From positions 2,946 to 66,945 of the forward strand of contig JAAOMT010000375.1 in assembly GCA_016748015.1 (NCBI GenBank): 64,000 nt of DNA. The letters are read 5' to 3'. Made by a program: the position numbers and the translations under genes. Position 1 is the first letter of the stretch. Every line of letters starts with the position of its first letter. Below are positions 1 to 64,000 of this stretch, one piece after another. Below the pieces are notes generated by a model. That model did not search any database, was not told the DNA's origin, and was given only the letters and a program-made list of their open reading frames with translations. This DNA comes from Geosiphon pyriformis uo1. Taxonomy: Eukaryota > Fungi > Glomeromycota.

Positions 1-4
1 CAAC

Positions 5-1099
5 ATGTTCGACCCAGTGGACGAATTCCAGGACTACTACCAACAACTATGCCCCACTCGACAAGAGCAAGAACAATACCTCGCCCAAATCAACACTAAC
101 CTCTGCAAAAACTGTCTCATCCCGTGCCAAAGTCAGTGCTGTGAAGAGTGTCAAGACGAAAGGGACTTAGAAAGAAAAATGGAAATTGAGAATCAGCAGT
201 CTCAAAATCAATCAATAAATCAACAAGACTCACTTGACGGTCCCGAGTCAGAAAAATTTGTAGCCTATACCGACCTAGAACAGGTGACCGACATCCGATA
301 CTTCGACAACGGGCACTTAGGAATAATACCCGAAAGAGCCCATCCAACTGACGCTGGATTCGATCTACATTATCCAGAAGACCAATCCACAACGTTACCA
401 CCCAGGAGCATCACCAAAATCGACCTAAAATTAGCGGTTGAAATTCCGCCAGGAATAATGGTTCAAATGGCGTCGCGATCAAGCCTCGCGAAAAAAGGAA
501 TAAGCGTTCAAGGAGGAGTAATTGACTCTGGATACACTGGAAATTTGATGGTTTTGCTACAGAACAATTCAGAAAAGCCTTATACCATTGAATCTAAGGA
601 AAAGATTGCACAAGCAATTTTTCTACCATTGGTAAAAATTGGGAAATTCGTGCCAGTGGAAAATCGTGAGGAATTGTCACAAACAACGAGAGGAACTTTT
701 GGTTTCGGATCGACAGGAAAAGGAATTGAAGCGAATTTCGCTGAAACAATAGAGGAAAAAGGCGAAGTAATTAAAAATGAGCGGTCCATCACGCTCCTAC
801 CATATGGAAAATCAGAAATAAGAATAAAAAGGACAATTAAAGAAAAAGACCTAATATTTGAGCCCTACCCAAAAACTTGCCAACAGTTTCTCATAGGACT
901 TACTAACCTTTTTATTCCAGCTGATAAAGCTCAATGGATAAAAATTCCTATCGCAAACACCACAGAAGAGCCCGTCTACATTCCGGAAGATACCATCATT
1001 GGATACCTCGGAACGGAGCTAGAAAACGCGTCAACACCACAAGAAATTCTAAATTTCCCAGAAATCGCCCTCTACTGTGAACTCACTTCAACAAATTAA
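5..1099 (+). CDS. Gypsy polyprotein fragment: Cys-rich segment, intact trimeric dUTPase and a degenerate dUTPase-like repeat (probably 5'-partial)
   Basis: All five dUTPase motifs are present: AGFDL, RSSLA, GVIDSGYTG, KIAQ, RGTFGFGSTG. It is homologous to the dUTPase regions at 57173-57706 and 63365-63830. Confidence 0.9.
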   Translation: MFDPVDEFQDYYQQLCPTRQEQEQYLAQINTNLCKNCLIPCQSQCCEECQDERDLERKMEIENQQSQNQSINQQDSLDGPESEKFVAYTDLEQVTDIRYFDNGHLGIIPERAHPTDAGFDLHYPEDQSTTLPPRSITKIDLKLAVEIPPGIMVQMASRSSLAKKGISVQGGVIDSGYTGNLMVLLQNNSEKPYTIESKEKIAQAIFLPLVKIGKFVPVENREELSQTTRGTFGFGSTGKGIEANFAETIEEKGEVIKNERSITLLPYGKSEIRIKRTIKEKDLIFEPYPKTCQQFLIGLTNLFIPADKAQWIKIPIANTTEEPVYIPEDTIIGYLGTELENASTPQEILNFPEIALYCELTSTN

Positions 1100-1176
1100 T
1101 AACACAGTATTGAACCACTATAGTAACTTAGAATTTAATGAAGAAATTAACTTCGATTTCGACGGAGCTCAATCTT

Positions 1177-1190
1177 GAAAGGAGGGGATA
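1177..1190 (+). promoter_or_regulatory. Polypurine tract of element A
   Basis: GAAAGGAGGGGATA lies immediately before the LTR start TGTTA at 1192. Confidence 0.85.
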
Positions 1191-1191
1191 A

Positions 1192-1443
1192 TGTTATGGT
1201 TTAAGAATTTAGCAAAAAGAATCATAAAAATAATACNNNNNNNNNNNNNNNNNNNNAAGGAGTACATAAACACACACAACAATCAAGAATTAAAGAATAA
1301 CTTACATCGCAACAGTAAAAAGAAAGCCTTCAGTGTAACAGTGACATTATCACACAAATAGAATTGAGGAACTCACGAAAGACTGATTGCAATTAAAGCG
1401 GGATATCAGCAATTAAATATAACAAGAAAACCATCCCATAACA
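1192..1443 (+). repeat. 3' LTR of element A (LTR family A; interrupted by an assembly gap)
   Basis: TG...CA inverted ends; both sides are near-identical to the reverse complement of 3333-4362. Confidence 0.85.
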
Positions 1444-2650
1444 ATGTGTATAAAGATAAAAAAAAGATCTGGATATTGCCAAAACTATTTTTGTTTACAT
1501 TAATGGCATTAATATTAACACTGACATAGAAGTTTTTAAAGTCAAAGAATACACTATTATTGTTGACAATGAGTGGTTTAAGAAAGCCAAACTTTTGCTT
1601 GACTATAAATTGTGTGAATTAATTATTAAATATAATAAGAAGCCCATTGTAATTAAGTATTACTATTAAACAACTCCTCTAATACCCAAGCAAAACCCAG
1701 AAAAAAAACAATTAGATGAATTAAATGATAAAGAAAACAATAAAAAAGAAAAAGAACAAAAAGAAACTGCTAAACTTGTTTACACTATTTTTATCAATAA
1801 TAACAAGCCACTAGATAATATTAAAACAGATAAAAAAAAATTATTGTAAATGGCAAAATAATTTGTTAGCCTTATTACAACATATTTAGAAGAACTTTTA
1901 ACCAAAATTTGGCAAGAAAGCCAAATACAATTATTGGTGACATGATTTTTGTGTTTAATACTGATACAATAAACTATTGTATTTTCCTAGTAATAAATAC
2001 AAATCTTGTCTAATCTACTATAAAAATTGGAAACCTATTAGCTTAATACCAAAAAAAAAGATAAAAGTAAAAAAGTCTTTTGAAAATAAACTATTTAAGA
2101 TACAATCATTAATAATAAAACAAAAAAAACCTTCTTTGGGAAAAAAAAAAGTAGATATTAAAAACTTGCTGGCTAAAAACAGTCCAGTTATCTCAAAAAA
2201 AGATGATATTTTTGGATGTATTTATGTGATACAATACATTATTACCACTAAAAAAACTTGCTTTATTCACTTAAAGTCTTATTAATCTAACTGTTACAAT
2301 AATAAATTTATTAAAAAAAAAAAATCAGATAAAAAATCTTGGATTTATACAAAAAACCAAGAATAAATAGACATTTTTAGTTGTAGTGATATTCAAAAAA
2401 GATGAAACTCTATGTCTTTGTGTCAACTACTGCCAATTAAATGCTATTACTAAAAGAGACATATATTTACTTCTTAAAATTAGTACAATGCTAGATTAAT
2501 TCAATGATGCTGCTTTTTTCTTAACTATTGATTTAACTATTAAATTCTGAAAAATAGAAATAGATTTAGAAAGCAGAAAAAAAACTGCTTTTATTATTAA
2601 GTATGGTACATATAAATCCATAGTTATGTTTTTTGGTTTTATTAGTACCT
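1444..2650 (+). pseudogene. Decayed Gypsy pol fragment (protease and N-terminal RT)
   Basis: Remnant translations INGININTDIEV..IIVDNEWF, VVVIFKKDETLCLCVNYCQLNAITKRD and KKTAFIIKYGTYK, with many stops. Confidence 0.7.
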
Positions 2651-2659
2651 TTTTTAAGT

Positions 2660-4480
2660 TATTTGAAATTAGGTTTTGATTATTTTTTTTTTGATTACTG
2701 GCTTTTTTTTTTCTGAATTGGTGTTTGCCCAATTATTAATAGATCCGAAATTTGGTTGAAGTGGTGATAATTGAAGTTCTGATAGAGTTGTTGGTCACAA
2801 TTTAAATTCTTCAAAAAAATTATCATAGGTTTTTAATAATTTAGTTTTTTCTTGATTGCTTTAAAATAGTACTTATGTTAATAGTGTTTTTGCTATAAAT
2901 ATAACTATTGATGTTATTTAGATGGTGCTTCTGGACATATAATAATATAATAGGTGGATAGATAAAACAATTTTTGGTTTCTTTTAGATAGGTAATTGTA
3001 TTTTTTTTAGTGTTTTTGCTAAAGTTTGTAACTTTTCTTTTTTTTTGTTTGCAAAGATGATAAAAAATCTCTGTTGAATATAATTCTTAAGTTCTTGATT
3101 TATCTCTGTACTTAGTGGAACAAACAAACAATTTTGTGAAAGTATAATGTTTTGGAGTAATTTACTGTAGAAATTTTTGAAGATAGTTTTTGGATCTTCT
3201 TGGTTTCTTAAATAAGATATAATTTTTTTATTAATATAAAAGTTAAAAATTAATTCTGCTGATCAATAGTTATTTGTTAATTTGAAGTAAGTTTGATAAT
3301 GTTGAAATTAAGTTTTTGCAAATTCTAAGTGGTGTTACGGGATGGTTTTCTTGTTATATTTAATTGCTGATATCCCGCTTTAATTGCAATCAGTCTTTCG
3401 TGAGTTCCTCAATTCTATTTGTGTGATAATGTTACTGTTACACTGAAGGCTTTCTTTTTACTGTTGTAATGTAAGTTATTCTTTAATTCTTGATTGTTGT
3501 GTGTGTTTATGTACTCCTTCTCAGAGGCTGAACTAAAATCTACCCACTGTCTGGGATCTTCTCTGAGGCTATCCTTGCAATTGCCTGATGTGTTTCTCTA
3601 ATCTAGAAACACAGAATGTTAATGGTCTTTAGCGCTTTTCTAATTCTCACAATAAAGCTTTTATCAATTAGTAACAACGTGAATAATCTTGATCAAGGAT
3701 TATTCTTCCAAGGGATTCAGTTGATGAATGATAGTTTCATTCAATAAATAATACAAGTAAGTTTCTTAATANNNNNNNNNNNNNNNNNNNNNNNNNNNNN
3801 NNNNNNNNNNNNNNNNNNNNNNNNNNNNNNNNNNNNNNNNNNNNNNNNNNNNNNNNNNNNNNNNNNNNNNNNNNNNNNNNNNNNNNNNNNNNNNNNNNNN
3901 NNNNNNNNNNNNNNNNNNNNNNNNNNNNNNNNNNNNNNNNNNNNNNNNNNNNNNNNNNNNNNNNNNNNNNNNNNNNNNNNNNNNNNNNNNNNNNNNNNNN
4001 NNNNNNNNNNNNNNNNAAAGTATGATTTAAAGTGGAGTTTGTTGGATAAAATTGGATCTATTGCTTGATAAGTTATGATTTTTATTACTTGATTGATTCT
4101 TTCCCAATATTAAAACTACTGTATATATACATGTTTGTAGTTCTACGAGAAAATACTTTCTTTTTGATATTTCAACCTGGTGCTTGCTGCTATCACCAGT
4201 TGGTGTTGGCTGCTATTGTGAACTGGTGCTTGTCACTATTGCGAGATGGTATTTGCTACTATGTTAATCATTACCTTTCTAAGATTATTACTGTGCTATA
4301 TTATGATTGAATAGTTTGTATTATTTTTATGATTCTTTTTGCTAAATTCTTAAACCGTAACAATGGTTTGTTTTTATTATTTTTGATTTTGCCATTGTTT
4401 TAGATAATAATTTTTGAAGGTTTTGGTTAAGTTCTTTGTATAATAAACAAAGATTTAATTGATAATTTTCTTTAATTTTT
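2660..4480 (-). pseudogene. Decayed N-terminal gag region of a D-like Gypsy, split by a solo LTR
   Basis: Aligns by eye with 61100-61730, including across the LTR insertion point (GCAAATCCTAAATGGTTTG). Confidence 0.65.
3333..4362 (-). mobile_element. Solo LTR, family A (young; contains an assembly gap)
   Basis: TGTTACGG...CCGTAACA ends with a 4-bp TSD GTGG/ATGG. The uninterrupted homologue at about 61677 has a single ATGG. Confidence 0.85.
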
Positions 4481-4559
4481 GTTTTTAGCATAATAGCTGG
4501 TTTATTTTGACAGTTATGTTCTTTTGATAAGTTATTTTTAAGTTTTTTTATCTTTGTTT

Positions 4560-4900
4560 CATAAGTTTTTTACCAGGCTATCCTTAATATTAATTATTTA
4601 ATACTTAATCTTTTTAATTAATTAGTAAACAACAAAAAAAAATAAAAAAATAAAAAATAAAAAAATAAAATAAAAAATTAGTATCTTATTAATAGTCATG
4701 ATCAAGAGCTATTGGTTCAATATAGTTAAGTATTAAATCTTATCAACATAAATTATTAATAATATAAAAGTAATTAATTTTTTTAATTAAGCAATAACAA
4801 CATAAATTAAATAATAATAAATAATTTTATTGATATAGATATAATTTCACTTTAAATTATAAAAAACCATCTTTTAAAAAGAAAGATATTTAATAATTAT
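4560..4900 (-). repeat. Decayed fragment of a D-related LTR
   Basis: Shares TTTTACCAGGCTATC, an A-rich block and AAGAGCTATT..GTTAAGTATT with 52920-53130. Confidence 0.6.
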
Positions 4901-5434
4901 TTATTATCAATTACTGTTTTAACTGTTTTTTTTCTGCTTTTAACATTCTTGTTATATATATATAATTAATATACAAATTTTTTTGAAATTCTTTAATTTC
5001 TTTTAAAAAAAATTCTGGAATTTTTCTTTTTACTATACTTTTTTCTTATTGGCTATTTTTCTATCTATTATAATTTTTATTTCTATGAATAATAACAGTA
5101 ACTTTAATATTAAAAAAACAATAAGTTATAAAATAAATTTATTTAACAATTTCTATTTTAATTATCTTTTAGTTTTTACTTTTAAAATAAATATCCAAAA
5201 AAATCTTTAATTAAAAAAAAATATTAAAATATTAAAAACTGAATTATTATAACTTAAAATATTAAAAACTTTTTGATTTGACTTAATATTAACAAAAAAC
5301 TTCTTTCTCTCCTTCATCCAAAATTCCCAAAAAAGAGTCTAAAGTTTTTTTGAAAGAAGTTTTTTACCATTCAGTACAATAAATTAAAACTGTTCTTTGA
5401 TTACGAGGCCACTGTTGGCTCTGTTATTGCTGTT

Positions 5435-7234
5435 ATGAAGAAAACCATTAAAGTTTCTGGTTCTGAGGGTGGTTTTAAGGCTGTTGCATCAAAAAAAAAA
5501 AGGAAGGGAGGTGTGTTGGAAGAGGATATTGATAATAAAGGGGTTGCTGCCAAAGCTCTTGGTGCTCGTTTATGGGATTCTGAGGCTGGTGACACTACAG
5601 AATCTGAGAGTATTGACATGGAGAAAAAATGCTTGGTTGAAGAAACCAGTGTAAACTATGATGATAATGGTACTTTCACAGGAAGGGATTCTGATCAAAC
5701 CCTAAAGGGTTTGTATATGAAAACCAAAAAAGTGTTGGGAAAGCCACTGGGTGTAATTGATTATGATACTGTCAATGTAGAAGATGATGTGTTGGATGAC
5801 TCTCTTCTTCTCCCATCTCCTCTTCCAGTCAAGCTGTCTATTCAAGTGCCTGTTTGCAAATTCTTTGCTTTGGATATTGATCTTGTAGCAGTGATTGGAA
5901 AATCCTTTTAGGAAAAAGTCAATTTTGTTAGAAAAATCTTTTCAGATATAAATGGTTTTGAGGGGGCCTCTACCCCCTCAAAATTTGGTGAAATCATCCG
6001 GGCATCTTTCACTTCTAAAAAAGCGATGATGGCAGCTGCATAGTTGGCAAATGATCATGGTGTTGTGATAAACACTAATCTTAAGTGCCCTATTAACAAT
6101 CGTATGAATCAGACAATTGTGTTGAAAAAAATTCCTGTGGGAACTTCTATTGAAGCAGTGCATGCAGCCATTTCTGAATTTGGGTTTATTAAGTTGATCA
6201 AGATGCAGTTAGTAGGTTTATGGCAAAAAGCGATCGTCGAATTGGAGAATCAAAATCAGGCTGATCTCTTGGCGGCTGAGTGGTCCATCTTTATTGGAAA
6301 AGATGCGGTGTGTGTGACCTGGGCCGATGTTGACAAACAAATGTGGAATGCCAGAGATGAGTTTAAGACTTTGTTTTATACTCTTCCCATGGGCACTAAT
6401 GCTCATAATCTTTGGGACTTCATTGGTTTGGTCAGTAGAAAAACATGTGTTATTGAATGCAATTCTGTCAGTTATGTCTAGGCACGCTGTGCTACTGTGT
6501 GCTTTGATTCTGAGAGTAGCCTAATTCAAGCAATGGCAAACACTCCTGTTATAAAGGGTGTTGGTCTCTAATGGTCTCATTTAACTACTGCACTGTGTTC
6601 GATTTGCAAAAAATCTGGTCATACTTCTCTTGCTTGTCATACTGCTGATGTGTTCTCAATTCCTAGGAGCAAGAGAGCTCCTCTCTCAACTCAGGATCAG
6701 TTCCGTTTGGCTAAGATTTATGAAAAAAAATCTGCACCTGTTACTCGTCCTTTGGCTTTTGGTAGAAAAACTTGGGCCTCCATGGTTGGCTCTATTCATT
6801 CAAGTGTTTCTCTTGAATACGACTCTCAGCTTGGTTCCATTGGAAATGGTAAACCTCTCTCTCCAGTAGTGAATAATTTGGAAAAACGTTTGGTTAACAT
6901 TGAAAGCAGTTTTGTCAGCCTTGTGAAACAAATTGGTGAGTTGGCTAAGAGGTTAGAATCATTCATACTGGCAGTTTCTCAGCCTAGTCCTGGATGTCAG
7001 CTGCTGGTGACCCCCCCATCGCAGAATCAAGGAGAGAATATAGTGATGGGAGTGGGTTTGGGTGATGCCACTAGTAACAAGACTGCTGCCGTTTCAGGTT
7101 CAACTGCCTCACCTGAGGTTGTAAAACTGGAAAACATGTTGGAAGATCTCTTTGCTTCGGTCATGAGCCTATCAGCGTGCTTGGATGATTTGGCTTTAAC
7201 AGGTGGTGCTCCTTCTCTACCTCTTTTTCAATGA
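5435..7234 (+). pseudogene. LINE ORF1 (RRM-like region, CCHC-like CSICKKSGHTSLAC, coiled coil), with in-frame stops
   Basis: Same-frame ORF pieces 5435-5911, 6044-6481 and 6650-7234; homologous to 24467-26329. Confidence 0.85.
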
Positions 7235-10200
7235 GTGGTTTCATTTGGAAAAATGCTATATGCAATGTTAGAGGAATGAATAATCCTGCTAAGCAAGCCG
7301 ACATTATTTGTTGGCATAGGGATATGAACAATTTAGTTTTTATTGTTACTGAGACAAAGTTAAAGGATAAAGTGCAACCCTGGATTGCTAATAAGTTTGC
7401 CAGTGTTTGTGTTTTTGTTTCTGGTTTGGGTTCTGAATATCTTGGTTCTGGTGTGGCTATTATTATGGACATTGCTTTAGCAAAACATGTGTGTAAGATA
7501 TCTGAGATTCCAGGTCGGCTCTTTTCTGTCAAGATGCTTTTTAAGAATAAACTTTTTGTGTCCATTTTGGGGCTGTATACAGGTGTTTTTTTAGCTGTTT
7601 GATTTTCTCAGGCTGGTGGAATAAACTCTCTCATTGCTAAAACCATGAACGAATTTTTCTTTGTTATTCTTGGTGCTAACTTTAAGAGAAGTTTGGATTT
7701 GGGTCTGGTTAATTTTTTAAGTAGAAGTTCTTTTGCAAAGATGTCTACGTAGTGCAATTCTTGCAGTGCTTTTAAAACTATAGACTATGTTCTGGTTTCC
7801 TCTGGCTTGGTCAATGTAGTTGTTCATCACAGTATAGATGATGTTGGGGACTTTTTCGATACTGATCACAGTGCAGTTTTTATTTCAGTGGGTCTAGGTG
7901 GTTTGCTGGATATACAGCTTTCCTTATTACATAAACAAGCCAACAAAGATTGTTGGAAGTTTAACGTTGTTAATGCTGATAAGGTGAAATGGTGCAAATT
8001 TAGAGATGCAACGGCTGCTAATGCTACTATGCTTTCAGATAACTTTGCTATGGCTAAGAGATTCTTAGATATGAATTCAATGTGGAACATTATTCGCAAA
8101 ATTTTGGTTCTGTTGGCTGGTGGGACATTCAAAAAGAAGTGGTTCAAAGATTTTGATTGTGTTTTTACCAAGGTGTCCTCTAGATTCCATAAGCTGGAGC
8201 TTTTAGTTTCCAAGCTGGTGAAGGCTTCTCGTAAGTCATCTAGTAACAATTTTGAGCTATTATTGGGAACGTAAATCAAAATTGACCCTGGTAGTACAGC
8301 AGTGACTAATTTTATTTTTCTCTCAGGTTCTAATTTTGATGTCATCTATTCTTTATTGGCTAAGGCTAGAAAGGTTTACTGCTTCTTCAAGCTGCTGGAG
8401 TCCAGGCATGCTGAGGAATCTTGAATTAAACAAGTTATTGATAGAAGAATGGAGAGTTTTAAATTAGATAAAGGTTGTACTATTAGAAGTGTTTTGGAGC
8501 GACCCTTTCAGAAAGTGGTTTTGGATCATCTGGTGGTCGATGAAGAGTTGATCTTGGAGCCTAAGCCAGTTAGATCTAAGGTAGATGAGATTATGGAGGG
8601 TTGGACTAGGAAGCGTGCAGTGGTCTCTGACATCTCTGATGATTGGGCTCAACAATACTTGCCTTTGAGTTATGTTTTCGATGAAGCTTTTTCTGATGTG
8701 ATGGGTTCAATAGATTTTGATGAAATGTTCAATGTCATTTTGAATTTGCCTGACAGCAAAACAGCTGGTCTCTTTGGCATCTCAAATGAGTTATGGAAAC
8801 ATTGTGATAAAACAGTTTTGGATATGTTTTTGGTGCTCTTGAATTTCTGTTTGGCTCACGAATCAGTGCTTGGGCCTTGGAAAGAAACATGGGTCTCTAT
8901 AATTCCCAAACCTTAAAAATGGGAGGGCGTTCTTATGAATACTTGTCCTATCACTTTGATTAAAACAGCTTGCAAAGTTCTCTCCAAGATTTTTTCCAAT
9001 AGGATTTTTCTAGCTTACAGCAATTTTGATGTTTTTCATGATAACAATTTCTCAGTTTTAAGAGGTACTTCAACTCATTCTCCTATTTTTGCTATGGGTT
9101 TGGTAGTTGAGGATGCTTTGAAGAAATTCCGGGAGCTTTGGTTGGTTTTGCAGGACATGCAGAAAGCATACAATTCTGTTGGTTGGGAGCACCTTGAAAA
9201 AAGTTTAGTTAGAATCAAGATGTGTAGCAAGTTTATTTGTTTCTTTAGAAATATTTATAGAGATTACATGAATTGGGTTATGACTGATTTTGGACTAACT
9301 GATGGGTATCAGATGCATGATGATTTGGACCAAGGAGAGGTTTTTTCTCCTCTTCTTTGGTGTATATTTTACAATCTTCTTCTGTGTGAAGTCAAAAGAC
9401 AGGAAAGTATGTGCAGATACAAATTAAACTCTTATTTTATCTCTAAGACTGGTTGTGCTGAATTTCGGGCTAGACATTCTTTCTTTTTCACTGTCGGTGC
9501 CTTTGTGGATGATACAATCTGAGTTGGCAGCAGTCAGGTTGCCACTCAGCATATTCTTAATGTGATCAGTGAGTTTTTTTGAATAAATGATATATCTATT
9601 AATAATAATAAGACAGTTGCCATTCCAATCAATTGCTAAGTCAACATTCTATCTCTTTTCATTAGTGGTTCTCCAATCTCTATCACTAAAAAGGGCGAAT
9701 CCCATTGTTATCTGGATATTTTTCTGTTTACTAAAGATCTTTCCAAACCGAGTTTGGCCAAAGCTCACTCAGATGTTAGATTTTTTACCAATCTTGTGCT
9801 GAAAAAAGCCATCTTGGATAAACAGTTTTCTTATTTGGTTTCCTCAGTTCTTTATCCTATTGTTTATTACAGGACTCAGTTCAGTTTTGTTCCCTTAAGT
9901 ATGTGCAACAAGTGGGATACTTTAATTTGTAAGGGTTTGAAATCAAAATCCGGCTTGTCTCTTGACTTCCCCAATGATGCACTTCACCATCCCTCCTTGT
10001 ATAGTCTTAAAACTTTTGAACAAATACAGGCTGAATGTAAACTGGCATTAGTTGTGAGCTTTGCAAATTCTGTTGGTATTTTGGGTTGTCTATTTTCTCA
10101 CAGGGCACATGATTTGCAGGTTTTCAGTTGGCATCCACTTTATCCTTTGTGTTTTCCTGCTTATGTTAAAGTACCCCTTTTAAACAACTTCCTGGCTGGC

Positions 10201-12872
10201 GTAGTCTGTGTTTTCCTCAATTATAATTTGTCCTTTAGCAATTCTATGGCTAGTGCTTTTTGTTTCCGGAATGGGACCCCCTTGTCAAGTGTTCTTGGTG
10301 AATTATGTTTTGTTAGTTGTCAGTTGTCACTTTGTCGCTATGGTATTGCTTTTGTGGAACAGCTTTTTCATCATAATGGTTCAATTTTTGATTGGCATAC
10401 CTTCAAATAATGGAAGAAATTAGACCCCCGTGGTTTCATTCCTTGCTGGTTTGATCTTGCTGTTGATTTTCTTAGGCACTCGGCTTTGTTTTCTTCACCC
10501 CCTTATGTTGTGGACAATCTCAAACCTTTGAATATTTTGGAATCTAGTCGGTTTGATATGGTTCACAATAATCTGCTTGGTATGGAAGCTAATAGTCTCT
10601 CTGTATACACAGATGGTTCTGTGGCTGGTCTGAGAACTACTGGCATAAAGGCTGGAGCTGCAGCCTTTTTTGAGGATGTTGGTATGGGTCTGGGGATCGA
10701 AGTTTCTGGCTTGGTTTCTTCAATTCTAGTGGAATTGCAAGCTATTGCCTTGGCTCTCGAGTGTGTTCCCCCTTTTAGTTCAGTCAATATATTTTCTGAT
10801 AGTTAAGCTGTTTTGGATGCATGCAAGTCGGAATTGGTTTTGGTGCATCCAGACTTTCGTAATTGTTACTGAATTGAGTGTCGTCACATAAAGAACATTA
10901 TTTGAACTAAAAACTTGAGTGTTGTCTGGTGTAAAGTGAAAGATCATTCTGGCATTTTAGACAATGATGTCACAGATGTGCTCACCAATTCAGTGTTACC
11001 GGAGGTTTTTGGTCTCTTTTCTGTAATGTTGTTGATACTTATTTGCTGTGAATTCACGTTTTTTGGATGTGGTTGAACCTCCAATAACTGAATTTATTTT
11101 CAAATTATCTCCTATAATTTGAACTGCTGGGCTTATAAGTGGAATGGCCAATTCCTTGCCAGTTATTTTATGTAGTTATGTTGTAGTAAACGTCAACTCT
11201 TTCCCAGGAATTGCTCATCTGAAAACTCACTAAAATGTATAGTTACTTTGCTGTGAAAGTCAACTCTTCTACAGGAATCTCGTCTGTAGGCTACCCTAAT
11301 GATTGTAATAAGAAAAAAAAAGGAAAATAAAAGAAATGTAAACGAAAAATGGAATTTTGTCAAGAAAAATGTTTTCTATCCAGGCCTGGAGTTACTAACA
11401 GTTTACTGAAATTGGTAGCTAATCAATTTCGAAATGTTAGTTGGGTTTTGGGAATTTTCCAAGTACAATAATTAAAGAATTTGGTTTTTTGAATTATTTG
11501 ATATTTATTTTTTTTTGTGTGTGTAAGAATGGTCCTAAGTGATAAGTCTAAAGTAAGATACATTTTCTCGAAGAGAGAAGCTCTTTTTTTATACAACTTG
11601 TCGTAACACTATTCTATGAACTTGAACTTTGCTATTTTCTACAATTTCACTGAACTAAAGATACATTTTGGCAAACTACAAGTTATTTCTGCGAACTTAT
11701 TAGATATTTTGATGAACTATCAATTATTTCAGTGAATTTCTATAAATTTCGGCAAACTTTTGAATGTTACATAGTTTGGGGTATTGCATGATTGATCATT
11801 GCAATTAGGTTACATTTGTGTTGTGTATAATTTGGTTTATTAATTAAATGATAATTTCGGACATTCTTTGCTAATGTAATAAGTGATAATTTGAAACAAT
11901 AATATATGCTAATTAATGATAGGAATTATAAGATAGTTTCATGCTAAATAATATCTCTAATTTCGTCTGGTAACATTGGCTTTTTCTTCTGGATGCTTTC
12001 TTTTTCCTCGTCTTAAAGAACATTTTATTTTGGCTGACAGCAGTGTGATTTCCAGTAATGCTAGGCATTTCATTTGTGGTATCTTTTGGTCCATTTATTG
12101 TGCGCGTTGGGAAGTGGGTTCTGGTTCAAAGGTTGTTGTGGATGATTTGTTGGCTGATATAGATTGGTACAGGTCTTCTCTTGTGTGGCATCTCGACTTA
12201 CACATGGCTGCTGGTTTTACAAGCAAACACACTGCTGGTGCTTGCTCATATTTTATGAAGGCTTTATACCATCAGTTGCCAGTTGTCATTTGTAAACATT
12301 TTTATGACAAGTGTTATCCTAGTATGATGTGCCTTTTTTGTGGTGATGTTAAGGTTTCTGATCACATGTTTACTTGCATTTCTGACATGACTGTTTATGC
12401 TCGTTTGTTGGATTCCCATGCAGCTATCTGGAAGTCTCTCTCTGGTCTTGCATGGTCTTCTTCATGTGTTATGCAGTTAATGTCACCTGATGCTTCCAAT
12501 GGGGTGGTGTACACTGCTCTTTATAAAAGTGTTGTTTTCAATAGTTGGTTTTAAGAAGCTGTTTCTATATTTGGTGACTCTAAGGTTGCAGGCCGTTTGG
12601 TGGTTGAATTTGTGTGGGACTTTTGTCTGGCTTTTAGAGACAAAGTTTGGTTGGTCCGTGCTAAGCATCGCACTCTCATAGAGAAGAATGGTTTGATTCC
12701 AAAGGATGGTTTCATTCCTGTTTCTGTGTCTGGGCTGTCTACTACTTTTTCTGCTGATGTAGTTAAATTATTAGGTATATCTGAAGCTTTTGGTATTAGT
12801 TCTGGATTGCATAAGACTTGTTTGTTTTTTTCTGGCATAGGGAATCTGGCTTCTGTTCATATAGGCGCTTAG
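7231..12872 (+). pseudogene. LINE ORF2: AP endonuclease, reverse transcriptase, RNase H and C-terminal Cys motif; nonsense-mutated and interrupted by a solo LTR
   Basis: Endonuclease motifs CNVRGMNN, VTETKL, IDYVL, TDHSAV; RT motifs LQDMQKAYNSV, QGEVFSP, AFVDDT; RNase H motifs VYTDGS, ELQAI, FSDS; C-terminal CLFCG..SDHMFTC. Confidence 0.92.
10994..11975 (-). mobile_element. Solo LTR, family B, inserted in the LINE RNase H domain
   Basis: TGTTACC...GGTAACA ends with flanks TCAG/TTGG. Removing it and one TSD restores the frame (TNSAFSSGCF). Homologous to 39209-40117 and 50066-51030. Confidence 0.92.
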
Positions 12873-13012
12873 TGTTGTCCTAATTGGCCTGAATGGCTGG
12901 TTATGTGTAGAAAATGCATGATTCACACCTAGTTTAGATCACTTAGTTTGATGTATTGTACTAGGTAGTGTTTGAACTTTGCTCATTAAAACTAATAAAA
13001 AAAAATATATAT

Positions 13013-13434
13013 ATATTAAGAAACTTACTTGCAAATAAAACTATTATTTATCAATTAAATCTTTTAAAAAAATAAATTTTTAATCAAGATTATCTATGTT
13101 ATTACTAATTAATAAAAGTTTTATTATAAAAATTAGGAAAAGTACTAAAGACTATTAATATTTTATGTTTTTAGATTAGAAAAATACATTAGACAATTAC
13201 AAAAATAGCTTCAAAAAAAACTCTAAATAACAGGTAAATTTTAGTTTAGTCTTTAAAAATGAGTACATAAATAATTAAAAATTAAAAAATAATTTATATT
13301 ATAATATTAAAAGAAAGTCTTTAGTATAATAATAATAATATTATACAAATAGAATTTAAGAACTTATAAAAAACTAATTGTAATTAAAACAAAATATTAG
13401 CAATTAAAATAATCAAGAAAACTATCTTATAATA
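13013..13434 (+). repeat. Old, heavily AT-converted copy of the 3' half of LTR family A
   Basis: Colinear with the reverse complement of 3333-3771; differences are almost all C>T or G>A. Confidence 0.85.
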
Positions 13435-16400
13435 TTGTATTAAATATTGTTTTTTGTAATTTTTTAAACTGAAAATTTGTTATTTGTTTAATATTGTTAA
13501 CTATAATAGTTTTTAATAAATTATCTAATAATATAGTTAAACAATATTTAAATACTGAATATAGCCAATATGTTGCTTTATAGTATAATATTAAATTGTT
13601 ATTTTCGATCAATTTTTTTACTTATTTAAGAGCTTTTTTATTAAATATTTATTTGTTGTTGTTTATATATAGTGTTTATAAATCTAATTTTTTACCAATT
13701 TTAAAAAACCAATATGTTAATAGAAGTTTTTTTTCATATTTTAAAGGTTTCAAAAATTTATTTTTTAATGTTTGATTTTATATTAAGTTATTTAAAACTT
13801 TTTTAATTTCTTTTATTGTCTAAATATCTATATCTTTTTTTTAATACTATATAAAACCAAGAATATTTAGTTTTAGTTAAACTTTTGTTTACTTTTTTTT
13901 GTTTGTAGTTTTGTATTATATTTTTTTATTATTAATTGTGATTTCTATTGGTATTGTGAATTGTTAAATTGTTTTAAATAGTTGTTGTAAAAGTTTTAGA
14001 ATTTAGTTTAAAAAGTCTATACTAAGAGTGTTTTAAGCTTTTTTTTTTATTTTTTCAATATTTATATATTTAATTTACATGATTCAATTTTCTGTAATTA
14101 AGCTGTGTTTTATAATAATAATTGGTTTTAGATTTCATAAAATATTTTTAAATTTAATTAATAAAATTTGTGTTTCTAATTAAGATATAATTAATAATAT
14201 TTTTTGTGTTATATAACAAAGTTTTAAATAATTTTTATGTGCAGTTTTTTTAAATTTCTGTTTTTCAATTATAATTCATAAGCTTTATTATCAAGAATTT
14301 TATGTATATAAAATAGTCTGTCTTATTTCAGGTTAAATTTTTTATTTTATTATTTTTTTGCTTTAATATAATATAATAATATTTTGTTTTTAATCTGAAA
14401 TTTAACTAATAGATTAAATAGATATTTATTATATCTTTTTTTTTGTTATTTTTAAGAGTTACAAATATTGTTAACTGTTGTTTTATAATTGTTTTTCAGT
14501 ATTTTTATAAGCTAATAAATTTTTTAATATAATATGGCTTTAAAATTTTTTATTATTATTGTTTTTGTTAAGAAAAAAAGTGTTTTAATTCAATAAACAA
14601 TATGGTTTTTTTCTATATACTAATTTAAAAAGTATAAATTGTGTAGTATTTTGCTTTAAAGTTTAATATGCAAATAATATTGAAGATATAAATAAGTCCT
14701 ATTTTTGTGTGTTTTTATAACTTATTTTTGCTAATGTTTTATACAATATTTAGTTAAATTTTTTAACCAATTTATTGATTTAAAAGTGATATAATAATAA
14801 AAGTTGTTTTATTCCAAATATTGGCTTAATTTTGCCAAAGTACTGTTAATAAAATAAGTTCTTTAATTAAACAACAGTTTTTTTAAACATCTATATTAAC
14901 AGATTAAATCTTGGTATATAAATTTAACTACTGTTTTAGCATCTGTTATTTAAATAGTTTGGATTTTGATTATTTGATAAGATAGTTTATGATTATAACA
15001 ATATATCAATTTTTTTTAGAGATGATTAAAAAAAATCTAATTAAATTAATTTTAATTTTATCAATTTTTAATTAAAATAAATTAAAATAATTCTATTACT
15101 TTGGCTTTTTTTTTTAACAAAAGTTATAATTATAAACATATTTAAAGATATTTTTATATATTATTAACTAATAATATAGATTAATTGTTTTTTTTAAAAT
15201 GACATTTTTGTTAAAATGTTCTATAGTTAGATTAAAATACATATTAAACAAAATTGTTTCTTTTTTTGTTTTTTTATGACTTATTATAATGTGTTGTAAT
15301 TTTGGTATTTTTATTAATATAAATGTTTATTGTAAATAAGATGGTTTTTGGCTTGTTTTTATATAGTATTTTGTTTTAATTAAGATAGTTTCTTCTTAAA
15401 TTAAAGTATTAACAAATATTAGTATAATTATTAATAAATAAATATGTTTATTTAACAAAATTAGACTTGAGTTATTTTTAATAAGTTGTCAATATTAATA
15501 TTTTTAGCTTTTTTTCTATAATGTACTTTGTAAATAATTTGTTGTAAATAAATACTCTATTTTGTATATATTTTTTTTAATTGGAATTTGCTATATAACT
15601 AAATTAATTTTTTATGATTAGTATATAGATTAAATAATTAGTGAAAATAATGTCTTCAATTTTGTATAATTTAATAAATAATAAAGTATCTTAAGTCTAT
15701 AGTACTGTATATTTTTTTGGCTTTATTAGTGTTTTGATTAACATAAGCAATAAAATATTTTTGATTATTGAATTCAAATTGAAATAAAACTGCTCTTAAA
15801 GTATTTTTTAATACATCTATAATTACAATAAACTATTTATTAAAATCCAAATAGATTAAAATTAAAGCTTTGATAAATTGGTATTTGAGATAATTAAAGA
15901 CTTTTATTGTTTTGTTTTTTATATATATATAATATATATTTTAAAAGCAAATAATAAAAAAATTTAATAATATCTAAAAAATCTTTAATAAAATGACAAT
16001 ATAATCTAATAAATTTTAAAAATTTTTAAAGTTCACAAAAATTGGTTGAAACCAAAAAATTTTTAAATTTTTAAACTTTGTTTGAGTCGAATTTTACTCT
16101 ATTTTTTTCAATAATATGTTCAAAAAACTTTAGTTTAGTTTTTTTAAAGAAATATTTGTTAAGATTAAGTTTTAATCCAATATTATAGAAGTAATTAAAA
16201 ACTTGTTAAAAGTAATATAGATGATTATTAAAGATCTTTGAAAATATATTGATATTATTTAAATAGATAACAATTGATTTCTATAAAAATTTTTTATAAA
16301 TAATATTTATTAGATATTAAAATATAACTGGGATATTGTAGAGTTCAAAAAACATTATATTAAACTCGAAGTTTCTATCTTAAATAGTAAAAACAGTTTT

Positions 16401-17100
16401 TTTCTTATAAGCTAAGTTTATTTTAATCTGCTAATATTTATTGGCTAAATTTAATAATAAAAATCATTTTTTGTTTTTTAAATTATTTAAAATTTCTTAG
16501 ATAAAAAAAATGATGTAACTATCTTTTTGGATAATATTATTGAGTTTTTAATAATTTATACAAAAACAAATTTTTTTATTTTTTTTAATAATCAAAATAA
16601 CAGATAAAAACTATAAACTTAATAATTTTTAATTAAGTTGCTATCTAATATTCACTATACTTCTTGTTTAATCAAGTTTTTTTCATTTGGGATAATATAG
16701 TAGATTTATTGTTTAATAAGTTTAGTATCTTTTATATCAATTTTATGTTTTATAATATTCATACATTTAAACTTGTTTTTGTTAACAAAGATATTAGCAT
16801 ATTGTGTTAATAAAATTTTGGGTTGTATTTGTTAAAAAGTACTTAAATTTTCAAGATTAAGTTTGTTAATTTCTTCTAAAATAAACAAATAACTTTTTTT
16901 TAATAGGTTTTATATTTAATAAATAATATTATAAAATAAAAATAGTTAAGCAAAATCAGAAATAGATTAAAACTTTTTAAAATCTTAAATGTTTATAATA
17001 TTACTAAAAAATTTTCTACTTTTTTTATAATATTGTTAATGCTATTTTGCTGTTGATTCTGCTATTTAATAAAAATTGGTAAATTTTTAATAAGTTAATT
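13435..17100 (+). mobile_element. Extremely decayed TE remnant, possibly a LINE
   Basis: Faint ORF1-like (NCVVFCFK at about 14637) and endonuclease-like traces in sequence that looks over 80% AT. Confidence 0.3.
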
Positions 17101-17149
17101 TTTTTTTCAAAGTATTTTTTTATATTTTGAATTATGTATACTGTTAAAT

Positions 17150-17696
17150 TTATGATAAAATAACCAATTTTATGCCAATTATTTATATGGTCACTTTGCA
17201 GTAAAAGTTGATTTTTTTACAAGAAAATTTTATTTATAAGCTCTTTAAAATATGTGTAGTTATTTTGCTGTAAAAGTCAACTTTTTTACAAAAATCTTGA
17301 CTGTAGACTACTTAATAATATAAAAAATCAAAAAAAATAAACTTAGAAAAGAAATAAGAAAATGTGTTAAAAAAGTTATTTCAGATTCAAGTCTAAAAAT
17401 TACTAATTATTACTGAAATTAGTAGCTAATTAATTTCAAAATGTTAGTATGAAATAGTTAATTTCGAACAAAAATAATTAAGAATTTTGTTTTTTAAAGC
17501 AGATTTTATTGGAATTAATTTGTAAAAAAAATATTTAATAAAAGATTAATTCTGAATAAATAAATTTAAGTTAAGATGTTTTTCTCAAAAAAAAAGTTTT
17601 TTTTTATACAACTTATTATAATACTATTTTATAAGCACTTTTTTTTTCTAATATTTCAGTAAATTAAAAATATATTTTATTAAACTACAAGTTATT
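17150..17696 (-). repeat. Decayed partial LTR, family B
   Basis: Shares TGTAGTTATTTTGCTGTAAAAGTCAAC, TTACTGAAATTAGTAGCTAA and AAACTACAAGTTATTT with 10994-11975. Confidence 0.75.
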
Positions 17697-18530
17697 TGTT
17701 ATAAAATACAGAGTTCTGGTTTTTTTAATTGTGTTATTTTTGTTGTATTTTTTTTTGAGCTAATAAACATAATTACTAAAGTCTGAAATTGTTTTTTTAT
17801 TTTTTATATAATCTAATAAGATAAAGTTAATATTTAAACCTAAGAGAAGCTTCTTTTTTTTATCAAGTTATCATAAAGTCTATTCTCTGATAGTTGATTT
17901 TTAATGTTACCACTTTACAAAAAATAAAATAAAAATAAAATAAAAATAAAATAAAAAATAAAAATAAAAAAAATAAAAAAATTAATATTTTAATTGTTAT
18001 AATTAAGAACAATTAATTCAAGTTATTAAGATTTCAAAGCTATTTATGTTAATAGCATCTGGTCTAAAGTAAAAATAAGAGAAACAATTAATTTGATTTC
18101 AACAATCAGAATTCTAGAATCATGTATAAGTAAATTGAATAATATTTTTATTTGATTTAATAAAAAAGTATTGAAAAAATAAGATAAAAAATTATTAAAC
18201 TAAAAATAAAAAATTTGAAAAAAATTGGTTTTTGTCTGTTTTTTTATCTGTTAAAACTACTCATTTTTATATGTATTTTTTAGTTTTATAAAATTGGTTT
18301 GAATTGCTTGTTATTATTAATTATTATTTACTATTTCTGTTATTGCTTTGTTTTTTTATATTATAATTAATTATTCTATACTATTTTATATTATTGTGTA
18401 TTATTTTGTGTTATTTTGTATTATCACGTTTTTTTTATGTTATCATGTATTAATTACGTTTTTTTTAATAGTTTTGAATAGGTTTTTTTTTAGGTAACTG
18501 TATTTTCTTTTTTTCTTTGACAATTATCAC
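17697..18530 (-). repeat. Decayed LTR of the D-related group
   Basis: Starts TGTTATA; shares TATCATAAAGTCTATTC, a (TAAAA)n block and TTATTTTGTG repeats with 48551-49627. Confidence 0.5.
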
Positions 18531-19775
18531 AAAATTCGACATATTAGTAAATATCTCTTTTTATTCAAGACCAAAAATTGTGTTTTAGTGTTTTTTGGAT
18601 TGTGTTATCTTTTTCAAAGTATATTACTAAGAGATTTGAGTACATGTTATTTAATATTGTTTTTTTTTGTGTTTTTAGATTATTTTGAGTAGGTTGTCTG
18701 TATTTTTGTAATTTCGATAATAAATAATGTTATTGTGTATAAAATATTGTCTTGTTTGGTGTTGTAGTTAATGTGTTTTACTTGAAAACCAATTTTCTGG
18801 TATTATAAGTATTTGTAAGTATTATTTAAGATTGTTTTAGTTTTCAGAATTTATTGTTTGTTGTTTTATTGCTGTTTTATTGGTTAAGTTGAATAGTAAT
18901 TGTCATTTCTAATCTTGTTTTATTTTTAAAAAACAATTAATGTTTATATAAAATTTTTTTGGTTTGTAATATATAATATATTTGTAATTTGCAAAAAATT
19001 TAGTTTATTAAGTTTGTTTGACATTTAGTTTTAAGTTTTTATTTTGGGACCAGTTGAGTTTAATATTATTCATAACAATATCAAATTTCTTAGACTTAAG
19101 ATAAAAGTCAAAATAGTATAAAATCCAAATTATTGTTGTTTTTAATTTAGTAGCAAAATATATTTTTTCTGTTGATTTTAGCATTTTGCTATTATAGACA
19201 ATTACTTTTTTATTGTTATTGTTATTTAGTTAAAATAAAATATTAAAAACTGTATATAAAACATTTATAGTTAATTGCAATCTCTTGTTAAAGTTAAAAT
19301 AATAAAAATTACTTTTAAATATCCAATTTTTTTTAATTTACTTATTTTTTTTTCTGATTTTTTTAAATATCTAAACATTTTTGTAATAAAAAATTACTTG
19401 TTAATATTTATTTGTAATTGTTAATTTTGAAGATTATTGAATAAATTTTATTGAAAAATACAATTAATATTTAATATTGAATTCTAAGAATATTAAAGGC
19501 TTTTTGTTATTTTAAAGTTGATTTATATTCAACATTTTTGTTAATTAGATAATTTAGTAATTTGGTAATTTTAAAAAATTCTTTGATGAATTTTTGGTAA
19601 TAAAATACCAATCTAATAATTTTTTTTAATTTAGTGGTATTTTTTTTTTATTACAAGTTTTACAAATGAAGTCCAACCACTATCTAGTACATAGAATTAA
19701 ACTAAGTGGAACCAACTAAATGCAGCTCACATACAGACTACATGTGGCCAGCCACTCAGACCAGACAAAACAACA

Positions 19776-22700
19776 CTACACATCTATAGTAACAAAAGCA
19801 TTACCACCCAAATCAGAGAAAAAGTGACACAATTTGTGCCTACCAAATCTAATAGCAAAAAATTCTATAACACCAAACATATAGACAATACCAGCCAACA
19901 ACATAAAAACTACATTACTGGACAAGCCAGAAACCACCCTATTATCTCCAATCAAGCCAGTCTTTTTTATCTTCACTCTATGCTTGGCCCTAATATTCCA
20001 AATTCTGGTGTGCTGCAACTTCACCACAAATTTGATGTATTCTATGAAAGTCTGAGTAGCTTTCTTCTTTCCCTCAAAAACTGAAACAGCTTCAGCATAC
20101 CAATTTTTTATTACAAAACTCTTGCACAATACTGTATAAAGACTCACATTCGAAGAACATAATGAGAGCAAAAACAGAACAGCAGATGGAGATAAACTTA
20201 AAAGACCAGACATTGACATTCATTTTTCAGCAGCATTAACCAAAATGTCTCTGCAGAAATCAGAGTCACAAGAACAAGTGAAAACATGATCAGAGAACTC
20301 CACCTCACCACATAGCAAACACAAAACACCAGGATAACTTTGGTCATATAACCTCTTTCTAACTGCAACCAGCAGCCGCTTATATACAGCTTTCATCAAA
20401 TACATGCATAAATTGGCTGATTTCCTACTGGTAAACTTAGAAAGCATGTGCAAATCAGGATGCCAAACTGTCACAATAGCATTCCAATCTATTTCCTTAA
20501 TTAAAACATTTAGAACTATATCAAAACCCAGACCAGCCTCCCAATAAGCACGGCACACTGACCAGTATAAGTCCTGAGCAAAATGACAAACATTGTCAGA
20601 TATGACAGTTTTTTCAGCAACCAGAAACCTCTCCCGAATATTAACTGGCAAAAAAAAAGATGAGAAAGTAGTCTCATTAGCCAGCGCATTAGCTTTTATG
20701 TTGCCCAATACATCTGAATGTTCTTTAACCTTCACCCATTCAATTGAAATATTTTTGTCCTTAAGAAGATTGACAATTTGCAATTTTTTGATCCAATATT
20801 GGTTATGGAAGTCAGGTGAAGTTGAAAAAGCTTCAGAAACACAGGCATCAATTGCAAATTGACTATCCAAGTACAAAACTACTAAACAAGAAGATGAAAC
20901 ACACTCCAAAGCCAAAACCACAGCTTATAGTTCAGTTAAAATAGAGAACAAAAATCCAGTGACCTTAACTCCAATGTCTGCATTTGTAGCTGAAAAGTAT
21001 GCAGCCACTTCATTTGTCACCTCAACAGAACCAGCATATTTCAAAGACCCATCTGTAGAAACCTCAATGCAATCAGACCACACCTTCAGTAGACTATCAC
21101 GAATTTCAGAGAAACTATCAGAATCCAAAACACTCAGGACTTCTCTCTTAGCAGCAGTAGTAGCACTGACTCTCAAAGAAACAGCATTGTTCATAAAATC
21201 AGACATCAAAGAAAACCAGTAAGACACAAGACCTTTTGGGTCCAATTATTTCCAATGCCAAAATGTTTTCCAGTCCATCATCTTTCTTTTCTTGTTAAGA
21301 ATTTTGTCTCCAAAAGCAATACCAAAATGCTTCAATAAAAAAACGAATTCATAATACAAAGACTGACCCAAAATGCCAGATAATAGAAAATCACCAGACC
21401 CACGAAAGGCACAAGGTAAATTATTTGCTAAAGACAATTCATTCATCAAAAAAATCTTCACCATTCCCACCAAAAAATTGTTTACAGGACTAACTCACAA
21501 CCTAACAGGAAATTGCAAAGGATTCAGAGGAGACCATCCCAGAACTTGCAAGTCCAAAACTCTATGATCAAACAATCATCCAAGAATGCCATGACTATTA
21601 GAAAATAAAATCAGTGATGCCAGCTTTCCTTCAGACTGTACTTGCTCAAAGGGCTTCAAATCATATAAAGAAAGATGATACAAGATCTCATTGGGAAAGT
21701 CACACAGTAAACCAGCTTTGGCTCTAAGATCTTTTCTAACCATGATATCCCACTTATGACACATATCTAAAGTAACAAAACTGAACTGCATATGATAGCT
21801 AACAATGGGTTGCAAAACTGCCAAAACCAAATAACAGAATTGTTTGTCTGTAATAGCTTTCCTTAACACTACATTAGAAAAAAACCTGACATTCTTATAG
21901 GCTTAAGCCAAACTGGACTTAGAAAAACCCTTAGTTAACAGGAAGATACCCAAATACCAGTGTGACTCACTCTTTTTAGCAATCAAAATTGGTGATCCAT
22001 TGATTAATAGTAAAGCATCCCTAACTCTCTGATTGATAGGAATTGCTACCGTCTTATCATTATTAATTGAGATGTTATTGATTACAAAAAATTCACTTGT
22101 AATGTTCAAAATATACTGTGTAGATGCTTAACTATTACCAATCCAAATTGTATTATCAACAAAAGCATCTGCAGCTAAAAAAAAAGTTTTTCCACCACTT
22201 ACTTCAATCCTGCCAGACTTTGCCACAAACTTAAAATCAATTTTATACCTGCACAAGTGCCTATGCTTTTTCACTTTACACAAAAGTGGATCATAAAATA
22301 TCTTCCAAAGCAGCAGAGAAAAGACCTCTCCTTAATCCAACCTATCATGTACTTTATAACCATCTGAGAGCCCAAAATTGGTCATCACCCTGTTGACCCA
22401 GTCCCCATGAATGCTGTCAAAAAATTAGATAAAACGTTCACACATTTTGATACAATGCAAGCTTGCTTGCAAATGATACCAGCCCACTGAATTATAAGCT
22501 TTGCGCATATCCTGCAGCACTAACCAAAGCTCTCTGTTTTTCTCCAGAGTATTCTCAATGACTAAGTCAATAGCAAAAATAGGAGACTGGGTTAAAATAC
22601 CCTTCAACACCAAAAAATTGTTACCATGAAGAACATTAAACTTGCTACAAGCCAAAGATATCCAATTAGATAGGATCTTAGATAGTATTTTATGTGTTGT

Positions 22701-24467
22701 CTCAACCAATGCAATAGGTCTAGTATTAGTTAGAACACTATTCCACTCATAAGATTTTGGAATCATTGAAACCCATGCTTCTTTTCACAAACTAAAAACT
22801 GCACTCACACTCAAACACAAATTCAACAATTTCAAAAGACAGGCCAACATCTTCCTACCATAATGCTTCCAAAGTTGATTAGATATCCCTGATAATCCAG
22901 CTGCTTTATCATTCGGCAGATTATCAACAACCAGAGATAATTCTTTCACACTAATTTCATTTATTATACCAGAGAAAGCATCATTATCCACATAATTTAA
23001 AGGCATATATTGTCAAGTCCAGAGGTCAGGTATTTTTGAAAAAACTGATCACTTTCTTGTCTACTCTTCCATAATTTTATCAACTTTTAGTTTTACCTTA
23101 TTAGGTTCAATTACCAGCTCATTATCTACCACTAAGTAATCCAAAACCACCTTACAAAAAGGATGTTTAAGAATGCTTTTTATCATTTTTTCTTTGTTAG
23201 AACAGAAGTTCTCTATACATTAGTCAATTGCCTTCTTTATAGCAGTATTTTCAGTGATCTTAGACTTACAATACTTGGACTTATAATACCCTTTCTTTAT
23301 TACTGACAAATGTTTAATCAACTCCATCAAGCTCACACTATTTAAAACCATGCCATTAATCTTGGAAGCTTCAACTACATCAATAGCCAACCAGACCTTG
23401 ATAAGATGGTTGAAATTCAGAAGATTACCAGAGTTCCAACAGTTCACAACCTTCACAACAAGTAGCTCCAATTTAAAGAATTTGGAAGAAAGTTTATTCT
23501 TCAAACAGTTGTATTCACTATACCAAACTCTAGAGAAAGCTGTATCAGCAGCCTGTACTATGGCTTTTTTCAATATTTTCCATATTGTGTTCAAGTCACC
23601 ATTGATTTTTGTCTTCTCAAACATATCTGACCTAGCCAACAACTTAGCAGAAAAGCAGTCTTTAAAGCTTAACCAATGAGCATTATCTGCATCCTTTAAT
23701 TTGAACTTCCACTGGTCTCGATTGGCTTGTCTGCGAATGCTAATAAAATGTGTATCTAGCAGCCAACCCAAACCAATTGAAATGAAAACTGACTTATAAT
23801 CTGTATCAAAAAATTCAGACACTCCATCGACAAAATGCAATGACACAGCAGATGCCAAGTTCCCACTAACTAAAATAAAATCAATTATTTTTTTAATCAC
23901 TTTAGAATTGCTCCAGGTGGAAGCCTTGGCCAATGAATGTTCATTAAAAGTATTAACCAGGCTCAAACCCAAACAGAATTTGAAACTTGCACTTTTGCCA
24001 GACCCATTTTCATTAAAGTTACCACCCAAAACCACAAAAGAGCTGGAGTTGACTGCCTTAGAAATCATAGAATTGATATTAGCAGCTTGCCTGAAATGTG
24101 TGCCAATGGATACACCAGCATATATTCCCAAAATCGTAACTGAAAGCTTGTTGTTGAACAGAAAGTGCACAGAAATCAAATAACCAGGAATCTCATCTAC
24201 TTTTGAAACATGTCGAGCCAAAGAATTGTTCATAATTATGGCAATCCCAGTACCACAAAACCCAACATCCAAATCAGAAGTAAAAACCTGAAGTCCATCA
24301 AATTTATTTATGATCTAAGGCCTAATGTCAAATCTTAATTTTGTCTCAGTAATAATAAAAATCATGTTACCTGAATTTTTATGCCAGCAAACAATGTCCT
24401 CTTGTTTAGCTACATTTGACATGCTCCTAATATTGCACATAGCCACTTTCCAACTGAGCTCACTTAT
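19776..24467 (-). pseudogene. LINE ORF2 (APE-RT-RNase H-Cys) with nonsense mutations
   Basis: CNIRSMSN, ITETKL, GGNFNE, IDFIL, NTRPIAL, LQDMRKAYNSV, STDGS, YLDS, CLLCGEVEFSDHVFTC. Confidence 0.9.
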
Positions 24468-26329
24468 TAATGTGAAAGACATACCAAAGAATCTGAATTC
24501 ATGCACAACAGATCCAACTTCTCCAAAATTGATTTGATAGAAACTTCAAGAGCCACCATCTTTAATTCCAGACTGCTGACTTTGGAAGTAAAAATTTTTG
24601 AACTGCTCAGACCCAAATCCACCACCTTTTCTTCTACAACTGAAGAAAAAAGGGGAAGAGATGAATATGGAATATCTAAAACCATATTGGTGTTTGAGGT
24701 TGACAATGCAGAAACAAGCACAACTGGGAGCACGACTTGGGATACAGGTGCCAAAAACATCAGCTTAGCACCATTTAACCTGTGCAAAATACTTAAAACT
24801 TGATCAGCCAGCAATTCTAAGAAATGTTTCAGCAAAGCCAAATGATAGGTCATTGAGGAGTCATCCTGAGCAACTATAGGTTTACCCTTATTAGTTGACA
24901 CACTAAGAGGAGAAGAGCCAGACTCTGAACTGAAAGTGAAACAAGAACCACCAGAAGAAGAAGCAAGCAAAACCACTTGTGCCCAAGACTTGCCACCAAA
25001 AACAGCAAGATGGAAGATAAGAACACTTTTTTTCACATACAACTTAGCTAGTTGAAGACAACGTTCTTCTGAAGAGATCCTTACTACAGGTTTCAAAGAC
25101 TTGGAGAGAAATGCAGTTGGTGTGTTACACTTCAAAGCAGAATAACTAAAGCACCCACACTTTTTACAATGAACCAAATTCATTCTAGCCCATGAAAGCT
25201 TAATATCACCAAATATTGGCTTAGTGCAAAATGCAGATTCTAAGTCCTTCTCAAATTCGAAACCAACCACAGTACAGCAGACTTGGTTACCAGACTCTAT
25301 TAACTGATTGATGACACAAGTTCTCTCACTAGTCCTGTCCAAAAGAGTGCCCAAATCATGAGCAATTATTCTCACTAATAAAGTAAACAACAAAGCCCTG
25401 AATCTATTCTTTGATGCCCAGATATCACAGTTATCTACAGCCATAGCCATGCAAACAGAATCCTTACTAATTAAAAAGGACTATTTAGTAGTCAACCATT
25501 CAGCCTAATCTAATTCAGCAAATTTCACTACAGCTTTTTGCCATAATCCAATAAGTTGAATTTTGATCAACTTAATTTTACCAAACTCAGCTAGTGCAGC
25601 GACGATCATTTCCTTAGGCGTGTTCATAGGAATTTTTTTAATGACCACAGCCCAATCTAAACGAACTCCTTGTCTCTTAAGATTACTGTTTATGTTGATC
25701 TCTTTTTCTTTGGCCAATAATGTGGCCATTTCTATGCTCTTTACTGAAGTAAAGATATATCTGATAATCCCTTCAAATTTTGAAGGAATAGTGGCCTCCC
25801 CAAAACTATTGACTGACGAAAAATTTTTCCTAATGACTTGAGTTTTAGCTGTGACAGATTTGTCTTTTACCACTAAAAGATTAATGTCCAAAGCAAATAA
25901 TTTCCTGACCGACACCTCCACAGGAGTTTTGATAATTTTTGGGTCAATCCACTTTTTTTTCAGAAAGATGGGTAAACGAGAAGAAAGAACAACCTTATTA
26001 TCTTCCATATAAAAATTGGAAGAGCTAAGTGAAGAGCCAAAACCAATATCAGTATTAACACATTTTGCCTTGGAAGTAGTAACAGCCAAGTCTGGATAAG
26101 ATTCACTATTCACACCAGTTATGCCAATATCCTCATCATTACCAGACAGACTATCTATATTAGAATACACACTATTACCAGAACTAGATTTACTCAAGGA
26201 GATATTTTTCTTATTACCAGAGTGTTTGACATTTCCAAGAACCACTTTTTTTTTTTTGAGCAAAGGAACTACCAGCAGGACCATAGAAAACACCTTTGGG
26301 TGTCTTTTTTTTAGACATATTACTGCCAA
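24467..26329 (-). pseudogene. LINE ORF1, broken
   Basis: ORF pieces 25505-26329 and 24467-25450 are homologous to 5435-7234 (VIKKIPMNT..EFGKIKLIKIQLIGLWQKAVV). Confidence 0.85.
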
Positions 26330-28399
26330 AAACAGCCTTTAAATCCATAACAAAAGGGTTATTATTTAAAGAAATGATGATATAAACTAACAAAAAAAAA
26401 TAGAAACCCTTTTTTTTCAGAAAATGTGCTTTTTGAGGATTTTTGGAAGTAAGAGAAAAAGAATTTTTTTTGGTGGTATTTTATAAAATCTTAAAGTTTC
26501 TGATAATACTAATTTTTTCTGAATAAAATTTAACTTCTTTTTTATTGACAATATAATCTAAAAAGACCAAGTTAATTTTTCTAAAATAACATTTTTTAAT
26601 GTTTAATTTAAATTTTGTTTTATGTAATTATTGAAAAACTTTTTACAAGTAAATTAAATAAGTTTTAAATAATAGTAAATAAATATCAGTATTATTTAAT
26701 TAAACAACTATTAACTTTTAAAAAAGTTCAGTATAAACAACATCTATAAGTTTTTAAAATATTGCTAGTATATTATATAATCTAAAAGCCATTATATTAA
26801 ACTTGTAATTTTTTTCTTGAATGATAAAAACTGTTTTAAAATTGTCTTTAGAATCTATTATAATTTGTTAGTATTTACTTTTTAGATTTAATATTAAAAA
26901 GTATTTAAATTTGTTAAAAACATTTAACATGTTATCAATTTATAATAAAAGATAAATATTTTTAATTATAACATTATTCAATTGGCAATAGTTGACACAA
27001 AAACGTATTTTTTTATTTTTTTTTAACAAAAACTACTAATAAAGTCTAAAAACTTATTAATAATTAAATAAGCTTATTATTAAGCATTTATTGTACTTTT
27101 TTTTGAATAAATTAGTGGCTTTTTGGTATAATTTATTATGTTTATTATTGTCTTGGTTTGGTATTACCTATATAAATTTGATGTTAGATCAAATCAGTTT
27201 TTTCCAAATTATTATTATTTTAGTAAATATGTTTGTGTATTCTATAATTAATTTTTTGAGTTGTTTTTATTGTTATAATTTTAATTGTTTTATATTAATT
27301 CGAGATAATTTTTTAATAACAACATAATAATTTTTAATATTAAAGGTTGAATTGAATTTCAGAAAAGAATATCCAATTATTTCTGTAAAGTTTAAAACTA
27401 TTTAAGATAATTTTTGCTAAAAAATATTACTGTAAATAATTCTAATTTCTAAATAATTTTTTAATATAATAAAATAATTGTTAAGATTGTAAAAAATAAT
27501 ATTAAATTTTTTGATTCTTTTTAATAAATAAATGTTTAAAATTAAAATTCTATATTCTTTAAAAATTTGTTTATTTAATTCAAAGATTTGTTGAATGATA
27601 ATAGATATTAAATAGATATATGCTTACAAATTTTTCCAAAAGATAAAAAAATAATTGTTTTTGATAATCTAAAGTTTAATAAGATTTTTTTGTATATTAA
27701 GAACTATGTTTACTAAAACTGTGAATTGTCTAATTAAACTAAAACTTTGAATTCATTTTTTACTTTTGCTGGATTTTTTTTTATTTTTAACTAATTGTAA
27801 ACTTGAAATATTAAGTAAAAATAAATAGATAGCTTAGACAATCTTTTTAATATGTTCAATTTTAAATGGTTTTTCAGTTTTATTTTGGAACATTACTGTA
27901 ATATTTTTTGTATATTTTATATCAATAATTTTTCCTCTGATGTTAATTTTTTTGCTTGCAAATAATAATTAAAAAGCAATTTGTATTATTATTTATGATA
28001 AAATTTTGAAAGCATTTTAAAGTTTTTTTAAATATTAAAGATCATATTTTGTATTAATTTTATGAGCTTTTTTTGTTTTAATTCTTTGTTCATTATTATT
28101 AAAGTATTTAAATAAGAAAGTGAATTGGCTTTCAATAAGATAAATTAAAATAATTAAAACTTTTTCTTTATTTTTTCCAAATTCAATTTTTTTTTTATCT
28201 TTAGTAAATAATAGTATGTTGAAAATATTATATTAAAAACACTATATATTATTACAGAACATGATAATTTTTTGGCAAAATTAAATGTTTATTTGTTCTA
28301 ATTACTAAATTTAATTTTTTTTGAAAAAATAAACAAGATTAAAAGTTAAATAATAGAGTTTAATTTTATTTTTGTAGTCAAATTTAACTAGTTTTATTG

Positions 28400-30265
28400 T
28401 GTATTTAATATATTTACTTTTTTTATTTAACAAATATCTTCTTTTGTTCTTCTATTAATCAGAATTATAGTTAGTTTATAGATTATTTTGACATTATGTA
28501 GATAATAATAAAATTTGTTGAATATACTATTGTATATTATAGTGAATGAGATTTTTTATTTTACTTTTTCTGGTATTTATTATTATTATAAAATAGTGCT
28601 TGTTACTATATTAATTATTATTTTTTTAAAATTATTATTATACTATATTATAATTAAATAATTTATATTAATTTTTAATTTTTTTATTAAATTTTTAAAC
28701 TATAATACTAAAAACCAATTTCCAATTATTAAAGATTTTCTAAGTAAATAGTTTTTATTTTAGTATTTAGTATTATTTTTAAGATCAAATTAGTCTTATT
28801 TAATTTTTTGTTTTATTTGTTGTCTAATTTTATTAAACTTAAATTAATTTTAAAAAACAATATTAAGTTGTTTTGTGTTAATTTTGCTTTTAAAATTTTC
28901 TTAATTACAATTATTAAAGTTTTTATTGGTGGTTTTTTTTTTAATTATACTTAAAATTACAAAAATTTTTATGATAATTACTGGTTTTTTTCTTTCTGTT
29001 TTTGTTGTATTTTATGATGTTTTTTTAGTATATTTTTTAATAATATAAAAAATGCTCTTGGTGTTTTTAATAATATTATTTTTATTAAAATAAAGTTTGC
29101 TAATTTGTAATAATATGCTGTTGTTAATTTTAAAAACTTTTTTTTTGTTATTATTCTTAATAACTAGTTTATATTAATAAAAAACAGTATTATGATCTTT
29201 TTTTTTTCTTAATTAAAATAAAAATTATTATTTTAAGAGACATATTTAAGACTAAATTAATTAATTTTTTTTTTAATTATACTGTTTTTAAAATTAGTGA
29301 TTTGATTTTTTAGATCAGTGGTTGTATTTGCTTTATTTTTTGTTTTTTTTAATTTTTATTATCATTAATATTTTGTTGTTGTGACTTTTGAATTTTATAA
29401 ATCTTTGAATCTAACTATTATAAAAACTAATACTTTATACAAATATTATATTTGATAAAAAACTCTTAAGTACTGTTATTATTATAAATATTAAAGTTTG
29501 TTTTATTTATTTGTTAATTATAAAATATTATTACCTTTTTTTTTAAGTTATTTGTTAAATCTATTGTTGGTTTTAAGTTTTTTATATTATATTTTATTAA
29601 TAGTAAATTATATGTTAAAACTTTTATTATTTGGCTCTTCTTTTTGTTTTTTTAACAGTTTTTGTTATTAATACTATTATTAAATTTAAATTGAATTTTT
29701 TGAAATTTCAAATTTTAAGTTTAATTGTTTTGATAAAATCTGTTATAGAGTTTATTGGCTCTTTGATTGCTTTGGTTATTATTTTTTTAAACACTTTTTT
29801 TGTTTTATATGTAAAGCTTAAAGATATAATATATTTGTTTTTGGTAAAACTATAAGTTAAATTTCTATAGATATAATATTAATTAAATTTGAATGTGGTT
29901 TTAATATTAATTTTATGAATAGATGTAAAGTTAATTTATCTGATAATGAATTATATACTAAATTGATTACTTTTTAGAAATATCAACTCAACTTTGTCAA
30001 ATTTAATACAAATTTAACTGCTGCTTAATTAAGTAGTTTTGTTAAAAATAGTAGTATACTGGTTGTTATTATAAATAAAATGTCTCTTTAAAGTAGATTT
30101 TTTTTTATAGATTCAATATAGTGTTGTTATAATTGGCTCAAGTAACTGGTTATATGTAGAAAGTTCATGATTCACAGTTAATTTAAGTTACTTAGTTTGA
30201 TGTATTGTACTAGATTGTGTTTGGGCCTTGCTTATATAATAAATAAATAAAAATTATAAAAAAAA
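28400..30265 (+). mobile_element. Decayed LINE-derived copy ending in a well-preserved 3' UTR and A-rich tail
   Basis: 30119-30240 aligns with the LINE 3' UTR at 12871-12990 (CTTAGTTTGATGTATTGTACTAG is identical). The left boundary is uncertain. Confidence 0.65.
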
Positions 30266-31011
30266 TATAAGTTAAAAAACATTAGATACAATAATTAAAT
30301 GATTTTAATTTTGATTATTTATTTACAGTCAAAATAAAATTTCAATGAAATAAAAAATATTGAACACAATAAGTAAATGCTTTTTAAAAATTAAATTTTT
30401 ACTTATATTTATTTATAGACAAATTTGCATACAAAATAACTTGTGCTGAAGCAAAGAAGGTAAGTGAATTTAATAAACTACTTTACTTTCTAAATTTACA
30501 CTAATAATATTCGAAACAAAGCACAGATTAAGTACTGACTTACATGATCCCAGAACAGACATTAACAAAGATAAATAAATATAAAAATTTAAATTATTCA
30601 AAACATACAAAATTTTCTGTGTTTTGACATGTGATAACTCAAAAAATGCAAATACATTCTTTTGGCTGGTTTGTTTTCTCTCGTCTCTTCTTCCTTATTT
30701 TTTCAAATTACATTACTCATTAGTGAAGAAATTCGTAGCCTAATTGATTTTTTTAACAGTTGCAGCGTTAATGAGGAAAAACCTGGATTAATTTTATATG
30801 CTAAAAAAAAGCCCATCACCATTGTATGAATTCCAATGTTGTGTTTATTTTCACATTAATTTTGAGATTTTTCAGAACAAACAAAAGTAAATAATAAGCT
30901 ATTCCTTGTTAATAATAGCATCTATTTATCATAAAATTTTTTCAATACTGACAAAGACGACGACGACTTCCACGTTTATTTATACACGCACTTTTCAGTT
31001 AAGGCGGAAGA

Positions 31012-31090
31012 GTAGTGGTAGTAGTAGAAGAAGAAGAAGAAGAAGAAGAAGAAGCAGTGTAGTAGTTGTAGTTGTAGTGTTGTGTTGGTT
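31012..31090 (+). repeat. Compound GTA/(GAA)9/GTT trinucleotide tract
   Basis: Read directly from the sequence; (GAA)9 at 31027-31053. Confidence 0.95.
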
Positions 31091-31329
31091 GCCTCAAAGA
31101 CGAAGTGAGGAAGACAAGAAGGGTAGCAAAATAAAGTTGATTTGCGGTGTTGAAAGTACCTCTTTTTAGCATCTTGATTAGTTTTAAAATAGTCTCTTCT
31201 TACTAGATATCCTCTATCTCTTTCTCAGACTCCCCTTTTTTATTTCTTCAACGTTTTTTTGCATTATCATACATACCTTGAATACTTGTTCAGTTTTTAA
31301 GAGTCTGATTTGTGTTCGAGATTACAATA

Positions 31330-32507
31330 ATGTCTTTTACAAAACGTGGATGTTTTCAATGTGGCGACGGTACGTTTCGAAGAGAAAGGTTTTTCATGTT
31401 GTTTTGTTCTTTTCAATCGTCTTGCTGTGTGAACACTCTCCAAAAAAGTTTTGGATGGTGCAAATTCTTTTCCCATATTTTTTTTGAGAGTGAATGGCTT
31501 GCATATTTATCCAACTTCTAATTCCCTTTACACTTTAATTTAGTTGGTCACTTCGCTGATTTATGCCCGGAGCGTGAACGGTTATGCTATAACTGCAAGC
31601 AACCTGGTCATGAAGCAAATTCTTGCCCACAACCCAGAACTGCGGAGGCGAAACAATGTTATTCATGTGGAGGTGGTATGTATATTTTGGTGGTCCTTTT
31701 GACAGTGGGTACACCTGAAGTCTAACTCCTGCATGCAATCGGCCCAACCTTCAAATCCAATGTACAGTTTATGCTATTACATATCATTTATAATGCTTAT
31801 CATATTTTTTGATTTCATTTGACAGTTGGACACCTTCAAGCTGACTGTTCTTCCGTTCGTGTGAATGGAAACGGTGGTGGTGGTGGTGGCGGCGGCGGTG
31901 GTGGTGGTGGTGGTGGTGGTGGTGGTGGTGGTGGTGGTGGCAATGGTCGCTGCTATAATTGTGGTCGCTTTGTGAGTACATGTTGAACCTCTTGAATTAT
32001 TTGGCTTTTATGAATATTATGAGCTAAATTAATCAACAACACAGGGTCACTTGGCTCGTAATTGTTCTGGTGCAGGATATGGTAATCGTGGTAATACGTA
32101 CAATGGTGGAAATCGTGTGATTTGTTACAAGTGTGGCGGTTTCAATCATTTCGCTAGAGATTGTCAGGCCAATGGGGTTAAATGTTATAATTGTGGCCGC
32201 TTTGGTCATATTGTGAGTATAAGTTAATTTTTTATATAAATGATTTTATTTGAAAATATTCTTATTTTCTTCCAAATTCTTTTTCTTAGTCTCGTGATTG
32301 CCCAACCACTCAAGGTCCAGTTGATAAAGCGGTCAAGACTTGTTATCGTTGCGGTGAGCGAGGTCATATTGTAAGTCGAACAAAGACATTTCTTTGAAGT
32401 TAATTTCAAAATTATAATTTGCACAATTAAAGTTAATGTGTTTTTCAATTATGTCAATCCGAAATTATTAGTCGAAGGAATGCACAAGCAGCTCCCAAAC
32501 CAGCTAG
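31330..32507 (+). CDS. GIS2: CNBP/Gis2/Byr3-family zinc-knuckle RNA-binding protein, 200 aa, 6 exons: 31330-31369, 31544-31675, 31826-31971, 32045-32212, 32290-32370, 32472-32507
   Basis: Seven CX2CX4HX4C knuckles (CFQCGDVGHFADLC to CYRCGERGHISKEC) after joining GT-AG introns; Gly-rich linker; the 603-nt CDS is in frame. Confidence 0.93.
31873..31941 (+). repeat. (GGT/GGC)23 coding repeat (poly-Gly)
   Basis: Read directly; in frame in exon 3 of GIS2. Confidence 0.95.
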
Positions 32508-33450
32508 ATCACCCCAAAAGCACTGCGGCAAAAATAGATTGATCAAAATTTTCATTTGAATAGTATGTATATATTATCATTGTGTCCACTCCTGAAAGCA
32601 AAGGACGAATCTTGGTCAATTAATCTGCTCCCACAAACCGCTTGGAAATTTTTATCAGCGCTTACTTTTATAATATTATCTTATGTTTCTCCTTTCTCAT
32701 CATTCACCTCTTAAATGATTTTTAGCCTTTTCTTTCCCAATATCAACACCATCTTAACCAAGTCAACAAACTTGATATTTGGCCCCTTTTTGTTAGACCA
32801 AAAAATTAACTTCATTTGATTTAGTAAAGAAAAGTCTTAAATCAAAGATCGATTCCTAAATCTTGAATCTAGAAGAGTGAGATATTCCATGGGATTTGGT
32901 TTTCGATTCAATTCGCATTTTTTTAGAACCATCATCATTCATTATTAATTTTAATATCAAATATTATATATGTATAGAAGTTGAATTTGAGTATAATAAA
33001 TATAAGAAAAAATCAATTCCAATTTTTTTTGCAAATAAAAAAAGCAAAAAAGGAAATGTTGTAATTGTTAATAAGCCTAAACTGTTTTCTATTATAAAGG
33101 TATAACAGTATTGAAAAATATTGTTCATAATAAAAATACTTGATAATTGTTTTTGTGTTTATTAAATCAATTAATTTAATTTTAAAATAAATATCTTGTT
33201 ATAATTTTTTTAAAAAATAAACTACTTTTCACAATGTTAAAAAACATTTAATGTAAATCGAGATTTTAAAATTTTTTAAAATTTAACTTTCCATTACGGT
33301 ATAGAAAAGAGGTGATGTCTCCAGATCAAAACAAAATTTCCGTGTATGATGATAGAGATACTGGGCTCAACAAAATTATGTCTCGTTCAACACACTCTTT
33401 AATCTTCTCATGATTTTAAGATCTCCTTTAGTTTCTGAATTCTCCAACTG

Positions 33451-35697
33451 CTAATCGACATACTCAGTAAAATGCGTATGACCTATTGGCAAAACCCAAA
33501 AATGTAAAAAGCTTAAGAATTGAATTTAAGTGAAAACAGCGAAGTATTAGTTTTAAAGATACATACCAGTTTGTAAAGCATGCTGCGTTGCTTCTTTTTC
33601 ACCTATACAATGAATGTTAAAAATAATCGGTAAATTTTGATATTTTCATAACATAAGCTCCAATATATCAAAAAAAGTATCACATAGATCCTGAGAGTCC
33701 TAGAAAACTGAACCCTGGAAAACAACTAAAAGGTCGTTCCTTGTAGCTGACCTTTGATTCCAGTATTACATTCCCCACATCGAAGAGTAAAGTATGCAGT
33801 GTATGTATACTTGTGTAGCTAATGGACCAATCCAGTCAACAAAAAAATTTTGTCAATAGAACTGAATAAGTTCTCACTTTAAGGATATAAAATGATTCAA
33901 ACACCCAGGACTTATTGACACACATCGAATATTCACGAACCTCCTTCATTTTATTCGCAATAGTCAAAGCTATTTTGATCACGTAATCGTCAGAGATTTT
34001 AAAAATCGTTTGATCGTATTCTGGGACGGCATCAAGTGTAGGTGTCAAGGCTAGCGCGTCGTAGTCTAGAAATTAATATTTAAGTAGAACTTGTGAATCA
34101 GGAAATTAATCGAAAAACTATACAATGTTGAAATTTTACTTACGAATCCCGCTATTGTTGGAATACAGATGAATGAGTATTATATCAATAAATATGGTGC
34201 ATTATGAATATGGAAAATAGAGATAGACTACTTAAATAATTGAATCTCTAATGAAATCACATGAATATAAATATCACAAGTCTGAAAATACCTATAAATC
34301 AAGTAAACGCATTGATCATAGCGGCCTTGACCTAGAAAGGCCAAATTAAACCATAATTCAAATATCAAAATACAAATCTTGTGCCTTTTTTTTTCCGAAA
34401 ATCAACGCAATAAATGGTATCACAGGGTACACTACCATATCGATCAATACGTCCACTTCCAACATCAACACTACGAATTTCCGTTTTATAATGAGCCGAA
34501 AAAATTGATAATTCAATTGCTCCTCCCCAACTATTCGGCTTCCCAATCCAAGTGCAATACTCGTCTCGTGATCGTTCAAGTATCACGTCCGAGTATGTCT
34601 CAGGATCTTTACGAACGTGGTCAATTATAACTTTAAAGGGTATTAAAAGAAATTTAGAAACAAAGATAAAAATAGAGTAAAGGCAAAGAAACTGGCTAAT
34701 GATTACTTTCTCGTAGCCGTTGAGCTGTATCAATTGATCTCTCTAACACGTATCTTGCCAGCAAGGATAGTACGAATCATTATGGGTTATTTACGACTTG
34801 AATTAGTGGAAAATCAGTTATATAGGGAAGTACATGATTACCCTATAAAATGAACAATTAATTTGTGTGCCAGTTATAATCCAAAAGATCTAATCGGTCA
34901 AAAGCTTTTCTTACCAATTGCACGAAACAGGCATGAATTATCATCCGGCATTTCCTTTGTATGTGAAGAAATTAATGTTTTGAATACTGAGTAAAATGTT
35001 TGTATTTTCGAACCTGAAAAATATAGAATTGCACAAACCATACTTCTAATTAAACAAAATTCCCAAATTCTTTATATCCCATAAATCCTACCCTAAGAAT
35101 AATATGACCGTAATCAGTATCCACTGAAATACTAGATTCTTTTTGCTGTTTCCTTCGCCTAGCTTCAATCTCCAATACTTTGTCCCAAGGAATCTCATGC
35201 ACGATTATTGTTTCACCGTTTCGGATTCCAGCTGCATGTAATGTCTCGGTTTCTTTCGATGAGATTTTACGTGGTGGGTAGCCCATTTTTACTTTTAATA
35301 GATCGAAGGATGAAAATTTGAAGTCAATTGATAAAAGGAACACTATTAAGTCGATCGAATTATGCTTGATAGAGAACCGATTCCAAGGAGGAACCATCAC
35401 AAAAGAAACATCATCAGAAATTCGGATTATGGTTTCATACTATATAGATAATCCATTTTCTGAACAATATGGCAAATTTCTAGTAAAACTATATTGACAT
35501 CACGCCAGAAAAAACTATTGAATCCCAAGGAGTTACAAAATAATTTCTGTTATATGCTCACGTTCTTGCCGTCTAGCCTCAATACCAGTATACTTTTGTA
35601 TACTCGACTCCAATGTTGAGACCTTATCTTCTGGGGAACTGACAATTTCATAAACTTTGCCATTGTTCGCCTGACGAATTTTAAGTTTTAATGACAT
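33451..35697 (-). CDS. OTU1: Ubiquitin thioesterase OTU1/YOD1 (UBX-like, OTU, C2H2), 308 aa, 12 exons: 35562-35697, 35092-35291, 34915-34954, 34842, 34707-34753, 34436-34630, 34292-34331, 34144-34151, 33941-34065, 33752-33818, 33567-33602, 33451-33482
   Basis: GYPP, catalytic PDDNSCLFRAI, SWGGAIEL, YSGIHYDAL and FTLRCGEC..GEKEATQHALQTGH. All introns are GT-AG and the 927-nt CDS is in frame. Confidence 0.93.
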
Positions 35698-35808
35698 ATT
35701 TTATGGCTTTCAAATTTGACGATCCGATTTATTATCAAAAAAATTGTTACTTTCAGATTAAGAAAATAAATGTCTGAATATTATAGTGTTTATTAAATTT
35801 TTTAATAT

Positions 35809-35828
35809 TATATATATATATATATATA
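35809..35828. repeat. (TA)10 microsatellite upstream of OTU1
   Basis: Read directly from the sequence. Confidence 0.9.
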
Positions 35829-35829
35829 T

Positions 35830-36400
35830 TGCGTTAATTATCCAATTACAATCTAATTTACATAACAAAAATAATACATATTAAATGTGACTTATGTGCT
35901 TTTTACATGTAACCAGCCACTTAAACTTATATTACATTAAACACTATAAAAAAACCTTTAACATTTATTTTACTTTAGATTTGTACTATTTTTTACAAAA
36001 TTACTTAACTAAATTCTGGTTTTTTTTTACTATTTTTTATATTTTAATGTTTAAGCTTTTATAAAGACCACAAACAAGCCAACAATTTATTATTCCAAAA
36101 AAAAAATCAAATTATACTTAAAATTAGTAAAAAATTTTGCAAAAAGACCAAAATCTTTTTTAAATTCTTAATTTAATTATTTTTACCACAAAAACAGATT
36201 TATTATAAATAAAAACAAAAATTTAAGCTATTAATATATTAATTAATTTAACTACAAATTTAATCAATTAATTTAACTTTAAAATTTTGGCTTTTAAAAA
36301 AGCCAATTTGAATTTAAATATATTTTTAACAATAAATAATACTTAAAAAACAACAGTTATAACATAAAACATTAAATTAACAAATTTATTTATAAGAATT
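35830..36400 (-). mobile_element. Decayed 3' end of a LINE
   Basis: TACATGTAACCAGCCACTTAAAC...AACACTA matches the 3' UTR at 19738-19778. Confidence 0.65.
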
Positions 36401-36479
36401 TTTTTTGTTTTTTTATTTAATATGTAAATTTAATTTCTATTTAATATAATATAAAACTTTTTTCTTTTATTTATTTTAA

Positions 36480-37170
36480 ATTTCTTAAAAATGTTTTTAT
36501 TCTGTTTTTGTTTTAACATTTTACAATTTCTTAAAAAAACATTTTTTTTGTGGTAAAAATAACAGCTGTTTTTAATAATAGTGTGTTTAAAAAGAAATTA
36601 ATCAAAAAATTTTTTTACAGTTTAACAAATAGCATTTTTCTTAAAAAAAAAGAGTTTTATTTAACAATATAAAATACTTAAGTAATAAAAAAAATTGTTT
36701 TTAATTTAACTTTTTGAAAATATTAATATGTTTTTTAATATAAAAAACAAATTAAATAATAAAAACAACAATATTTTTTAGATAAAAATAATTATAAATT
36801 AATAATAAAAGTAAAAATTACTTAAAGTTTGTTTTAGATACTTTTAAAGTTAAGCAAATTAATATTAGTATAATAAATAATACTTTTTTTGGTTTTTTTG
36901 AGTTTAATATAAATAAGAATTTTAAATCTTTTTTTTTTATTTTAAAGCCAATATAAATGTAAATTTTATATTATAAATATTAATCTTTTAGTTATTAAAA
37001 AAAAATTTCTTAAAAAAGTTGAAATTCATAAAAAATATTTCTTAAATATAAATAATTTTAAAAAATCATTTACTTTTTTAAAATTTAATAAGATTGTTTA
37101 TATAATTTTTATATTAAAAAAAACTGTATTAAAAATATTAAGTTTGATTAAAAACAATAATATAATAATT
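36480..37170 (+). pseudogene. Decayed 5' part of a LINE ORF1
   Basis: AT-shifted equivalents of KKKVVLGNVKHSG and ALDINL..NGFG..PSKF. Confidence 0.5.
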
Positions 37171-37174
37171 TGTA

Positions 37175-37700
37175 AAAATAACTTGTAGTTTGACAAAATA
37201 TGTCTTTAATTTGCCAAAATATTAAAAAAATACTAGATTATAGAATAATATTATAACAAATTATATAAAAAAAAAGATTTTTTCTTTAAAAAAATATGTT
37301 TTATTTTAGAATAACAGTTATAATTAACAATTAATTATTATAAATTAATTTAATAAAATTATTTTAAAAACCCCAAATTTTTATTTATTATTGTTTTAAA
37401 ATTACTTATTTCAAACTAATATTTTAAAATTAATTAACTATTAATTTCAGTAATTATTAATACTTTTAAATCTAAATTCAAAACAATTTTTATTTTTTAT
37501 TTTTTTTATTTTTTTATTAATTTACAATTAAAATTTTTGTAAAAAAGTTAATTTTCATAGCAAAATAACTACATATTATTTAGAAAACTTACAAATAAAA
37601 TTTTTTGTAAAAAAATTAATTTTTATTATAATAGTGTTTTGACTATTAACTTTAGTCCAAATTATTTGAAAAAACAGTTCAATCTGAAAATTATCTAAAT
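37175..37700 (+). repeat. Decayed partial LTR, family B
   Basis: AAATAACTTGTAGTTT and GCAAAATAACTACAT blocks. Confidence 0.6.
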
Positions 37701-37739
37701 CATAAAGCAAGAAACACAATCTTATAAACATTAAAAATA

Positions 37740-40700
37740 CTATCAAACAACTTGTATATTTTTATCAATTTTCAACAAAAATTGAATATTAAATGCTTTA
37801 TCAATAGCAACCAAAATTTTTTTTCAGAGTAAGTGCATCTAATTAATACTGGATTTGATCTTTAATATTCCAAAAACCAAATACTAATGTTGAAATCATT
37901 TGTTGTTATTACAATTAACCTAAAATTAGCATTTAAAATACCAATTAAAGTTATAATACAAATAGTCTTTTAATCTAGTTTAATCAAAAAAAATTAATAT
38001 TAAAAAAGAAATTATAGACTCTAAATACACAAAAAAGCTTATGGTTTTATTACACAATGAATCAAATTGACTATATGTAATTAAACCAAAAAAAAAAATT
38101 CTATAAGCAATTTTCTTATCTTTACTCCAAATTATCAAATTATTCATTACTAAAATAGAAAAAAAACTAGGAAAAACCAAATACAAAATCCAAGATCTTG
38201 ATTTTATAAAAACAGTTACACTACTTATTAACTATATAGAAACAATACAGGAAAACTTAAACATGATCTAAATTGATAAAATAATTACAATTTTACTATT
38301 TAGAATATACTTATTTAACTCATACAAAAAAGCAACAGAAGATTTTTTATTCAAGCTATATGCTCTCTTCTGTAAACAATTTTCAATTAGTTTTACCAAT
38401 TTGTATATATTATACTATAGCTATTTGCAAATAGAAATACTTATTTATAATTTATTTAAAGAAATTATATACTTATCTAAGAATATGGTCTTAGGATATT
38501 TGAGTACAGATATTGTTAATCAACATAAACTTCAAAAAAATTTTAACTTTTCTTAGTTGGTATTATATTGTAAAACTAAACTGATTTTGTTAAAACCAAA
38601 TACTAAATGCTACCAAATAATTAGTAAAAAGTTAATTAAGCTCAATTTTGAATTATTAAATCTTTTATAACAAAGACAATTGAAAACACTTATCTTAAAA
38701 TACTTAAACATTTTTGCCAAAAAAAATAAGTTTGAACAAACCAACTTGGTTTATTATTAGATTTATACAAGAAACACATTATTTATTAAGCAATATGCCT
38801 ACTCAGTATTACTATCTAAACATAATTTTATAAAAAAAGAAGTTAATTAATTATTAAAAAATAGGTTTATACAACTTTTTATAAGTCTCTAGTTTTTATA
38901 TATTATACTAGTATGAAAAAAAATAGAAAAATTCAATAATATTACCAAATAAAATGTTTATTTCTTATCACAAATTAATAAAATCTTGAATATTCTAAAA
39001 AAATTTAAATAATTCTCGACTTTAGATCTTAGCAATAGATATTAGCAAGTAGTTATGGATCTTAATAATTAAGAAAAAACCACTTTTATAATTCAAAATA
39101 ACAATTACAAATTTAATGTAATGCCATTTAAATTAATTAATACTCTTATAACATTCCAATAGCTAATAGATATTATTTACTTTAAAATGTTATGAAAATC
39201 TATAGTGGTATTACCAGTAGAATTTTAGTTATTAATTAGCATAAAATTATCTTTATAATTCTTATCATTAATTAACATATATTAATATCATTTAATTATT
39301 ACTTATTACTTAATCAAAATTATTAAATATTACTATTTAATTAATAATCCAATTTGTACAATAGAAATTAGAATAATCAAATTATATAATATTCAAAAAT
39401 TTGTAGAAATTTACCAAAATAATAAATAGTTTATCGAAATAGTTGATAGTTTAATAAAATAACTTGTAGTTTAGCAAAATGTATTTTTAATTCATTGAAA
39501 TTATAGCAAAGAAAAAAGTTCAAGTTTATAGACTAATACTATAACAAGTTATATAAAAAAAAAACTTTTTTTTTCAAGAAAATATATCTTACCATAGATA
39601 TAATATCTTTTTCAGAATTATTTTATAGTACAAATTCAAAATAATTATACTCAAAATTCCCTGAAACCCAACTAACATTTTGAAATTGATTAACTACCAA
39701 TTTTAATAAATTATTAGTAATTCTAGGCCTGAACCAAAAAATAATTCTCTTAACAAAACTTTATTTTTTTTATATTTTTTATATTTTCTTTTATTTTTTT
39801 CTTATTATAATTATTAGGATAACCTACAGATAAAATTCCTGTAGAAGAGTTGACTTTTACAGCAAAGTAACTATACATTTTAGTAAGCTTCCAGATAAGC
39901 AATTTCTGGAAAAAAATTAACATTTACTACAATATAATTATACAAAGTAACTGGCATAAAATTAGCTATTTTACTTATAAGTAGTAGTTCAAATTATAGA
40001 AGATAATTTGAAGATAAATTTAGTTATCAGAAATTCACTAGCTTTTAAAAAACATAAAATAACAGCAAACAGATATTAACAACATTCAAGAAAAGAAACC
40101 AAAAATTTTTAGTAACAGTAGTCTACTTAAACAACATAAATGTGTTCTTATTAATATTTAAAGAGTATTTTAAATATCTACAATAAGTCTTCAAAAAACT
40201 TTGGACCACTGAACTGAAACTTAATTCCAAACAATGTTTTTTTGAAAAATTACAACTTGTCTTCCTAAGACACATTATTGGAAAAAAAGAAATAAAATCT
40301 AACTCTGTAAAAATTAAGAAAGTTAAAAATTTTTCTTACTTTCAGAATTTGACTAAACTTCAAAGATTTTTAAGACTTATTTTATACTACTGAAAATTTG
40401 TTAAAGATTTCTCAACAATAACTCAACTATTAAATTAATTATTAATTAAAAATACAACATAAAAATAGAGTAAAAAATAAAAATAAGCATTTAACTACTT
40501 GAAGCAAAAGCTCATTAAAGCTTTAATTTTAGTATACTCCGACTTTACCAAAAAATTTATACTCATAATTAATGTTCTTAAAACAGATTTAAATATTATG
40601 TTATTATAATAAGATAAAAAAAGAAAAGAATATGTAATAATATATGTCAGCAGAAATCTAAGCATAACTAAAAAAAACTATACAGCTTATAAAGTAAAAT

Positions 40701-43700
40701 GTTTTGTGATTATATAAGCTGTAAAATATTTTAAACAATATTTATTATGTAATCTATTTAATATTATTATAGATTACAAAAGACTTATTTAATTAATAAA
40801 CAAAAATTCTTTGAAAAAATGTTATATTAGATAAATTACTATTTTATAACTTTACACATATAACATTATTTATAAAAAAAAACCAAAAACACAAATACAG
40901 ACTGTCTATTCTGAATAAGATATATATAATCACCAAGAATTATTTATTATTTGATTAAATTAAATATTAAAACATATCAACATCTAATATATTATCTTAC
41001 AACTTTCCAATTACCAATGAAATTATCATTAAAAAAACAAACAAAAATTCAGAAACAAGTTAAATATTATCTGGTTAAAAACAATATATTATACTAATAC
41101 TACTAATATAATTTACTTTAAGTAATTATTAAAACTGAAAAAAAAATTATTCTTTATAATATGTATTTAGATTTAAATACAAGACACTTTACAAAAAAAG
41201 TCATAATTTAATAGATAACTAGTCTGTACTATTAACCAAAAATGTATATTAATATTATTCAATATATTTACAATTATAATATATATTAAAAAAAGAGAGA
41301 ATTAAAAGCAACCAAACTGTTACAACTTATTAAAATAAAAAGACTATTTGATAGAGTAGAAATTAATTTAGTAGAACTACTAACTATTACTACTAAAAAG
41401 AACTAATACATTGCAGTTACTATAAATTACTTAACAAAATAATCAGAAGCAAGAGTTATTAAAATTACAGATATTAAATCAATTGCTAATTTTATATATG
41501 AAAATTTAATCTGTAGATATAGTTATCTAAAAGAGCTATTTTTAGATCAAAAAACCCATTTTGTAAACAATTTGTTTGCTAAAATCAGTTAACACTTTGG
41601 GATAAAATAATTTTTATTATTATTTTATTTACTACAGACAAATAAATTAGTAAAACATTTTAATAGAACATTATACAAATTCCTAACAAAAATAAACAAT
41701 AAAATATAACAAAAATGAGGTTTATTTATTTCTTTAGTTTTATTAGCTTATCAAACACTAAAACATAACACTACAAAATTCATACTATTTAAATTAATAT
41801 GTAAAAGAAATACTACATTATCTATAGAATTAATAATAAATATCTACCCAATAGAACCAATAAATAAGAACAACTTACAAAAAACTACTAAAAAACAGGC
41901 TTATCAACTGCTAGCAAAACTAAAAGACAATTTTCAATACATAATCAATAATATTAAGTACTTTTAAGAACAACAAAAAGTCTAATACAATAACAAATTT
42001 TCAGAACAATTTATTATCTACAAAATAGGAAACATAGTTTTATTATATTGAATAAAAACAGAAAAACAATAAAATAAAAAATTTAACAACAAATAGAAAT
42101 AGACTTTTTTATGTTCACAATATCTTGGATAATAGAACATATAAATTATATTTAGGCAATAAAATTTTGAAAAAAGTTGTATATAATAACTAATTAAAAA
42201 TCTATTATTAATAACAATCATCTGATCTGTTAATGTTTAAATTAAGAACATATATACTAATTGTGTCTTCTAACCAAATTTTACAAGATTTAGAACCAAT
42301 AGTAATCATTAAATATTACTTAAAAAACAATTAATTGGATTAATTACATTTAAATTATCACTATTAATATTTAAAAAAAAATTAAAACAATCTTAAAAAT
42401 AGTGAAAAAAATCAGAAACATTAAACTATTAAAGAATTTTTTTAAATTTTGATATATTAAAATAATTTATTTTAGTATTTATTTATTTTTTATTTTTTAT
42501 TTTAAATATATCTAAAAATATTATAAATACTTTCTAATTTTTATTTTGGCTACTACAAAAAAATAATTTTCCATTATAAATTACTCTTATTAATTCTAAA
42601 ATATTATATAAAAAAAGAAACTAGTTATATAAAAAAATGAGCCAAACACAAATTATTTTAATATTTATTATAAAAAACAAAAAAATACCAACACATTAAT
42701 TGATAAAATTATGAAAAAATTTCAGCTTTTAAAAAGTACAATACTCAAAGAAGAAATGAACTTAATTGTTTTTTCTTGCTACACATATTTCATAATAGCT
42801 GTACAATTAGATCTTCAAACAATTTATACCAGAAAAAATAGCAAAAAAATTAACAAAACAAAACTCCAAAAATTTGAAAAACTAACTAAAAAAGGCAATT
42901 TTAAGCACTATTTAAGACAGCACACCAACTCTATATGTTGTTTTAATAATGTTTAGAAGTATTATTAACAAATAAAATAAACATACTTATTTTTAATAAA
43001 ATTAAAAAGCTTATTAACAACAAATTTCAGAATTTACAAGAACAAATAGTCTAAACAAATATACAAATCTTTATATTAAATGTTAATATTAAAGAAATGC
43101 ACATTAATTTTGATGGAACTTAATCTTAAAAAAAAGATAATATTACTTAATAGAAATTAACAAAAATCAAAAATAATAATATAAATAGTACAGATCAATG
43201 AATAAAATTAGAAAATATAATATGTATATGATAATATGCAAAACATATACAAATGTGTTCAATTTAATATAATTATAAACAAACGAATTAAAAAACACTT
43301 ATAGTTAAATAAAAGGCTTAATAACTTAATAATTACTTACTAATTAGTTAGAATAAACACAATTATATATAACTTGAAATATGTATATATATAATAGCTT
43401 TCTAACTAGAAAAAAAAACAAAAAGAAAGAATAATAAAAAACAAAAAATTAATTAGACAAAATAAAAATAAAAAAAGTAAAGAAATTAAATTATAATTTT
43501 AAGAAAAGCTAAAAAGTATGCTTGTCAAGCTTTGTATTATAATATTTATTAATACTAAGATCAGTGTAATTAGAAACCTTTTACTTTTATAATCTGGTCT
43601 TTTACAAATAACCAAAAGAGCTACTATTACCTTTTACTATCATCTTTTTATTAATAAAAAACAACAGTAAAAACATTTAATACACTAACAAAAACCTAAA

Positions 43701-43900
43701 TAAAATCCAAGCTTAACAAAATTGAAAATACATTAAAGAAATATTAAATACATAAAACCATTTAGAAATTACTTGTAATATCTTGACTAAAATTAACAGT
43801 TAACTTAAAAATCTGGAATAAGCTCTCTATATCTTTAGAAAATAATCTCTAATCAAAATTATTTTATGAATACTAATTTTGTTGAATTTTATTTTTTATT
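37740..43900 (+). mobile_element. Gypsy element G, heavily decayed: dUTPase, RT, RNase H, integrase, ORF3, PPT and a 3' LTR from 43141
   Basis: NTGFDL at about 37850, FSTLDLSNRY*QVVMD at about 39015, VVYLNNINVF spanning the LTR insertion, FDRVEINLV at about 41350, and a PPT remnant at 43127-43140. Confidence 0.8.
39209..40117 (+). mobile_element. Solo LTR, family B, inserted just before the YxDD motif of the element G RT
   Basis: TATTACC...AGTAACA ends with TSD GTGG/GTAG; removal restores KSIVVYLNNINVF. Confidence 0.88.
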
Positions 43901-44597
43901 TTTAATCTTTTTTAAATTTATTAGGAATAGAATACTGCTTTATTACAAGTAAAAAAAATCAAATATTTGGTATTAGCACAAAATAAAAAAAAAGAAGTAT
44001 TTTTATAAGAACTTTAAAAAAAGACATATTTAAAAGTATAAAAATACAACAAAAATTCTTCTTAAAAAACTAGTATAGTAGCAGCTATTAACAGTAATTT
44101 TAATGAAAACATTATATCATATACTAAACTTAATAACAAAAACACTCACCAGAAAAAATTATTTAATACTTGTTAAGAAGTTAAAAAAACTTATTAAACT
44201 AATTTTTAAATTCTTAAATAAGAGAATAATAATAATATATAAAAGTAAGCACTACTTTTATTATGAAATATTTCTTTTTTTTACTTATACTTATAATATA
44301 ATAGGCATATTTAGGTACTATTAAATTCAAAATTTTTTTTACATTAGATTTCTAAACATTTTTTAATAACAAAGTTTTTGTCTTTGTTATTACTTATTAT
44401 ATCAATAATAATTGGAACTTTTAACAAACAATAATTGATTTTGGATTAATAAATAGATAACATAATAGAATAAATATTGTAAACAAATTTTTCAAAGTAT
44501 TAAAAAATTAAAAAATTATATTAAAAGTATCTATATATATTTTTGTATAAATTTAAGTTAATTAATAACCAATAATAAAATTGGCATATTATATAGC

Positions 44598-45052
44598 ATA
44601 TTAATATTATTTGAGACTTAGAATTATCATAATGCTCATATTATTAAAAATTGTGTTTTCTTAATATTAACTTAAGTTGGTTTTATTATTGTCTTAGAGC
44701 TGAATTTTTGGCATTAATATTATCTAAGACTTAAAGTTATTATAGTGTTTATATTATCAAAAATTACATTTTCTTAATATTAACTTAAGTTAGATTTTAT
44801 TATTGTCTTAAAGCTGAATTTTTGGCATTAATATCATCTAAGACTTAAAGTTATTATAGTGTTTATATTATCAAAAATTACATTTTCTTAATATTAACTT
44901 AAGTTGGTTTTTATTATTGTTTTAAAGCTGAATTTTTAGTATTAGTATTATCTAAAACTTAGAGTTATCACAGTGCTTATATTATCAAAAACTGTATTTT
45001 TTTAATGTTAATTTAAGTGGTTTTTATTATTGTTTTAAGTCAAATTTTCAGC
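44598..45052. repeat. Tandem repeat, four units of 114 bp
   Basis: Units start at about 44598, 44712, 44826 and 44940. Confidence 0.9.
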
Positions 45053-45099
45053 CAAAAAGTTTAAGAAAAAAGTTTAAAAAAAGTTATACTGATCCTCTT

Positions 45100-46866
45100 T
45101 TTATATAAGTTTACCATTAATTTTATTAGTTATAATCTAATTTTATTTTGACAGCTTTTTGCTATTATTTTTGATAATACTACAAATAATAATACTTTCA
45201 TAAAAAAATTAATAAGAAAATTAGAAGAAAAAAACATTCAATAAAACTTAAAAAACTTTTGATTTTAATGATTTGATTATATTCTAAACTTGGCATTACA
45301 GACAGTCTTAAATAAAATAAAAAATGATGTTTCCAAGATATTGTTAAACCCAAACTGAATATATTTACCTAAAATTTTTTAATATAAGCTTTATATAAAT
45401 TAAAAATTAAAAAACTTAACTCTATAATCTGTATTTTACTTTAATATTTTGAGCTTCTTAAACATATCTGTAATGCATGTTAAATTAAATACTGTAAACT
45501 TATTTTGAATTGTCCTACTTAATGGAATTTTATTTATAACATGATTAGAAATGGGGTTTTTTTTAAATTGACAAGTTGTTTATTTTTGATTTCATATATT
45601 TTGAATATAAAAATTCTAACTGTAAATTTATAAGCATTAAACACTTATACTAGCACTTATATTAACTTTTATTAATATGTTATTTCATATGATCAATGGA
45701 CTGTCTTCAATAAAATTGTTAAATTCCTTAAACTATTTAAAAATATTACAGTTAAAATATCAATCAGTTCAAATAATACTGTTTTCTTAATTATTCTCCT
45801 CTTTAATATTATTTTTAACTATATTAAAGACATGGTTAATAATAATAAATCTGATAAAGCATTATAATCTTAATTGTATTTATTTGGTTATTTATTTAAC
45901 ACATTTAATATTAAATTTATTACTTATTATAATGACTTAAAGCAGCAAGAAAAAAGTTAATTGAATATTACTCTAAAACAAATACAACTATAATGCTTTG
46001 CACTGTATTAGATCCAAGAAAAAAATTCTATTATTTTACAAAGAAAAATTTTTTGAATAACAATATTAATAAAATAAAAGAATTGTAAATTATTAATTTA
46101 TTCAAATAGTTTTATTTTTTAACTCTTACACAATAAACTTTTAGAATACATACTTTTTTTAAAATAGAGTACACACTAGACATTATACTAACATCAAATA
46201 ACAGTTTTTTGTTGAATGGCAATTTTAATAATACTATAGTATTAGTTACATGATTATATTAGAGACAGACTTTAACAATAATAAGAAAGAAGAACTTGAC
46301 AAAATTAATCATTATATTTCTAAAAAAATGGCCAATAGAAAAATAAATATAATAACATAATGAAAGATATATTACAAAAAATATTTATCTAAATTAATAT
46401 TTTATTAATAATTTGATATTTAAGCACATCAAACACAATTTTTTTATCTTATATATATGACTTGTAATTATTTAACAATTTAAGAATTATTTATTGTTTC
46501 TAAATATGTCTTTTTTGCAAATAAAAATATGATTACAGATATAAGATCTTATTTAATGCCTAAAACTATAAAAACAGCACAGTGTTTTTATTTATAAATG
46601 CAGAAATTATTAAAAGAAAAATTAAATAATAATATAGTATAATATAATGTTTTTAATAGTTAAATCTAAACATATTTATAAATTTCGAATTAAACTTGAA
46701 CCAAACTTGTTACATGTGTTTGAGTTTGGTTTAAGTTCGATAATTATAAGTCTAGTTCAAGTTTAAGTTCAAAATTTTGCCAAATTTTCTGTTCAAGTTT
46801 GGTTTGGTTTGGTGGTTTAATTAAATTTGATTTAAATTAAACTAAACATCAGAATTTTAACTCCTG
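45100..46866 (+). mobile_element. Fossil hAT DNA transposon (transposase core, subterminal pentamer repeats, probable right TIR ending CTCCTG)
   Basis: DNTTNN (45173), NCPT*WNFIYNMI (45508, from DxxTRWNS), QWTVFNKIVKFLKLFKNITVKIS, TVLDPRKK (about 46002), and GTTTG/GTTCA/AAACT repeats at 46690-46850. Confidence 0.75.
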
Positions 46867-48397
46867 ATAGTAATAAATATATTATCACAGCTACCAACTA
46901 TCTTACAAAATGAGTAGAAGCAAGAGTCATTTTAGATCAAATAGCAATCTTAATAACCAATTTCATATATAAAAGTATTATTTTTTATTATGGCTGCTCA
47001 AAAGAACTTTTATCTACTAAAAAAAGAGCTTTTCTTAGTATACTGGTTAAAAAACTTTGTAAAAAAATGAGAATACATCATAAACTTTTTTTCTCTTATT
47101 ATCCTTAAACAAATAGTCTAGTAAAACATATTAATAGAACATTATGTAAAACCCTAACCAAAACCAGTAAAGAAACAAATCTATAAAACAAAGTGCTGTC
47201 TTTAGTTTTGCTTGCTTATAGAACTGTAAACCATGACATAACAAGTTATGAACTTTTTTATCTACTTTATAGATGAATAACAACTTTATCAATAGAAACA
47301 AACATTAAAACAATATCTTTTAAAGAAATCACAATAGAAAATTACAAAAACATTTTGCAAAAAAGACTTGATATCATTTTTGACTCTTTAATAGAAGCAT
47401 AAATAATTGCCTTTGAAAAAATAAAACAGTTTCAAGAAAAGCTTAAGAAAAAAAAACTTATAAAACATTTTTTTTAAGTGTTGGTAACTTAGTTTTAAAA
47501 TACTATTCAAACAAAAACAATGTTTATAATAAATTCTCTAGCTAATAAAAAAATTTTTTTATAGTTAATAAAGTTTTAAATAATAGTTTTTATATTTTAC
47601 AAGATCAATATGGAACAATCTTTAATAATTAACTTATTTATAATATGCAATTTAAAAAATATTACAAGCAATCTGATTGGTTATCTGTTGTAATAATATC
47701 GACTCAAATAATTAGCAAAAATTAGATATAAATAAATACATCATTTTTAAAACAGAAGTATTTTTAATTGGCATGAACAATTATTTCCTAGATCAAAACA
47801 TTTAAAATGCTTTCTATATTTTTTATGAATATTGAATCAAAAATTATTCAAATACTACTTTAATTATTGAAAAACAAACTATTATAATTGATAACAATAG
47901 AATATATACTATTATTAAACCAAAAAAAACCACTACCAAAAGAGAAAAAATTGATAGTAAAATAAATAAATATATGCTTAAAAGCATAATAACAAGCATA
48001 TTATTATCTTTTAATACACTTAAAAAAACAATTAAAAAAATTTTTTTTATAAACAAAAACCTATTATATAGAAAATAATTAGATCTTTATGATTAATTTG
48101 GTAAAATTATAGAAGACATAAAACTTATAAAGAAAACAACTTCAATAATACAAGTAGAAATTTTGGACATTATATAATTAAATATTTTAAAAGTTTTGAC
48201 TATTGCTAAAAGAGCCAAAACTTTTATATAAAAATTTGGTCTTTGGATACAAAGCTTATTTTATTTTAGGTATTATATATTTTATTTGCAAAAAATTTTA
48301 ACAAACTAGTTAGTTTTGAGTTAAATAAAAATTTTTAGTTAGAATATCTTATAAATAACTTGATTTTGCTGAAGCTTAATTTCTTTAAAAAAAATAA
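46867..48397 (+). pseudogene. Gypsy element H fragment: integrase core and C-terminus, ORF3 and PPT remnant
   Basis: NKYIITATNYLTK*VEARV, YGCSKELLS, YYP*TNSLVKHINRTL; ends LDFAEA*FL* before an A-rich PPT. Confidence 0.75.
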
Positions 48398-48550
48398 TAT
48401 TATAGTTAAAATTCAGTTTTTATTAGTAATCATATATATTAACCACAAATATCACATAATTAGCCACATTATTTTTAAATAGTAATTAATAACTTAATTA
48501 TTGATCTAATTATTGACCTGATTAATAACTTAATCAATAATTTGACTATT

Positions 48551-49627
48551 ATTATGGATAAACTTGGTAGGATATAATAGTAATATTTGGTGTTCTAATT
48601 TAGTGTTCTAAGATTGTATGTTTTTTACAGAGTTAATGTTTATTAGTCTCTAAAAGTTTTTTTTGGATGTGAATTTACCCATTAAGTTCTTTGATAATAA
48701 GACACAGAATTTTGTCTTTGTATGTTGCAACTTCTTATAAATGTGAGCTATCTTCTTTAAACTAATAAGTGCAGTCATTAAGATCTAGCATTGTCTTTTT
48801 GCCCTTCTGATAAGCTATCAAGATAATGTTAATATCCAAAACTTAAGAGAAGTCTTCTTCTTTTACCAGGCTATCATAAAGTCTATTCCTAGACAATCAA
48901 TTTTCCTATGTTGCTGCTTCATTAGAGAGAATAAAAAAAAAAAAAATTAGTATCTTGTTAATAATTGTAATTAAGAGCTATTAGTTCAAGGTAGTTAAGT
49001 ATTAGATTTTATTAACATGGAGTGTTAATAGTGACAAAAGTGATTAATATTCTTAATCAAGTAATAATAATATGAATTTAATAATAATGAATAATTTAAT
49101 TAATAAGAAAATAATTTTACTTCAAGTTATAGAAAACTATCTTTTGAAGGAAAAATATTGTTGAATTTTCTAAGAATTCTTTTTTTATCTTTTGAAAAAA
49201 AAAGTAATTGAATAATTAATTGTTTTAGTTATATTTTGATTTGAATATGAAATATAATAGATATAAAAAAAAGAATTAATTTTGTTTCTAGCTGTTTGTC
49301 TTTTCTAACTTCTATAACTACTTGCTTTTATACATTCCTTTGGTTTTACAGGATTGCTTTCAATTGTCTTGTTATTGCTAACTATTGCTTTGTTATTTCT
49401 GTTATTGCTTTGTTTTTCTATATTATCGCTATTTATTCTATGTTATAACATATTATTTGGCATTATTATATGTTATTTTGTGTTATCCCACATTATAACA
49501 CGTTATTTTGCATTATCTTAAGTTATAACACATTATTCAACATTATTGCATATTATTCTGTATTATGTTATATTTTGGTTATGTTTTTCTATAACTTCGG
49601 ATTGGTTTTACTACTCAGATAATATTA
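48551..49627 (-). repeat. Decayed solo LTR of the D-related group within a 12-bp TAATTATTGACC-like array
   Basis: Shares TTTTACCAGGCTATC and TAAGAGCTATT..GTTAAGTATT with LTR D; boundaries approximate. Confidence 0.55.
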
Positions 49628-50065
49628 TTAATTATTGACCTAATTAATGATCTGATTATTAACTTGATCAATAATCTAGTTATTAATTACTTTTAATAGC
49701 TATATAAGTAATGAGTCTTTTAACTGTAAAAAAACATAATTAAAGTAATAAAATAAAACTTACTATTAATTATTTTCTCATATATTGCTTATTTCTTTTT
49801 TTCTATCTTTAAGTATTTAAATATTTTGAAATAAAAGATTACTTATTGGCATTCACATACCTTATTTTTTTTTTGATTTGTATTGTTAAGAATTAGTCTA
49901 AAAAGCAATTACTTGCTCTTATAATTTATTGAATAAAAAAACAATTGAAAAACACAATAATACTTGTTATTAATTTTAAGAATTACTGAATTAAGGCATA
50001 AAATAATAGCAGCAGTATTATTTTATTAAAAATTATAGACTATTTCTCTATTTTTAAATTTCCAG

Positions 50066-51716
50066 TATTATTAGAAATTTTTGGTCTCTTTTCTTGAATG
50101 TTGTTAATATCTGTTTGCTGTAAATTTACATTTTTTGAAAGCTAATAAATCTCTAATAACTGAATTTATTTTCAAATTATCTTCTATAATTTGAACTGTT
50201 GGGCTTATAAATAAAATAGCCAATTTTGTATTAGTTATTTTATATAATTATGTTGTAGTAAACATTAATTTTTTTCCAGGAATTGCTTATTTCAAAACTT
50301 ATTAAAAATGTGTAGTTACTTTGCTATAAAAGTCAACTTTTCTACAAAAATTTTATCTGTAAACTATTCTATTAATTATAATAAAAAAAATAAAAAAAAA
50401 TGCAGAAGAAATAAAATTTTATCAAGAGAAATGTTTTCTATTCAGGTTTGGAATTACTAATAAATTATTGAAATTGGTAGCTAATTAATTTCAAAATATT
50501 AATTGGGTTTTGGAGAATTATCAAGTATATTAATCAAAGATTGAGTGTTCAAATATTTATTTTTATTGATTTGTCAAGATGTGTAAAAGATGATTGCTTT
50601 TAATTAAGATATCTAATAAAAATATATATTTTCTCAAAGAGAAAAGCTCTTCTTTTATACAATTTATTATAGTACTAGTCTATGAATTTGAACTTTCTTC
50701 TTTGCTATGCTTTTAATAAACTAAAGATATATTTTGATAAACTACAAGTTATTTCTACAAACTATTGATTTTTTTTAGTGAACTATCAATTATTTTGGCA
50801 AATTTCTACAAATTTTGGCGAATTTTTGAATGTTAAGTAGTTTAAAGTATTATGTAAATTGATCATCTTAATTTCTATAATATAATTAGATTATTAATTA
50901 AATAATGATATTTAATAATTTGATTAAATAATAAGTGAAAATTGAAAACAATTAATAATATATGCTAATTATAATAGAAATTATAAGGGTAATTTCATGT
51001 TAGTTAATAGCTAAATTTTTACTGGTAACATAATCTCTTCCTTAAGACTGAGTTTCATCAAAGTCCAAGTACTATCTATAATATTAAGATAGTAGTCCAA
51101 AATAACTGTTGTGATTTGGTCTGAAAATTGTTGAAATTTCAGTTTTGTAAATTTGCCAATGTATTATATTTTCATTGATTGAAATATTGAATTTTATAAG
51201 ATGTTTTTGCAAGTGTTAAATAAGTCATAAAGTCTAAATGCTGCTCTAAGTTTGTAGTAAGTGTTTGTTGGTTCAGTTGTTGTCTTGAATTTGTTGTAAA
51301 TTTGTTTTTGTATAGCTTCAGGAGTGAAGTTTGTTGTTGCAAGTTCTAATTTTTGTTCATAAAGTGTTCTTCTAATATGAAAATATTTATATATAAAGGT
51401 ATATTCATTATTTTGTTCATTAAAATACTGTAGAAGTTTTTTTTGTATTGTAGTATTTGGAGAAATGTTAATAGAAGAAAATAAAAGGTTTTTTTAATGC
51501 TTGCTTCAAAAGTTCTGGTAATTAAATTCTAGATTAACTTCTTGTGTTTTTTTTATAAGAGTTAGAATTCTGTGAATTGTTTACTACTAGAGCTGTGATT
51601 TCTTTCTAAATGTAATTAATTTAACTTCTATTAATTATTATGAATAAGTTAAGAAGTATTTTTAAGATTAATATTAATTTTTGGAATATTTGTTAAATGT
51701 TTTAAAAAATAAGCAT
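50066..51716 (-). mobile_element. Gypsy element F, 3' end: family B LTR (50066-51030), PPT and ORF3; interrupted by element E
   Basis: The LTR ends GGTAACA at 51030, followed by the reverse complement of a PPT (TAATCTCTTCCTT) and an ORF3-like reading frame. Confidence 0.85.
51042..51716 (-). pseudogene. ORF3 of element F (unknown function)
   Basis: YKYFHIRRTLYEQKLEL..QKQIYNKF..YKLRAAFRLYDLFNTCKNIL..YIGKFTKLKFQQF..DFDETQS*. Confidence 0.7.
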
Positions 51717-52636
51717 TGTTACAGATGATGGTTTGGGATATGGAAACAAATAATAAACTCATAACTTAGTGCTTAATAAGTAAATGATATAATGATATTG
51801 GTTTCTAAAGATTTTGGTATCTGAAGGTTTTGGTTGAATTTTTTGTATAATGGACAGAAATTCAATGGTAGTTTTATCCATAGCTTCCTGGAATCACAAT
51901 TCCATTAAATTTCTTTCTTAGCATAATGGTCAGTAATCTTTCTGGTAAGCTATTCTCAATCTTTGAGTGTTCTACTCTTATTTTTGGATCTTTTACCAGT
52001 TACTTTGATATTAGTAACTTAGTGTTTAATCCTTAATCAATTAGTAAACAACAAAAAAAAAGAAAATAAATAAAAATAAAAGAAAATAAAGAAAATCTCT
52101 AATAAAGTGGCAGTAGTAATCTGTAAATTTCAAAAATACTTATAGTTCGGTCAAGTTGGTTGGTACTGGAAATTTTTTTAGTATTTTGATCTTATTTGGA
52201 TCTGTTTTGATGCCATCTTTGCTTATAATATGTTCCAAGAATTTTAATTCTGTTTTGCTGAAGAAATATTTGTTTGCATTTAATTTTAATCCTGCTTATC
52301 TGAGTCTTTCAAACACTTGTTAGAAGTAATAAAGATGATTATTAAATATTTTTGAGAACACATTGGTGTTATTCAAATATACAACTACCAATTTTCATAG
52401 TAGTCCAATATAAACAATTTCCATTAATCATTGGAATATAACTAGAGCATTTATTAAGCCAAATGGCATTACTTTGAATTCAAAATTTTCCTCTTTTATT
52501 GTGAATGCAGTTTTTTCTTTGTCAGCTAAATTCATGGCTACTTGCCAGTAACTATTATCTAAATTCAATGTTGAAAATCATTTCTTTCCACTAAAAGTGT
52601 CAAATAATTCTTGGATCTGTGGGGTCAGATAACTGT

Positions 52637-53530
52637 TGTTACAGATGCTTATTTGGGTCTCAAATCAAATAACAAATCTGTAACTTGGTGCTCAATATCT
52701 TAATAATGTTGGTAATACTGGTATGTTGGTTGTATCTGAAGGTTTTAGAGTTGAGTCCTTTGTATAATAGATAAAGATTCTTTGTTGATGTTATTTACAG
52801 TTGTCTTGTAAGTTGTTTCCAATTTCTTTTTCAGCTTGGTGGCCAGAATTATTTTGGCAGTTGTGCCTTTTAGTAAGCTATCCATTAATATATATATATA
52901 ATTTTACCCTTATTTCTGGGTCTTTTACCAGGCTATCTGTGACGTCAATTACTCAGCACTTTAATTCTTAACCAGTTAGTATATGACAATAAAAATCAAA
53001 GAAATAAATAAATAAAATAAAATAAAATAAAAAAATGAGCCAAGGTAATATGCATGTTAGTATTTTGTCAATAGCCATAATTAAGAGCTATTGTTCCAGT
53101 ATGGTTAAGTATTAATTATTATCAACATAAAGTGTTGATAGTGAAGAGTGAATTTGGATAATGAATGATTTATTTATTTAATATTTTTGAATGGAAGATT
53201 TCTAACTAAAAGATTCCTTCTCTTTCTACTTTTAATACTATTGCTATATATACATAATTGATGTTCTATAAGATCACTCATATTTCTGAGCAATGTGCTA
53301 TGATTTCTTGAGCAATGCTCACATTGCTGAGTGATGTGCTCTAATTTTTTAACATCACTTCATATTGCTAAGCAATGTGCTGTGTTTTCTGACATTGCTT
53401 CATATTGCTGAGCAATGTGCCATAATTTCTATCATTGCTCTACATTGCTGAGCAATGTGCTCACGTGCTACATACTATTCACTCATTGGTCTATTATTCT
53501 CCTTATATCTGTTTTTTTTTATGAGTAACA
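52637..53530 (-). repeat. 3' LTR of element D
   Basis: TGTTACAG...GAGTAACA; direct repeat of 61772-62660; adjacent PPT at 53531-53546. Confidence 0.95.
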
Positions 53531-53544
53531 TTATTTTCTCCTTT

Positions 53545-54171
53545 TTAATATTGAGCTCTGTTGAAATCTTTATTCTAAATTAGCTTTAATACTTTTTTTT
53601 CTAATATTGTTTGTTCAACTTTATTTTTCACATCTTTTACTTGTACATTGTTCATTCTTCCCCATTGGTTAATGGTTATGGTTTCCATGTCAGAGTGTAA
53701 TAGTATGTCTGGATAGTTCTGAAATATATTGTAAATTGTTCTCACATGTAGTGTTGAGTTTGGTTTTTTTCCAATAAATTTTTCAATTTGCCATATTATG
53801 TTTTGGTTAAATATTCTCTTGGATTTGTCAATATACAACTCCTGAATATTCAACTTCTGACCTAATTGGTAGTAACAGTATGATATTGAAAGTTGTTCTG
53901 TCTATTGCTTCCAATTCTCTTTTGTAAGTTCTTCTGTTGGTGCCATAATAAGTATTTTCCCAAAAGTGTCTTTTACTTTTTCTATTATGTTATCTGACCA
54001 GTTTTTATCATTCTTTGGTAACCACTAATATGGTGTATTCTTTGTCTTTCTTTTGGTGTTTTGATAGCAAATTGTTTAGTTGTTAACAATAATTTCCATG
54101 TCTAAAGATTGTTGACTTAAGGCCTGGAATAATTGTTAAGCTATGGTATAAATATGATCTGGTATTTCCAT
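53545..54171 (-). pseudogene. ORF3 of element D, 208 codons, unknown function
   Basis: One frame from the ATG at 54171 (MEIPDHIYTIA) to DFNRAQY*, broken only by TAA/TAG codons consistent with CAA/CAG; includes the listed ORF 53575-53853. Confidence 0.8.
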
Positions 54172-54239
54172 TTTTTTTGGTTGCTTTTGTCATGTATACT
54201 GTCTCTTTATATACTCTTTTATTGTTTAATTTTATGTGT

Positions 54240-57200
54240 TTGGTCCAATAATTATGATTGGTTTCAGATCTTGTGGAATCTTATCTGGTTGGACTAGTAT
54301 TTATTGTACTCCCAGTTGTGGAATGTTATTGGTAGATGATGATGCTATTTGGTGATATGGTTTCAGTCGATTACTATGTGCTGCTTTGGCTAAAATTTTA
54401 TTGTCCCATCTTAATTTATAAGCTCCATTTCCAAGAATTTCTTCTATGTAAAATGATCCATCCCATTTGGGGTCGAATTTTCCACTCCATTATTTTTCTG
54501 CTTTGGTATGATGTAGAAGTACTTTGTCTCCAATCTTGAATTCAAGTGGTTTATCTAGTAATTAGTTATTGTGTTGTTTTTTTTGGTTTTCTTGAGCTTT
54601 TTGTATGTTATCAGCTTTTCATTATCTGTTTTCTAGTGTTTCCATTAAGTCATATGTTTTTCTTAACAATGTTTCTTGGAAATTAGCTTCTGTTATTGGT
54701 TCAATTGAATATGTATTGACCTTTATCTCAACTGGTAATGTTGCTGTTCTACCATATACCAATTCAAATAGTGTTGCTTGTATGGTATTTTGCTTCATTG
54801 TCCAATAAGCAAATAGTACTGATGGTATGAACAAATTCCATTCATCTTGGTTTTTTTGACTGATTTTGGCGATTGCTTTACACAATGTTCTATTGAATCT
54901 TTCAACTAGTCCATTGGTTTGTAGATAATATGGTGATAATAATGGTCTTTTTATCCCAAATTTCTAACTTAATTTTGTTAATGTTTTATTCACAAAATGA
55001 GTTTTTTGATCTGATAGTAATTCTTTTGGACATCTATGTTGACAAATCAAATTTTGATGGATGAATTTAGCAACAGATTTTACATCTGCTCTTTGAATTG
55101 CTTTTGTTTTTGGCTATTTTGTAAGAGAGTCTATAGCCACTGCAATATATCTGTTGCCTCTACTGGTGATTGTTAATGGTTTAACTAAGTCAATTCCAAT
55201 GTGGTTAAATGGTTGTCCTACTTTGATTGGTCTTAATGATTCACTGAGTTTTGTTTTTCCTCTTCTTTGACAAGCATCACAACTTTGAACATATTAGATG
55301 ATGTCTGGATACATTAATGACCAATAGTATTTTTTTCTGGTTCTTTCTATGGTTGCTTCTTTATGAAAATGTTCTGCTATTGGATCTAAGTGCATGTTAA
55401 ACAATATTGTTTCTTTTTCTGATTCTGTAATTACTCTGGTTGGTTGGTCTAAATTTCTTCTGTTTTTCTGGTAAAGTATATTTTAATGATTGATAAAATA
55501 TTTTGATTGCTGTTTTATGTTGTTTTGTTTTTTTTGAGATAATTTCTACTTGAACAATTAAGTATTTATATAATGCTGAAGTTGTTGGTATTTTTGTGTA
55601 TTCATTTTTTGTTATATTTTTGGGTTGAAATGTTTTTAGATTTGTTTCATTTATGACAATCTGTTAGCATTTCCATTGTCTTTTCTCTTTTTATAATGTA
55701 CTGTATAATTGAATGGTGAAAGTTCTATTTTCCATCTGGCATGGCAATTGTCTACAAATTCTTGTTTCTGGATTGAAGTCAATTCTTTGTGATCTGTATA
55801 TATTTCAAACTTTTGGCTCAAGTATTCTTTCTATTTAATGACAGCCTAATAGATTGCTAAGTGTTTTAGTGCTGAAGTTCCATAGTTTTTTTCAGCTGGA
55901 CTTAAACTTTTACTGGCATAAGCTATTGGATGCTCTCTTCTATCAGGTTTTTTCTGTAATAGTACTGCTCCCAATGCTTGACCTAATGTATCAGTAGTAA
56001 TGATGAATGATTTGTTGTAATCTGGATACATCAATACTGGAGCTTGGATAAGCTTTCTTTTTAATGTATTGAATGCTTTTTGTTGAGCTTCAGTTCATTT
56101 ATACTTTACATTCTTGGTTTGTAGATGGTAAAGTGGCTAAGCTAGTTTAAAAAAATCCTTGATAAAGCGGTGATAGTAGTCTGTGAATTCCAAAAATGCC
56201 CTTAGTTCTGGCAAGTTGGCTAGTACTGGAAAGTTCTTAACTACTTTGATCTTGTCTGGATCTGTTTTAATTTTGTTTTTGCTTACCACATGTCCCAAAA
56301 ACTTGAGTTCAGTTTTTTCAAAGAAACATTTGGTTGTATTTAGTTTCAATTCAGCTTTTCTTAATCTTTCAAATACTTGTTGGAAATGATGCAAATGATC
56401 ATCGAATGTTTTTGAAAACACATTGGTGTCATTCAAGTATACGACTACTGATTTCCATAGTAATTTAGTATAGACAATTTCCATGAGCCATTGGAATGTT
56501 GCTGGAGCATTCATCAAACCAAATGGCATGACTTCAAACTCAAAATTTTCTTCTCTTGTGGTAAATGCTGTTTTTTCTTTGTTAGTTGAATCCATGGCTA
56601 CTTGTCAGTAACCACTATCTAAGTCCAGTATTGAGAACCATTTATTTCCTCCAAAAGCATTGAATAGTTCTTGAATCTTTAGAGTTGGATAGCTATTATC
56701 TTTTGTTACTCCATTCAGTTTTCAGTAGTCTACACAAAAATGGATTTTTCTATTCTTCTTATAAACTAGTACTACTGATGACAACCATGGATTTATTGAT
56801 GGCTGAATTAGCCTGTTGTCAAGCATCCAGTTGATTTCTTGACAAATGATCTTATGGCTAGCTAGTGGTACTCTGTATGCTTTTTGTTTAATTGGCATTG
56901 CATCTCTAGTCTTAATTTGATGTCAGATGATGTTGGTTCGGCCAAATTTATTTTTGCTAGCAAAGATGTGGAAAATCTGGAATGTGATTTGGTGGTTGAT
57001 CCTCAACTTCAGTGGTCAAATATCCAATAATAGTTCTTTTTGGTATTTCAATGACACTTCCAGTTGTGTTGTAGATGGGAATTTTGATGTTTTTTGGGCT
57101 TTTGGCTAATATGTAGAGATTAGTGAGTCCAATCTCCCCTGATTCACAAATAGTGGCTTTTGCTTCAAACAACTAAGCCTGATTCTTTACTTCTCTTTTT

Positions 57201-60200
57201 ATAGGTAACATATACTGGTCATATGGTAGAATGGAAATTGATTGATGAGTTGAGATAATTTCTTCTTTGTCAATAACTTTTTCCTCCACCATATTAACTG
57301 GTATGTCTATTCTATCTATTGATCCGAATCTTTGTATCTCTCTAGCAGTAATCTCTAATTCTTCCCTGTTTCCCACTAACACTAATTAAGCTATTTTTAC
57401 TAGAGATATGAATATTGCTTGTGTTATCTTTTTGTTTGGCTCTATGATATAGGCCTTTTCAGAGTCATTTTGTAGCATAGCAATAATATTTCCTACATAT
57501 CTTGGGTCAATTATTTCTCCTCTGATGTTGATTTCTTTTTTTGCTAGATTATTTTTAGATGCTAATTGAACCATAGTTGTTGCTGAAATTTTCAGAGCTA
57601 TTTTAAGATCAATATATGTGCACGAATTTGGTTTCAATTTGATGGCTTCTTTTCCTGGATATCTCAGATCAAACCCTACATCAGTATCATGTGCACGTTC
57701 TGGCATAATACTTTTATTATTGTCACTATACTATTTGAGTTCTTGCTCTTTAGATAGATTAGAAAGTGCAATATATATTTCAGGGTTTAAATTAGAGTCT
57801 GAATTGCTGATATTTTTGTTGCAATTTTGAGCAGAGCTAAAACCATTATTTTCATCATTGTTGTTGTTAGAGTTTGAATTGGGATTGAAAATTGATTCTG
57901 ATTCTGATGCACAGTTGCTAATTGGTTCTTTTTCCTCTAAGATCATGTAGATCATGCATGGTGGTGGATTGTAAATAAGGTTACACTCATTACAATATTG
58001 AAAGTCATATGGAATCAAACAGTGGTTACATAGTTGAGTGTTGATTTTTTCCAAGCATTGCTCCTGCTCTTTTCTTGTAGATGCTAGCTTTTGATAGTGT
58101 TTGTGAAATTGTTTTGGATTCAGAAGATTTATAACTGGTTCTGGATTCCAGTCAAGTTTTATAGGTTCAGGTGGGTTATTTTTAATTGTTTTTATCTCTT
58201 CTGGTGTCACTCCTTTGATTTTGGCAAGTGTCATTTGCCAGATTTTGTTATCATTATGTGAATATCTGTCCAGACGTTTGATGGCTCATCTTTAGACAGT
58301 GTCTATGGGTGTTCCTTTTTTCACTCAGTCGCTTATGAGAATCGTGTATTGACACAATTCATTGCATATTTCCCTTCGCTCAGGAATGTCATTCCACATT
58401 CCTTTGTCCAGAAGAGTTTTTTTACAAGCCAAGCATGGTTCATTGTCCTATTTCCCAACCCATTTTAGCCTTCCAAAGTGTTTGATGATGCATGGGCAGC
58501 AGTAGAATTTTGTTGCCAAAGCATACTCCTCATCATCACCACAACAAGCACCCATTGATGACAATTTCTTGCTGCAATCAATGCATACCAGTTTTGGGTA
58601 GTGATAAGTGAATTGGTAGAGTGTAATATAGGAATTATAAATGGGGTTGTTGTCAGTTGTTGGTTCTTTTTCCTTCTCCTTTCCTTTTTCCTTTTTGTCT
58701 TCTTTTCATTCCCAATTTATTTGTTCTTTCTGATCATTGTCAGTTTTCCAGGCTTGGTTGGCTTTCCAGATAAGTTTTTTGCTCTGCTTTCCTTTGCTGT
58801 TGTTGTTTCACAAAGATACTGGCGGCAGTTCGTTGTGTTCAGTGTCAGCCCAGGAAACTTGGTAGGCTTTCCAAATAAGTTTTTTCTCCTCTTCCTCGAA
58901 TTTGATAAGTGGAGTTGTCAAGTTGGTGGTTTTGAAATAGCCACACGTGACTGGTATACATGTGTGTCAGCTGTTCTGGCTAATTTGAAGCTCCTGCATA
59001 TTCCAATCAAGCAATACATTGGTTTTGTATAGCCAATTATTTCCAATGAGTGCTTTGGTATTGGGTGGCTTCCATGACCAGTACTTTGATTGGAACTATG
59101 ATACCATTGACTTCAATAAAAAAGTTGTTGATCTCACCAATGGGAGTTTTTGTTGCTCCATCAGTGGTTATGATCTTGGCACTAACAACACGATCAACTT
59201 GGCAACCTAATTGGTCTATGAGTTGTTTTGTAATGATGCTGCCAACTGATCCACTGTCTAGGATCAGTTTGATGGAGTGGCCATCAACTTTGGCATCAGT
59301 ATACATGGCCATAAGAGGTTTTTTTTCAGAGCAGCTCCACTAAATAACAGTGTGATTGATGGTTCTTTGAGTTTAAATGAGAAAATGGCATCCAGTGATT
59401 CGTTCTTGGTAATGATAGCTGGTAGAATGTTGCTAGTAAGCATTGGTTGTTGGTTGGTTTCTGGATTATTAGGTTGGGCGTTTTCTGTAGTAACCAGGAG
59501 ACTTAAATAGTTCTGAAAATTTGGGTTTTGGCATACTTAGTGCCCAAATTCCATTGTTGAGATCCTGCTGGTTGTGTGGAAGAACTGGGGATTGGTTAGT
59601 AAACTACCATCAATGATCTTCAGCTTTGTTGGATCAATCTCAGCCTTTGGATTCCATTTTGAGGTAAGTTCTGTGGCAGTGTTTGAATTTGTTGGGGCTG
59701 ATAGATTACCTAAGGCTGCAGCTGATAAATAGATTGTGACTGCAGCTAATAAATTTTCAGTGTTGTTAGTTGATAAATTGGTGCTTAATATATTGGTAGA
59801 TAATAAAGTGGCTGCTGGGTCATAAGTATGTAATTCTGATGATATGGCTCTGAATTTGGTAGGTTATTTGGAATTTGAAACTGGCAATCGGAGTTTTGAT
59901 ATTGATTTTCCAATCATTGATTATTTAAGTGATGGTGGCAATCGATATTGATTTCCCAATCATTGGTTATTTAAGCGATAGTGGCAATTAATATTGATTT
60001 CCCAATCATTGGTTATTTAAGCAATGGTGGCAATCGATTTGTAGGTGTCTTTGTTTACCACAATAGTGGCAAACATGCATTTTCTGTTGCCACTGTTGAT
60101 TGGTCGATGATAGTAGATGCGACTGATTCTAAAAACGATTTGTGTTTCTGGAATTATTGTATTATTGTGGTGGTTGATAAATTGCGCGATTGTTAGCTAA

Positions 60201-61710
60201 GTATTTTTCTAATTTCTGATTAATGGAATCACTAAATTGTTTTAATTTGGAATCCAATTCAGATGATCCATTCATTACTAGGTTAATGGCTTAGGCATAA
60301 TTAGCTTCGAGTTCAGCAGCTTCAAAATCTCAGGCATTTGTGATGGTTGCTTGCGGATTGATAGGATGTATTGGACGTATGCATTGCAGGATGCTACTGC
60401 ATAATCTGCAAATAAACTGATTTAGGATCTGGGCCACTGTGAAATAATTGGCATTGATGGCTTGGATCTGGCACAGATTTCTGTGGAAGTGTCCTAAGTA
60501 AGTAATAACTGCTTCCTTTTCTCTTTGTTTGATGGTAGTGAATGTGTTTGCTAGCCTGTTAATGCTGTTATTGTTGCTGAAGTATCTTAAGAACTCAATT
60601 TTGAATGCATTGAAATCTTAGAATTTGTTGACCAAGCTTTGGTCCCATAAATCAGCAGTATCCTGGAAAAAATATGGGATAGCTTGCATGGCTCTGGTGT
60701 CATTCCATCCATTAGCTGCAATGGCTTTTTCTATATTATTTAGCCATACTTGGGCATCATCTTCTTTGCTGGTAAATTTTTCAAGTTTGGCTATTGATAC
60801 ATATGCCATTGGATCTAAGTTGTGTTGTGGTTGCTGCTGAATTTGTTGTTAAGATAGCAGTTGTGGCTGTTGTTGCTATTGGGCATTTGGTGGAGCTGGT
60901 GGTGGATTGATCATGATTACTGGAGGTAAGTGCTGATTAATTACATTGGAATTTTGATTATTCTGATTTTCCAGAGTTTGATTAACCAGAGTTTTAATTT
61001 CTGAATGTTCTAGGATCAGGTTTTGCTTATTAACTTCCCAATTGCTACTCTCTTCTTCCTTGGAGTTGGTTATTTCCCAAGGACTAATGGCTTTGAAATC
61101 TGGTTGTGGTGGTGGTGATCAAATTCCTGATGGCATTGGGGATTGTGATTTAAATCTCTTGAAATAATTGCCATATGTTTCTAATAACTCTGTCTTCTTT
61201 TGTTTACTTTGGAATGGGATTCTGTTTAGTGGCATTGTTGTGCTTGTTGTAGTTGTGTTTATTATATTGATAGTAATTCCAGGTGTGTGGTGATATGATG
61301 GATTAGCAGGTGAATCAAACCTTTGTTTCTTTTAAGTAGGTAGTTGGATTTGCTTTGGTGTTTTTGCTGGTGTTTGTAGTCTTTCTTTGCTTTTGTTTGC
61401 AAAAGTAATAAGAAATCTCTGTTTGGTGTATTTTTCAATTTCTTTGTTTATTTCTGTAATTAGGGGTGCAAATAGGTAATTTTGTGGAAGGGTGGTGCTT
61501 TGGAGTAATTCACTGAAAAAGTTGTTAAAGGCAGATTCTGGATCTTCTTGGTCTTCCAAGTGATATACTACTCTTTTGTTGACATAGTAATTGAAAGCTG
61601 ATTTAGTTGGCCAACTATTATTTGTTAATCCAAAATGAGTGTGATAGTATTAAAATAAGAATTTTGCAAATCCTAAATGGTTTGTTCCTATTTCTTTGGA
61701 TTCTGCCACT
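54240..61710 (-). pseudogene. gag-pol of element D with nonsense mutations
   Basis: Capsid (LEKFTSKEDDAQVWL), CHYCGKQRHLQIDC knuckle, protease LILDSGS, dUTPase, RT (MPFGLMNAPATFQ, YLND), RNase H (HPIAYASKSL), integrase with GPY/F tail (FKIGDKVLL..PKWDGSF). Confidence 0.93.
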
Positions 61711-61751
61711 GTTTGGATGATTATGGTTGGTGCTGTTTTCTGTAGAATTAT

Positions 61752-61769
61752 ACCTCATAGGGAGCACCA
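61752..61769 (-). promoter_or_regulatory. tRNA primer-binding site TGGTGCTCCCTATGAGGT
   Basis: Starts 2 nt inside the 5' LTR boundary with TGG, the complement of tRNA CCA. Confidence 0.85.
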
Positions 61770-61771
61770 AA

Positions 61772-62660
61772 TGTTACAGATGCTTATTTGGGTCTCAAAT
61801 CAAATAACAAATCTGTAACTTGGTGTTCAATATCTTGACAATGCTGGTGATACTAGTATGTTAGTTGTATCTAAAGGTTTTAGAGTTGAGTCTTTTGTAT
61901 AATGGACAGAAATTCTTTGTTAATGTTATTTACAGTTGTCTTGTAAGTTGTTTCCAATTTCTTTTTCAGCTTGGTGGCCAGATTTATTCTAGCAGTCATG
62001 CCCTTCTGGTAAGCTATCCATTAATATATATATAATTTTACCCTATTTCTGGGTCTTTTATCAGGCTATCCGTGATGTCAATTACTCAATGCTTTAATCC
62101 TTAACCAGTTAATATATGACAGTAAAAATAAAAAAAATAAAAAAATAAAAGAAAATAAAAAAATAAGCCAAGACAATGTGCACGTTAGTATTTTATTAAT
62201 AGCCATGATCAAAAGCTATTGTTCCAGCGTGGTTAAGTATCAATTACTATCAACATAAAATGTTGATAGTGGAGAATGAATTTGGATAGTGAATGATTTA
62301 TTTATTTAATATTTTTGAATGGAAGATTTTTAACTAAAAGATTCTTTTTCTTTCTACTTCTAATGCTACTGTTATATATACATAATTGATGTTCTATAAG
62401 ATCGCTCATATTCTTGAGCAATGTGCTATAATTTTTTGAACAATGCTCACATTGCTGAGTGATGTGCTCTAATTTTCTAACATTGCTCCATATTGCTAAG
62501 TAATATGCCATGTTTTCTGACATTGCTCCATATTGTTGAGCAATATGCTGTAATTTCTATTATTGCTCTATATTATTGAGCAATGTGTTTACATACTACA
62601 TATTATTCACTCATTGGTCTACTATTCTCCTTATATCTGTTTTTCTTTTTATGAGTAACA
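61772..62660 (-). repeat. 5' LTR of element D
   Basis: Direct repeat of 52637-53530, adjacent to the PBS. Confidence 0.95.
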
Positions 62661-64000
62661 CTGTCTTCACAAGTAACTCTGTTGAATTTTCTATAATCTA
62701 CACAAAAACGGATTTTCTTGTTCTTTTTATAAACTAGTACCACTGGCAATAACCATGAATTTATGGATAGTTGAATTAACCCATTGTCTAGCATCTGATT
62801 GATTTCCTGTTAGATGATTTCATGGCTGGCTGGTGGTATTTTGTATGCTTTTTGTTTAATTAGCATGGCATCTCCAGTCTTGATCTAATGCTGAATAATG
62901 TCAGTTCTGCCAAACTTATTTTCACTCATAAAGATATTAGTGAAATTTTTAAGTAGCATCTTGATTTACATATGTTACAGTGGATCTAAGTTTCCCAAGT
63001 TTATTTGTTTTAATTGTTCTGATTGAAGCAAATAGCATTTATTTCGTCTATATATAGCTTGTGATGTGATATCCACATATTCACATAGTTGTGAGAAGTC
63101 TGGAATGTGGTTTGGTAATTGGTTCTCAACTTCAATGGTTAAATATCTAATAATAGTTTTTTCTGGTATTTCAACAATATCTCCAGTTATGTTGTAAATG
63201 AAAATTTTGATATAATGGTAGTTCTTAGCTAGTATATAGAGATTAATAAATCCAATCTCTTCTGACTCACAAATAGTTGGCTCTACTTCAAAAATCTGGG
63301 CTTGATTCTTTACTTTCCTTTCTATTGTTAATATGTACTGGTCATATAATAGAATGGAAATTGATTAATGGATGAAAATAATTTCTTTTTTGTCAATAAC
63401 TTTTTTTTCTGCCATATTAACTGATACATCTATTCTATCTGTGAATCCAAATTCACTAATCCTTCTAGCTGTAATCCCTAATTCTTCTTGGTTTCTTATT
63501 AATACTAACTGAGCTATTTTAACTAAAAGCAGGAATATTGCCTGTGCTATCTTTTTGTTTGGTTCTATAATGTAGGTTTTTTCTGAGTCATTTTGTAGTA
63601 TTGCAATAATATTTTCTACATATCTTGTATCAATTATTCCTCTTTGTATATTAATTCTCTTTTTTACTAAACTATTTCTGGATGCTAGTTGAACCATGGT
63701 GGTTGCTAGAATTTCCAGTGCTATTTTGAGATTAATGCAGATGTGCAAATATGGTTTCAATTTGATGACTTTTTTTTTTGGGTATCTTAGATCAAGCTTT
63801 ACATCAGTATCATGTGTACATTCTGGTATAATACCTTCATTATTATTACTGAACCATTTCAGTTTCTGCTTCTTGATAAGATCAGGGAGTATAATGTATT
63901 GTTCAGAATTTAAATTGGAGTTTGAATCATTGTTATTTTGGTTGCCATTTTGAATAGAGCTGGAACCATTATTTTTGTTATTGTCAGTGTCAGAGTTTGA

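What the first reader, a model, noticed from the sequence alone, without database searches (positions are those of the whole stretch)
34754..34914. Probable single-nucleotide exon in OTU1, next to the catalytic cysteine
Seen on the minus strand: GCA ATT G|gtaag..72 nt..ttttatag|G|gtaatc..88 nt..ggcaag|A TAC GTG TTA GAG. Two normal-sized GT-AG introns flank one G at 34842, so a Gly codon (G+G+A) is built from three exons and gives SCLFRAIGYVLERS, which fits the OTU1 helix after the catalytic Cys. Splicing it as one intron to the same acceptor gives GAT ACG TGT TAG (frameshift and stop). The only in-frame single-intron option (TTAG at about 34743) deletes GYVL. The internal donor GTAATC is identical to the next intron's donor. 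One-nucleotide exons are very rare. Skipping this one would give a truncated product, so it could act as a splicing-controlled switch (inference).
Basis: partly seen in the sequence, partly recalled or inferred. Interest (0 to 1): 0.85.

Follow-up and report, generated by a model that had tools for sequence, protein, structure and literature searches.

The report
Conserved one-nucleotide exon in OTU1
A deubiquitinase gene (OTU1) of an arbuscular-mycorrhizal-type fungus really does contain an exon one G long, used in the mRNA and kept unchanged in every Glomeromycotina lineage examined and in the one Mucor genome examined, which explains why public gene models of this gene are nearly all wrong at that spot.

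Summary
On the minus strand, exon 3 ends ...GCAATTG at 34915. A 72-nt GT..AG intron follows, then one G at 34842, then an 88-nt GT..AG intron, and exon 5 starts ATACGTG at 34753.

Spliced transcript contigs from two studies remove a net 160 nt, not 161. The mRNA therefore reads GCAATTG-G-ATACGTG, and the frame stays open (RAI-G-YVLERS). The seven other introns are canonical GT..AG.

The same YAG|G|GTA core occurs in all 11 intron-bearing orthologous loci examined: nine other Glomeromycotina genera, Mucor hiemalis and the window. It occurs once per interval, except twice in Mucor. Intron interiors are no more alike than shuffled sequence.

A single non-canonical intron would need variable, unheard-of splice dinucleotides. 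Assembly error is excluded by ten independent assemblies with the same structure.

Linnemannia, Basidiobolus and about 75 metagenomic OTU1/YOD1 loci have no intron there.

One-nucleotide exons are already known (Arabidopsis APC11, Fusarium CYP621A, 13 in Coprinopsis). This is a new member of a known kind, notable for its depth of conservation.

The parts
34915..34954 (-). Exon 3 (40 nt): EMPDDNSCLFRAI plus the first G of the split Gly codon. It holds the catalytic Cys motif DDNSCLF.
   Evidence: Transcript contig pieces cover 34914..34953 (aligner placement); boundaries.
34843..34914 (-). Intron A, 72 nt, GTAAGA...TTCATTTTATAG.
   Evidence: Absent from the transcript contigs. An equivalent intron of 59-107 nt is present in 10 orthologous loci.
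34842..34842 (-). Exon 4: a single G, the middle base of Gly codon G-G-A.
   Evidence: Net removal of 160 rather than 161 nt in the mRNA. It is the only AG-G-GT in the interval. It is invariant in 11 of 11 loci.
34754..34841 (-). Intron B, 88 nt, GTAATC...GCTGGCAAG.
   Evidence: The equivalent intron is 68-98 nt in the orthologues.
34707..34753 (-). Exon 5 (47 nt): third base A of the Gly codon, then YVLERSIDTAQRLRE.
34436..34630 (-). Exon 6 (195 nt): core of the OTU domain.
   Evidence: phmmer against PDB: human YOD1/OTU1 4bos, E 1.5e-14; yeast Otu1 3by4, E 7e-8.
34144..34151 (-). Exon 8: 8-nt microexon CGGGATTC (part of S-G-I-H of the GIHYD motif).
   Evidence: Eight letters lie between the two sides of joint 34065/34292 in both transcript contigs. 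Position. Conserved in 11 of 13 loci.
33750..35697 (-). OTU1 gene as far as examined: 10 exons, from the ATG at 35697. The transcript continues beyond 33750 into a further exon outside the stretch that was laid.

Best explanation
The G at 34842 is a constitutive single-nucleotide exon of the OTU1/YOD1 deubiquitinase gene. Two ordinary short spliceosomal introns (72 and 88 nt, both GT..AG) flank it. The sequence YAG|G|GTA superimposes a 3' splice site and a 5' splice site, and the one G serves as the consensus exonic base of both. The two sites are too close to be occupied at once, so the introns are most likely removed one after the other, as at a recursive-splicing ratchet point, except that one base is retained. 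Either order leaves a usable site: ...TTGG|GTAATC after intron A goes, or ...TTATAG|GATAC after intron B goes. The retained G completes the codon G+G+A (Gly), six residues after the catalytic Cys, and keeps the frame. Without it a stop follows at once. The arrangement was already present in the common ancestor of Glomeromycotina and probably earlier, since Mucor shares it. SHOWN: the mRNA sequence, the genomic signals and the conservation. INFERRED: two separate splicing reactions and their sequential order.
For: (1): spliced contigs from two runs of two studies (X2, X3) match all exons with no mismatch. They skip 160 nt between 34753 and 34914. The aligner can only label this joint TA..AG or GT..AA, whereas the six other joints are GT..AG (one of them spans the 8-nt microexon, so seven other introns). 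(2): only the G at 34842 is flanked by AG and GT, and the frame is open through 10 exons only with it. (3): the same G|GT(GC in Ambispora)...YAG|G|GTA...AG|N layout is found in Rhizophagus, Glomus, Funneliformis, Entrophospora, Gigaspora, Acaulospora, Diversispora, Ambispora, Paraglomus and Mucor. The third codon base varies (T, C or A), always giving Gly. Per-locus chance of the motif is 0.004-0.064. (4): intron interiors of the window against every other locus are at shuffled-sequence identity (|z| <= 2), yet TAG/CAG-G-GTA is invariant. (5): a Logan transcript-type ORF (P0163) whose exons match Gigaspora margarita DNA at 95-100% reads RAIGYVLERS. (6): an orthologue with IGY aligns without a gap through this helix to solved yeast Otu1 and human YOD1. 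(7): the locus is single-copy in the 128-Mb assembly, so there is no retrocopy that could be the source of the contigs.
Against: The mRNA sequence alone cannot say which of three genomic Gs (34914, 34842, 34754) it contains. No partially spliced intermediate was seen, because only assembled contigs and no raw reads were available. All species carry G at the internal position, so there is no natural substitution test. The only DNA run covering the site is probably the assembly's own source.
Confidence: 0.9

Rival explanations
1. One 160-nt intron with non-canonical ends (GT..AA, or TA..AG) is removed in a single step. On this reading the internal AGGGT is incidental or acts as an intronic enhancer.
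For: This is how the aligner reports the joint (ends CT..TA on the + strand, with one letter fitting both sides). The mRNA is identical under this model.
Against: Across the 11 loci the required dinucleotides would be TA/TG/TT/CA at the 5' end, or AA/CA/TA at the 3' end. These are variable and are not known splice-site classes. The two-intron model gives GT or GC..AG twice in every species. AG-G-GTA is invariant in introns that are otherwise randomised. The seven other introns of the gene are canonical.
Confidence: 0.05
2. Assembly or sequencing error: a G is missing at an exon edge, and the gene really has one ordinary intron.
For: The only DNA contig laid on the site (X1) is probably the source of the assembly, so it is not independent.
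Against: Ten independently assembled genomes of other species show the same one-base deficit and the same internal AG|G|GT. The transcript contigs match the assembly exons with no mismatch.
Confidence: 0.01
3. The 1-nt exon is a regulated on/off switch: skipping it yields a frameshifted transcript with an immediate stop and so lowers OTU1 output. This is not exclusive of the best explanation.
For: Skipping would give GAT ACG TGT TAG. Such a fragile arrangement could in principle be exploited.
Against: Both transcript contigs carry the included form. Splice signals are strong and conserved. No skipped form was seen in any source. Contigs drop rare variants, so low-level skipping cannot be excluded.
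Confidence: 0.08

Closest known systems
Fusarium CYP621A single-nucleotide exon (Nelson & Syed 2026, PMC12940212)
   Same: It has the identical core AG|G|GT. The G is the middle base of a Gly codon in a conserved motif. It is conserved among orthologues, supported by RNA reads, and missed by gene predictors.
   Different: The gene is a P450 rather than a deubiquitinase, and the phylum is Ascomycota. Conservation there is within one genus (about 20 Fusarium species), whereas here it spans four orders of Glomeromycotina plus Mucor.
Arabidopsis thaliana APC11 single-nucleotide exon A333 (Guo & Liu 2015, PMC4674806)
   Same: A constitutive 1-nt exon flanked by AG and GT and required for the frame. 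That paper proved the case by substituting the base and reading the cDNA, which is the test proposed here.
   Different: The base there is A, the upstream intron is long (333 nt), and rice APC11 lacks introns. Nothing comparable to the subphylum-wide conservation seen here was read in that paper.
Coprinopsis cinerea long-read annotation (PMC12230235)
   Same: It reports 13 exons of 1 nt among 1,165 genes with microexons, so fungi splice such exons routinely.
   Different: It is a genome-wide catalogue without conservation analysis, in Basidiomycota.
Recursive splicing at ratchet points (Drosophila Ubx and vertebrate RS-exons; from my own knowledge, not checked here)
   Same: A 3' splice site is juxtaposed with a 5' splice site, and removal is stepwise with a regenerated 5' site.
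   Different: Ratchet points are AG|GT and retain nothing. They serve very long introns. Here one base is retained and both introns are short.

Membership tests
Single-nucleotide exon | The mRNA contains one base that is not contiguous with either flanking exon in the genome. | tested here: met
   160 of 161 nt are removed. The junction reads GCAATTG-G-ATACGTG in contigs of two studies.
Single-nucleotide exon | That base is preceded by AG and followed by GT, with two introns of workable size. | tested here: met
   TTATAG|G|GTAATC is unique in the interval. The introns are 72 and 88 nt; the gene's other introns are 76-270 nt.
Single-nucleotide exon | Omitting it breaks the reading frame of a conserved protein. 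| tested here: met
   a stop follows immediately without it, and the frame is open through 10 exons with it; no indel is tolerated here relative to solved Otu1/YOD1.
Single-nucleotide exon | The core is conserved in orthologues while the introns diverge. | tested here: met
   11 of 11 loci, with intron interiors at shuffle-level identity.
Single-nucleotide exon | Substituting the base changes the mRNA (the APC11-type proof), or half-spliced intermediates exist. | not testable with these tools
   Only assembled contigs were available. A minigene or raw reads are needed.
OTU1/YOD1 deubiquitinase | OTU domain similar to solved Otu1/YOD1. | tested here: met
   exon 6 against 4bos, E 1.5e-14, and 3by4, E 7e-8.
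OTU1/YOD1 deubiquitinase | Catalytic Cys motif (D-x-N-S-C-L-F) and His motif (G-I-H-Y-D). | tested here: met
   DDNSCLF is in exon 3, and S-G-I-H-Y-D is built from exons 7, 8 and 9.
OTU1/YOD1 deubiquitinase | N-terminal UBX-like domain and C-terminal C2H2 zinc finger. | tested here: inconclusive
   Orthologues carry PF21403 and PF24560. My Pfam call on the window's own N-terminal exons failed on a coordinate slip and was not repeated. The zinc-finger exon is only partly inside the stretch examined.
Recursive-splicing ratchet point | Zero-length junction AG|GT with nothing retained. | tested here: not met
   One G is retained. It works like a ratchet point but is not a member.
Stwintron (spliceosomal twin intron) | An internal intron interrupts the donor, acceptor or branch site of an outer intron. 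| tested here: not met
   intron A ends one base upstream of intron B's GT, so both sets of signals are intact in the primary transcript.

The most novel reading that the evidence does not exclude
This may be the most deeply conserved single-nucleotide exon known. On this reading it was present before Glomeromycotina and Mucoromycotina diverged, was lost with both introns in Mortierellomycotina, and has been kept constitutive for several hundred million years by stepwise, ratchet-like splicing. It would be a natural model for how a spliceosome handles a 3' and a 5' splice site sharing one exonic base.
Probability: 0.45. Interest if true: 0.7.

Novelty: new member of a known kind. Interest (0 to 1): 0.6.

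Why it matters
There are three reasons.

1. It adds a well-supported single-nucleotide exon. I found no report of one outside plants and Dikarya, or of this one, in the searchable literature. It also shows that such an exon can persist across a whole fungal subphylum, which argues that it is stable and accurately spliced rather than a short-lived accident.

2. It explains a systematic annotation error. Public OTU1 models from at least twelve Glomeromycotina species, and apparently several Mucorales, read this junction in many incompatible ways: read-through, skipped exon, invented residues, or the gene split in two. Some thereby lose the OTU Pfam hit.

3. The invariant YAG|G|GTA core offers a simple pattern for finding further cases, and a tractable substrate for asking how two splice sites one base apart are used in order.

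Tried and rejected
Pfam scan of three exons failed because one reference had a stop codon. I did not repeat it, since the PDB search settled the family.

I searched exon 6 by reference and then used stored orthologue proteins. The only joined step was a frame check with carried-over bases inside a script.

I first took P0154 (RAIGVYVLDRS) for transcript evidence of an alternative isoform. One search showed it is a UniParc gene model, so I withdrew that.

The metagenome scan was meant to add Mucoromycota loci. It returned none, only about 75 loci of other eukaryotes, all without an intron at this site. That is useful as a negative distribution but does not test the Mucoromycotina question.

Run X4 gave no contig on the stretch. 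The search of earlier findings gave nothing relevant.

My first script for exon phases mishandled the 1-nt exon and was corrected.

Full report
**Observation**

On the minus strand the window reads ...TGC CTG TTT CGT GCA ATT G | GTAAGA...(72 nt)...TTATAG | G | GTAATC...(88 nt)...GGCAAG | A TAC GTG TTA GAG.
- exon end at 34915
- intron A at 34914..34843
- the single G at 34842
- intron B at 34841..34754
- the next exon from 34753

- A direct join gives GAT ACG TGT TAG.
- The TTAG acceptor at 34746..34743 gives an in-frame form lacking GYVL.
- The next intron's donor (34706) is also GTAATC.

AG-G-G[TC] occurs once in the 161-nt interval. In shuffles it arises in a workable position in 1.5% of trials.

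**What the gene is**

The 195-nt exon at 34630..34436 matches solved human YOD1/OTU1 (4bos, E 1.5e-14) and yeast Otu1 (3by4).

I searched this exon by reference and then worked with stored orthologue proteins. The top relatives are OTU1 proteins of Glomeromycotina, and the nearest is Ambispora at 78% over that exon.

The genome is 128.3 Mb in 792 contigs, and the locus is single-copy. From memory only, that size together with the Archaeosporales affinity would fit Geosiphon pyriformis. This is a lead, not a test.

**Transcripts**

The look-up of sequencing runs gave one probable source DNA run and three others. Laid on 33700..35800, runs X2 (study P2) and X3 (study P1) each gave a spliced contig of 1.06-1.1 kb that matches every exon without a mismatch.

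Seven joints were reported. Six are GT..AG. One of those six (34065/34292) carries eight extra letters, which are an 8-nt microexon at 34151..34144, so seven other introns are canonical.

The seventh joint runs from 34753 to 34914 and skips 160 nt. It is labelled TA..AG, with one letter that fits either side. The refuting junction was not seen.

With the G included, the frame is open through all ten exons examined.

**Which G?**

The mRNA alone cannot tell three possibilities apart: the G at 34842 (two canonical introns), the G at 34914 (a TA..AG intron), or the G at 34754 (a GT..AA intron). Comparative data decide this.

I fetched the OTU1 locus from 12 other genomes. These ten all share one layout:
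- Rhizophagus irregularis
- Glomus cerebriforme
- Funneliformis geosporum
- Entrophospora sp.
- Gigaspora margarita
- Acaulospora morrowiae
- Diversispora eburnea
- Ambispora gerdemannii
- Paraglomus brasilianum
- Mucor hiemalis

The shared layout is ATT G | GT (GC in Ambispora) ... YAG | G | GTA ... AG | N TAT/AAT. Intron A is 59-107 nt and intron B is 68-98 nt. The third codon base is T, C or A, always giving Gly.

The AGGGT is unique in each interval except in Mucor, which has two. The per-locus chance is 0.004-0.064.

Intron interiors of the window compared with each other locus are no more similar than shuffled sequence (|z| <= 2). Even so, [T/C]AG-G-GTA is invariant in 11 of 11.

Under a single-intron reading the splice dinucleotides would be TA, TG, TT or CA at the 5' end, or AA, CA or TA at the 3' end. 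Those are neither conserved nor known classes. Under the two-intron reading every site is GT/GC..AG. The same comparison rules out an assembly error, because ten independent assemblies show the same one-base deficit.

**Other transcript-type evidence**

P0163 is an ORF called on a 1.4-kb Logan contig. Its pieces match separate Gigaspora margarita exons at 95-100% identity, and it reads RAIGYVLERS. Some models of R. irregularis and R. diaphanus also read RAIGYVLDRS, but how they were built is unknown to me.

An orthologue with IGY aligns without a gap through this helix to yeast Otu1 (..CLFHAIAYGIF) and human YOD1 (..CLFTSVYYVVE). Length, rather than the Gly itself, is therefore what is constrained.

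**Distribution**

Linnemannia (Mortierellomycotina) and Basidiobolus are continuous through this site. So are about 75 OTU1/YOD1 loci of other eukaryotes recovered from metagenomes.

The pair of introns is thus specific to Glomeromycotina plus at least Mucor. For Mucoromycotina I have one DNA locus. There is also indirect evidence: Mucor flavus, Circinella, Syncephalastrum and Rhizomucor models are anomalous at exactly this site.

**Annotation consequence**

Public models read this junction in many ways:
- read-through of intron sequence (G. cerebriforme, Gigaspora, Entrophospora, Scutellospora)
- skipping of exon 5 (R. irregularis P0153, F. caledonium, Acaulospora morrowiae P0159, P. occultum)
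- shifted sites that add or change residues (Ambispora GNY, Paraglomus DSY, R. irregularis GVVRILEDD)
- a downstream acceptor (Diversispora, F. geosporum)
- the gene split in two (R. irregularis)

Several of these models lose the OTU Pfam hit.

**Mechanism**

YAG|G|GTA overlays a 3' splice site and a 5' splice site that share one exonic G. It is established knowledge that spliceosomal components cannot assemble on both sides of so short an exon at once. I therefore infer stepwise removal, as at a recursive-splicing ratchet point but with one base retained.

Either order leaves a usable site: TTGG|GTAATC after intron A is removed, or TTATAG|GATAC after intron B is removed. The mRNA, the signals and the conservation are shown. 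The two separate reactions and their order are inferred.

**Comparison with known cases**

Single-nucleotide exons are documented in three places:
- Arabidopsis APC11, with substitution proof
- Fusarium CYP621A, with the same AGGGT core and also the middle base of a Gly codon
- the Coprinopsis cinerea long-read annotation, which lists 13

I found no report for OTU1 or for Glomeromycotina. This is a new member of a known kind, distinguished by conservation across a subphylum.

It is neither a ratchet point (something is retained) nor a stwintron (no splice signal is interrupted).

**The switch idea**

No skipped or alternative form appears in either transcript contig, and the signals look constitutive. 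Contigs cannot exclude rare isoforms, so the idea is unsupported rather than refuted.

**Verdict**

This is a real, constitutive and anciently conserved 1-nt exon. My confidence is 0.9 and I score interest at 0.6.

Noticed in passing
window 34144-34151 (minus strand): An 8-nt microexon, CGGGATTC, supplies part of S-G-I-H of the catalytic His motif. It is confirmed by both transcript contigs. A homologous NGGNATHC flanked by AG and GT is present in 11 of 13 loci, including Mucor and Linnemannia. Many public models (Acaulospora, Ambispora, R. clarus, Scutellospora, Entrophospora) are broken there too.
   Followed up: partly
L001:3634-3650 and L003:2089-2105: In Rhizophagus irregularis and Glomus cerebriforme the first donor is GGTGTGTATAT. 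A second GT five bases in (GGTGT|GTATAT), joined to the distal acceptor, would bypass the single G in frame and add one Val. One UniParc gene model (P0154) does exactly that. Whether any real mRNA does is unknown.
   Followed up: partly
L011 (Mucor hiemalis), about 1560-1590: Mucor has two AGGGT motifs 15 nt apart in the interval. Either would give the same mRNA. The deposited model instead uses a 13-nt microexon that adds YEGA.
   Followed up: no
window 34631-34706 and L012 (Basidiobolus), about 1555-1610: The phase-1 intron right after ...LRE is at the same position in the window and in Basidiobolus, so that intron is older than the pair around the single G.
   Followed up: no
L001, L003, L004 upstream of OTU1: In Rhizophagus an Apc13 and a Nuf2 gene lie next to OTU1; Glomus shows Apc13 and Funneliformis shows Nuf2. 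I did not check whether the window keeps that neighbourhood.
   Followed up: no
It is unrelated to this finding.
   Followed up: no
window 33750 and below: Both transcript contigs run on for about 216-241 nt beyond 33750 into sequence not in the laid stretch. At least one more intron and exon (the rest of the C2H2 zinc finger) therefore lie below 33700.
   Followed up: no
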